A stretch of DNA of 64,000 bases from Mobula birostris (lineage: Eukaryota). Positions 1 to 64,000 of this stretch are shown here, in pieces. The notes beneath the pieces were generated by a model. It saw only the letters and a program-made list of their open reading frames with translations, was not told the origin of the DNA and did not search any database. The stretch spans positions 132,004,766 through 132,068,765 of the forward strand of contig NC_092371.1 of NCBI RefSeq assembly GCF_030028105.1, read 5' to 3'. Position 1 is the first letter of the stretch, and every line of letters starts with the position of its first letter. The position numbers were made by a program, and so were the translations under genes.

Positions 1-928
1 TAACGTCCGATTGCGGAAAATTAAATAATCCCTCCCTTCCCCAGAGATAGTCTCCCACCTCTCGTCCTCTATCTCCAAGCTCCATTTTCTGCCCCTTCCT
101 TCGGCGAGGAACTCCGAGAAGACGGCAGCAATGCGGGAAGCAGGTAGGAGGTAGGACCTGCGGGTTCCAACAGGACTTTTGTTCCGGCACCGCACCCTCC
201 CCTTCAGGGTGAGGCTCCAGACCTCAGGATCCTGAGAAGGGCGGAGCCCGGAATCGGTGACAGGCTGTTAGGGCTCCGAGAGGCGAGACCCTCCGACAGC
301 GCACAATGAGGACAGAGAAGGGGAGAAACAGCCGGCAGGGGGGACAGTGAGACTGAGAGAAAATGTGGGGGTAGAGCGTGTCAGGACTGGGGTCAATAGG
401 CTGACCATACCTGCTAACTAGACTGCCTCTCTGTCTGGTTAGCTCAATATGTTCTTGCATTAAACTATTTTACCCATTCATCTTCCGCTTTATGCGGATT
501 TTAATTCCCGTCATCGAGGAATCTAATCGAACATCATTAGCGAGGAACCCCTGCCTCTTTCCCCTCCAGCTGAGCAGGAACGATGGGCATTGGTCGAGAC
601 CACCAAGTGTTGGTGGTGTGTAGGAATGCTGGGCTACTTTGCAGTTTTGCTGGTGTACCCGAGTGCAGATGGGTGATCACCCTGACACACGTACAGTATT
701 GGGGTAGTCGTCCACAGGAGTCCGTGGGCTGCATGCTGCTGCTGCTGCTGCTCGAGTGGGGGCAGTAACCATGCTGGGAGTTCTTGCTTCCCATATCCAC
801 AATGCAGAAATACTCAGCACTGTGATTCTTACAAGCTGCAATGTAAACCCCGAAACAGAACCCCCTCAATATTACCACTCAAGGTATTCTGGCACTTCCG
901 CCATAATTTCTGCTTGTTTTGTTACATC

Positions 929-1135
929 GTCACTCACAACACGCTGGAGGAACTCAGCAGGTCGGGCAGCATCCGTGGAAAGGATCAGTCAACGTTTCGG
1001 GCCGGAACCCTTCGTCAGGACCGGCCCGAAACGTTGACTGGTGGTTCCTACGGATGCTGCCCGACCTGCTGAGTTCCTCCAGCGTGTTGTGAGTGTTGCT
1101 TTGACCCCAGCATCTAGAGTATTTTGTGTTTACGA
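929..1135. mobile_element. Palindromic Penelope-terminus-derived mini-element with TSD
   Basis: Near-perfect inverted repeat 931-1095, flanked by duplicated tttgttacatc (918-928 and 1136-1146). Sequence resembles the ends of the element at 26980-29467. Confidence 0.8.
987..1022 (-). ncRNA. Minimal type I hammerhead ribozyme motif
   Basis: Minus strand reads GGUC-CUGACGA-A-GGGUUCCGGCCC-GAAA-CG-UU-GACU: intact core, stem I, stem II and palindromic stem III. Confidence 0.7.
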
Positions 1136-2280
1136 TTTGTTACATCATCTCCTCCATAAGGGCCAGTAGATGGGGACAGAGGACCATTGTCTTGACAGAG
1201 GGGACTGCATTGCCCAGGGATACCTGATCCACAGGCATTTAGACCGATCATTGTTTCTTTCTCTGAATGTCCCCTCCCTCCCCAGATGTAGTGGGCTTCC
1301 TTTGCACAAAGAGACGTTTGAAGGAAAAAGTTACAACAGCAGAGATAACAGGAACGTCACACAAACTCAGCTGCCAAGTCATTTATTTCCTCAGTCTAAC
1401 AGTCCTCCAAGTTTGATCAGTGATTTAATTATAAAGATTTGAGATTCCCTTGCTACTCCTTACATACAGGTCTCCTGTCCCCCTTTCTTTCTCTCACCCT
1501 TGTACCAGAGGTAGTCAGGAAGCCAGGTGTAGACCACAGGCAAAGCTCAGTCACAGTGATCCAGAAAGGGGGCTGGGATTAACCTGTCCTTTGATTCCAA
1601 GGAATACACAGACACATTGGAGAGTACTGCCCAGATATTATTGTTAGAGAGCCAGTATCTAGACACCCGAAATTGTGTTGAAATTCCATGACGGCAGCTG
1701 AGGGGGTTTTTGAGCCCGAATGATTAAAAGGTGGACTCATAAGCTGCGTGGAGAGGGGAAGGCTGCTGCATAGGCAACAGCTTGCTCTCTATATGGTACT
1801 GCCCTGGCTTGCACATACAGCTAGTACACAATATCCATGGTTGATTTCAACAAATGGAGGGCCTCCAGATTAAATCTGGAATTAAGCAGCTGGAATCAGA
1901 AATGAAATGGCCAGTTGTTTACCTCCTTGAATACATTCTCTGTCCCACTCTAAGAGGTACTTCAGTGGCAGTGAAGCTATGCCTGATTTAGGCAGCAAGT
2001 ACTGGCCTCTAGATGAGATCAATGAGCCATTGGAGAGTCACTGCTAAATGTGGGACATTGACCCATTGGTAGTTAGAAGGGGGCCTGGTCAAACACTGGA
2101 CAGCAAACCCCAGTGTCACCAGATGCCAGCTTGGCTGAGAGCAGACCCAGGTTAAATCAAACTACAAGCAGTCTTTGACCAATACAGCCCACTCTGGGCA
2201 TCCTCTCCACAGACAGGCCTGCCTGCTCCAGAGCTGCTGGCTTAATGTACTCCATTAGAACACTGTTCAATGTATAAATA

Positions 2281-2286
2281 TTTATT
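2281..2286 (-). terminator. Candidate BROX polyadenylation signal (AATAAA), implying a ~2-kb 3' UTR
   Basis: tttatt on the plus strand in an AT-rich context downstream of the stop codon; not unique, no transcript evidence. Confidence 0.3.
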
Positions 2287-3149
2287 TTTTCTCATCAACA
2301 TAAATCATTTAACTGTAGAGCAGCAGAGATTACATGATAAACAGGTATCTTAACAAGAAGCAGGAATAATATTACAATCAAACTAATATTCACACTCTCA
2401 TTCATTCACAGAATTATACAATTCCCCAGAAAGATTAATAGACTTTATGGCTGAATTTACATGTTTAATGATCTACAGATTTGCTATTGTCTCATTGTGA
2501 AGGTGTTTAAGGACTGGGGTGATCTCTACCTACACTGACTGCATTCACCACTGGAGCCTGCTGGGGATGAACCCACCACATTCAGACTGGCCTAGGTCTA
2601 CAATACAGCTTTGAAACAGCACTGTATCGAGTATCCAGGATTTCAGTTGTTACCCCTCTTCTGTTCACAAGCCATTATCTCAATCGCTCCTAGATCCATT
2701 CATTCCAAGCATCAAACCTCCTGCAACGCCATGGACAAGCACAGGCTTGGGATCGTGGAAAGAGCCTCACCAGCCTATCCAACTGTAGATAGTCACACAG
2801 AGAACTTTCATCCATCAGCTTGTACAGCAGTGAGCAGCCACTAGGAGACACCCTCCTTGATCACAAGCCCCAGTTTGGCTGAAATATCAGTGTGATTGAA
2901 GGCTGGGACCAGGGATAGAAGCTGGCTGTAAGGCAAGGAGCTAGTCTGGCTTTGGGCCTTGCTTTCCATCCCATTCAAGGAAAAATCTGACAATTAATCC
3001 CAACTCAAGATATTGAGATTTAAGTGCATTAACTTTAAGTATGGTTACAGCAGTACATAGGTATATCACACATCATGGTTCTTCCTTCAAAAGAGTTGGA
3101 GATTCATCAATTACAACCCCTGCCCCCGATTTACCCTCACCTACACATA

Positions 3150-3305
3150 AGGGGTCATTTATAGTGCCAATTAATCTCGCCACCTGCACATCTTTGAGGT
3201 GTGGCCAGAAACTGATGGAGAATATGTAAACCCCACACAGACAGCACTGGAGGTGAGGATTGAACCTGGTCTCTGGCACTGAGGCAGTGGCTTTAACAGC
3301 TACGT
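3150..3305 (-). mobile_element. tRNA-derived SINE (HE1/V-SINE-like), degenerate
   Basis: Reverse complement shows a B-box-like ggttcaatcc and V-domain-like sequence. Confidence 0.55.
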
Positions 3306-4249
3306 AATTTCCTTGTATTCTTTTCTGATTCACTGGCTGATTTTATATCATTAACAACACTGAAGTGTTCTGGAGGCAGTTGGAAAACTTAACTATTACA
3401 GGGTTAGTGTTAGAATTAGTGGGTGGTCTGATTTAGGAGTAAATTGAAAATGAAGGCAGTCTTTGTATGGAAAGAGTCTTTGTATCATGGTCTTGAAACA
3501 CTGCACACAGGCAGTGCCACATTGCCAATGGAACAAGATATTACAAGCAGCTCAGCTGACAAGTAGGGAAGCCTCCAGGAACTTTGACTGCCACCATTGA
3601 GCATGTCAGAATTCAATATACTGGGCTTCTGTTCTAGCCCAGGTTTGGTCAGAATGAACAGAGTAACCTCCGTGTGTGTGGCTCGTGGGGAAAAGACAGA
3701 CTAATCAAACTGCTGCTGGGAAAGTAAAGCGTGGAGGGCCTGGGGAATACAGACGCCCCTCTCACTCTTGGCCCCACCCAGACTACTGGAAGAAAAAAAA
3801 GCTTCAGATGTGTGACCGAAATTAAATAAGTAGGAATGTTTGTCAAGTGCTCTGGGATGATCCAGTTCGGGTGTTTAAAGTCAGTTACTGCAAACCAATA
3901 GGTAAATGGGAAAATGACTACAGTTTACATCAGGTCCTGAATACTAATCTCTCACTTTCCCAGGATGAGCAGAAGAGTGCTTGCAGACAGGGCAACACTG
4001 ACCAGAGGGTAACCGCTTCTCGTTCCAGTATCCGAGACAGCAGGATGACACAATGCAAGCAGCCACTTGGTTACTTGCAATGTACCTTAAGTTTCATTGC
4101 AAAGAGCACTCAGTGAATGGGGCATAAAAAAAGAAAAAACAGACTGTGTTTCAGTTCTTGGCTGTTGCAAAAAAGTCCTTTCTGAAGATAGATCTGCACT
4201 CAATGCAGAGGAGACCATGCAGTTGAGTCAGTTCCCGCTGCTTGTCTCT

Positions 4250-4333
4250 TTATGAAACAGAGCAGCCAGTGTCTTTCTGGGGTTTCAGGTCTGGCTCCTT
4301 CATTGGCTTCACCTCTTCCTCCTTCACTTTGGC
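4250..4333 (-). CDS. BROX: BROX last coding exon (84 nt incl. TAA): [27 protein letters not shown]
   Basis: tttcCAG acceptor and TAA stop at 4252-4250. Ends in a CAAX motif. The 12 exons sum to 1233 nt with no frame break. Confidence 0.95.
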
Positions 4334-4499
4334 CTGGAAAGGAGATGAACACAACATCCAGTCACATATTAAGCAACTGAGAAGTTAAAGAATAGTGGTG
4401 CTGGCTAGTAGAGGACTGCCACACTGATAGGCACTTAGTAAAGGTGCTATTCAGAAAACACCTCTGCACAAGATGAACTTACTGTATACAGATATGGAA

Positions 4500-4975
4500 C
4501 TGTGTTGTGAAAAACATACAAAACACTGCACTTGGAGTATCGTGTATGCCACACAAGAGGACTAACAAGGTGGCATTACAAAAAGAGTGCAGAAATTTAT
4601 CAGGATGCTGCGTGGAAGGGAAGACCTCACATACAAGGAGAGTTGGATAGGCTACGTTTATTCTCACTGGAAATTAGGACACTGCAGGGTATTGTTATGG
4701 AAGTTTATAAGATCACAAGTGGCATAGATAGGGTGGGTGCTTTTTCCTAGGGTAGGGCTATCTAAAACTAGAGACCACAGGTTTAAGATGAGAGGAGAGA
4801 GATTTAAAAGGAATTTGAGGGGCAACTTTTTCCTCCACACAGAGATACATGGAAGTGGTGGAGGCAGGTACAATATTTTTTAAAGCATCTGGATAGGAAA
4901 GCTTAGAGGGGTATGGGGCTAATGTGGGCAAATGGGATTAACAAGCTTGGTCACAGAGCTTGCTTCTGTGCTGTA
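4500..4975 (+). mobile_element. CR1 LINE 3' fragment
   Basis: Degenerate RLGLFSLE/VYKI and the 'accacaggtttaagatgagagg' CR1 C-terminal signature. Confidence 0.65.
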
Positions 4976-5229
4976 TAGCCAAAGTTAACTGTAATTTTCC
5001 AAAATGCAAACAGGTCTTCATGAGGTCAGACAGCATCTGTGAAAGGAAAAACAGATTAAACTTTATCTTGGTTCCTCTTTCCACAGATGCTGCCCAGTCT
5101 GCTGAATTCTTAGCACCTGCAGCTTTGTTTTTCAGTGTGGGCCAATCCCAGGTTAGAATTGGAAATCAGTGGGAGTCTCAGCCACTCACAACCCATGTCA
5201 CAGACTGAGAGGATAGCTTTGTAATCTAA

Positions 5230-6070
5230 GTTTGCCAATAATATGAAGGTAGGTGGATATGTAACATGCACAAAAACCATAAATAATCTACAAAGGGATT
5301 TAAAAGGTTAAGTCAGTGGAGGTTAGGTCCACTATGGCAGCTGGTCTACAAGGTGGATAAATGTGGTAATCCAACTTTTGGGGTAAGAATATATAGGATT
5401 TTTTATCTGCTACAGCAGGACTCAGGATAGACACATGATCAGTTGAATTGTCTGTGTCTGTGCTACTGTTTAAATAGTGTGATGTTCTAAAAGGAATACA
5501 AGATCAGCACACAGCTTTATCAATTAAAAAGGTATTTGGAACATTGGCCTTTAAACGCAAAAGGGGGTGGAATTCCGTGCAAAGGTCTTGCCATGTCTGA
5601 GACTACAAATGGAGCACTTGAGGATTTGGTCTCCTCAATAAAGATGTGATTGGGGAGAGTAGTTCTGAAACAGTTTACTCAGACAATTCCAGAGATAGAT
5701 GATTGACATGGAGAAATGTTGGGCACAGCATCACTGGTGTTTAGAAGAATTAGAGATGACCTAATTGAAGTGAAGAAGAGTCTAACAAGGTGAATGATGG
5801 TAGTGGAGTGGTATTCCCATAAAGTGATCACTCACTTAAGGAAGGAGGAACTTTTTTTTTCCTCTCTGAGGATTATGACTCTTAGAATTTCTGCCTCACA
5901 TGGACGTGGGATCATTAACGGACTCCGGGTGAAGATAGATTTTGGGAAAAGGGGAGTTGAGGGTTCAGAAGAATGGACAGGAAAGAGGGGCTGAAATCAG
6001 AATCCGATCTCAGGTCAGCCATGATCTTTACTGAATGGTGAAGCAGGCGAGGGCCTCAATCTAATATTCC
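5230..6070 (+). mobile_element. Old CR1 LINE 3' fragment
   Basis: Degenerate CR1 RT C-terminus and 3' UTR (tcagccatgatct...gaatgg). Confidence 0.55.
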
Positions 6071-6138
6071 TGACATTCCCAGAGGGAAGAGAAGCAGAGT
6101 TAGACTCAGAAATCACCAGAAGAGATGTTTTCTCCTAC

Positions 6139-6298
6139 CTTGTCATCCTTGGGGCCCCTTGTGATGTCGAATGCAGCATACAATTCCTGGTTCCATGCAG
6201 CTCCCAGTGCTGGGAGCTCAAATATCTGAGGTTCCACCAAGCCATAGCTTGCCTTCAATTCCAGCTGTGGAGCCTCTGGAGGAACTTTCTGGAAATAG
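6139..6298 (-). CDS. BROX: BROX coding exon 11 (160 nt): [53 protein letters not shown]
   Basis: AG/GT boundaries; phase-compatible; matches the BROX C-terminal region. Confidence 0.95.
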
Positions 6299-7538
6299 CT
6301 TGAGAAGGACAAAAAACAGGCAGTGCATTGACCAAAATGCTTCTTGGATGAAATCTTTCAGATTGCCATGATCAGGCACATCAATATTGAATTCAAGCAC
6401 ACTCCAGTCCCACATATCATCCTGCTGGTTTAAAGCAGTGTTTAGGAGCTTGAAGTAAGGCTCATTTTCCTATTTTGACTACAACTTCTGGCCTGACCGA
6501 GACCAGGGGGTGTCTGCACTCCAATTCAAACTTTAATGGTTTGCTGCACCTTACCCATTTACCCAGTGGCCCTCAGCAGAGCACCTGCTGCTGATCCAGG
6601 TGAACCTACTCACAGAAGGTCTGCACAGTTGCAGCTTCCTGGGCTCTCGAAGCATGACAACGTCAGCTTAAACAGAGACTGGCAAAACACATTTAGGGTT
6701 GCCTTTCAATGAGACACAGTCTAACATGTGATTTGGTCCCCGTTGCAAATAATACCTTTAAAGAGCAATAACCATAAAGCAGAGACTTGTACAAGGGATT
6801 CTGAGGAAGGATGTTCTCACTCGGGTGGCTGGAATCTGGAACACATTGAGGCAGAGACTCTCAAGGCATCTAAGTACAGTATCTAAACAAGCACCTGAAT
6901 CACAAAGGCACAGAAGCCACAAACCCAGTCCTGCAGACATTTGATACAGATGTGATGGGTCAAAAGGCCTGTTTCTGTGCAGTATGAATCCACGACTAAC
7001 AATCTCACATAGATTTTCAGACTTCAAGCAATTTTGCAGAAGGTGATTCCAAACTACTACAACCCTTAGTATTTAGAAATATTTCTTAGCACCAAGGCCA
7101 GTTCCTGGTCCTTGGATCCTTAATGAATAGGAATATCTCTTCATCTTCTGTCTTGCAAACTCCTTCAAATTCCCTCCAGTACTGTGGTGAGTACAATTCC
7201 AGTTTGTGGTACTTCTGCTCAGGACTTAACCCTTGGAGACCAAGAACCCGATGGGTAGGGTGAAGTCCTGGATACACCAACTGGAATCCAGATCAAACTC
7301 TACCACATGGTTTGTAATCTGACTCAGTTACCAAATGGTATCATCTTATATTTTATAAGTTCTATATGACTCTATGTTAACATAAAAATTGCCTCAAGCA
7401 CCAATTTCCTTTTGTGAGTCTAGTCCCACACCAACTTGGTGACTTTTCATTGCCCCCTTAAGACAGGTAAGACAGTCATCTTCCTCACAGCCGGGGAAGG
7501 AATGATCAATGAATGCTCACATTGCAAAAGACACTTAC

Positions 7539-7689
7539 ATGAACCCATTCTCTCTCTGACACTTTTCCAAGGTGTTCCTGACGTATGTTCCCAGCTTCCT
7601 GAAGAACAAGTGTTCTGATGGTTTGGCAGTAGATCCTGGCCCCTTTGTCTGTCCATACTCCTTACACAAGGTCTCTGCCTTGGAGTAGT
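7539..7689 (-). CDS. BROX: BROX coding exon 10 (151 nt): [49 protein letters not shown]
   Basis: CAG/GTAAGT boundaries; the RENGF+IY motif is the BRO1 signature. Confidence 0.96.
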
Positions 7690-7964
7690 CTGCAGGTTTG
7701 AAAGAGTAGATGGAAATTAAGACCAGGAAACAAACAAAATCTCTACCACATTAATCCATGTGGAAAAGGTCACTACCACTTTGTCATAAAACTAATGTGT
7801 CCTCTGGGTGGGGTGGGGGGGAGGGAGACTACATTTTGGCTATTAAGCCCCTTACAAGTTTGTTGTAGAACAATCCAGTCAGTTCCATACCCCGTAATTC
7901 TGAAGGAAAACAACTTTTAAATGTCTATCCAATCCCCTTTGGAAAATTCTAAGTGATTCTATAT

Positions 7965-8550
7965 CCTCATAGATTCAGAGATTTACAGCATGGAAATAAG
8001 TCCCTCAGCCCAATTTGTTCATGAAACCTTGGTGCCCAGCAAGCTAATCTCATTTGCCCACATTTGGCCCATATCCCTCCAAGTCTTTCCTATCCATGTA
8101 CCTGTTTCAGTACATTATAAACATTAATGTACGTGCCTCAACCACTTCCTAGGACCACCCTCTAGGTGGCAAAGTTGGCCTTCAAGTTCCAATTAAATCT
8201 CTCCTCTATCTCACATTAAACCCCTGCCCCCTCATTCTCGATTCGCCAACCCTGGGAAAACACTGAGAACATTCATTCTATCTATGCCCCTCCATTTTAT
8301 ATACCTTTGTATAATCACTCATTTTCTTACACTTCAGTGAAGAAAGTCTTAAGTCCACTTAACCTCTCTCCATAACTCAGTCCCTCAAATCCCAGCAACA
8401 TTCTCATGAAATCTCCTCGGCTCTCCTTCCAGTTTAACAGCATCTTTCCAAGAGCAGAATGACCAAAACTCAACACAGTATGACTAATGTGGCCTCATCA
8501 AATGCAAAATAAAATCCCAACTTCTGTACTCAGTGCCCTGACTGATGATA
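7965..8550 (-). mobile_element. CR1 LINE 3' fragment
   Basis: Reverse complement of the CR1 3' end seen elsewhere in the window. Confidence 0.6.
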
Positions 8551-8888
8551 TAGAGCAAGCTCCAGATTAAAATCGTATGAGCTATCCCTCATTTACTTTG
8601 AGGCTGTTAAGAATCAGACAGAACAGATAGGAGCCCTTATAGGGCCATAAAGTACCCATTTAGAGAGATTCAGCAAGGAAACAGACACCTCAGCCCACTG
8701 ATTGCACAGAGGCTAGAGAACCTTCAAGTGCAGAATGCTGTCAGGACAATGATTTATTTATTTAGAGACCACACAGAATAGGTCCTTCTGGCCTTCATGT
8801 CAGATACTTGGAGAAATAGTTGGGAACAGTGCACCAGAATGCAATGGAAGTGCAGTTGTTAAGTACACTCAAGGCAAAGATCAACTGA

Positions 8889-9570
8889 GGGAGGAGAAGA
8901 TGGTGGTGTGACGCAGCTCGCAGTGGCCACTCCGGTGAAATGATGTCTGTTATTTGTCAAGTAGGGTGCCGTGCACAATCCTGATTTGATGGAGACGGAC
9001 GTGAGAGCACGGAGGAACATCTGGTGAAACTTCTGAAATGCCTGCTTCGCTGCTGCTGCTACTGTGTGGTCCAGAATCTCCGGAGGGGAAGGCCCCGAGT
9101 CCTCAGCTTTGCTTGTTGCTCGGCAGCCGAGGCGGGGTCAAAGCACTCAGCAGAGGATGGTGCTCGGAGAGGTTGTGTCGGAGGGGCTGGTCGGAGGCTC
9201 AAGGTTTTTGGACGGACTCAGAGTCCGCTGCGGTCGGGTGCTTCCAATGGTGCTGCATCAGCAAGTTTGCGGCACTTGGAGGTTCGTGGCAGGGAGAGTT
9301 TCTCCCTTCTGCCACCTGCATAAGATGATGAGGCTATCGGGACTTTGAGACTTTTTTTTTACCGTGCCCATGGTCTGCTCTTTATCGAATTATGTTATTG
9401 CTTTTCACTGTTGTAACTATATGCTAGAATTATGTGGTTTTGTACGTTTTAGTCTTGGTTTGTCCTGTGTTTTCTTGTGATATCATTCCGGAGGAACGTT
9501 GTATCATTTTTTAATGCATGCATTTCTAAATGACAATAAATGAGGACTAAGTGTCCTTATAATCTAATCT
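8889..9570 (+). mobile_element. Non-autonomous LINE-tailed retroelement (GC-rich body, 3' stem-loop plus (AATCT)n tail)
   Basis: Starts GGGAGGAGAAGATGG and ends aataaa-gaggac..gtcc-(aatct)n. Interrupts a CR1 fragment with an aactga/aattga duplication. The same tail recurs at 34071-34127. Confidence 0.6.
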
Positions 9571-9619
9571 AATTGATTTTTAGATTGTGATGAATCTAGC
9601 GACATGGGAACTAGGTAAA

Positions 9620-9940
9620 TTTTATGTGGAGAGGGTATTTTCATTAGTGGGAAACTTTAGTATCCAAGGTCACCTCCTCAGAATAAAAGGATGCTTCTTT
9701 AAAATTGAGATGAGTAGGAATTTCTTTAGCCAGAGGGTGGTGAATCTTTCAAATTGGTTGCCACAAGTCATTTGGTTTATTTATGACAGAGAATGACAGG
9801 TTCTTAATTAGTAAAGGGGTTAAGGGTTATGGGGAAAAGGAAAACAGAAGAATGGAGTTGAAAAATAAAATCAGCGATAATTGAATGGTGGATCAAACTT
9901 GATGGGCCATTTCCTTCCCCATATCTTATGGTCTTAGGTG
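9620..9940 (+). mobile_element. CR1 LINE 3' fragment
   Basis: GHxLRI..FFSQRVVNLW motif in the ORF at 9587-9796. Confidence 0.65.
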
Positions 9941-10452
9941 GGAAAGGAGAGAGATTAACCATAATTCTATTGAATGGTAGTGAGGCTCAAGGGGTGGTGT
10001 GCTCTTTTAAGGTGACTAATTTGACCATGGCTGGTTATCCCTACAGGGAAGCTTCAGGCTAATAGACATCTTAGGCTGCCAATGGAACAAGACTAAGACC
10101 CAAAACATTGACAATTCTTTCCCCCTCCACAACACTGCTTGACCTGCTGAGTTCCTCTGGCAGATTGTTATTTGCTCAGGAGTCCAACATCTGCAGTCTT
10201 ATGTCCCCCTTGAACAGATGCCACTTTAAACATCTCGCCTGCAATGTCTAAAAGCATATTACATGCCGAGAATTGCCTTCCATAGCACCAGACACCAGCT
10301 GTTCAAGGAAGCACCTGCCACACTCTCTTGTTTAGAGGTGTTTTTGCACTGGTGACTCCTGCGACTGACACAAAAGGGATTTCCATCACCACATGTAATC
10401 TGGGTGACCAAGCCACCAGAAATGGCAGGCAGTAATGACTCAGTGTACTCAC

Positions 10453-10534
10453 ACTTTTCTGCTTCTTGTAGAGATCGGATGGCTTCCCCACATTTATCAC
10501 TGGCTAGCAAGGTCTGGCCATGGTAACAGTATGC
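10453..10534 (-). CDS. BROX: BROX coding exon 9 (82 nt): [27 protein letters not shown]
   Basis: CAG/GTGAGT boundaries; peptide matches BROX. Confidence 0.96.
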
Positions 10535-11523
10535 CTGCAAGGGAAAACACACATTACAGTCAGGACACTGAATCTTCACCCTCTCCCCCTCTCCAACATC
10601 AAATGGTTATCAGGACCAAAATTAGCTTGAGCCAAAAGAATCCCAAGCTCACCCAACATCACAACATCCATCCCTAGGCAGTAGCTTCAACTCCTATCAT
10701 TATCCATTGACTGCATTATTTTTGTTCTAAAGTGTTACAGCTTTAAGTTCTCAAAGTAAGTTTATTTATAAACTATATATACATGAAAAGCATCAGTGCA
10801 CATCTCTTTACGTTACTTGTGCCATTAACTCAACACATTCTCTCTACAATGCACCAAAACCACTCCCATTTCCTGTTTGAGCTATGGTGAAATGTTTGAG
10901 AGATCGTTACACAGTGTTCAGTGCCTCGCCTCTGTGTCCATTTGATCAGGACCCTATAGGCTGTGCTTCCCAACAGAATCATTTCTGTGGCTACTGAGCT
11001 TCAGAACATCCCTCAGCACTTATTCATGGATCCCTGAATGTGCCAGTCAGCAACATTCCCTTACAGATATCTTGTTACACTTGAAGACCAACATACTGTA
11101 TTTTGGACAGACCAAAGTGAATCACTCCTGCAGCACCTGATACTTGCCTTAAAACTGTCTGTAGATCAGAGACCTCTGTTTGCGACTACTTGGGATGAAT
11201 TTTGATAAGTTCCGGAATTATTTGGCAAAAACATAGTCCACATAGTTATGGAAGGTAATCTCATCCTCACTGGAGTCATATGGGGGGCAAGGTACTTGAA
11301 CATTGCAACTGGACTGGACAGGACTCCAATCTGGAACAATACAGCAATATTTCCCCTTGTATGCCATTGCTTAAGAATGCCTCCCACAGCTGTGATGGGG
11401 GAATAATTATTTCAGTTTGCAAACTGAAAGAAAATATATGAAAGAAACAGCAGAAAATAAGGCCAGGGACATCACTCAGATACTCCACCCTTCCCCCCCC
11501 CACCCCTCAGCACTTGGTTCTTT

Positions 11524-14500
11524 TTTTTTATATAAGTATCTTATTTTCAAAATTTTCACAAAAAAAACTATGAAATCAACAAAAACATACCAGCTCAGAC
11601 ATGTATAAAAAAGAAATAGGCAAAAAAAAGACATAACATTAGAGGGATGCCTATTGTACAAAGTGCTCAAAAATACTAAACATTAAATCTCAAATGAGAG
11701 CCCTGAGAAATCAGCTGGGGGGAAATTGCTCATCCGCCCCCGGCCTGGTCCAGGTAGGCAAGAAATGGATCCCAGATAGCCGAAAATTTTTTACTTGAAT
11801 TGGTTTTCAAGAACCTAAGTTTCTCCATCTGTATGACTGAGATCATATCAGCCATCCATCTCCGAATGGAAGGGGGAGAAGGTGATTTCCATTCCATCAA
11901 GATAAGTCTTTTGGCAACAATCATCCCCAGCATCAGAGACCGTTGTATGGCTGCAGGGAAACAAATAGCAGATTGCGAGCAGCCAAATATAGCGAGACCA
12001 GCTTCCAAGGGGAAGGATCTTTTATAGGCCTTTCAGTACCAGTTGAATATTTTGGACCAAAATCCAGTCAGTAATGGGCAAAACCAAAAGGTGTGTGACA
12101 ACGTGGCTTCCATTCCTTGGCATCTATCACACATTGGCGAGACAGAAGGGTAAATCCCGTGCAATCTAAGTTTACAGTAATGGAGACGGTGGACAACTTT
12201 AAACTGGGTCAGTTGGTGCCTGCTGTTAACAGAGTAAGCCTTATCCCAGGCAGCTTCAGATAATTCAATGCCCAACTCCTCTCTCCAGGTGTGTCTAATC
12301 TTCATAGTAGACACCACAGTGCAATTATCAAACAAATGTACAAACTTAGAAACGAGATGCCTGGAGTCAGGAGGGTTCTTTAAAATATCAAAAAACATAT
12401 GTTTCCCTGGAAGGATTTCAAAATTACAAATCTTAGACTGAATGTAGTGTCTAATTTGCAAATAATGAAAAAAGTACGAATGAGGCAGCTCAAACTTCTC
12501 TTTCAGCAGACTAAATGTTGCAAACCATCCCTCTATGTACAGGTCTTCAATAGAAACTAGACCCTTCTCCCTCCAAGCATGGTAGGTTTTATCTAATCAT
12601 GAGGGTAGAAAGGAATGATTGAAACAGATTGGTGTTTGTACAGAGGTCTCTGGTAAATTCAGAACACTCCTCCTCTGATGTAGAATTCTGATGGAATTTT
12701 TCAAAACAAAACTCAAACTTTTTGAAGTCCCAGGCTTCTCTAACTTGGAGAACAGCATGGCTGGCAAGGAGGAATTGACAACAGAGTTGGACTCCATACA
12801 CAGCCACAAAACATTAGAACCCTAGCACTGACAGCCCAATAATAGTGTCTAATCCCAGCCCTCCTTCAGACTTGAGCTTTTGTAAATGGATTTTCAAAAT
12901 CCTGTGATTCTTATAATTCCAGATATAAGACAATATTATGGAGTCCAACTCTTTAAAGAAAGCTGATGGAAGAAAAATGGGGAGATTTTGACAAAGATAA
13001 AGAAACCTAGGAAGGGAAACCATTTTAATTGAATTTATACCACCAATCATGGACAGAGGTAGAGTTTTCCAACTTTCTATATTCTGTTTTAAGTTTTGAA
13101 ATAAACTCCACGAAGTTTAATTTGAATATTAATTTAGAATCTTTGGGGATTGTCGAGCCGAGATAAGTAACTACTTTCAACGGGACACTTTCCAAAAAAC
13201 CCCGTGTGTAGTCATTGGAGAGGGGCACAAAGTCACTTTTCGTCCAATTGAGTGAGTATGCCGATAGTCTGCCAAAAGAGGTGATTAAATTTAGAAGGGG
13301 GACTGACTTTTCTGAGTTTTGTAAGTAGAGTATCACATCGTCAGCATATCAACTAGTAAGTGTGTCATTCCTCCCACTTTCAAACCCAGAATATTTGGGT
13401 GACATCTTATTTTTAAGGCAAGGGGCTCTACTGCGACGGCAAAAAGGGCCGGCGAGAGAGGGCGCCCCCTGCTGGACTGAACGGTGTAGGGGAAACTGAG
13501 CTGACTTGTCACCATTAGTTATAATAGAACACATTGGGCTAGTGTTGATCAGTTTTACCCAAGATACAAATAACTCCCCAAGCCCAAACCTGTACAGTGA
13601 CTCAAACATGTAAGGCCACTCAATCTGGTCAAAAGCCTTTTGTGCATCAAGGGATAAAATTGCTGCCCCATTAGCTTTCCCATGATCCGCGTATATAGTA
13701 TTAAGGAGGCATCTGACATTGGAAAAAGAGAACCTACCTGGGACAAATCCTGTCTGATCAGGATGAATGATAGATGACAAATACTTATTTAGTTGGTTAG
13801 CCAGCATTTTAGTAATTACTTTTCTATCAAAATTCTGGAGTGCAATGGGCCTATAGCTGGCCGGGTCTGTTTCGTCTTTACCATTCTTTAAAATGAGGGA
13901 AATGTTAGCCTCGTACAATGTTTTATCTCCCTCAGAGCAAAATATCATTCTGAGGAGAAGTGGGGCAAGGGTATCACAGAATTTCTTATAAAATTCACAG
14001 CCAAATCCAGCAGTCTTGCCGGATGGAAATGACTTAATGGCAGAAGTTATTTCTTCCAATGTGAAGGCAGAAGTTATTTCTTCCAATGTGAAGTCAGAAT
14101 CTAAATCCTCCCTAGCAGCGTCACTAAGTTTCAGCATTACAAGAGAGTCAAAGAAGTCATTCAAATCAGATAGCGTGGCATTGCATTTAGAGGTGCACAG
14201 TTCACTGTAAAATTCCTTAAAACAGTCATTTATCCCCTTGGGGTTAGTTAGCAGGTGCCCGCCCTCGATCTAATGCAGTGAATTGACCTCAGGGCCTGGG
14301 CGCCCCTGAGCTGCCGCGCCAGGAGCCCCTCAGGCTTCTCCCCCATTTCGAAATGCTTTTATCTTAATTTTAACAGGAGGTTATTTATTTGACTACCCAA
14401 GATACAATTGTACTCATACTTAAGCTTCATTATTTTATTATAATCTTCAGAGGATTTCGAAGCCTGGTATGTCACTTCGATGGTTGGGAGAGTATTCTCA

Positions 14501-16931
14501 ATCTCTAATAATCGCCCTTCTCTCTCCCTCTTAGCATCGGATTCACATGAAATTATATACCCAAGAATTACAACTTTTAATGTCTCCCAGAGTGTGGAAT
14601 CTGACACCTCGCCGTTATCATTAATTTCTATAAAATCTTTTAATCTGGTGGTGATATATTCTATAAATTTCTTATCGACGAGTAGGGAGGGGTTAAAATG
14701 CCAGGAATAGATTTGTTTGGAAAGGGAGAGATTTAGTGACATTGTCAAGGGGCTATGGTCAGAAATTAAACTATCATGATACTTTGTATTGGTAACACGA
14801 GATATTAAATGAGAGTCAACCAAAAATAGACTATTCTGCTATAAGATTTGTGAACGTGAGAATAATAAGAATAATCCTTGTTGACGGGATGTTGAACTCA
14901 CCAAATATCTACTAAATTCCTAGATCTAATCAAATTATTTAGGGCCTGCACTGACACGATATTTGAGGGTGGGCGGGAGGACAATCTATCTAAATATGGG
15001 TCCAGGTAGCAATTCAAGTCACCGCTGATTATTATATTTGAATTACCGGCATCTGGAAGTAAATCAAAAGCTTTCCTAAAAAGATTTCGCTCGTCTGTGT
15101 TTGGACCATAAATACTAAGGAAGGTTAGCAGAAACGAATTAATGGTGCCAGAGATCATCATAAATCTGCCAAGAGGGCCTGTGGTCATGGAAGTGAGTTG
15201 AAATGGAATATTTTTCCTAAAGAGGACAGCCACACCACGGGCATGAGAAGTAAATGATGACTGGTAAACCTGCGATATCCAGCTAGACCTCAATCTGCAT
15301 TGCTCAGTTACTTTGATATGGGTTTCCTGCAGAAAAATCACATTCTGCAGATTTGAGATGTCTAAAAACTTTATCCCTCTTAGCAACATGACCAAGGCCC
15401 TTAACATTCCACGAGACTATTGTAATATCTTTACCCCCCCCCAGCTGTGTTCTACCGCAAGGCCTCTGCATATGAGAATAAAAAGGAGATTATTAGAGTT
15501 GAGCACAAACATAGTAAACAATGCAAAATAACTGGCAGCTTCATAAGAACACAACATCCACCAAAAAAACATGTCTGAGCTATAAACAGGAACAACGCAC
15601 ACCCTAACCCACCCCCTTCGTGTCTCCCTAAACCAGACACATAGTTCCCCATTTCCATCCCAAAAGGAGCTGCTGGGCAGGTAACTAACATTACACAATT
15701 ATCACAAACCCCCTCTCCGAGAAAATTTATAACACAAATTATATAATACCATTAAACAAATGCTATTATGGCTGGGGAGATGTATCCAACCCTTATAACA
15801 AAAATATTTAGAACATTCTCTGCAATTAAATTCCAGTGTGACATACAGCATTTCAAAACTACATATAACAAGCAAGTCCCTCCCCTTATCCCAACATGGA
15901 AACCGGCACAAATATAAGCTGAATAAACTGTCAATATATCTACTCCCTTTTGAGTGCATTATTCCTTTCCAAGAATTGTGCTGCTTCTATCGGGTCGTCA
16001 CATACTTTAGGCGCTCTTCCATCTTGATGATAAATATAGAGCCTAGCCGGATATCGCATCGTGTGCTTGATTCCTCCATCACGCAGAGTTTGCAGTACAT
16101 CACGAAAGGCACGACATTGAGTCATCGCCTCTTTAGTATAGTCCGGGAAGATCAAGACCTTATTCCCCTTGTACTCCATGGGTCGTAATCTGCTGCGGCG
16201 CAGGATCAGCCCTTTCACTTGAAAGTGATGGATACGTGCCAAGATGGTGCGCAGTTTCCCGCTGGCAGCCGGCTTCGGATAGACAGAGCGATGTGCGCAA
16301 TCGACTTTAACCGGATATGGGAAATGCTCTTCCCCAAGCAACTTAGGAATCAGTCTGGAAACAAATTCAGTAGGTTTACCACCCTCCTTGCCCTCTTGTA
16401 TTCCTACAATCTTAATATTATGTCTCTAAGTCATGCACTTCAGCTTCAAGCTGGCTATTTTGTCTCATTAGCTCTGAATACTTAACTTCAAGCTCTAGCA
16501 CGCGTGTTTCAAGGTCACTGGTGGTTAGTTCTTGACTAGCCACACGGGCTTGTAAGTCAGCCTGGGAGGCCACAAGCGCCTCAAACTTGGTCTCAAAAAC
16601 ATCAAAGCGGTCGTTAATGTCGCGCAGAACTGACTCAGAAATCTCCCGACCTAATTCCTTACACATGGCTCAAGTTTTATCCGGCGGTATCTCAGACGCG
16701 GAGAAGTTCTTTACAGACCCCTCGTTAGCACTAACTTGGGTAGTTTGGCAGTCAGCAGTCTCGGATTTATTTGCCTTCGGCATTGTCAAACTTTTCCAGA
16801 CACTTAGTTTAGACATACTGTTGGCCTATGAATGAATAAAACACAGTATAATAGTAATTTTATCGAGGCCTCAGAGAGGAGCACTGACCAAACATGGCTA
16901 ATCCATACGCATGCGTACTAGCGTCCCCCCT
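11524..16931 (-). mobile_element. Full-length degenerate L1-clade LINE (ORF1 ~16783-15940; ORF2 EN+RT ~15410-11730)
   Basis: ORF1 coiled-coil and IFPDY/MRYPARL motifs. ORF2 FLQETH, GDLN, SDH (APE endonuclease), YRPIAL, DQTGF, SLDAQKAFD (RT). Poly(A) remnant at 11521-11529, G-rich 5' start, TSD cacttggttcttt (11511-11523) / cactcggttcttt (16932-16944). Many frameshifts. Confidence 0.92.
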
Positions 16932-17284
16932 CACTCGGTTCTTTACTGTTGTTCGTGTCGTTGGGTGAGTGAATGGACATCAGTACTAAAACAAGTCACT
17001 GGACATGAATTAAACAACAGGGATGTCATACTGACTGATCTAAATACAGTAGACTCAGTGGGGGAAGGAGACAGGAACAGAGTCTAAGATGATACTCGGA
17101 GGCAGCCTGGTCTCAGGTTTCCCTCAACGTGAAGATGGTTCTTTCCCTGTAGAGGGGCTATTGAGGTGTAGGCTTCTTCCCATATTCCTTCAAGTGAGGT
17201 ACTTCCACTAAATGACACAAAATTAATAAATTTTATTTAATAAAATTAATATCTTACTGCTTCACTTGCCAGTTTAACACTTAC

Positions 17285-17370
17285 ATAAGCCAGGTAGAAA
17301 CAGTTTTTGAGCTGCAAGTACTTCTTCCATTTTGCTGTGTAGCTAGGATCCAAGGTGGTAAGGCTGTTAT
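17285..17370 (-). CDS. BROX: BROX coding exon 8 (86 nt): [29 protein letters not shown]
   Basis: CAG/GTAAGT boundaries; phase-compatible. Confidence 0.94.
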
Positions 17371-17550
17371 CTGCAGCATAAAGATGGTCAGATGAGAACT
17401 GTAGTCTCCGTCTTCAAATATACTAACACTCTGCTCTATCCACCACTGTCTCAACTCATCTGCTCTTAAATCTTACTGACACTCTGTCTATTCCAAATCA
17501 TTCCTGGTCACCTTCCACACTTAACGCTCTTTAAACTATCCTGTCTGTCC

Positions 17551-17890
17551 CCTGCCATTGATCCACGCCCAGTCCCATCCCCCGCCATTGATCCACGCCC
17601 AGTCCCGTCCCCCGCCATTGATCCACGCCCAGTCCCGTCCCCCGCCATTGATCCACGCCCAGTCCCGTCCCCCGCCATTGATCCACGCCCAGTCCCGTCC
17701 CCCGCCATTGATCCACGCCCAGTCCCGTCCCCCGCCATTGATCCACGCCCAGTCCCGTCCCCCGCCATTGATCCACGTCCAGTCCCGTCCCCCGCCATTG
17801 ATCCACGCCCAGTCCCGTCCCCCGCCATTGATCCACGCCCAGTCCCGTCCCCGCGCCATTGATCCACACCCAGTTTCGTCCCCTGCCACC
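17551..17890. repeat. 30-bp GC-rich minisatellite, ~11 copies (cccgccattgatccacgcccagtcccgtcc)
   Basis: Directly visible tandem units with very few substitutions. Confidence 0.97.
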
Positions 17891-18464
17891 ATCACTCAGG
17901 TTTCTCCTTGGACATTCACTCATTCCTACTTTGGTAATTTCCTCCAGACCCACAACTTTCCAGAGCTCTATATGCTCCCATTTTATCCTGTATTTTAAAG
18001 TCACTTCACCATGCATGGCTGTGCGTATACTTGCCAAGATTCCAAACTCTGGAATTTCCTTCCCTATCCCCCCCCCCACTTTTTTTTTAAACCTTATGAT
18101 GCTCCTTGAAATATCTTATTCACCACCCAAGCATTTCCTGACTTAACTGAGTGTTAACTGAGTGTTATTTTACACGGCATTGGATAGATCTTTAATAGCA
18201 CCACAGGAAGCCCTGTTTGCTCCCTTCAAGTTACAAAAATGGATCTAGCAGGTTGCTGAGTGTAATGACCAAGACAGAGTCCGATGAAGCACATCTCTGC
18301 TGAACAAGCTGATAAAGAGATGGCTGCAAGCGTCCGACAAGAGGCCATAACACCACCAGGGTAAGAAGGGTTGGTCTAGCCAAGTCAGAACAGCATAGGA
18401 ACAAGCCCTTTGGTCCAGCTGATCCATGCTGACCAAGGTGGCCATCAAAGCTAGTTGGATGTAT

Positions 18465-20085
18465 GACAACTCTGGCAGGGTTTGCAAGACATTACTTCCT
18501 ACAAAGCGAAACCCAATAGCATGAATGGCAGCTATGTGCCACCACCAGATGAACTCAACGCCTTCTATGCCCACTTTGAAAGGGAGAATATAACTACAGC
18601 TGTGAAGATCCTTCCCTGCTGCACCTGATGACCCTGTGCCCTCTGTCTCAGAGGCCGATGTTAGGCTGTTTCCAAAGAGGGTGAACCCTCGCAAGGCAGA
18701 AGGTCCCGATGGAGTACCTGGTATGGCTCTGAAAACCTGTACCAACCAACTGGCAGGAGTATTCAAGGACATTTTCAATCTCTCACTGCTACGGGTGGAA
18801 GTTCCCACTTGCTTCAAAAAGGCAACAATTATACCAGTGCCTAAGAAGAATAATATGAGCTGCCTTAATGACTATCACCCCATAGCACTCACATCGACAG
18901 TGATGAAACACTTTGAGAGGTTGGTCATGACTAGACTGAACTTCTGCCACAATAGGTCAGCAGCAGATGCAATCTCAATGGCTCTGTACTTCCCTCTGCA
19001 ATTGGATCCTCGACTTCCTAACTGGAAGACCACAATCTGTGTGGATTAGTGATAACATCTCCTCCTCGCTGACGACCAACACTGGTGCACCTCGGGTGTG
19101 TGCTTCGCCCACTGTTCTACTCTCTGTATACACATGACTGTGTGGCTAGGCATAGCTCAAATACCATCTACAAATTTGCTGATGACACAACCATAGTTGG
19201 TAAAATCTCAGGTGGTGACGAGAAGGCGTACAGGAGTGAGATATGCCAACTAGTGGAATGGTGCCGCAGTAACAACCTGGCACTCAATGTCAGTAAGACG
19301 AAAGAACTGATTGTGGACTTCAGGATGGGTAAGACAAAGGAACACATACCAATCCTCAAAGAGGGATCAGAAGTGGAGAGAGTGAGCAGTTTCAAGTTCC
19401 TGGGTGTCAAGATCTCTGAGGACCTAACCTGGTCCCAACATATCGATGCAGTTATAAAGAAGGCAAGACAGCGACTATATTTCATTAGGAGTTCGAAGAG
19501 ATTTGGCATGTCAACAGATACACTCAGAAACTTCTATAGATTTATCTTGGACAGCATTCTGACAGGCTGCATCACTGTCTGGTATGGGGGGGGGGGGGGA
19601 GGGGAGGGGGCTACTGCACAAGACCGGAAGAAGCTGCAGAAGGTTGTAAATCTAGTCGGCTCCATCTTGGGTACTTGCCTACAAACTGCCCAGGACATCT
19701 TCAAGGAGCAGTGTCTCAGAAAGGCAGCGTCCATTATTAAGGACCTCCAGCAACCCAGGGCATGCCCTTTTCTCACTGTTACCATCAGGTAGGAGGTACA
19801 GAAGCCTGAAGGCACACACTCAGCGATTCAGGAACAGCTTCTTCCCCTTTGCCATCCGATTCCTAAATGGACTTTGAATCCTTGAACACTACCTTAACTT
19901 TTTAAGTATATATTATTTCTGTTTTTTGCATGATTTTTAATCTATTCAATACACATATACTGTAATTTATTTACTATTTTACTTTTTTTCCTTTTATATT
20001 ATGTATTGCATTGCACTGCACTGCTGCTGCTAAGTTAACAAATTTCACGACACATGCCGGCGATAATAAACCTGACTCTGATTTT
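18465..20085 (+). mobile_element. Rex1/Babar-type LINE, 5'-truncated and internally deleted
   Basis: [45 protein letters not shown] motifs; 3' tail aataaacctgactctgatt. Confidence 0.85.
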
Positions 20086-20580
20086 CTCCACATCTTTTCA
20101 ACCTTTCCTTTCTATATACCTATCCAAATGTCTTTCAAACATCATTGTTGGACCTACCTCAACTACTTTCTCTCGCTGCTTGTTTCATATACCACCATCC
20201 TCTGCATGAAGTTTCCCATCAGATCCCATTTAAATATTTCTTCAAGTATGATGTACATTCACAAGGAATAAAAAACTTATTGTACATATCAAAGAAACTC
20301 TCTCCCTGTCTGTACAGGATTGGAATCCATACAACCAGCAGCAGTCACAACAGTGCAGAAACAAACACAGAGTTTAATTCATTTCAATTACTAATCTCCT
20401 TTAGTTTATGTATCCAAACAGGTAGAATATTTTAACGCATGAGCTCGGAGTGGGGTGGGAGATAGTGCAGTGGGATGAAGAGAAGGAAAGTTAAACTCCT
20501 ACCCCTCTGACACCACTGGATGTCAAGGTTGCTGCCCAGTGTCTCAGGAAAATTTCATCCTTGCTTTCAACAATAGATCC

Positions 20581-20717
20581 AAAAGACAAGACCATGGAGT
20601 GATTAGTAAAAGACAAGACCATGGAGCGATTAGTAAAAGACAAGACCATGGAGTGATTAGTAAAAGACAAGACCATGGAGTGATTAGTAAAAGACAAGAC
20701 CATGGAGTGATTAGTAA
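20581..20717. repeat. 27-bp tandem repeat, 5 copies (aaaagacaagaccatggagtgattagt)
   Basis: Visible tandem units, one substitution in total. Confidence 0.97.
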
Positions 20718-20992
20718 CCCAGGCTGACTTGCCAAGTTTGATCAACTGAGCCGCCCTTCCAGTAATACTCTTATTGGGATGTTAGTCTGGCCTAGATTAC
20801 TAGGACCACCAGGAATGTTCCTACATCCTTTGCACGGACAAACTTGAACAGCAAGGGAAGTCAGCAGACGTGCCAGTGGCTAATAAAAGGTCAGCGGAAT
20901 CCCCCCCAGAACATTAAATAACATTTCTTTCAATGATCAACAAGTTCTTTCTAACACAATGGAAAAGAGCAGGAGGGAATCAGCAAACTCAC

Positions 20993-21082
20993 CAGCTTTC
21001 TGGTAAAAGTTAGCCGTTTCATAGGCCAGAGCTGCAATTAGACCTGGATTGTGCTTCAGTTCAATGGCTCTTGCGATGGTCA
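20993..21082 (-). CDS. BROX: BROX coding exon 7 (90 nt): [30 protein letters not shown]
   Basis: AG/GTGAGT boundaries; nearly identical to the recalled BROX peptide. Confidence 0.96.
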
Positions 21083-21609
21083 CTTTAATTAAAGGCAAAT
21101 AGATGGTCACTTGATGGTGAAACAATTGCGCTCAATTTTTTAATCTCTTAATATTGTATCAGGTGAGTAATTTATATACATTTATCTGAGCGTTCTCCAT
21201 GAGACTTGGAGCTGACAGAGAAGAATTAACAGGAGCAATAAGGGAGCACATCGTCCTAACTGGTGCACAACATGATGTGGCACATTTGGTGTCGGTTATG
21301 CTGCTCATGTGAAAGTGTGTGGCACAGGATAGGTTTTTACTGGCATATTATTCCTAGTTCTACCATTTTAGTTCTGATAAGAATCATACAGCATGGAATC
21401 AGGCCCTTTGGTCCAAATTGTCCATGTTGACTAGGAAGCCCATCAAAGCTCACCTAACTTGCTCAAGTCTGGCTGCAGGGTCTAAACTTAACCTTACCAG
21501 AAGCTGCCTGACCTGCTGAGTTGTTTTTTGGCCAATATTTTGCTTCTTGCTGGTTGCCTCAGGAGAGGGCAGTGAGCAGGCATACTCATGAACTGCTGTA
21601 CTGTAACAG

Positions 21610-21895
21610 GGCTGCCACAGTAGTATAGCAGTGAGCAGGATGCTATTACAGCTTGAGGAGTCCAGGAGTTTGGAATTCAATTTCCATTGCCATCTGCAAG
21701 GAGTTTGTACATTCTCCCCGTGTTTCCTCTGGGTGCTCTGGTTTTCTCCCACAGTCCAAAGACATACTGGTTAGTAGGTTAACTTGGTCATTATAAATTG
21801 TCCCGTGATTAGGCTAATGTTAAATATCGGTGGATTCCTGGGCGGGTGCAGCTCGTTGGGATGGAAGGGCCTGTTCTGTATGTTTAAATAAAGAT
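21610..21895 (+). mobile_element. HE1/V-SINE-like SINE
   Basis: tRNA-like head plus V-domain 'ggagtttgtacattctccccgtg...ggttttctcccacagtccaaagac'. Confidence 0.7.
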
Positions 21896-22185
21896 AAATC
21901 AACCTGCTGGGCTGCATGAAAGGATAGCGGCTAGAGGGCAGTAATTAACCAATTGGGCTTTTAATGATAATCTTTAAGTTTCACAGTCACTTTTACAGAT
22001 AACTTTTTTTTAGTTTTGGATAATTACAGAAACTGAATGCCATACAGCATCTGAAGTCTGATTCTCAAGGCTTTTTGTCTGGTAAAATTTAAACTTTTGC
22101 CTTCTTTTGATAACAGCAGGGTGATATTGCCTTGGCTACAATGGGAAATAGTTTGGTGCTCTGGGCATTGTCTCCCCATTTGTAC

Positions 22186-22291
22186 CTTCTTGAGCCTCAG
22201 CTTGACACTGAACAATGTAGGTATCAAGCACCCGTGATTCGAGGTCTTTTCCTTTCTCGGGAGCTGTCACAAGTTTGCCGACTTCATTTTC
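22186..22291 (-). CDS. BROX: BROX coding exon 6 (106 nt): ENEVGKLVTAPEKGKDLESRVLDTYIVQCQAEAQE
   Basis: AG/GT boundaries; QCQAEAQE motif. Confidence 0.95.
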
Positions 22292-23835
22292 CTGAGCAAA
22301 ACAGAAGTAAATTACATTAAAGCCAGCTCTAACTTGTGAATGCAGATAAAGACTGAGGATTCAGTAGACCAGAAACAGAAAACTAAAAGAAACGCATGTT
22401 CTCTGGCACAGGAGGATGGGCACCTTACCTGCACCATTTGTAGCCACAGTGAATGACAAATTGTGCTCCTTTTCTGAGGTTACTAAATGTAGCCAGCCTA
22501 AGTAAAAAAACATCTAGCATTGTGGGGTGGGGGATGGATTAAAGTAAGTGGAAATTAAACACTTATTTGTTGTTTACCTGGTAGTTCATTGGGTAAATTT
22601 AATATATTATAAAACTGATTTGAGATTTTAGTTGTATTGTCAAGCAGCTGTTCTGAAACCTACTGAAGAGATAGTATATCATAGCATTTGACTTCTGCCC
22701 ATGGTCTATAAAACCATATACAGCTGCAAATCCAAGAGAAATTCACAATTCCATTTCAAGGGAAGTTTTATTTATTTCCTCACCTCATCCTGAACTTGGA
22801 TTTATTTACAAAAATTGTAATTGGGAAGAGCCAGATTGCAACTGCCTGTAACCAAGAGCTTATGGAATGTAATCAAAAGCTGACAGACATCAAAGTGATT
22901 TTATTTCTTCTTGAAGTGCAAGTGATTTGTAATGCACTTGTACTGTTTTACAATGTACGGTTTATACTGACTGTACATGAAAACTATTCTACTTGTCAAA
23001 TACAAGTGAGAATTAAAATTCCTACACTGGAAACAATTTCTATACGATGGGCAACCTCTGCATTATGGGTTACAGAAATTTGCCTTTACAGAATTCACAA
23101 ATCACTGCCCAAAAATTTGATATTATAAAGTTCGCTTATAAAATTTATGAAATTTGTGATCACACAAATCTGTGAATTTTTTTCCCCAAACTCTCATTTC
23201 TTGATGCATGCATAGATGTCACGGCCCTGCATTGTAGAAAGTTGTGCTACAAACCATTTCTTAGAAACATAACCAGTCCATCCCTGTAATACAGGATTCA
23301 CTTGTAAAATATTTTGAAAAGAAAGTGGAAAGATAGCGTTATTAGTCTATTTAATTCATTGTCTGGATCTGGGACACATTCACAATTTGTGAATAAAATC
23401 CTATCATATGATTGATACATATACCAAGCAAGTTGGTATAAGTATCAATGAAGGAAGGTGGTTCATGAATTAATTAAACCTCATGCTTCTGTCGAACAAC
23501 TCCACTGTTTCACAAGAATTCAGCTAGGCTTGATCAATATTGTATTTGGAGCCAAAGTTGATACCACTTGTACTCTATGGTATCTAGTTGGGGCATGGGA
23601 CTGCTGTGAAGCCAAAAAATATTTCTGAAATAATTGAAACTTTCTACTGTGCTTGACAATTCTCCAGGACTGTGTTGCATCAAGTATGGATAGAGTTGAA
23701 CTCTGCAGCTGATTATTGGGGAAGATCAGATAGGAATCTCTCTCTCTCGCCCCCTCTCCCCCACCAAACCTTCAGCGAAGCTGCTGTAAATGTGCAGATC
23801 TTCAGGCAGTGGTCAGGAAGGCAGCCATTGCTTAC

Positions 23836-23908
23836 CTTGATATGTTTGAAGATCCCAGCTGCAGTCTTCAAGCTTCTGTGTACCTCCTTTGCTTCATCCA
23901 CTGTAATA
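23836..23908 (-). CDS. BROX: BROX coding exon 5 (73 nt): [24 protein letters not shown]
   Basis: AG/GTAAGC boundaries; AAGIF BRO1 motif. Confidence 0.95.
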
Positions 23909-23998
23909 CTAAGAGTGAATTGACAACATGTAATTCAACTTCAATTCAGAATCAGCTTCACACAAGGATGTTTAGCTTCAAATAATCCAGTTACTTAC

Positions 23999-24094
23999 TC
24001 CTCCTTTCCAGCAAGTCTGGAGGCATACTTTGTGTGCCAAAGAGCGACGTTAAACTCCATAGAGACTAGGTCGAAGATGGCATCCTGTTGAGCA
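23999..24094 (-). CDS. BROX: BROX coding exon 4 (96 nt): [32 protein letters not shown]
   Basis: AG/GTAAGT boundaries; BRO1-domain peptide; followed by a 90-bp intron. Confidence 0.95.
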
Positions 24095-24869
24095 CTGAGA
24101 TCAAAGTCAAAATATTCCAGTTAAATCTTTGATAAACTCCAGAGAAATCCACATCTACATTCAAGATTAAATTTTTGGGGAACCCATTACAAAAAAAGTA
24201 CAAAGGATCAGCATTACAAAAAAAGGGAGTGCAACTTGTCAAGCTTCCAAAGGTTAGTTTGATTAGCAAACAAGGGAATGCTTACCTATACACTACTAGA
24301 GAAGACTACCCATGTCTTAAATACCTCTAGAGTGACTCAGCTAGAAACAATTAGCCAGCAGGTTTCCTGGTTGCATGGCCAAAATTTAGAAAGAATGCAA
24401 AGAGTATCTTCATTGTCAAGAAGGAATGTGGGTAAAACTTCCCTCTAGTGTAAAACTATGTGGTTCATTCATTTTCTTCAGCAAAGAAAGGTGTTACAGG
24501 TTTCAAATTAGTTAAGAAAACATATCTGCTTGTATGACAGTTCAGGACATATAATATTTCCGTGACAACTGGCTCAATAAGTAATTACTCTTCTAATAAT
24601 TTTGCTTCTTTCCTGGCTACCTTGAATTTTGTGAAAGGTTTTTTTTTATAAATTTACAATGGAAATGTTAACCTTTCCCCAAGACAAGATTTGGGAGAAA
24701 AATGCCAAGTGCTTGAAACCAGACCTCCAACACAATGAATTGCCTGTATCTGCAGCATGGGAAACAAATGCTGGAAGCTGAAACAAAAAAAGAGTAATGC
24801 TAGAATAACTCAGCCAGGTGGGCAACATTTGTGGGAAGAGATGCCAGTCAAAGTTACAGGTCATTGTAT

Positions 24870-25370
24870 TAATGATTTGAGGAGATTTGTTATGTCACTT
24901 AAGACTCTTGCAAAGTTCTGTAGACGTACATTGGAGAGTATTCTGTCTGACCACATCGCCACCTGGTATGGAAACTCCATGCACAGGATCACAAGTTATA
25001 GATATAGCCATCTCCAGTACAAGCACCACCATCCCCACCATCGTGAGGTGATGCTTCAAAGTGACATCCACCTCCAAAGGACCTTCACTATCTAGAATAT
25101 GCCCTCTTCTCATTAATACGCGTTACTATCATTACGGAGGTGGTACAGGGACCTCAGATATATAGTCAACATTTTAGGAACAGTTTCTTCCCCTCTGTCA
25201 TCAGATTTTTGAGCAGGCTACGACCATGAATGCTACCTTGCTATTCCTTTTTATTTATACTATTTAGTTCCTAATTTATATTAATTTGATGTCTTTGCAC
25301 TGTACTACTGCTGCAAAACAACAAATTTCACAATATACAAGTCAGCAATAATAAACCTAATTCTAATTTG
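24870..25370 (+). mobile_element. Rex1/Babar LINE 3' fragment
   Basis: ESILS..IATWYGN motif and the same 3' tail as 18465-20085. Confidence 0.7.
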
Positions 25371-25384
25371 GTTGAGAATAGAGG

Positions 25385-26230
25385 TGTCATGATTAGCAAT
25401 CTTCTTGATGACACCAACATTGGTGGTACAGTGATCAGTGAAGAAGGCTGTCTTGATGTGTAACATTAATTAGGAAAATGGGGAAAGGAATGCAGATAAA
25501 ATTTAACCTAGATATGCAAGGTGATACTTTGGTAAGTACCAGGGCAAAAGTATAGACAGAGCTAGACAAGACCCTGAGGAGTAGAATTGATGGAGAAGAC
25601 TGGAGCTACAAGTACATAGTTCCCCAAGTGGCATCACGGGTAGACAAGGTGATCAAGAAGGCATATGGCATGCTCAGCTTCATCAACTGAGGCACTGAGT
25701 ACAAGAGTTGGGATTCATGTTCAAATTGCACAAGACACTGGTTAGACAGCACTTGAATGATGTGCAGTTCTGGCCTCCCTGTGTATAGGAAGGAAGTGAA
25801 TGAACAAGAGGATACAGGAAAGACAAGGATGTTGCCTGCACTGGAGGGCTTGAATTACAAGAGGAGGTTAGGTCTCTTTTCCCTGCAGTGCCTGATGTGG
25901 AGGGGTGAGCTTATGATTTAATAAACTTCTGAGGGGCATCAATAAGATGAACAGCCAAAGCCTTTTCCTCCAAGGGAGGGATGCCTAAAACCAAAGGGCA
26001 AAGGTTTAAAAAGGGACCTGAGAGACAATTAATAACCCCACCCCCCACCTAGACATAGAATGGTGAGAATATTGAATGAGCTAGCACAGGAAGTGGTAGA
26101 GGTGGGTACAAATACATTTCAAAGATATTTGGGCAGCTACATGGATAGCGAAGGTTTAGGAGAGTATTGGCAAGGGCTGGATGTCACTTGCAATGTCTTA
26201 CAGGGGCTTTTCCAATGCAGTCTAAAGTCT
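25385..26230 (+). mobile_element. CR1 LINE 3' fragment
   Basis: Degenerate ADDTKIGG region through the 3' UTR. Confidence 0.65.
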
Positions 26231-26286
26231 TCCAACTATAGCAATAACAAATGAGCAGCTTTTGAGGGTCGGTTAAGGTTTGTGTT

Positions 26287-26515
26287 GGGCACATGGCCAA
26301 GATATTAAGGTGTTTGTCTAATGATCTGAAGGTCGCTAGTTCGAGCCTCAGCTGTGGCAGCGTGTTTGTGTCCTTGAGCAAGGCACTTAAGCACACATTG
26401 CTCTAGTGTCTGTGCGAGGAGTGGTGCCCCACACAGACTTCCAATCTGCGCCTTGTAAGGCATGAAAATGCCCGATGCAGGCCTCTCATGGTCTGAGTTG
26501 ACGTTTCCCGCTCCC
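26287..26515 (+). mobile_element. tRNA-derived SINE (CORE-like)
   Basis: A-box-like tggccaag, B-box-like agttcgagcc, followed by 'gtgtccttgagcaaggcacttaa'. Confidence 0.55.
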
Positions 26516-27036
26516 CGCTAAAGTTATGAATTTTAAATGAGGGAAGGGGCATGGCCTTACAATTTGCACAACTTCACATAACAGAGCCACACTACTCATG
26601 AATCAAAGTGCTCATTTGTTTGTAGTTATTGTTCTGACGCGTCATCACTCCCATGGAATTTTATTATAACTATCCTCATTGTAAGAGGCTCAGACCATGA
26701 CAGTTACTATTACATCATCCAGTTTTTTTTTAAGACAAGACACATATCCCCATTGTTTATGCCAGTGCATACTTTCCAAGCCCTGCTTGGGTACTCAATA
26801 CAGTTTGTGTTGAAATAACTGCCCAGCTTTTAAGCTCTGGCTCCAATTGTTTTTGCAAACAGAAATACTGCACAACTATTTTGTGTGTGTGAGTGTGCAT
26901 GCTTTTTTTTTTAAAAAAAAGGACAGGGCTATGGGTAAAGAGAGTTGAGGATGGGTCATGCAAGATTTCTTCTGTGCCTCACATCAAAATTGCTGGTGAA
27001 CACAGCAGGCCAGGCAGCATCTCTAGGAAGAGGTAC

Positions 27037-27072
27037 AGTCGACGTTTCGGGCCAAGACCCTTCGTCAGGACT
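27037..27072 (-). ncRNA. Minimal type I hammerhead ribozyme motif (Penelope-associated)
   Basis: AGUC-CUGACGA-A-GGGUCUUGGCCC-GAAA-CG-UC-GACU: perfect stem I, 4-bp stem II, ACGU palindromic stem III, GUC cleavage triplet. Confidence 0.78.
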
Positions 27073-29330
27073 AACTGAAGGAAGAGCTAGTAAGAGATTT
27101 GAAAGTGGGAGGGGGAGGGGGAAGGGGGAGATCCAAAATGATAGGAGAAGGCAGGAGGGGGAGGGATGGAGCCAAGAGCTGGACAGGTGATTAGCAAAGG
27201 GGATATGAGAGGATCATGGGACAGGAGGCCCAGGGAGAAGGAAAAGGGGGAGGGGGGGAAACCCAGAGGATGGGCAAGGGGTATAGTCAGAGGGACAGAG
27301 GGAGAAAAAGGAGAGAGAGAAACAAAGAAAGAATGTGTGTATATAAATAAATAATGGATGGGGTACAAGGGGGAAATGAGGCATCAGCAGAAGTTAGAGA
27401 AGTCAATGTTCATGCCATCAGGTTGGAGGTTACCCAGACGGAATATAAGGTGTTCTTCCTCCAACCTGAGTGTGGCTTCATCTTTACAGTAGAGGAGGCC
27501 GTGGATAGACATGTCAGAATGGGAATGGGATGTGGAATTAAAATGTGTGGCCACTGGGAGATCCTGCTTTCTCTGGCGGACAGAGCGTAGGTGTTCAGCA
27601 AAACGATCTCCCAGTCTGCGTCGGGTCTCGCCAATATATAGAAGGCCACATCGGGAGCACCAGACGCAGTATATAACCCCAGCCGACTCACAGGTGAAGT
27701 GTTGCCTCACCTGGAAGGACTGTCTGGGGCCCTGAATGGTGGTAAGGGAGGAAGTGTAAGGGCATGTGTAGCACTTGTTCTGCTTACAAGGATAAGTGCC
27801 AGAAGGAATATCAGTGGGGAGGGATGGGAGGGGGACGAATGGACAAGGGAGTCACGTAGGGAGCGATCCCTGCGGAAAGCAGAGAGAGGCGGGGAGGGAA
27901 AGATGTGCTTAGTGGTGGGATCCCGTTGGAGGTGGCAGAAGTTACGGAGAATAATATGTTGGATCCAGAGGCTGGTGAGGTAGGTGAGGACCAGAGGAAC
28001 CCTATTCCTAGTGGGGTGACGGGAGGATGGAGTGACAGCAGATGTGCGTGAAATGGGGGAGATGCGTTTGAGAGCAGAGTTGATGGTGGAGGAAGGGAAG
28101 TCCCTTTCTTTAAAAAAGGAGGACATCTCCCTCATCCTGGAATGAAAAGCCTCATCCTGAGAGCAGATGTGACAGAGACGGAGGAATTGCGAGAAGGGGA
28201 TGGCATTTTTGCAAGAGACAGGGTGAGAAGAGGAATAGTCCAGATAGCTGTGAGAGTCAGTAGGCTTATAGTAGACATCAGTAGATAAGCTGTCTCCAGA
28301 GATAGAGACAGAAAGATCTAGAAAGGGGAGGGAGGTGTCGGAAATGGACCAGGTAAACTTGAGGGCAGAGTGAAAGTTGGAAGCAAAGTTAATGAAGTCA
28401 GCGAGCTCAGCATGCGTGCAGGAAGCAGCGCCAACGCAGTCGATGTAGCAAAGGAAAAGTTGGGGAAAACTCCAGAATAGGTTTGGAACATAGATTGTTC
28501 CATAAAGCCAACAAAAAGACAGGCACAGCTAGGACCCATACGGGTGCCCATAGCTACACCTTTAGTTTGGAGGAAGTGGGAGGAGCAAAAGGAGAAATTA
28601 TTAAGAGTAAGGACTAATTCCGCTAGACGGAGCAGAGTGGTGGTAGAGGGGAAATGATTAGGTCTGGAATCCAAAAAGTAGCAGAGAGCTTTGAGACCTT
28701 CCTGATGGGGGATGGAAGTAATAGGAACTGGACATCCATGGTGAAAATAAAGGTGGGGGCCAGGGAACTTAAAATCATCGAAAAGTTTAAGAGCGTGAGA
28801 AGTGTCACGAACATAGGTAGGAAGGGATTGAACAAGGGGGGAGAAAACCGTGTCAAGTAGGCCAGAGAAAGCAGAATCTCCCAGTGGCCACACATTTTAA
28901 TTCCACATCCCATTCTGATATGTCTATCCATGGCCTCCTCTACTGTAAAGATGAAGCCACACTCAGGTTGGAGGAACAACACCTTATATTCCATCTGGGT
29001 AGCCTCCAATCTGATGGCATGAACATTGACTTCTCTAACTTCCACTAATGCCCCACCTTCCCCTTGTACCCCATCCGTCATTTATTTATATACACACATT
29101 CTTTCTCTCTCTCCTTTTTGTCCCTCTGACTATACCCCTTGCCCATCCTGTGGGTTTCCCCCCCTCCCCCCTTTCCTTTTCCCTGGGCCTCCTGTCCCAT
29201 GATTCTCTCATATCCCTTTTGCCAATCACCTGTCCAGCTCTTGGCTCCATCCCTCCCCCTCCTGTCTTCTCCTATCATTTCGGATCTCCCCCTCCCACTT
29301 TCAAATCTCTTACTAGCTCTTCCTTCAGTT

Positions 29331-29366
29331 ACTCCTGACGAAGGGTCTCAGCCTGAAACGTCGACT
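29331..29366 (+). ncRNA. Minimal type I hammerhead ribozyme motif (second copy)
   Basis: ACUC-CUGACGA-AGGGUCUCAGCCU-GAAA-CG-UC-GACU; core intact, one stem I mismatch. Confidence 0.65.
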
Positions 29367-30189
29367 GTACCTCTTCCTAGCGATGCTGCCTGGTCTGCTG
29401 CGTTCACCAGCAACTTTGATGTGTGTTGCTTGAGTTTCCAGCATCTGCAGAATTCCTCATGTTTATGTTCTTCTGTGCCTTATGGAATAGAATTCTATTT
29501 CCTGCACCTCCACCTGGTCTTTCTTTTCCCACTTCTGACAATTTCCTTTTCTGCACAAGTTACATAAATAGCAAATAAAAACCTACTTAAATAATATGAA
29601 GCTCAGAAATTGCATAGAGAATTCTAAAAAAGGGGTTACATCTCTGGATAGTCATCACGGAGTATAAAAGATAACTGGAACTTTGGATGGCTTGCTTAAA
29701 ACATTAATTCTTTCTAGAGCAATTTCCTAAAATGATCTAGGAGTTTAAGTAGACTCTTCCAGGGAATGAAATAGCTGATAGTGAAGATAGTGTCCTTTGG
29801 GAAGGATCAGTGGGAAGAATCAAAATGCTTAGCATGGCTTAGTCTCTATCCCTTAAGAGATGTGAGTGGCAAATTTTTCACTCAGTAGTATCTGGAATGG
29901 GCTGCCAGAGGAGGTCAGTATGGAAGCAGGAGCAGTAATATTTAAGACACCTGGCCAGATATCTGAATGTGCAGGACACGGAGGAAAATGGAATTAGGCA
30001 TGATAGTTAACATAGATGCAGAGGGCCAAAGGGCCTGTTTCAGTGCTATGCAAGTTCAAGATATGGTCTGTTTTCATTCTGGTTGATAGCATTTTACTGA
30101 AAAACAGATAACCTGGCAGCCTTGGGTCTGCGGTAGTGCCAGATCAGCATGTTTTCTGGACCATTTACCTAGACACACTTATCTCACTT

Positions 30190-31812
30190 TTAAAAAGGTA
30201 GAGTGTTCCTATGAAATGGTTCATAAGCTGAAATATCCTAAAGCGAAGAAGCAATTACCATTTATTTATGGGAAAATTTTGTGAGCGTTCGCAGACCAAA
30301 AAATAACCTACCAAATCATGCCAAATAACACATAAAACCTAAAATAACAGTAACATATAGTAAAAGCAGGAATGATATAATAAATACACAGCCTATATAA
30401 AGTAGAAATACTTTTCCACAACCATTGCCTGCACTGTTCTCCATAGTGAAAATCTCACGCAAGCGCCGTTGGCAGAAAATCTCACGCAAGCGCTGTTGGC
30501 AAAAAAACGGCGCAAGCTCTCTCCAGTAACCTTTAAGCTATGAAGCTGCCAAATCATACCAAATAACACGTAAAAATACACAGCCTATATAAAGTAGAAA
30601 TAATGTATATACAGTGTAGTATCACTTACCGGAATTGGTTCAGCGCCGAGCACACTGATGGTGGTGTGTTAGACTAAGTCGTTGGAGGTTGGGGTGGTGC
30701 AGTGGCCCCCACCTTCCGGGCCACCAACCGATACCGATCCACGAAGCATGCAGGGGTGCAGTGGTAGCCAGGAGGCACACAGCACATCTTTAAGAAAAAA
30801 GCCCAAACAAACATGTTAATTAATTAGGTGCCGCCCAGCACATAAATGTCAGCCCAGATAAGTGCCGATTTCTGATTGCGTCGTCTCTGATCTGGGCCGA
30901 CAATTACGTGTCAGGCGGCACCTAATTAATTAGCATGTTTATTTTGGATTTTTTCTTAAAGATGTGCAGTGTGCCTCCCGGCTACCGCTGCATTCTCCGT
31001 GAATCGGTATCTGTCCGTGGCCTGGGGGTTGGGGTGGTGGGACACTGGGGTGTCGCCTGTTTCCATTAGAGCAGGTGGCTCATCTTCTCTTATGGCTGCC
31101 CGCCTCGATGTCGAAGGTCGAGGTTCGTCGTCTGCTGTGGCTGATGTGGAAGGCTTGCTTGACTGCTCAGCCTCGCGCATTTTTCTATCACACAGTTCTT
31201 TGTAAGGACTCAAACCATCTTGCAAATATCCCCTAAACCTATGTACTCTTTCAAAATTAAAGTCGTACTTTATCATTGCAGCGAAAATCTCACGCAGTTG
31301 CTTCACATTCAGTTCCTGGACGACTTCACTTTCGGTCCGTTCGCTACTGCATTTGGTTTTGATTGTTATCCTTTCCTTCCAATTGCATCAGCTCTTCATC
31401 TATCAGATCTTGGTCATGGGATGCCAAAACCTCTTCAACATCATCTTCATCAGCTTCCACAAGTCAAACTCACTTTGTCCTTGCTTCGTTCACCACGATC
31501 AAAACGCTTAATTATTTCTAGTTTTACGCTAAGCGTAACACCCTTACGAGTTCTTTTAGGCTTTTCCGATGCCATAGATCTCATCTTGCAAACTACTGGT
31601 CACAGGCACGTGTTTAAGCAATGCCGACAAGAATGCCGTTGCGAATCCGGGGGAGAGCCGCTGCTTGGGTCGCATGCTGCCTTTTATCGCGCGCTGATTT
31701 TTTTTCGTAAACAGTGAAAACACCTTCTGAAAGCGAAAACAGGGTACTAATGTAGGTCTTTCATAACAGTGAGGTTTTGTAAAGCGAACGTTCGAAAAGC
31801 GGGGGACACCTG
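30190..31812 (-). mobile_element. Internally deleted Tigger/pogo DNA transposon
   Basis: Right end ...gggggacacctg|TA. Minus-strand N-terminus MASEKPKRTRKGVTLSVKLEIIKRFDRGE (CENP-B/psq HTH-like) fused to a Tigger-like C-terminus (DFNFER...LSPYKEL). Left boundary degenerate and approximate. Confidence 0.72.
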
Positions 31813-33374
31813 TATACAGATACTACTTGAGCGGGTCGAGGGCAAGCAATGTGACCCTCAGTGCTGAGATATGGGGCTCAGGGCTAGTCTTTAGTCAGCA
31901 CCACAAAACGCAGCCCATTGCCAAGCCTTACAATGCCAGATCACCTGGGATCCTACAACTCTCTCTGTCTCAGCACCATGTCTTAGATAGAATAGAAGCA
32001 GCTACCTCCCTTTGTTTACTACACATCTCCCTCCAGCCAGAGAGTCTCTGTAAAAACAAGTTCACTGAGCTGGGGAAAGCTAAGCAGCCAAACAACCGGG
32101 GGAGACAGCAGCTTCCATCACATCCAAGTGATGGCAACACGGGAGACCACAGGATCTGGGCAATCTGGTCAGTTCCAAGTAGCAGCTCAGACTCAGTGTG
32201 CTGGCCAGGGTGCAACCTCAAGCCCTCCATCTTCACTGAGCTGCTACACTACTGGCCCTTGCCTGCTTAATACCAGCTCTTACAGAAAGCACCTTTGCAC
32301 TGTGCCCAGGGCAATTCATTGCTGATTCACACCAAGTTCCTGGCACAGCAACGTTATATAATATAACCCTATTTTAGCTTCATGAGTGCACTTGTTCATT
32401 AGCTGTGCCTTGAAAAGTAGGCCAAAAGCCAATGTATAAATAAAATGGCTTGGCAAGTCAGAGGGGAAAGGACAGATTTGTGGCTCTCTTCATCAACGAC
32501 ACTTTGGCTTAGGCTATTGGACACTGGTCTGTGCCACATTAACTCAACACTTCAACTGGAACAAGTTCATGGGCTAGATAGCCAAATCCTGTCACTATTT
32601 CTTAGATTATATATTCCAGATATGTTTCTTTCTGATGCCTTGTGGAGCTTAAAGTAGTTGCCATAGTCACCTGCCAGACTTTCAAAGCTATTCACTGAGT
32701 CAACTTTTTAACAGGGCGCTTCAAAGTCAAACAACTTAGAGTTAATAACCATAGAATATTTCCTTAGCAGTTTGGTGAGGCCACACCTGTACTACAACAT
32801 ACCGTTTTGGTTTGCACAGGAATATACTGCATGTGCTTTAGATAAAGCGAAGCAAAGGCAAACTGCTCTGAGATTTATAAATGAGAGGCCCTCTAGAAGG
32901 AAGACTGAGTAAAAAGGAGCATGTTCTACCAAATTACTGAGTTCTCAAATATAAAAATTCTTGATGCCTGAAACTTGCAGTCAAACTCAGGATAAGGGTT
33001 TAGCCATTCAGAATTGTATCAGGAAGAACTACCTCCCTCAGGGTTACTGAACCTTTGGAGTTACCACCTAAAGTGCTGTGGCATTCAGTTCCCCTTGGCA
33101 TCAGGTGTGGTAATCTGCTCACATGCACTCCAGTAAACAAGTCTTTAAATGTGCACATTAATTACAGTGTACGTAATTCAGGGCTTTCAACTCCAACAAT
33201 TCTCAGCAGTAACACAGGTAGAAGAATAAAGAGTCCCAGGTATGGTCTCAGTCATCTGAGGCCTCATGTTACTTAGACGCTCTTCTTCATGTTTGGTGAG
33301 CACAAGAGAAGGTTGATGCATAGAATCAGCTACTATTCAGTATTAGGTAATTTACTTACCTGAAACAACATGGG

Positions 33375-33570
33375 TCACAAGAGACTACAGATGCTGCAAT
33401 CTGGAGCAACAAATGATCTGCTGGAAGAATTCAGTGGGTTGAACAGCACCTGTTGTGGGAGGTAGGGTGGAACTGTCGACATTTCGGGTTGAAATCCTAC
33501 ATTACCTCCCAACTCACCTCATGAACGCCACTTGACCCACCAAGTTCCTCCAGCAGACTATTTCTTGCTT
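33375..33570. mobile_element. Degenerate palindromic Penelope-terminus mini-element
   Basis: gatctgctggaagaattcagtgggttgaa ... ttgacccaccaagttcctccagcagact inverted arms; hammerhead core decayed. Confidence 0.55.
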
Positions 33571-34070
33571 GAAGACTTGGGGACTTACCTCCTGGTGGAG
33601 GTACAGTACCCTTTCTCTAAGGCCTTAAACAAAAGGCCAGGCAAATGCACATGATTCGCAGCATCACTCACTTGTGCTTTCTGTTTCATCCTGACCAATT
33701 GCAAAGTAAATTATCTGGGGCAAGAGCAAAAATCTTTAATTTCTGTGGGGAACGAATCAGGTTTACCTTGTTGGAACAATATCCTCTCATAGACCTGAAA
33801 TGTTAACTTTCTTTCCCCTCTGATGTTACCTGGCCTACACAGTATTTCAGGCAAAATTTTTATTTCAGATTATCAGTTTATTACCTCACTAGTTGTGGGA
33901 TATTTTTGGATGAAAATAGATTGCTACATCTTCTACTCTACACTTAATGTAATTAGTTATAAAATCCTTTGTTATGCACTCTTGTGATGTGCTCGCTTTT
34001 ATGCATCATGAACGCCTGATCATTGAACAGCATGTGGCACCAGGGTCAAGGTTTAGTTATCAATAATAGA

Positions 34071-34127
34071 TTAAATTAGATTAGATTATGAGGACACTCA
34101 GTCCTCGTTTATTGTCATTTAGAAATG
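34071..34127 (-). mobile_element. 5'-truncated tail copy of the 8889-9570 element
   Basis: Reverse complement matches 9521-9570; 10-bp TSD caataataga at 34061-34070 and 34128-34137. Confidence 0.75.
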
Positions 34128-34308
34128 CAATAATAGACACAAATGACTGGCAGTTAAATACTACCCACCTGCAGCAGTGACACTACAAGGAATCAACACC
34201 ATTGGTTAAGGCAAAGAGGTACCAAATGCTGTGGGATGGCCACGTAAACACCAAGTCAACACATTTCAGTCACAATGTAAACACGTTAAACAATTATTTG
34301 AGACCCAC

Positions 34309-34405
34309 CTTGCTACGTTTCCCTGCAAGGTATCAGTCCATTTAAAGTTCTGAATAAAACGCAGTTTATTTTCTTGTGTGGTGCCATCTAGCGATGTTAT
34401 GAAAC
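34309..34405 (-). CDS. BROX: BROX coding exon 3 (97 nt): [32 protein letters not shown]
   Basis: AG/GT boundaries, phase-compatible; FKWTDTLQG motif of BROX. Confidence 0.95.
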
Positions 34406-35404
34406 CTTGGACAGTACAAGGTAAAAGAAATGTGAGTAAGTCATGATTATCTATATCACTTTTTTCCAAATTCAATGTTCAAAGTTCAAAGTACATGTAT
34501 TATCGAAGTATGTACACTATACACAACCTTAAGATTTATCTTACAGGCAGCCACAAAACAAACAGAACCCATTAAAAAAGACCATCATACACATACATCC
34601 AATATTAAAAAAAAGTAAACCCTCATGCAAACAAATAAATAAGTAAATAACATTGAGAATTGAAGTTCACGAAAGCCACAAAGCCAGTCACAGCCAATCC
34701 GCAAGCTGTAGTTGCAGGCCACAGCCTCAGTTCAGCGCAGAGGCAAATCAACCTCACAAAGAAGCGAGCTGAGCACCGGCTTGTTGGTTGCCTCCAGCCC
34801 TGACACCCTGACCTTTTCGATCTAGCCCGGCATTTAAATTGACCAAACCTTGGGCCCCGGCATCTCAATACGCTCTCAGGCCCAACCTTTCAAATATTAC
34901 CGGGCCCTGAAATCGGTCAAACCTTGGGTTATTCCTCGCTCCTGGAAGCTGTACAAGTTGCATCAGGATTAGTGACACACAATGATTCAAAACAGACCAT
35001 TTTAACTCTGAGGGTCTACTATGGCTTCCTTATGCAGCCTAACCAAAGTTTTATGTAGCTGCAACCGGACTTCCTTACTTTTATACTCAGTGGTCCTACT
35101 GATGAAGGCACGTTTGCCCTGTGCCTTCATTACCACACTATCTACTCGGATAGCCACTTTCAAGGAGCTCTAGACTTGCACCCCAAGATCCCCAATGGTC
35201 CTATCATTTATTTCACAAACCTGTAGGTTCAACACATCATTCTTAGTGTCATCTGCCACTTCAATAAGAGTCCCCCAGATACATTCTCCTCTTTCCACTT
35301 GCAGCATTCCTTCTGTCATTTGCTAGTCTACTCTTCAGTCTCCGCCAACCACTCCCTTTCTCCCGATACTTTTCTGTGCATCTATAAGATGCAACTGCTC
35401 TCTT

Positions 35405-36075
35405 AGAACAAAGCAGTAGAGCACAGAACAGGCCCTTCAGCCCCACTATATTGTGCCAACCTGTACAGTTACTCCATGATCAATCTAACCCTCCCTTCCT
35501 TGATAGCCCACAACCCTCCATTTTTATTTCATTCATGTGCCTGTCTCTTAAACGCCTCTGATGTATCAGCCTCAACCACATCTCATATACACCTCTATCA
35601 AGTCACATCTCATTCTCCTTCACTCCCAAGAGCAAATCACTAGCTTACTCAACCTTTTCTCACAAGACACGTTCTCTAATCCAGGCAGCATTCTAGTAAA
35701 TCTCCTTTACACCCTTGCTAAATCTTCCATATTCTTCCTGCAATAAGGCAATCAGAACTGAACACAATATTCCAAGATTGGTCTAACCACAGTTGTATAG
35801 TGCTGCAACATTAACTTGTGGTTCTTGAACCCAAACCCCCACCCCACCCCCACCCCCACTAATGAAGGCCAACACACCATATACCTTTTTAGTCATCCTA
35901 TCAACTTGCGTGGAAACTTTGAGGGATCTATGGACTTGGACCCCAAGATACCTCTGTTCCTCCACACTGTTAAGAATCCTGCCATAAACCTTGTACTCTG
36001 TCTTTAAGTTCGATCTTCCAAATGAATTACTTCACACTTCTTCTGACTGAACTCTATCTGCCACATCTCTGTCCA
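35405..36075 (-). mobile_element. CR1 LINE 3' fragment
   Basis: ORF 35783-35965 (LGVQVHRSLKV..QVDR..KK.YG.LAFI) is a CR1 RT C-terminus. Confidence 0.75.
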
Positions 36076-36109
36076 GTGGTGAATATGAGCTTGGTTTCAC
36101 CATTTCAAA

Positions 36110-37108
36110 GAAGTTTGGATGGGTGGGGTACCGCAAGGTTCGGTGCTGGGACCACAGCTATTTACAATATACATTAATGATTTAGATGAAAGGATTAAAA
36201 GTAACATTAGCAAATTTGCAGATGACACAAAACTGGGCGACAGTGTGAAACGTGAGGAGGATGTTATGAGAATACAGGGTGACTTGGACAGGTTGGGTGA
36301 GTGGGTAGATGCATGGCAGATGCAGTTTAATGTGGATAAATGGGAGGTTATCCACTTTGGTGGCAAGAACAGGAAGGCAGATTACTATCTGAATGGTGTC
36401 AAGTTAGGAAAAGGGGAAGTACAACGAGATCTGGGTGTCCTTGTCCATCAGTCACTGAAAGTAATGACATGTTGGTCTTCATAACAAGGGGAGTTGAGTA
36501 TAGGAACAAAAAGGTCCTTCTGCAGTTGTACAAGGCCCTGGTGAGACCCCACCTGGAGTATTGTGTGTACTTTTGGTCTCCAAATTTGAGGAAAGACATT
36601 CTTGCTATGGAGGGAGTGCAGCGTAGGTTCACTGGGTTAATTCCAGGGATGGCAGGAATGTCATATGTTGAAAGATTGGAGCCACTGGGCTTGTATACAC
36701 TGGAATTTAGAAGGATGAGAAGGGATCTGATTGAAACATATAACATTATGAAAGGATTGGACATGCTAGAGGCAGGAAGCATGTTCCTGATGTTGGGGGA
36801 GTCCAGAACCGGAGGCCACAGTTTAAGAATAAGGGGTAGACCATTTAGAATGGAGTTGAGGAAAAACTTTTTCCACACAGAGGGTTGTGGATCTGTGGAA
36901 TGCTCTGCCTCAGAAGGCAGTGGAAGCTAATTCTCCGGATTCTTTCAAGAAAGAGTTAGATAGAGCTCTTAAAGATAGCGGAATCAAGGGACTTGGGGAG
37001 AAGGCAGGAACAGGGCACTGATTGTCGATGATCAGCCATGATCACAGTGAATGGCGGTGCTGGCTCGAAGGGCTGAATGGCCTACTCCTGCACCTATTGT
37101 CTATTGTT
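36110..37108 (+). mobile_element. Well-preserved CR1 LINE 3' part (RT C-half plus 3' UTR)
   Basis: GVPQGSVLGP, KFADDTKLG, LVRPHLEYC motifs; ctattgt tandem tail. Confidence 0.9.
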
Positions 37109-37114
37109 AGACCT

Positions 37115-39895
37115 GTGGCATTCGGAACAGTCAATCCAGAACTTACAAGTCCAGGTATGATTTACGAAAGGCCATTGAGAGTAAAAAGGTAATTCCATGT
37201 GAAGCCAGAGACACAATCAAATGCACGACAGCTGTGGCATGCTCCGCATGGCATTACTTCTATAAGGCAAAACCTAATATTTCAGTCCCCAATGAGCTGA
37301 ATGCCTTTTATGAACACTTTAAGATGGAAAAACGCACTATCCCAGTGTGAATCCCCATAGCATCTGATGACCCTATGATCTCAGTCTTGAAAGCTAAATA
37401 CTTCTAAGACATCAGACCCCTGGCAGGGTTCTGAAAACATGTGGTGACTAACAGGCTGGAGCATTCCAGGACATCTTCAACCTCTCACTGCTGCGAATGG
37501 CAGATCCCAGCTGCTTCAAAACAGGATCAATCACCTTGGCGCCCAAGGTGAGCAGGGTAAGCTGCCTCAATGACAACTGGCCAGCAGCACTCACATCGAC
37601 TGTGATAAGGTGCTCCATGAGTTTGGATATGGCTAGAATTAACTCTTTCTTCATCAAGAACTTGGACACACTAAATTTGCCTTTTGCCACATCAGGATAC
37701 AGTGACGACAATCTCGTGAACATTCCACTTAGCTTTGGAGTACCTGGACAACACCTATACATACAGCAGTCTATCTATTGATATAGCTTAGCTTTCAACA
37801 CTGCCACCTCTCAGTACTAATCAAAGAGCTTCAAAACCTATGCCTCTGTACCCCTCTCCAACTGGATCCTTGACTTCCTTATCATGAGACCATAGTCAAT
37901 GTGGATCAGTAATAATATCTCCTTGCTAGCAATCAACACAGGTATGCCTCATTGTTGTTTATCCCATTGTTCTACTCTCTACAATTGTGGTTATGTGGCA
38001 AGGCGTATCTCAAAGGCCATCTGCAGGTTCACCAATTACATAACTGCCATTGGCAGAATCTCAAGATGGTGATGAGGCGGCTTACCGCAGTGAGATACAG
38101 TTGCAAGAAAAGGTTTGTGAACCCTTTGCAATTACCTGTTTTTTTGCAATAATTACTCATAAAATGTGGTCTGATCTTCATCTAAGTCATAGTACTAGAC
38201 AAACACAATCTGCCTAAACTAATAACACACAACAATTGTACTTCTCATCAACACTGAGTACACCATTTAAACAATCTAATTTCAAAAAAGTATGTGAACC
38301 TCTGGGGTAATAATGCCTTCTACAAAAGCTATTCGGAGTCAGGTTTCCAATCAATGAGATGAGATTGGAGGTGTGGGTTGCAGAGGTGCCCAGTCCTATA
38401 AAGAAGACACACAAAGTCAGGTTACTGACAGAGCCTGCTCTTCTCAACAGAGATCTGCTTATGCGCACCGTGCCTCAGCCAAAACAATTTCCAGAGGACC
38501 TCAGAAGAATTGCAGAGATGCACGAAGCTGGAAAAGGCTACAAAATTATTTCTAAAGACCTGAGTGCTTATCAGTCCACAGTACGAGAAATTGTCCACAA
38601 ATGGATGAAATTCAGTACTGTTGCTAACTCTCCCTAAGACTGGGAATCCTGCAAAGATCACACCAAGAACACAATGTGCAGTGCTGAAGGAGGTGAAAAA
38701 GAACTTAAGGGCAACAGCAAAAGACGAGCAGAAATTTCTAGAACTTACTAAAGTCTCTGATCATGTGTTGACTATAAGAAAACAACTGAATGAGAGATGC
38801 GGTGGCATGACCTGAAGAGGGCTGATTATTCAAGGTATCCCAAAAATATTGATGAATTGTAACAGTTTTGAATGGAGGAATGGTCTAAAATTTCTCCTCG
38901 CCATTGTGCACATCTGATCAGCGGGTATAGGAAATGTTTGGTGGAGGTTATTGCTGCTAAGGGAGGAGCTACGAGTTATTAAATACAAGGCTTCACATAC
39001 ATTTTTCCAGCCTGTATGGTGAATGATTAAATATGTTCAATAAAGACATGAAAAATACAATTGTTTGTGTTATTACTTTCAGCAGATTGTTTTTGTCTAT
39101 TATTGTGACTTTGATGAAGATCAGACCACATTTTGAGAGTAATTAATGCAGAAAACCTGGAGTCACAAACTTTTTCTTGCAACTGTAGATTGATTAGTTG
39201 AGTGGTATCATAACAATAACCTGCAACCAATGTTAGCAAGACCAATGAATTGATCATGAACTTCAGAAAAAGGTAAGTTGGGAGAACATAAACCAATTCT
39301 CATTAAGAGGTTAGCAGTGGAAAGGGTGAGCAGCTTCATGTTCCTGACCATCAGCATCTCAGAGGATGCAATCATAAAAAGGCACATCAGCAGCTGTATT
39401 TCATTAGGAGTTTTAAGGGGATTTGGTACGTCACCAAAAGACTCTAGCAGATTTCTATAGATGCATGGTGGACAGCATTTGACTGGTTTCATCACTGCCT
39501 AGAAAACAGGCTGCAAGGAACAGGCTTGTAGATTCTGCAGGTTTAATCTTCCCCACCATTGAGGATATCTTGAAAAGGCAGTACCTCAAGAAGGCAACAT
39601 CCACCACTAAGGACCCTCATCATCTAGAACAGGGGTTCCCAACCTTTTCTATGCTATAGACCAATCCCATTAAGCAAGGTGTCCAGAGCCTGAAGACCCA
39701 CAATCAACATTTTAGGAACATCTTCTTTCCCTCTGCCGTCAAATTTCTGAATAGTCCTAAAACATGACCTTCCTATTCCTCTTTTGCACAATCCACTAAT
39801 ATTTTGTAACTCTTAGTAATTTTGATGTCTTGAGTACACTGCTGCTACAAAAACAACTTTCACAACATATGTTATTGATACTAAACTTCATTCTG
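37115..39895 (+). mobile_element. Degenerate Rex1/Babar LINE interrupted by a Tc1 element
   Basis: Colinear similarity to 18465-20085 on both sides of 38098-39185. Confidence 0.75.
38098..39185 (+). mobile_element. Tc1/mariner DNA transposon, internally deleted, long TIRs, TA TSD
   Basis: TA|cagttgcaagaaaa ... tttttcttgcaactg|TA. Paired-like HTH remnant 'EMHEAGKGYKIISKDL..STVREIVHKW', then 'TGNPAKIT'. Confidence 0.9.
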
Positions 39896-41359
39896 ATGAG
39901 GATCTTTTGAAACTTGCCAGCATTATAATGTTATATGCATACACCAGGCTCCCACAAACAAGTTTTGGGTTACCTATTTTTGTTGGCATTTGTGGGGATA
40001 AATATTACCCAGGACAAGACAATTCTTCTAAGCTTCTTAATAATTTCATACAATGTATTGCAGGGATATAATGGGAGGCAAAGCCTTAGTTTAATGTTGC
40101 ATTCTAAAATGGGCCCCAATTATAAAACTCGCCCCCAGTGTAGTCTTTTCTGCTCAAGTATCTTAAGTTGACCTTAAACACAAAGTCTTACAACTTAAGC
40201 TTGCAAACATTGAGTGACACTGCTCTACTAACAGTCTTCTAACCTGACCTGTTTATACCTACCATCTTTGTTCTTGTAATTATTACACCTCCAACTCCAC
40301 ATGCCTTCACTGCAGCACAAATCACACAGAGTGGTAAGCATATGGGACAGGCAGCCATCAGAAGTGGCTGAGGTAGGAATGGTACTATCTTTAAGAAGCA
40401 CTTGGATAGCCACATGGAGTAGCAGGGTTTTGAAGAATGTGACCAAACATTGGAAACTGGGACTAGCTAGTTGAACATGACCAGCGTGGACTAGGGGCTG
40501 AAAGAGATGTGTCTGTTCTGTATTGTTCTATGACTCCCCTATTAAGCCTTTCCCATCCACTGGTTTTCTGAGTAGTCTTTCTGAGAACATTTATTTATAG
40601 GAAGTGTGGATTGCAAACAGGACAGGCAATTTCTGCTCATCCCTAACTGAGCTCCAGGAGAAAACGAAGCCAAAAACAAATTACTTGCGATTTAGATATA
40701 GACAATGACAAAATGCTAATGAGAGTAGTCCTTACAGATGATTAGTAACATTCCAATGTTAGAAAACCAAGTTGACCAGGATTATTAAGACTATTTTCTG
40801 AATGTTATCTCTTTTGTAACACATGCTTTGAGAAAGCCCAAAATATCAGAAAGAAAGCTTTCACACAACTTTCACCACCTAAGGATATCCCAAACACTTA
40901 ACTAAAGAAGTTAACTGCATTCATGTAGTATTTTGACTGCATCCAGAATGGGACCAAAGGTTTCTGTCTACTTAAAGACTTCAGGATTTGAGATACCACA
41001 GGAAATAAAAGTAGAAGTTCAGCCATTATCATGTTCAATAGTAGACAAAGCACAAGGGAGTCCTATGGTCTACTTCTGTTCACAAATGTGGTGAATCCAT
41101 GGCATTCTCAACCCTGGAGAATAGTGGGAGTTCAATCATGGGGAAGGCGGGGGAGGTTTTTAAACGGGGAATAGATACAGTTTTGAAAGATCATTTCCAG
41201 AAGGTTCCAACCTAGACTATTCATGCTAAAACTGTATAAAACATTGCAGAGAAGATGTACGAAGATAGTCTACCCAGGCTGTGTGTTATTTCCCCATGGA
41301 ACAAATGAGACAGAGAGAATATTCAGTTGATTTAGAAACAAGATTATAGGAAGTCCAAT

Positions 41360-41552
41360 CACAAACAAGAGAAAATCTGCAAATGCTGAAAATCCAAGCA
41401 ACACACACAAAATGCTGGAGGAACTCGGAAGGCCAGGCAGCATCAACGTTAAAGAGTACAGTCAACGTCTCAGCCAAAATGTCGACTGTACTCTTTTCCA
41501 CAGATGCTACCTGGGCTGCTGAGTTCCTCCAGCATTTTGTGCATGTTGCTAC
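41360..41552. mobile_element. Palindromic Penelope-terminus mini-element with TSD, hammerhead core deleted
   Basis: cacaaaatgctggaggaactc ... gagttcctccagcattttgtg arms; ataggaagtc duplicated at 41346-41355 and 41557-41566. Confidence 0.75.
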
Positions 41553-43369
41553 GATGATAGGAAGTCTAAATTACAGGTTAAACAAAGGACTCGTTTACCA
41601 TAGCTGCTGAGTTCAGTTACCATAAAATTATATTTATATTAATTAATAGAAGAATTTACAGGGGAATTAAAAGGTGGGCTCTCAATACATGATCAGGTCT
41701 TAAGTTCTTCACCTGAAAGAATAAAGGGGGCAAAATCTCTCCACACATGTAAAAATACAGTGGCCCTAGTACTGGGAACAAGGATTAACCTTAAAACCAT
41801 TTTTAGCCAATACAAAAGAGATGCAGTGCAGAATACAGAGTACCCAAAACAAAGCATCTGAATTCATTGCTTTTACATCACATATGTCTTCATTTCAAAC
41901 CCTTTCACAGGACAGAGAGAAGAATCCACAAAAGCCAATTATGTGACCTGGTTTTAAAGCCAGTTCTCTGGGATGAACTTTTATTGCCTTCGGGGCGAGG
42001 TACAGTCAAGGTATTTTTAAAATCCTCAGGACATACCAGAAAGAAAAACAGATCCCCCACCAAAACAACAGTGTTAACATTGTCAAGCACTTTACAACAC
42101 TGAAGTACTTTTGAAGTGTAGCTATGTGATGAAGGGAAATGGGGTAACTTAATTTTATAAAAGTAGAGTACAGTACAAAAAGAGAGAATTTATGATCTAC
42201 TTTAAGTAATGTTGGTTGAGGGATACACGTTGACCAGGGAAAACCACAGTTCTTCTTTGAAAAGTGCTCTGGGATTCTTTACTTTCAGTTGAGCAAACAG
42301 TAGCAGCTTTGTATTTAGGATTGCACCTCTAACATAGCAGTACTTAGTACTCTAGCAAACTAATAGCCTGGATTGTGGCCATACCACAAGAGTAGAACTT
42401 GACACGAAAGCCATTTCAAGGCACAAGTGCCAACACAAATCCACTGATAAATCTAACTTCAATTAGTGTAAGTTAATTAACAGAAGGATGTGAAAAAAAT
42501 ATTAATAAAGAATTTTCTCACACTGCCTGAAAGGATGTTGTCCTGAAATTTATCAACGTAACCAAAAATGAAGTACCACTATAGTTCTTGAACTGCAGGA
42601 ATATGGACCCAGTGTCGGGAGGTAGGATTGATCCCATTGGGTCACAATGCACAAGTCCCCAAAGAATGGTGACAAAAACATACTCACACTACCATTAGCC
42701 CCACAAACAAAATGTTGGAGGAACTCAACAGGTCAGGCAGTACCAATGGAAATGAATAAACAGTCGATGATTTGGACCAAGACCATTCATCAGGAGGTGA
42801 AGGTGGGGGGAGGGAGAGAGGGAAGGAGTACTACCTTTAGCCTGAAGACCACCTTCAGATGTGTTGTATCATGCTATGTGCGCAGCACCAGGTGTCACTA
42901 GGTGTCACGAATGGCACAACAGTACACTCAGTGGCCACTTTATTAGGTATACCTTTCTAGAACTGGGTAGGACCCCCTTTTGCCCCCAGAACAGCCTGAA
43001 CTCTTCATGGCATGGATTTAACAAGGTGCTGGAAACATTCCTTAGATTTTGGTCCATGTTGACATGATAGCATCACGTAGCACCATACCATTAGATCACC
43101 AGCAGCCTGAACCATTGATACAAGGCAGGATAGATCCATAGATTATGTTGTTTATGCCAAATTTTGACCTTATCATCTGCACGTTGCAGCAGAAATCAAG
43201 ATTTCTCAGACCAGGCGATGCTCTTCCAATCTTCAACTGTCCAGTTTTGGTAAGCCTATACCCACCGAGCCTCATTTCCCATTCTTAGCTGACAGGAGTG
43301 GAACGTGTTGTGGTCTTGTGCTACCGTAGCCCATCCACTTCAAGATTCAATGTGGTAAGATACAAAATA

Positions 43370-43795
43370 AGCTATAGGAGCAGAATTATGTAATTTGGCC
43401 CATCAAGTCTGCTTTGCCATTTCATCATGGCTGATCCAATTTTCTTCTCAGCCCCAATCTCCTGCCTTCTCCCCTTATCCCTTCATGCCCTAACCGATCA
43501 AGAACCTATCAACCTCTGCCTTAAATATATATAAAGACTTGGCCTCCAGAGCTGACTATTGCCAAGAATTCCACAGATTCAGCACTCTGGCTAAATAAAT
43601 TCCTTCTCATCTCCTTTCTAAAAGGACACCCTTCTATTCTAAGGCTGTGTCCTCTGGTCTTAAACTCTCCCACTATAGGAAACATCTTCTCCACATTCAC
43701 TCTCTCAAGGCCTTTCACCATTCAATGGGTTTCAATGAGGTCACCCCTCATTCTTCTGAATTCTAGCAAGTACAGGCCCAGAGCCATCAAACACA
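43370..43795 (-). mobile_element. CR1 LINE 3' fragment nested in the Tc1-like element
   Basis: ORF 43521-43721 (KMFPIVGEFKTRGHSLRI). Confidence 0.8.
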
Positions 43796-44047
43796 CTTCA
43801 CCCACAGAACTGCCACTCAGTAGTAGAGCTTTGTTTCTCACACCATTCTCTGGAAACTCTAGAGACTATTGTGTATGAAAATCCCAGGAGATCAGCAGTT
43901 TCTGAGATACTCAAACCACCCCATCTTGCACCAACCATATTCTATGGTCAAAGTCACTTAGATCACATTTGCTGCCCATTCTCATCTAAACAACAAATGA
44001 ACCTCTTGACTTTTATGCACTGAGTTATTGCCACAGGATTGGCTGAT

Positions 44048-45232
44048 CCCCTTTCTTGATATCTCTCTGTCTCCATCTCTGGAGACAAACTGTCTACCAA
44101 TATCTTTTCTAAACCTACCAACTCCCATGGCTATCTTGACTATACCTCTTCCCACTCTGTCTCCACACTTTTCTCATTTCTTTTGTTTTCATCTGTTCCC
44201 AAGATGAGGCTTTTCTTTCCAAAACATCAGAAGTATCCTCCTTCTTCACAGAATGGGGTTTCCCTTCCTCCACTACCGATGCTGCCCTCACCAGGCATCT
44301 CTTTTCCCGAACATCTGCCCTCACCCCATCTTCCTGCCCCCTTAACAGGGTTAGAATTCCTCTTGTCCTCACCTACCATTTCATGAGCCGCTGCATTCAG
44401 CACATCATTCACCGCAACTTCCACCATTTTCAACGGAACCCTACCAAGCACAGCTTTACCTCCACCAACTCTCCACAAGGATCACTCCTTCCGTGATTCC
44501 CTTGTCTATTCGTCTCTCCCCACTCATCTCCCTCCTGGCACTTATCCCTGCAACTGGAAGAAATGCACCTCTTCCCTCACCTCCAATCAGGGCCCCAAAC
44601 AGTCCCTTCAGGTGAAGCAACACTTCACCTGCCAATCTGTTGGGGTCGTCTAGTGATGCACCCTCCTCCACATTGGTGAGACCTGATGAAGACTGGGGAC
44701 CACTTTATTGAGGACCTTCTCTCTAGAAGAAGAAAGAATTTTCTGGTGGCCAGCCATTTTAATTCCAATCCACATTCTGGTCTATGACCTCTTCTACCTG
44801 CTATGCTCAAGTTGGAAGAGCAACACCTCATTCTCTCTAGGTAGCCTCCAACATGATGGCATGAGCATTCATTTCTTCTTCCCTCTTCTTCTGTTCCTCA
44901 CTCTGCCCCCCCTTACCTCTTTTCGCCTCATGTGCTTATCACCTCCCCCTTGGTACCCCTTCCTTCCCTTTCTCCCATGGTCCTTCCATCAGAGTCCTTC
45001 TTCTCCAGTCCTTTATCTTTTCCATCTATCACCTCCTAACTTCTTACGTCATTCCAACTTCCCCACCCACCTTCTAGTTTGTACTCTTTCCTCTCCTCCC
45101 ACCTTCTTATGATGGCTTCTTACTTCTTCCTTTCTAGTCCTGATGAAGGGCCTCAGTCAGAAATATCAACTGTTAATTCATTTCCATATACGTTGCCTGA
45201 CCTGCTGAGTTCCTCCAGCATTTTGAATGTTA
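44048..45232 (+). mobile_element. Degenerate Penelope-like element 3' part with a hammerhead-like motif at 45136-45171
   Basis: Colinear with the reverse complement of 27000-28320; AGUC-CUGAUGA-...-GAAA-UA-UC-AACU. Confidence 0.8.
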
Positions 45233-45826
45233 CAATAACTGCACTTAGGAATAGGTATAGTGGCCACTGAGTGTCTGTGGAGAGGATGCATTGAAGCTTG
45301 GTGCAGCCAAGTATAAGACTCCGTGGGGAAGAACCATAGTCTAGGCCGCTTCCGCTACTGCACAGAGAGGGGCTGTGTCAAGTAGAGAAGCTCCTCGAAA
45401 AATGGAAGATGCCATATTGAGTGGCAACAGTGCTACATTTGTGTTTGTCCCTTTAGAAGTTTACACCACTGTATATAATACCATTAATTTAAAAACTCTT
45501 TGCATTGCTTCTTCCTTTGTATATATTTATGAATAAAGTCTATTTCTGAAATAAAATTTTGTTTTCATATCTTCATTTCAAGTGCCTGTCACTTTTGTTT
45601 CTTCAGTTTATGTTGAACTTTGTTGGAATCGTGTGGATGCTAAAATAGAGATATTGACGTGGAGTGGCTGGAATATAAAATCTCATCCATTGTAGCCTTT
45701 ACGACACAGCATTAATCCAACAAAATTAGGTAACCAGTGTTTCTAATTCATTCAGAACAGTAATTCTGCTTAACTGTTTGTTGCTGGTTTGATAAAGTTT
45801 AAGGGAATGGGGGATTCTCAGATCCC

Positions 45827-46447
45827 TGTAAACAATGAATTAAATACTGACTATGTCTGTGACTGCAGTGTGTTTGAATAATGTCTCACAGCTGCCTTCT
45901 TTGGAGCAAGATAATTAAAGTTTGCCCAGATCCACATCAGATGTCTCTGGGCTTTTCACACCTTTTGATTTTGACAAAAAGCAGTACCTGATGGAAATCA
46001 GACAGAACATTGCTTTCTTAATTAAAGCATAAATTTGACAGATGTTCTTATCTTTGTAATTAAGTTGTGGCTCCAGCAAACCAGGTAGGACATTCCTTTC
46101 TTTAATTAAGGTGGCTGGAGTATCTAACAAATTGATTGTACTTTTGTATCAATAGTCCTTTGACTTGACCGGAATAGTTATCAAACTGATTGTTCTCTGT
46201 ACCAACAGTCCATTGACTTGACCGATATGGCTATCAAACTGATTTTGTATCAGTGGCCTTATAACTTCTGACAATTCTGACATCGGGCAGTGAACTTGTA
46301 GAACCGCCGGGGATATGAGAAAGGGTCTCTCCCTGATGTCGGCTCCAAGTTCACTCGCCAGTTGAGCTCGAAGAAATAAACGGGTGAAAAGATAAATAAC
46401 GATCTTTTTGTGCTGTCGTTATTTGATCCAGCAAAGTTACGTTTACA
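45827..46447 (+). mobile_element. Putative solo LTR
   Basis: TGTAAAC...GTTTACA termini, internal ~54-bp duplication (~46140-46250), TATA-like and AATAAA motifs; no clear TSD. Confidence 0.35.
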
Positions 46448-46846
46448 GGTTGACCTGTGAAGTATTCTCATCCTTCAAAATTTCCTGCAACTGTGTTCTA
46501 CATCCCATAATTCCAGCTTCCTTCTCTACCTTTAACTCTTCTATTGTCCATCTTCTATTTACATCCCCTCTACACAGCAACAACTAATAACACCTTCTAT
46601 CAGACTACACCAACAGCATCTGGATTCTTTTATCACCCAATCAGACATTCCTTCCTCTTGTCTACAATTTAAAACAGCCATCATCTTATATTCCACATTT
46701 CTAAGAAACACTGACTCTGATCTCCACAGATGCTACCTGACCACAGGCTTGCAGCAATTCCTGCTTTTAAATTATCACACTTTACCGTCCCTGTACAAAA
46801 TTCAACACAATAACATCAGGTCTTTAATCTTTAATTAAATTTTTAC

Positions 46847-46953
46847 CTTGTAAAAGGGAGAAGTATGCATCTACTGCATTCTTCATCATCTCCATGTTAC
46901 AATTCACATCTAGAAATAACTCCAGAAGTTTCATCCTTGTGCTTCTCAAGTCA
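46847..46953 (-). CDS. BROX: BROX coding exon 2 (107 nt): [35 protein letters not shown]
   Basis: ttctttcAG acceptor and GT donor; frame continuous with exon 1; peptide matches BROX. Confidence 0.94.
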
Positions 46954-47009
46954 CTGAAAGAAAAAGAAATTATTACAAATACAGGAACATAAGAAATCAA
47001 GATTCAAGA

Positions 47010-47296
47010 TTCAGGGGAGAATACTTAGGATGGAGATGAGGAGAAACTGTTTTTCCCAGAGAGTGGTGAATCTGTGGAACTCTCTGCCCAGGGAAGCAGT
47101 TGAGGCTTCTTCACTAAATATATTTAAGATAAAGTTAGATAGGTTTTTACATAGTAGGGGAATTAAAGGTTATGGGGAAAAGGCAGGTAGATGGAGCTGA
47201 GTTTACGGACAGATCAGCCATGATCTTATTGAATGGCGGGGCAGGCTCGATGGGCCGGATGGCCTACTCCTGCTCCTATTTCATATGTTCTTATGT
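47010..47296 (+). mobile_element. Young CR1 3' end
   Basis: FFSQRVVNLWNSLP-type coding remnant plus 3' UTR, 60 bp from the BROX exon 2 acceptor. Confidence 0.8.
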
Positions 47297-47604
47297 AGAC
47301 AGCTCTAAATCTGTCCCACCACTCCACGCAGGTTATGCAATCTAACTCTGAACCCCGGATTTTGGTTAAAAGTCAATCTCAGATTTCGAAGTCCCTTGTT
47401 CCTGGTAACAACAGATTTATTGAAACAATAGATTTCTTACTATGAATAAGATATTCATTCATATTTACCAACACCAGTGAGTTCAATCACTACGTGTGTA
47501 CACATTAAAGATGGATTAACTCCATTTATTTTAGGATCCATTTTAGAACATTAGCAAAATTGATGTTGAGAAAACTTGATAACTCTGTTCTACTCCACTT
47601 TAGT

Positions 47605-47880
47605 GGGCAACACTGTTGTGCAGCAGTTAGCATAATGCTTTACAACACCAGCAATCAGGGTTTGATTCTCATCACTATTTAAGGAGTTTGGACTTTCACC
47701 CCTGGGTTTCTTCCCACGTCCTTATAGACTAACTGGGTAGGGTCGGTAAGTTGCGAGCATGCTGGAAGTGTTATGACACCTGAGGGCTGTCCCGAGCACA
47801 TACTTGGGCCTGGGCTGGCTGTTGATGCAAACAACGCATTTCACTGTATGTTTTGATGTACATGTGACAGATAAAGTTCA
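47605..47880 (+). mobile_element. SINE (V-SINE-like), degenerate
   Basis: tRNA-like head and ggagtttg..gggtttc..tcccac core; LINE-like tail 'catttcactgtatg'. Confidence 0.5.
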
Positions 47881-48864
47881 TCTATTGTTAAAATTGTGAA
47901 TATAAATGATTAACAGAATCTTTGTCAGGGATGGTTTTGTTATTATGTCAAAAGCGGAATTTGACTGAATTAATGCCTATATTTTTTTGTACACAAATTC
48001 CCAGATAATCTACTCATGTAAGATATGCTCCACGAACAGCAGAGATACAACCATGTAGTGATTTACATGGTTTCATTAAAATGCATTCAAATTTACAAAC
48101 GCCAGTTCTCACGTGTAATACTGGGAATACAAATATGGGATTAATCACTGAGGGTAGAATTATTTCAGATGCTTTTGCAGTAAGGAGATGGCAATTAGCC
48201 TCAAAGGTTCTGTAACGGAGCCAAGAATTGATAGCACCATCCATCACTGCTCATTACTGTTCTTGAATTCGGTGATTTCCCCGAGGGAACAGCTCACAAG
48301 GATGAGAACATGATGTAGCCCTACTGTAATATCTCTCACAGTTGAATATCTGGATAATACTACTGGGGTTCTTATGTAAAGAACTGCCACCAGTACAAAT
48401 AACACCTAGGGTGGTTTTAAGAAGCCCATGAACCAAGCAGTTTAGAAAAAAATCTACAATGCATGAGGATGTTTATTCAACAACAACTGATACTCTTGCT
48501 TGAAGGCAGAGACAATGACAGGAAAGTTACAACACAGCTTACAACAACATCATTCCATCAGTAATGTTCGAATACATCTGCTACAGTTAACAGGATAAGC
48601 ACCAGAGGACCAAGTAGTGCCTTTGTCCTGGCCCATGAATCAATATTCTCTCAATTTCAGTTTCAGTTTGTTGGATGTACCATGTACTCTGTAAGTTTAC
48701 ATTGGCAGCGTGCTCCCAGCCGCGAGACAGACAAATTAGTTTATAGGAGCTTCTTTCTCTCCGCTATCAGGTTTCTGAATGGAAAAGGAACTGATGCACA
48801 TCACCTGAGAACTTTTTTTTTTTACTTTGAGTGCTCTTTTTGCATATATTTCTAAGACCATTTA

Positions 48865-50048
48865 TTTTTTGGGTTCAAGAGACAGAGAGAGAGGTATCTG
48901 ATGAGCAATCGATGTTATGGTTTCTCCGCAACGTGTTTACTTTTTACAAGGACAGTTACAGACACAGAGAAACACATGCTCAGAATCAAGATGGATTCGG
49001 TCAATGGAAGACACCAGTGAGTCGGTCACTAGTTTAAACTTTCAGTAGCCCAAAAGGGGTGAGTTGAGATCGACCCTGCGTATTGATAAAGTTTTCTGCA
49101 ACTAGAACAAGTTTACAGGAAGAGAGGAGAGGAGAGATAGGTTTGAAACAGAAGAAACCTAGTGACAAAGAGGTCACTGTTTGGACTCTCTCCTAAGTAG
49201 CCCGTAAGGGTGAGTTTGAGTTCTATTGGAATACGAAGGTGTGACTGTCACGTAGTTAATCCATAGGAGTGGGTTCTCTGGTGAGGGGAGTACCTTTGTG
49301 AATACCACTTGTGTGCTACCTTTGTTTGGGTGTGGTAGTTCACTGAAGAAAGGCACCCCTGTGGCAAATCACTGTTGGAGTTATTTCACATGTCGTGGAA
49401 CTGGATAAGTGGCTATCACATTATATATTTGGGGTAACCTTGTGGAATCTACCGGTGTGTCGACCCTCGCCTGGGTGGTGGTTCCCTTGAAGAGGGAACC
49501 CTTTGTAATAAGCTACTGTTGGTGATAATCCATACGTGGATTCCGTTTGAGTATCCTGTGGCCACCACTCGAGATGTCCCATAGCTGAATTCGGGTGTGG
49601 TACCTTTTGTGTTGAAAGGATATTCGTTGAAGATCACTGTCGGTGATACTTCGTGTGTGGAGTGGAACAACTTCGGAGATAAAACCTACTACTATTGTTA
49701 TCTTGTATTGCTGTCATGGAATCTGTGGAATATTGACGTAATTGCCTTCTCACAACATTCGCCTTTTGGATTACAAACATCTCGCATTAATTAACCTGAG
49801 CATTGAACTGAACTATCTTACATTCCATCGTAAGACTGTATCCCTTACCACCTAAGCTTGAAGTAGTATGGGTTTTATATTTACACACCTGTATATGCAT
49901 AAGTTCTGCTAACCTGTTTGATTTATCTGGTTTTATATTACTGTATTGTGTAGTTACTAATAAAAGTAGCATTAGTTAAAAGCAAAACAAGACTCCAGAT
50001 GTGTTCCATTTCTGTTGGTTCTTTTAACCGGTTACAGGGTAGGTAACA
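48865..50048 (+). mobile_element. Putative LTR (Gypsy-type solo LTR remnant)
   Basis: CpG-richer than its flanks; AATAAA at ~49959 and a terminal ...GTAACA; left end not defined. Confidence 0.35.
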
Positions 50049-52830
50049 CTACAATTACAGTATTTAAAAGGCTTCTCGAAAGGAAAGTCGAAGGATGGGA
50101 TGTAATACTGTCAAATGGGATTAGCAAAGGTAAAGCTATTTGTGTACTGTATAACTCCACAACAATGCTTTGGGAACATGATTAGCACTTCTCTTTTATT
50201 GTTATCAAATCACAGCATAACACCATAACTAGACTGTGGCAATCCATTACCACCATCTGAAGCCAATTACAGAATCACTAAGATGTGACCAACATTTTGT
50301 GAGTGGAACATTTCAAAATGCAATTTGTAATCTGATCAAAATTCGTTCACTCACAAACTGTATATTCCCTTCCATTCTGCAGATAACGTAATAGAGAGGA
50401 CACGTTAGGCGACGTCAGATATACCACAAACATGGCCACCTGTAATGATAGAAACAAATCTGACTGCAGTTACAAGAGGGAGCTTCTTGATATGTGCCAC
50501 AGGGCAAGATTATCAGAGCCCTCTTTGAAAAGTCGCCTCAGTTGCCAAAGACTGCTCACCTAGTCAGTGTGGACTACATCACACAGGTCCGTGTCAGTCT
50601 GGAAATCAAGGCACGAAGGCCAAACGCATGGTTAACATGTGAAGTTGTCTGAGAGTCTGGGTACAAGGGGTGGAGGCCTGGGGTTGGCCTGCCCTGGAGT
50701 TGGAGGCTTGGCTGGGTGTGACTGGGTAGGTGGGAGGGATGGGAGGGGGCTTGTTTTGCTGATATTGCTGCTTGTAGTGTGTGGGAAACTGTTCCCGTGC
50801 TAATATTGGCAGCAGAATGTGTGGTGACACTCGCAGGCTGCCCCTGAACATCCCTGGGTGTGCTGGTTGTTAATGGACCTGACGCATTTCACTGTACGTT
50901 TCAATGTACAATGTGATAAATACATCTGAATCAACCTGGAAGCACAATAGACACAACCTTCAATCCATGACATCCCTGAGAAAGGTAGGGTGTGCCATCA
51001 ACAACTGCCTCTCAAAGTCCAACACTCCGTCCCTGTCATGAGAGGCAGAAATGGGTAAAGCAAGGCAACCAGGCTCTGGTGAAGCGGTATAGGCTAAGCC
51101 CCTGTACAGTGGGTACGATGGATTACAGAAACATTGATGAACTCCAACCATACTATCAGCTTTGATGATCTCTCATCTCCATCATCCAAGGCCTATGTTT
51201 CACTGGGAGCTAGGGCCCAAGAAGATGACACCCATGAACAACTATACATGTCATTTTAAAACTCACTAATTCCCTTGATTCCTTAGTACAGGAGGGCAAG
51301 TAAAGAACCCTTTCCAAATATGCCCAACTGTAGAAAATTGTCTCAATCTTATGTTTGTATCTTGATGGCATTCAAGCAATAACTAAGAGGTTCACAATGG
51401 AAGTGCAGACCAGTGTTAAACAAGACTGTGTCACCGCCCTGACATTTGAAGAAAATAACTTTCATTGTGGCAGTGCTGCACTCACATCCAACAAGCTTCT
51501 CTCGGAGTGAAACTAATGGGAAAGTGTTAAAATCACCTCTACTCCAGATCGAAAGTCACCCAACTTTCATCAATCTGTAGCATCTAGACATTAATTTATA
51601 TTCATACTCGGAAATTAATCTCCAAGTCATCAACTCATTCGCCAAACAAACCTCACATTTTTTGTCCACAAAATGAAAGTATTTTACCAATATGCCCCAG
51701 CTATATACAACAATGGTCCACAATGAGCCCCAGGAAACTGTGGATCATTCCCAATAGGAGCCACCTCTCACCATAGCCTTCAGTTAACCAGCACAGATGA
51801 GGGAGAGGCTGCTTGAAGATTCTGACTTCAAGACTGACACAAAACTCACTCAGGCAGCAATGAACCAAGTCCTACAATAACATATTAAGTAAAGAGGAGA
51901 CATAGGCGACTGCAGCTTTTGGAATTTAGAGCAACAAACTGTTGGAAGAACTCAACAGGTCAAGAAGCATTTTGGGAGGAAAAAAAGTTGTTACATTTCC
52001 TGTCAAACCTCTACATCAGGTTCAGTAACAATAAACTGCTGAGGGAGGGATAGTTTCTCTTCTCAAAGGTATTTTTCTCCGTTATACCTACACTGCATCT
52101 TTTCTGTAACTACATTACCTTTTGTTTCCTTTTCACTACCCAAAACGTACATTTGTATGAAAAGATCTGTATTGATGGCATACAAAAAGCTTTACACTGT
52201 ACCTTAATACATGTGACAATAATAAACTATATGATTAAACAGTGGGTCAGACAGCATCTATGGAGGTACATGAATACTGTCAGAGGCTTGGAACTTTACA
52301 ACATAGGAAACAGACCCAATTCATTCATACCAACCAAGGTGCCTAATTGCATAAATCCCATTTGCCCGCATCCCATTTGACTCACATCTCTATAAACCTT
52401 TCCTATCGACATTTCTGCCCCCAGCAACCTCGTAAATGTCATAAATGCACTGGTCTTTAACACTTCCTCTACTTACTCATTCAATGTATGCACCAACTTC
52501 TCTGTGGAAAGATGTCCCTCAGGTTCTTTTTGAGCCTTTCCCCTCTCAATTTAAACCAATGGATTGTATTTTAGGCTCCCCTATTCTGAAGAAAGAGAGA
52601 CCCTCGGGATCAATAAAGTATGACTATGACTATCAACTTACCTCACGTTTAATAAACCTCTGAGGTCACCCTAGATTCCAGTATCTGCAGTCTCATACGA
52701 GACTGAACACTGACCTTTGTTGAGGTGGGACAAACCTAGCCGGCTGGGGAAACCCTTGCGAATTTAAAGGGCCTAACTGAATTCAGAGACACCATGTTAA
52801 TTTTTTTCTCATCACGATTCCAAACCTTAC

Positions 52831-52931
52831 TTGCATATCTTGGCCGCCGCGTTGTTAGTCGCCACTCCGTAGAAGTTGAAGGAAACCGGGGCCGTGGCCT
52901 TCAAGGGATTGCGATGAAACCAGTGGGTCAT
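52831..52931 (-). CDS. BROX: BROX coding exon 1 (101 nt): [33 protein letters not shown]
   Basis: Manual minus-strand translation matches the recalled BROX N-terminus [21 protein letters not shown] at 52931, GT donor (gtaagg) at 52830. Confidence 0.95.
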
Positions 52932-53697
52932 TGTAGCGTTGCAATAGCTTGCCCAAAATCAACCACCACAAAACAGACCGCCCACCCCCGACCCGGCAGG
53001 AAGCTCCGTACGCAACTCCGCAGCGCGCTGGCGTCATCCGCCGCTCCAGACGTCACAGCTCATTGGCCAATGACCGAACACCCCCTTGCGTCTTTCAGCG
53101 TTTCTGTCTCTCTTTTGTTTCCCTTTAGTTGCAGGTAGATGCACTGTTTACTCCTTTACTGTAAAATAAAATAATCATGATGAACCACTGCCGTGCTCTG
53201 CCCAGGTCCCTCCGTTTCGCCTGACGTCATTCAGCAGTCTGTTTTCTCATTGGCTAGTTGATCCGTCCCGCCGGACGCTCGCCAGCTCGTAGTTCGAGTT
53301 GTTTACAGTTACCTCACCTCAACCATCGCGTCACCTGCCGCCTCAACCTAACTTGTAAGTGCGCGGTTAGAACGTCGGCGAAGGGGCGGGAGTGAATAGT
53401 GATGGACTACCGACCAAACCATCAGATTTGCAAAAGGCCAATACGTGCGGGCTGAGGGTCCAATAGGACCGGCGCACAGTGGAGCGGGCGGGGAAGAGGG
53501 CGGGACTTATAGCTATCAGACTAGGTTGGCTTTGGATCGGCTTCCACACACGGCTCAGATGGGCTTGGTCACTGGCTGGGTTTGGTACTGGTTGGAGTCT
53601 GTGACTTGACAATGTTACGTTGGGACTAGTTTATAACCCGAGCCCAGATGTTAACCCGATATCGTTTGGGACCATAATATTTGTGCATTATTTTAAA
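52932..53697. promoter_or_regulatory. CpG-rich bidirectional promoter / 5' UTR region shared by BROX and AIDA
   Basis: High CpG density. Full CRE TGACGTCA at 53222-53229 and a near-CRE at 53048-53055. Palindromic double CCAAT CATTGGCCAATG at 53061-53072, further CCAAT boxes at 53249, 53438 and 53460. GC boxes at ~53382, ~53486 and ~53498. Confidence 0.8.
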
Positions 53698-53804
53698 ATG
53701 ACTGATATTAATAAAATGATTCAAAAATGGCACGCAAGTTTCAAAAAGGGTACAGACTTCGATTCCTGGGGACAGTTAGTGGAAGCTATCGACGAGTACC
53801 AAAT
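53698..53804 (+). CDS. AIDA: AIDA (axin interactor, dorsalization-associated) coding exon 1 (107 nt): MTDINKMIQKWHASFKKGTDFDSWGQLVEAIDEYQ
   Basis: DFDSWGQLVEAIDEYQ matches the recalled AIDA N-terminus; GTGAGT donor at 53805; head-to-head with BROX as in other vertebrates. Confidence 0.93.
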
Positions 53805-55139
53805 GTGAGTTACGACTAATCCTGTTCAATTAACCGTTTGAGCTATTATTGACCTAACTCTTCTGAGAAAAAAATACATTTCTTGAAATGTAGAATTGAG
53901 TTGGAACTTCTTAACAGAAAATGCCGAAGATCATTCCAGTGTTTGAATTTGGAAGAAGCAGAGCCATGTTCAGTTTATTCTGCATCCACACCCTCTTTTG
54001 TTATGGGTGGAGACAGTAGAATCTGTTGATGCTCGCTTAGTTTTGAAAGAAAATAGTTGTATTTTTTGTTTGTTTGGAATAAAGTTTACATTTATTTATT
54101 TGTTTTGAAGATCTGCTTTCACATCAGTTTCTTTATCCTGGACGAAGGTCTTACATGGATTTACCTACAAATGAATTCTACAGTTAAACGTGGCTGTAGA
54201 TTAGCTATATGCCAGGTTGTTTGGAAAATGCAGCGCCATCTGTATTAGATCTATAAAACTGGGAAGATACTGACAATAATTTGTGGTTTTGGTATGCTTA
54301 TGCAATGTTCACTTTATATATCGCTCCCTTAATAGTTACCTAACATGTTTCTTTAGGTTCTCCTTGTTTATATGCCGTATGTAAGACTAGCTCTTTCTTT
54401 CTCACTATATGAAAAGTTGAAATGCTATCTAGTTCCAAATTATTTATTTGGGGCAATTTGGACTGAAGTGGTTTCTGACCTTAATGGTGATAGAGGGTGT
54501 TTCTGCTTTTCGTCCCCACTCTGGTAATTCGCAACTAGATTTGTGGAATTTGTAGTTTGGGTTACTGTGGGTGAGGTAGTGTATTTGATGCTTACAGCTT
54601 GGGATGTGTGGAGATGTAATCTTCAGAGATGTTCAGTGGGGTCTGGAAGTGAGTACCAAAACTGGATTATCATTTGAGATTATGAACTGTTCCAGAATTT
54701 TTTAAAAATCTGAATTTGTGCTGGGAAAACAATGTTAGATTTAATGTTGCTTTATATTATGCAAATACATGCAGTGATGATGCAGTATATAGACTTGTGT
54801 TTCAGCAGAAGTGATGGGATTATTTATTTATTAGTAAACTTTCGAAGTTTAGATTCAGAAAGTTCATATAAAAAAAGTAGCAGTTACTCTTGTGGCCAGT
54901 ATCTTTGTAACGTGTTTCCAGTATATATTGGCTGGTCTGTAAGGTATTTTCCTCAAAACAGGAAATGGGTGTGCAACCTCTTTTTACAGGAAGGTTTTGT
55001 AGTGGACTATTCCTGGAAATGTCCTCTCTGCCACATCTTTCCCTAATTGGTAAATATAGATGAATCCCAAGATGGACAGGACAGGGCTGAATAGTATTTA
55101 GGATTAATAATTGTGGAAACAGGAGTAGAATTATACTTT

Positions 55140-57400
55140 GCCAATTTGACTACTGAAATAATTGACACCTTGCTTGGGGTTCTAATCCTCCACAATTATG
55201 GAGTACTAAATCTACAGCAGCATTCTATCATTACCCTGACTGATGTTGGCTAACTCCATTCAGATCAACAGCAGAATCTGAGCCAAGTGCCTAAAGAGCC
55301 ATTTCATAACTCTTTATAAATATGGATTCCACTGAGAAATAAAGACTCTGAAAGATATTGAAGATAGCATTAGGTTGAAAGAAAAAGCTTTTAACATTCA
55401 GAAGATTAGTGGTAAACCAGAATATTGGTAGCTTTTTAAAAAAATAAGCTTAAGTGAGTTTTGTATCAAATTACAGTAGAAATATAAAGGGGGAGAGAGA
55501 TGGACAAAAACATTTTAAAACTGAGATGAGAAGGGATTTCTTCAGCCAGAGGGTGGTGAATTTGTTGCTGTGGAAGGCTGTGGTGGCCAAGTCATTTGGT
55601 ATATTTAGAAATAGATGTTTTTTTGATTTGTTAGGGGGTGGGGTTAAGGGTTACAGAGAAAGGCAGGAGAATGGGGTTAAAAATTAGCCATGATTGAATG
55701 ATGGGACAGACTGGATGAGCTGAATAGGTTAATTCTGCTCCTATCTAGTGGACTTGGGAGCAGATGTAGGCTACTCAGCCTGTCAAGGCTGCCCTCCATT
55801 CAATATAATCATGGCCAGTTTGTCTTGGGCCTCATTCCCTCTTCTCTGTCAGTTCCTATCATCTTTTAAGAAAAACATTCAGTATTTCTACTTTAAATGC
55901 ATCTAATGATCTATCTTCCATAACTATCCAGAGTAGAGAATTCCATGGATTTGCCACCTCTGTGAAAGGCCCGCTTTAAATAAATAACCTCTAATCTTGT
56001 AAGTATGTACTCTCATTTGAGCCTGTCAGACCTTTTAAGGATTTTATATGTTTCAATAGGATCAGTCTTCTAAACTCCAAAAAATAAAGCTTTATTATCT
56101 TTAGCTGCTCGTGATTGGAGAACTGTCTCGACATGAGACTTAACCTACGAAGCAGAGAGTCAAGCTAAAAGGGTCATTTTTGGGTTGATGATCTATTGAA
56201 GGGATTTCTTAACTATCTTCAATCTATGTTAAAGACTTGAATGAAGGGAACAAGGGTTTTGCAACTAAAGTTGGTGGGAAAATGGATAATGAGAGAGGGA
56301 TAGAAGTTAAATTAGCGAAGGGATAGAAAACATTGGTACATGAAGAACAATGTAGGGAAATGTGAAGTTACACACTTAGGGAGTACGAATAGAAAAGCAG
56401 ATGGTCTTTTAAATTTAGAGGGACTGCAGGATATTCAATCAAGGAGCATTCAGTGTTTACATACACAAAGCATGGACAGGCAATAATTAGATAGGCAAAT
56501 AGAATGGTGTATTAAAGTGGAGAGCTCTTGCTAGAACTACAAGGTCTTACTGACACCATGCAAGAACTATGCTGATCAGTTCTGGTTTTCTTCCTTTTAA
56601 GGGGAGATGTTCTTACTTTGGAGATGGTTGGAGAAGGCTCACTAGGTTCATAGAAGACAAAAGAGACTATACCTTTTCGAATCTGGAACAAAAAGCAGAT
56701 CTCAGCAGGTCACTAGGTCTGTTCCTGGGATGGAGGGGTAAATGTACAAAGGAGGATTGAGTAGGTTAGGCCCATAGTCACTGCATTACAGAGGAAAGAG
56801 TAATGATCTTATTTACATAGGGGACTTGACAAGGTGGATGTGTAGCCTCACAGGGAATTTAAAATCAGGGGAGATAGTCTCATAATTGAAGAACACTTGT
56901 TTAAGGGGGAGGTAAGGATGAATTTCTTCTCGCTGATCAGTAATCTGGGGAAACTGTCTCAGATTTGTATCAATAAATATATGCAAAGATTAATTTTATT
57001 ATTAAAGTGTGTAACTCTGAAATTCTTTTTCTCCAAATAGCCACGAAATCAGAGGAAAAAAAAGCAAAGAAAGCCAGCATGATCATCAACTCCCAATTCT
57101 CTCCTTCCCGCACAAAATCAGACAAAAACAGAACAAGCACATCAATCTCCAAATCCCTCTCACCAGCACACAAACAAAAGGAGAAAGATTGGGTGAAAAA
57201 CACAGAATATAAAAAACTAAAAGACTGTCCAAGTCTTATAGTCAGGGTCCATATCCAAAATGCAGAAAGCCAGTACTCAGTCCCAGTGGCAAGGTGAGGG
57301 GACTGGGCAGGAAAGTGGAGCTGAGGCCAAGATTAGGTTGACTGTGATCTTATTGAATGAGTGGTGCAGGAGGCTCAAGCTGCCATTTCCTCTTTATCAT
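55140..57400. mobile_element. Cluster of degenerate CR1 fragments in both orientations, with a nested insertion at ~56972-57290
   Basis: FFSQRVVNL motif at ~55540, an inverted 3' end at ~55760-56100, RT remnants at 56150-56970. Confidence 0.55.
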
Positions 57401-57829
57401 TTTGTTCTCAAGACATGCTATTTGTTAATTAAAACTGCCAACTCCAAGGAGTATGCTTTTTTCAGACATTTGTGGAATGAGAACGAATTGCTTGAACAAG
57501 CACACTTTATGCCTAATCTTTCAGCTGTGTTATAGTATTAGCAGCATTCTACCCTCGGTGAGATATTCTTTCAGCTAAACAACCTGAGATTTATTGTAGA
57601 GTATTGTACTTTTTCTCTGTACTTTTCACTGAAGCACAATGCTCGGTTTGAGTTGAGAATGCCATCCAAGCTTCTGCTAACGTTTCTGAGCTGATGGGAA
57701 TAATTATCGAGTTTAATGTTCAGTACGCCATATACATGTATTTTTCCGTTTATGAGAATTGTTCTGTTCATGGTTTGTCACATCAAATTTTTAAGAGATA
57801 ACCATTTTATAAAAATCATGTTCACACAG

Positions 57830-57899
57830 ATTAGCCAGGCATTTGCAGAAGGAAGTGCAGTCAACGGCCAGTTCTTCTGAACTCTCAGAGGATCAAAAG
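57830..57899 (+). CDS. AIDA: AIDA coding exon 2 (70 nt): (I)LARHLQKEVQSTASSSELSEDQK; the gene continues beyond the window
   Basis: CAG acceptor and GTAAGT donor, phase matches exon 1; LARHLQKE matches AIDA. Confidence 0.92.
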
Positions 57900-58864
57900 G
57901 TAAGTAGTGTAGCATCACAAGGACCACTAATGTTACCTGGTATTCCATGTCTTGGTGCTTTCTGCTTTCAGTATTTTGGCAAAACAGATCAGATGTTCCT
58001 TCTGCATTGTGATTGCAATGATCACAAGTAAAGATTTTTGGCATTTGTCCATACAGAAGTGTAAAGGAGAACGGAATAATAGTTATTCCAAATCAGATGC
58101 TGCATATAAAAATATAAGTGTAGAGAATGCAATAAATAGAAGTACATGAAATTAGCTTGTATTCTGATCGTATGTCTAAGAGCTCTGCTTCAAAATACAC
58201 AACAATGACTTAATTATTTTACTTCAAAAATTACCCTCCAAAGACAGAGGTTTTGCAAGAGTGTGGAATGCTTATATACTGTCTGGCTCTGTATCTCACT
58301 GTGCTGTGTGGGAATCCATAACAGGCTCATTAGTGTATATTCCTTGATATTTCATTAATTAGCTGCCTGAGGTTTAGTTAAGGTTTATGTTTGTTTGAAT
58401 ATCTTGCTTTGTGTAAGAAGAAAACTCTGCTTTTAATTTGCAATTTCCCTTTTCATTTCATTTTTGTCCTTCTCATGCTTGCAGTCTTCATGTGCTGACT
58501 TCCACCTTTACTTTACTTTATTGTCGCCAAACAATTGATACTAGAGCGTACAGTCATCACAGTGATATTTTATTCTGCGCTTCGTGCTCCCTGGATTACA
58601 AGTCGATAGTAAATATTAAAAATTTAAATTATAAATCATAAATAGAAAGTAAAGGGAAAGTAAGGTAAACCTTGGCAAAATTCTAGAGTTGCTAGCATCC
58701 CTTGAATACTAAACCCAAGTAGCATTTCTTCATGCAAGTCTATTTGCTTCTTTCAGCTATTTGTGAGGGCTCTGTGTATTTTGTTTTATTAGTCATTCAT
58801 GGCAAGACAAGAATCTTCTGCCTATCCCTACTCAAACTTGAGAAGATGATGGTGAGCTAGGCCT

Positions 58865-59423
58865 GACTGTAGTTTGAGTGAGGCGGTCCGTCTGTCAGGG
58901 TCAACCATGGATGTTGTGTCCTGACTATCTAGATATGCAAGCCTGGGCAATACGATATTGAGAGCAAGCTATTGCCCATGCAGCAAGCTTCCCCCTCTCC
59001 ACGCATCTCATGAACCCAAAGGAACGGCAGAGGCCGATACGGTTTGGTATCAGCCGTATCACGAGGTTGCCAGTCAGCATTGAACTCAAGATAAGACTGT
59101 CTTAGGGACTCCAGCTCTGGATTTTGCCTTCTGGGTTTACTCCCAAAGCATTTCCCATGAGTGGGTATAGTCGCAGGACAGCAGAGGTTTGAGACGAAAT
59201 TTTTCCTTCTGCTGGATGAGCTACCAACCATGACTGACGAGCCCCGTCTACCTGGTTTATGGCACCAGTAATGTGCCTTTGCTCCTTCTCCTGTCAGTAG
59301 AAACTGTTCCGCAGGGCTTAGTAGCTAAGCCATACGTGAAGGCCAGGAGCTGAACTTGGTTGTTAGAGGGTATTTGAGGCATACGCCATTGGGAACATTT
59401 AATAGGTAGTGGGAGCTTGTCCC
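58865..59423. repeat. Dispersed repeat (possibly RTE-derived); resumes at ~63910-63945 after the Gypsy insertion; an inverted partial copy lies at ~1745-1865
   Basis: 58905-59004 is the reverse complement of ~1745-1845. Family assignment is uncertain. Confidence 0.5.
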
Positions 59424-62400
59424 TGTAATATATGAATCTATTTCTTTTAGAGCAATGACACCCCTCCCCTTAGCACTACATATTGATCTGTCATCTGTGC
59501 ATGCGCTGTTTGTGCAGGCACATTGCTGTCTCTCTCACACTTGCTGCACTGTGAATACAGCAGTTAAAACCATCCCCTGCATGTGTGCTTTTATTTAATT
59601 GCTATGTAGTTGTGTACAGACACAACAAATTGGTGACTAGTATGAACCTGAATGTCAGATAACTGCACTGAAAGTTATGGGACAAAACAGTGAGGGTTAA
59701 AGTGCAAGAGAAAGCAGAAGGATGCGTGAGTAATAGTGAAAAATGCGCTGAATTTAAACTGGAAATAACGGGGTGATGGCTTCAGTCGGGAAAGTTGACA
59801 AATTTGATAGCACTGGGAGTTGTATGTTGAGAGGGTTGAACTGTATTGTAATGCAAACTATCTGGAGGAGCAAAAGAAAGCCCCTACACATCTTAGCGTA
59901 ATGGGCCCAAGAACAAACAGCCTGTTTGTGACTTAGTAACTGCTGCAAAGTCAGCAAGCAGGACATTTGATGAAATTGTTACAATTTTACAAAATCACTT
60001 GAGCCCTAAACCGCTGGTTATAGCTGAGAGGTTTAAATTTTACAAAAAGGACCAGTCAAAAAATGAAAGCATTTCTGAATAGATTACAGAATTCTGTCAG
60101 CTTTCCCAGTACTGTGACTTTAAAGATGGACTTAATGATGCATTAAGGGACAGGCTTGTATGTGGCATGCATAGTCAAAGCACTCAAAAGTGGCTACTAT
60201 CTGAAAGAGACCTAACCTTAGAATGGGCATTGACCATTGCAATATTGCTAGAGACTGCAGTAGAGGATGTAGTAGAACTACAGAAAAGGAAGTTAGAATG
60301 TGAAATGCACAAAATGCCCCTGGATGCAAAAAGCCAAAAATTTATTTATGTGGCAAATGCTCCTATGATGCAAATGACTGTTGGTTCAAAGAAAAAGTCT
60401 GCAGAAAATGTCACAGAGAGAATGTGCAAGGCAGACAAAAAGCACAACTGAGTGAAAATTCTCCAACAAAAAACTAAGCAAATGCATATAGAGTTACCAA
60501 ATGTAAAACAGAATCGGACAACATTGAGTCTGACAAAGATGAACTGTCATGCATAGAACTGAACAGTATAAGGATAGAAGAAGATCACAAAATCATCTGG
60601 GTCACATAGATGTGTCTGGTGTAAAACTGCCCATAATTCCAGAAGCTGACTACAACAGACTGTTTTCTGAGATACCATTAGAGAAGACCTCAGTGATGTT
60701 AAGGAGTTACACAGGTGAAGAAGTGTCTGCCAGAGGCAAATTGAAAGTAAATGTGACCTATGGAGGCCAAATACAACAGTTAAAGCTTCATGTATTGAAA
60801 AGTGGAGGGTCAGCACTTCTCGGATGTGAATGGTTGAGAAAAATCCAACTAGATTGGCACTCAATTAAAGCTCTCAGTGTGACATCAACAGGCAACAGCA
60901 GCCCAAATGGTAGCTCTAACCAGAGACTAGCACAGCTGCTTAATGCTAATGAGAAGCGGGTTGGTCAACTCAAAAGGCATGAAGGCCAGAATTGAATTGG
61001 ATGAAACAGCAACACCAAAATTCCATAAAGCACGTCCAGTGCCTTACCCACTATGTCCTTAAGTGGATGCTGAAGTGTAGAGCTTAGAGGCGTCTGGAAT
61101 TTTCTCAGGGTTGAATAAAGCGACTGGTCCATGCCCATTGTCCCGATGATCAAGAAAGAGAAGGCTAGAGCCGTATGCATATGTGGTGATTTTAAGGTGA
61201 GCATCAACCTGGTGTTGCATACTGTGCAGTATCCCCTGCCATGAATAGAAGACATTTTCCCATCTTTGGTAGGCGGAGAGAGATTTTCAAAGATTGACTT
61301 GTCACAAGCTTTTCAGCAAATGGAGATTAAGGAGTCAAGCAGGAAGTTCCTCCCAGTCAACACTCACAAGGGACTGTTCCAGTATAATCGTCTTATCTTC
61401 GGCATCGCATCAGCTCCAGCAATTAGGCAAAGAGCAGTGGACCAGATGCTACAAGATAACTCATGAACACAATGTTACCTTGATGACATCATCGTGACTG
61501 GCAAAAATGATGAAGAGCACCTCCAGAACCTTGGTAAAGTGCTTACCAGGCTGAGTGAGCATAGTCCGTGTGCAAAGAGAGAGAAGTGTGAATTTTTCAA
61601 GAATGAAATCTCATATTGTGGGCATGTCATTGACAGGCATAGCTTACATAAGTCGCAAGAGAAGACTGAAGCAGTGCTACAGGCACTCAAGCTGTCACAA
61701 CTCAGGTCATACGTGGGTCTTGTAAACTACTATCACTGGTTTCTCCCAAACATTGCTACAGTGCTGCACCCATTGAACACACTGTTACAGACTGGAACAA
61801 AGTAGGAGTGGTCAGAAGGATGCGAAAAAGCATTCAAGGAAACAAAGAGATTAATAACATCCGATGAACTGCTCACCCACTATGACCCATCCCTGCCCAA
61901 CAAACTGGTGTGCAATGCATCCCCTTATGGCATTGGAGCCATTTTGTCACACATTATGAAAGATGGATCTGAATCCCCAATTGCATCTGCCTCAAGATCA
62001 CTGATGAGCACAGAATGCAACTACGTACAGATTAACCAAGAGGCACTTAGTCTAGTGTGGGGAATAAAGAAATTTCACCACTACCCTACAGAGAAAGGTT
62101 TACTTTAGTGACAGATCACCAGCTCCTTGTGTCCATTTTCAATCTCAGGAAGGGAACCCCAGTGATGACTGCTATCCGGTTATAACGTTGGGCACTATCC
62201 TGGGAGCCTACTCTTATGACATAGAATCCAAGAGTACCAAACAAAACAGCAACACTGAGTTGTCACATCTTCCATAATTGGCAACTGAAGAAGAAAAGTC
62301 TTCATACTGTGACCCAGCAGTAGTGTCCAACACTGCATTGGTTGTCCAGTTGCCGGTAACAAATTCCAAAATACAAAGATAAATGAGGAGTGACCTGAAA

Positions 62401-63909
62401 TTGTCAAAAGTCTATGAAATCACCATGCAAGGTTGGCCAGCTCATGGTAACCCTATTTCCAGATCTCTGAGCGAGGTGAGACCAACTGTCGCTATGTCAA
62501 AGAACACTAATGTGTGGATACCTTGTGGTTCCCTCTAAACTGTGCACTAGAGTGTTAAAAAAATCTGCATGGAGGAAACCTGGGTACAGTCAAGATGAAG
62601 AGTCTCACCCGGATCTAGGTGTGATGCTTAGGGATAGACAAACAGATTGAAGTCTTGGCCAAAAGCAGTTCAGGATGCCAAAAAGTTCAAAATGCATCCT
62701 TACAGGCACTTTTACACCCAAGGGAGTGACCGTTGTCACCGTGACAGAGTATGTATTGACTTTGCTGGGCATTCATGGACTCCATGTTTCTGATTGCTGT
62801 TTCAAAATGGCCGGAGTTTATGCCAATTAAGTCAACCACCTTAGCGAAGACTAACTCCATTCTGAGGACTACCTTTGCCAGAAGTGACTCACCAGACCAA
62901 ATTGTGAGTGACAACGGACCACAATACATGTCAGAAGAATTCCGACTGTTCATGAAGAAAAAATGGCATCAGACATTTCAAGTTGACTCCTCACTACCCA
63001 GCAATGAATGGGTTAGCTGAAAGGTTTATCCAGACCTTCACGAAGTCCATTAAGTGATGGACAAGGAGGACATTTCTCTACAGCACAAGGTGGACAACTT
63101 CCTTTTTGTGTATTGGAACTCTGATGACAAATCAAGCACTTGCAATGCTGTTCATGAGCAGGAATATGCGATCTCATGTAGACCTCCTGAAAGCAAACCT
63201 GCAGAGGGAAATGCTGAATAAATAATTAATCCAGTTGCCAAGCGAAGCAGCAAGGAGATTCGAGATTGGACAGGAAGTCCAAGTGCGTTATCACCGAGCA
63301 CACAGGTGGGCACCTGGTAGGATAGCTACAAGAACTGAACCACTGACATACACAGTGAATGTCGGAGATCAGACATGGGGTCATCATGTGGACCAGATAC
63401 TGGATGCTCAACTGAAGAGCACACCTGAGTTGATTGCATCCAACAAGACGGACACATTGCAGTCATCGTAACACCAGAAACTGAGAACGTTGTCTTAGAC
63501 AGGACACCTACCAAACTGATGCCACTCCACAGCTCCTGAGGCGCTATCCTGAAAGGAGCAGAGTGCCACCAGAAAGACTGAACCTTTAGAACTGTGAAGT
63601 TAGTTATGGACTGTTATTTTGAAAGCATGTTTATTAGGAATAGGGGTTTATGAAAGGGAAATTGAGTATTTTTATATATATATACAATTTTGTGGTGCAT
63701 TAATCTAAAGGGGCAGGGAGTGTAATGTATGGATCTATTTCTTTTAGAGCAATGAGCCCCCCTGCCCCTTAGCACTACGTATTGATCCATTGTCTGCACA
63801 TGTGCATTGCTCTGTCTCTCTCGTTGCAATGTTAATAAACTAGTTAAAGCCGTCTCCTGCGTGTGTGCTTTTATTTAACATATACATGTAGTTGTGCACT
63901 AACACAACA
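59424..63909 (+). mobile_element. Degenerate Gypsy/Ty3 LTR retrotransposon provirus in AIDA intron 2
   Basis: LTRs 59424-59627 and 63721-63909 (TG...CA), PBS-like tggtgac at 59631, PPT aaaggggcagggag at 63707-63720. Contains a gag remnant, RT (CGDFK, FSKIDL, YLDD), RNase H (CNASPYGIGAIL) and integrase (VSDNGPQ), with many stops and frameshifts. Confidence 0.93.
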
Positions 63910-64000
63910 GTACCCATTACCACCCCTGGCTATAACAACCTTAAGACTGTAATTTACATACTACCAAAGACATGTGAAGATAGCACTTGATGTATTGAGT

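Follow-up and report, generated by a model that had tools for sequence, protein, structure and literature searches.

The hairpin insertion that lies beyond the stop codon of BROX in Mobula birostris is very probably made of two 5′-truncated ends of a Penelope-like element (PLE) in inverted orientation, and as such a non-replicating remnant. It was studied in a window of 64,000 nucleotides, the whole stretch of DNA analyzed here (contig NC_092371.1, positions 132,004,766 to 132,068,765). We regard it as an unremarkable product of an element type already known, at the short end of the size range, and it is predicted to be inert, likely a dead remnant. A sequence-only reading of the same DNA had left the choice between a minimal non-autonomous ribozyme retroelement and an extreme inverted truncation product. 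The evidence favors the latter, as relatives in the window have the same layout with other junctions and sequencing contigs run past the truncation point at 1021. It speaks against the former, given that the readable junctions differ, two of the window's short hairpins have no ribozyme core, and the ribozyme of this one is predicted to be sequestered. Coordinates are collected in Table 1.

Table 1. Features of the focal insertion and of related sequences (window coordinates).
Feature	Position	Strand	Remarks
Focal Penelope-like hairpin insertion	within 918..1146, including duplications		207 bp between target duplications
Left target-site duplication (putative)	918..928		to 931 if 14 bp with one mismatch
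Left arm, 5′-truncated Penelope pLTR end without tail	931..1021	−	sense on minus strand; 82% to 26998–27071; contigs begin at 931 and depart at 1021 into the element body
Bubble of 9 nt	977..985, partner 1041–1049		all 5 arm mismatches
Minimal type I hammerhead without helix III, GUU triplet	986..1023	−	predicted cut 991/990; predicted sequestered
Inversion junction	1021		C assignable to either arm, 1-nt overlap; family continues GGAC then TGAAG
Right arm, second 5′-truncated copy, inverted	1021..1095	+	only 3′ half of hammerhead
Penelope 'tail', 40 nt, right arm only	1096..1135	+	aligns with tails of 29k and 41k copies; contig consensus
Right target-site duplication (putative)	1136..1146		to 1149 if 14 bp
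BROX last coding exon and stop	4250..4336	−	E=7e-8 to human BROX C-terminus; stop 4250–4252
Third short family hairpin, decayed	5023..5152		other junction, no hammerhead core
Broken relative with RT and GIY-YIG pieces, 2.5 kb	26980..29467	−	inverted 563-bp arm, 44-nt tail, 13-bp TSD
Second short family hairpin	41359..41552		other junction, no CUGANGA box, left-side tail, TSD 17 bp with 2 mismatches

The palindrome at 931–1095 and the 11-bp flanking duplication, both pointed out in the sequence-only reading, are real. The palindromic arms (931–1005 and 1021–1095) measure 75 nt each, are 93% complementary and stand 15 nt apart, and the fold reaches −162.6 kcal/mol (z = −21.5), with none of 200 shuffles as good. 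The duplication, TTTGTTACATC, has only two occurrences on both strands of the 64-kb window, at 918–928 and 1136–1146. When extended, it becomes 14 nt with one mismatch (918–931/1136–1149), and in this longer reading the left arm is flush with it, which accounts for the 2 nt between the 11-bp duplication and the left arm. An empty site, seen as a joint skipping the whole element, was not found among the 15 of 126 joints listed. Sequence unique to each arm amounts to 15 nt (1006–1020) in the left and the 40-nt tail in the right, and the 20 bp adjoining the loop show no differences between arms. The tail at 1096–1135, which was absent from the sequence-only reading in the sense that it was not recognized there as belonging to Penelope, breaks the symmetry of the palindrome, and the inverted repeats are therefore not flush with both ends of the insertion. 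A MITE, that is, a DNA transposon with TIRs, is ruled out, since the right arm stops 40 nt before the duplication and the arms are the end of a retroelement. With both arms cut to ~100 nt, neither an ORF nor a direct pLTR is left in the element.

The kinship with PLEs that had been suggested by the ribozyme is borne out by homology to the pLTR end, by the tail, by the TSD and by a window relative with RT and GIY-YIG. The insertion displays four characters of EN+ Penelope insertions, namely pLTR-end homology, an inverted 5′-truncated copy, a one-sided tail of 30–40 bp and a short (putative) TSD. In published descriptions, an inverted 5′-truncated copy with a 30–40 bp tail at one end and TSDs of 8–10 bp is typical (PMC8557442, PMC3846280, PMC8969392). 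With EN+ PLEs of the Neptune/Nematis type the insertion shares the inverted 5′-truncated copy, the one-sided tail of 30–40 bp, a TSD of about 8–14 bp and the minimal hammerhead of the pLTR. Its window relative additionally shares an RT, a C-terminal GIY-YIG with CCHH and a CX2-5CxxC linker. The focal arms differ from such elements in being ~100 nt long, without ORF or direct pLTR.

A profile built from 13 window copies of the family end gave 17 hits in the 64 kb (13 of them by construction) and none on the reversed window. The focal left arm is only 82% alike over 74 nt to 26998–27071, and no direct parent subfamily was recovered. The most complete relative, at 26980–29467 (27k), repeats the focal layout at larger scale, with a tail-less arm and an inverted, 5′-truncated, tailed arm. 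It carries a GIY-YIG domain (Pfam E=7e-5) with the CCHH motif, and the ORF piece of its RT region is 57–60% identical to the three best shark proteins, the best match bearing RVT_1, in keeping with a cartilaginous fish as host; Pfam found an RT domain in none of the three broken window pieces. A CX4CxxC linker lies in 27384–27851 of this neighboring relative, and speaks for the relative only and not for the direct parent. A CX2-5CxxC linker before GIY-YIG is described as marking Neptune and Nematis and as absent from Penelope/Poseidon (PMC8557442). By this linker criterion, the sequence of the relative classes it with the Neptune/Nematis type; the Poseidon clade is disfavored, as the relative has the linker. 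This copy also has hammerheads at 27068–27045 (−) and 29335–29358 (+).

The focal, 27k and 41k insertions each have a TSD and have three different junctions. From the predicted cut site, the distance to the inner end is 60, 61 and about 70 nt and to the tail end 100, 105 and 105 nt, respectively. The tail-less arm reaches further at the junction in all three of these TSD-bounded two-arm insertions, too few to mean much, and a longer tail-less arm could reflect priming order. Long microhomology at the 27k junction is not claimed, as it cannot be fixed without an intact template. Two older family ends in inverted orientation, at 42708–42795 and 45138–45225, stand 2.3 kb apart with no clear TSD, and may be one interrupted element or two insertions. 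A search of the open literature found no paper on a Penelope family of this type in cartilaginous fishes, although it may well be catalogued.

Evidence from beyond the window comes from contigs of two DNA runs (organisms A and B) and of two runs guessed to be RNA, at a likeness of 90. Summed contig depth on the arms is 1.3–2.1 million versus 5–15 on the flanks; this depth is not a copy number, and the Penelope end family is very abundant, indeed huge. Among the 24 of 730 rows listed, the outer left end is common to the family, with 44 and 38 contigs beginning at about 930–931 and having no common flank. At the outer right end, 90 and 105 contigs of the listed rows stop at 1100, likewise with no common flank, and the tail consensus of three runs stops where the focal tail stops. 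In the same listed rows 73 and 76 contigs run on past 1021 into the body of the element, which identifies the left arm as a truncation, with one C common to both arms.

Junctions elsewhere in the family are diverse. Joints at a likeness below 95 or with sides shorter than 30 nt often come from repeats, and 10 of the 15 joints listed (of 126) have unknown letters between their sides and fix no junction. Linker rows were listed for 12 of 80, three of which are not arm-to-arm and were left out. Among the joints and linker rows listed, nine left-to-right arm joints have known linking letters and fall into six junction types (971>1053, 981>1065, 981>1091, 998>1050-53, 1009>1079 and 1014>1093/95). 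The focal junction is none of these; being part of the reference sequence, it could not appear as a joint. The junction from 998 to 1050–1053 recurs in three of the four runs, at depths of 47.8 (run X1, flanks at about 10), 20.1 and 65.3. Its linking letters differ per run, it sits on a shared 4-nt TTTC, and it removes the 5′ half of the ribozyme; given the differing linkers and the shared TTTC, microhomology suffices for its recurrence. The sequence-only reading had asked whether many copies share one inversion junction. The listed joints and the window hairpins differ in theirs, and the focal junction itself falls outside this comparison.

The intact hammerhead that had been announced for the minus strand is indeed there, a complete minimal core read at 1023–986. 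It runs from the 5′ strand of stem I (1023–1019) through CUGACGA (1018–1012), a bulged A (1011) and stem II (1010–999) to GAAA (998–995) and CGUU (994–991), after which the predicted cut (991/990) precedes the 3′ strand of stem I (990–986). Minimal hammerheads of PLEs are defined by a CUGANGA/GAAA/NUH core, a bulged nucleotide before stem II, G10.1-C11.1, a palindromic 15.2–16.2, a stem I of 4–5 bp and no helix III (PMC4209133), and the focal core has all of these sequence features. The plus strand holds only the 3′ half of the ribozyme, in the right arm, and the whole element has one complete core. The Rfam check proposed in the sequence-only reading came out negative, with no hammerhead family among the nine matches of the focal element at E≤10. 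These matches are hairpin look-alikes under their gathering scores, the best being mir-1791, far below its cut-off. The miss is likely due to PLE minimal hammerheads being without helix III (PMC4209133). In contigs of the DNA runs at ≥90% likeness, the triplet at place 991 is GUU in the majority of depth and GUC in about 33–36%, so that GUU characterizes a subfamily and does not reflect decay of the focal copy.

Folding predictions have the ribozyme blocked by its own hairpin. In a secondary-structure model with neither Mg2+ nor protein, stems I and II can be imposed at 2.6 kcal/mol on the isolated core or on the left arm alone, whereas the hammerhead fold requires 33 kcal/mol once the whole element is present. 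For five nascent transcripts of the minus strand the same model gives a penalty of 30–33 kcal/mol, a block that we ascribe to the complementary arm being transcribed first. On these folding energies, the focal hammerhead would be sequestered by its own hairpin and is predicted to be unable to adopt its fold in the native context. It is likely a passenger inherited from the pLTR of the parent. Metazoan minimal hammerheads are reported to show no cleavage as monomers and low cleavage as dimers (PMC4209133), and the hammerhead of the element PAc is reported to require protein and to be dispensable for insertion in vitro (PMC11167929).

Metazoan non-LTR retrozymes resemble the focal element in being short and non-coding and in bearing a type I hammerhead of PLE kinship (PMC7229834; bioRxiv 10.64898/2026.07.22.740005). 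As these sources describe them, retrozymes consist of units repeated head to tail, each containing a hammerhead, whereas the focal element pairs two copies in inverted orientation and has one and a half hammerheads, placed on opposite strands. A non-LTR retrozyme is ruled out, since the element has one complete core, is inverted and not head-to-tail, and has no second same-sense hammerhead, without which the retrozyme cycle outlined in the same two sources cannot run. A canonical hammerhead of the retrozyme type is ruled out as well by the lack of helix III/loop 3 and of an Rfam hammerhead at E≤10. Pattern scans with a 31-nt motif gave 0, 0 and 0 hits in viral, metagenome and prokaryote collections; 12 metagenome loci with a 20-nt motif were dropped, all 12 being chance matches of 19–25 nt.

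The formation of inverted Penelope structures has been described as undefined (PMC8557442). For the focal element we lean towards a single insertion event, with reverse transcription primed by each of the two cut DNA strands and the resulting cDNAs joined in inverted orientation. The GIY-YIG nuclease of an autonomous relative would have nicked both strands 11–14 bp apart in AT-rich DNA, as the TSD and the biochemistry of PAc suggest. One 3′ end would then have primed a cDNA at the inner start (931) and the other at the outer site (1135), 40 nt on. These ends are seen in the insertion, priming from them is our interpretation, and the different start sites would leave the tail on one arm alone. 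Both cDNAs would have ended prematurely, at lengths of about 91 and 115 nt, within the structured ribozyme or shortly beyond it, and their ends would have been joined at a 1-nt overlap and repaired. In minus-strand transcripts of the product, the complementary arm made first would, by computation, block the hammerhead. The scheme requires two primings, given that neither arm's sequence is fully contained in the other. Each arm extends across the cut site, so that both templates would have been uncleaved. An origin of the truncation by ribozyme cutting is ruled out by the cut site lying inside both arms. The overlap of 1 nt at the focal junction is thin support for annealing of the two cDNAs.

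Two known systems resemble this scheme. In L1 twin priming, both target strands prime cDNA and the joined cDNAs give an inversion; there, the cDNAs copy different parts of one RNA, whereas the focal arms copy the same stretch and yield a palindrome. The other is PAc (Poseidon, Anolis carolinensis; Frangieh et al. 2024, PMC11167929), which is reported to cut and extend both target strands, to prefer AT-rich DNA and to be a predicted dimer, and which starts reverse transcription at two internal sites bounding the tail with uncleaved RNA as template. The focal element agrees with PAc in the two RT starts downstream of the hammerhead that bound the tail, in the AT-rich target and in the uncleaved RNA template (PMC11167929). 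It differs in clade, PAc being of the Poseidon clade, so that the mechanism is transferred across clades, and in the spacing, which in the focal family is about 60–70 and 100–105 nt from the cut site. The PAc paper offers no explanation of the inverted join (PMC11167929).

The differences between the arms bear on the number of templates. All five mismatches (977, 979, 982, 983 and 985) fall within 9 of 75 nt (clustering p=2.7e-4), and the resulting bubble is the most variable stretch of the family among window copies. Both states at 977 and 979 occur in other window copies, the right arm reading TTCCTA like the 27k/29k copy and the left arm TTTCCAC like those at 41k and 5k; at position 982, C makes up about 51% and A 30% of contig depth in X1. 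Mismatches clustered in a variable stretch, with both states found elsewhere, suggest two template RNAs. We tentatively entertain that a dimeric Penelope RNP, acting on both strands during a single insertion, reverse-transcribed the arms from two RNAs belonging to different subfamilies, a reading that we hold to be possible and not probable. The arm bubble of the 41k hairpin lies in the same region and there resembles a local duplication, which argues against two templates and makes a hairpin-linked complex mutation a real alternative. A-to-I editing is ruled out as the source of the bubble, as three of the five differences are not A/G. No paper on two-template priming in PLEs was found in the open literature.

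The sequence-only reading had considered the insertion young because its CpGs are retained. Contigs of organism B span both boundaries, at 702–960 and 1086–1792, the latter with 22 differences in 707 nt. The insertion therefore sits at the same site in organism B and predates a split of about 3% flank divergence; it is not recent. The element has 14 CpGs (o/e 0.86), and CpG o/e is 0.55 in 1–917 versus 0.14 in 1147–4000, so that it borders a CpG-rich stretch, itself perhaps the margin of a CpG island. CpG retention is a weak clock here because the adjoining 1–917 is itself CpG-rich, and with the insertion also present in a second species ~3% diverged, the argument for youth is weak. A (GCT)n run at 733–750, within the CpG-rich stretch, is 9 nt shorter in organism B.

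The placement of the ribozyme relative to BROX was read correctly, as the minus-strand core lies in BROX sense 3.2 kb beyond the stop at 4250–4252. Two AATAAA motifs, at 2281–2286 and 1382–1387, stand between the stop and the element. Coverage of the 3′ side of BROX in the two putative RNA runs consists of deep contigs ending at 2291 and 2408 and of a contig of depth 3 over 1879–2117, and the unique flanks 700–882 and 1188–1675 are uncovered; the contig ends differ, a gap proves nothing, and these runs are not used as expression evidence. Elsewhere in the window, an unrelated palindrome, imperfect at 77% identity and about 330 bp long, occupies 30707–31034, adjoined at 30956–31387 by what we take to be a possible DNA-transposase fragment. 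A tandem array lies at about 17540–17890, and ORF pieces at 12033–16425, 18606–19792 and 36089–36930 may derive, judging by their motifs, from LINEs resembling the L1, Rex1/Babar and CR1 types.

Two other histories would leave a similar product. In a fold-back, the first cDNA would prime its own second strand and the second cDNA would supply only the tail end, the identity of the element staying the same. Self-priming has been proposed for Penelope inverted junctions (PMC3846280), and it would suit an overlap of only 1 nt at the focal junction, the identity of both arms over the 20 bp next to the loop, the weak 3-bp hairpin that the left cDNA end can form (−1.9 kcal/mol in a 32-mer) and the longer tail-less arm at the junction in three of three TSD-bounded two-arm insertions. 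A pure fold-back, however, is incompatible with a left arm that alone has the 15 nt together with a right arm that alone has the 40-nt tail, and it predicts identical arms where five clustered differences are observed. We thus consider this history unlikely, while fold-back self-priming could contribute to the join. The other history, a later collapse of a long two-arm insertion like that at 26980–29467 through deletion of an unstable centre, we judge improbable. Arms that are otherwise identical and an intact TSD leave little time for such a deletion, and short hairpins, of which the 64 kb hold three, are common, as frequent 5′ truncation would lead one to expect. Against this, long inverted copies are present in the window, microhomology-mediated deletions are reported to disable many rotifer Penelope copies (PMC3846280), and the interior of the ortholog in organism B lies outside the contigs seen.

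Readings that give the hairpin a life of its own fare worse than the inverted pair of truncated ends. That the 207-bp unit is transcribed and copied whole by a Penelope RT/GIY-YIG, as a replicating non-autonomous hairpin family, is very unlikely. Six junctions occur among the nine readable joints listed and three among the three window hairpins, there is no tandem same-sense hammerhead and the ribozyme is predicted to be blocked, and no promoter-bearing pLTR part is evident. The recurrence in three runs of a different junction (998 to 1050–1053) would fit replication, but it is explicable by microhomology at TTTC, with linkers differing per run. Such a family could still draw on both RT start sites and the tail, likely cis signals that the focal unit keeps, and on the reported ability of pLTR ends to mobilize other sequence in trans (PMC3846280), and the focal junction, as the contig reference, has its copy number outside the count. 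On balance, the focal element probably does not form a separate family. Domestication as an RNA element, acting on read-through transcripts of BROX by cleavage or termination or giving rise to small RNAs, is hardly credible. The BROX-sense orientation, presence in two species, 14 intact CpGs and a near-perfect stem would be in its favor, but two AATAAA signals precede the element, its hammerhead is predicted to be unable to fold, and with 17 family-end hits in the 64 kb, one close to the end of a gene is to be expected. Metazoan minimal hammerheads, moreover, are reported not to cleave as monomers (PMC4209133).

By itself the locus matters little, as one among very many Penelope ends. It is nonetheless a clean miniature, in which 207 bp display the two RT start sites together with tail, TSD and inverted join. 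Short Penelope hairpins of this kind can be mistaken for MITEs or for microRNA precursors, as the best Rfam match to mir-1791, below its cut-off, illustrates. An origin of the two arms from separate templates could be tested directly by comparing the arms of young hairpins across the genome, and should the two-template reading prove general, the many short hairpins of this genome would be a record that settles how Penelope inverted repeats arise.
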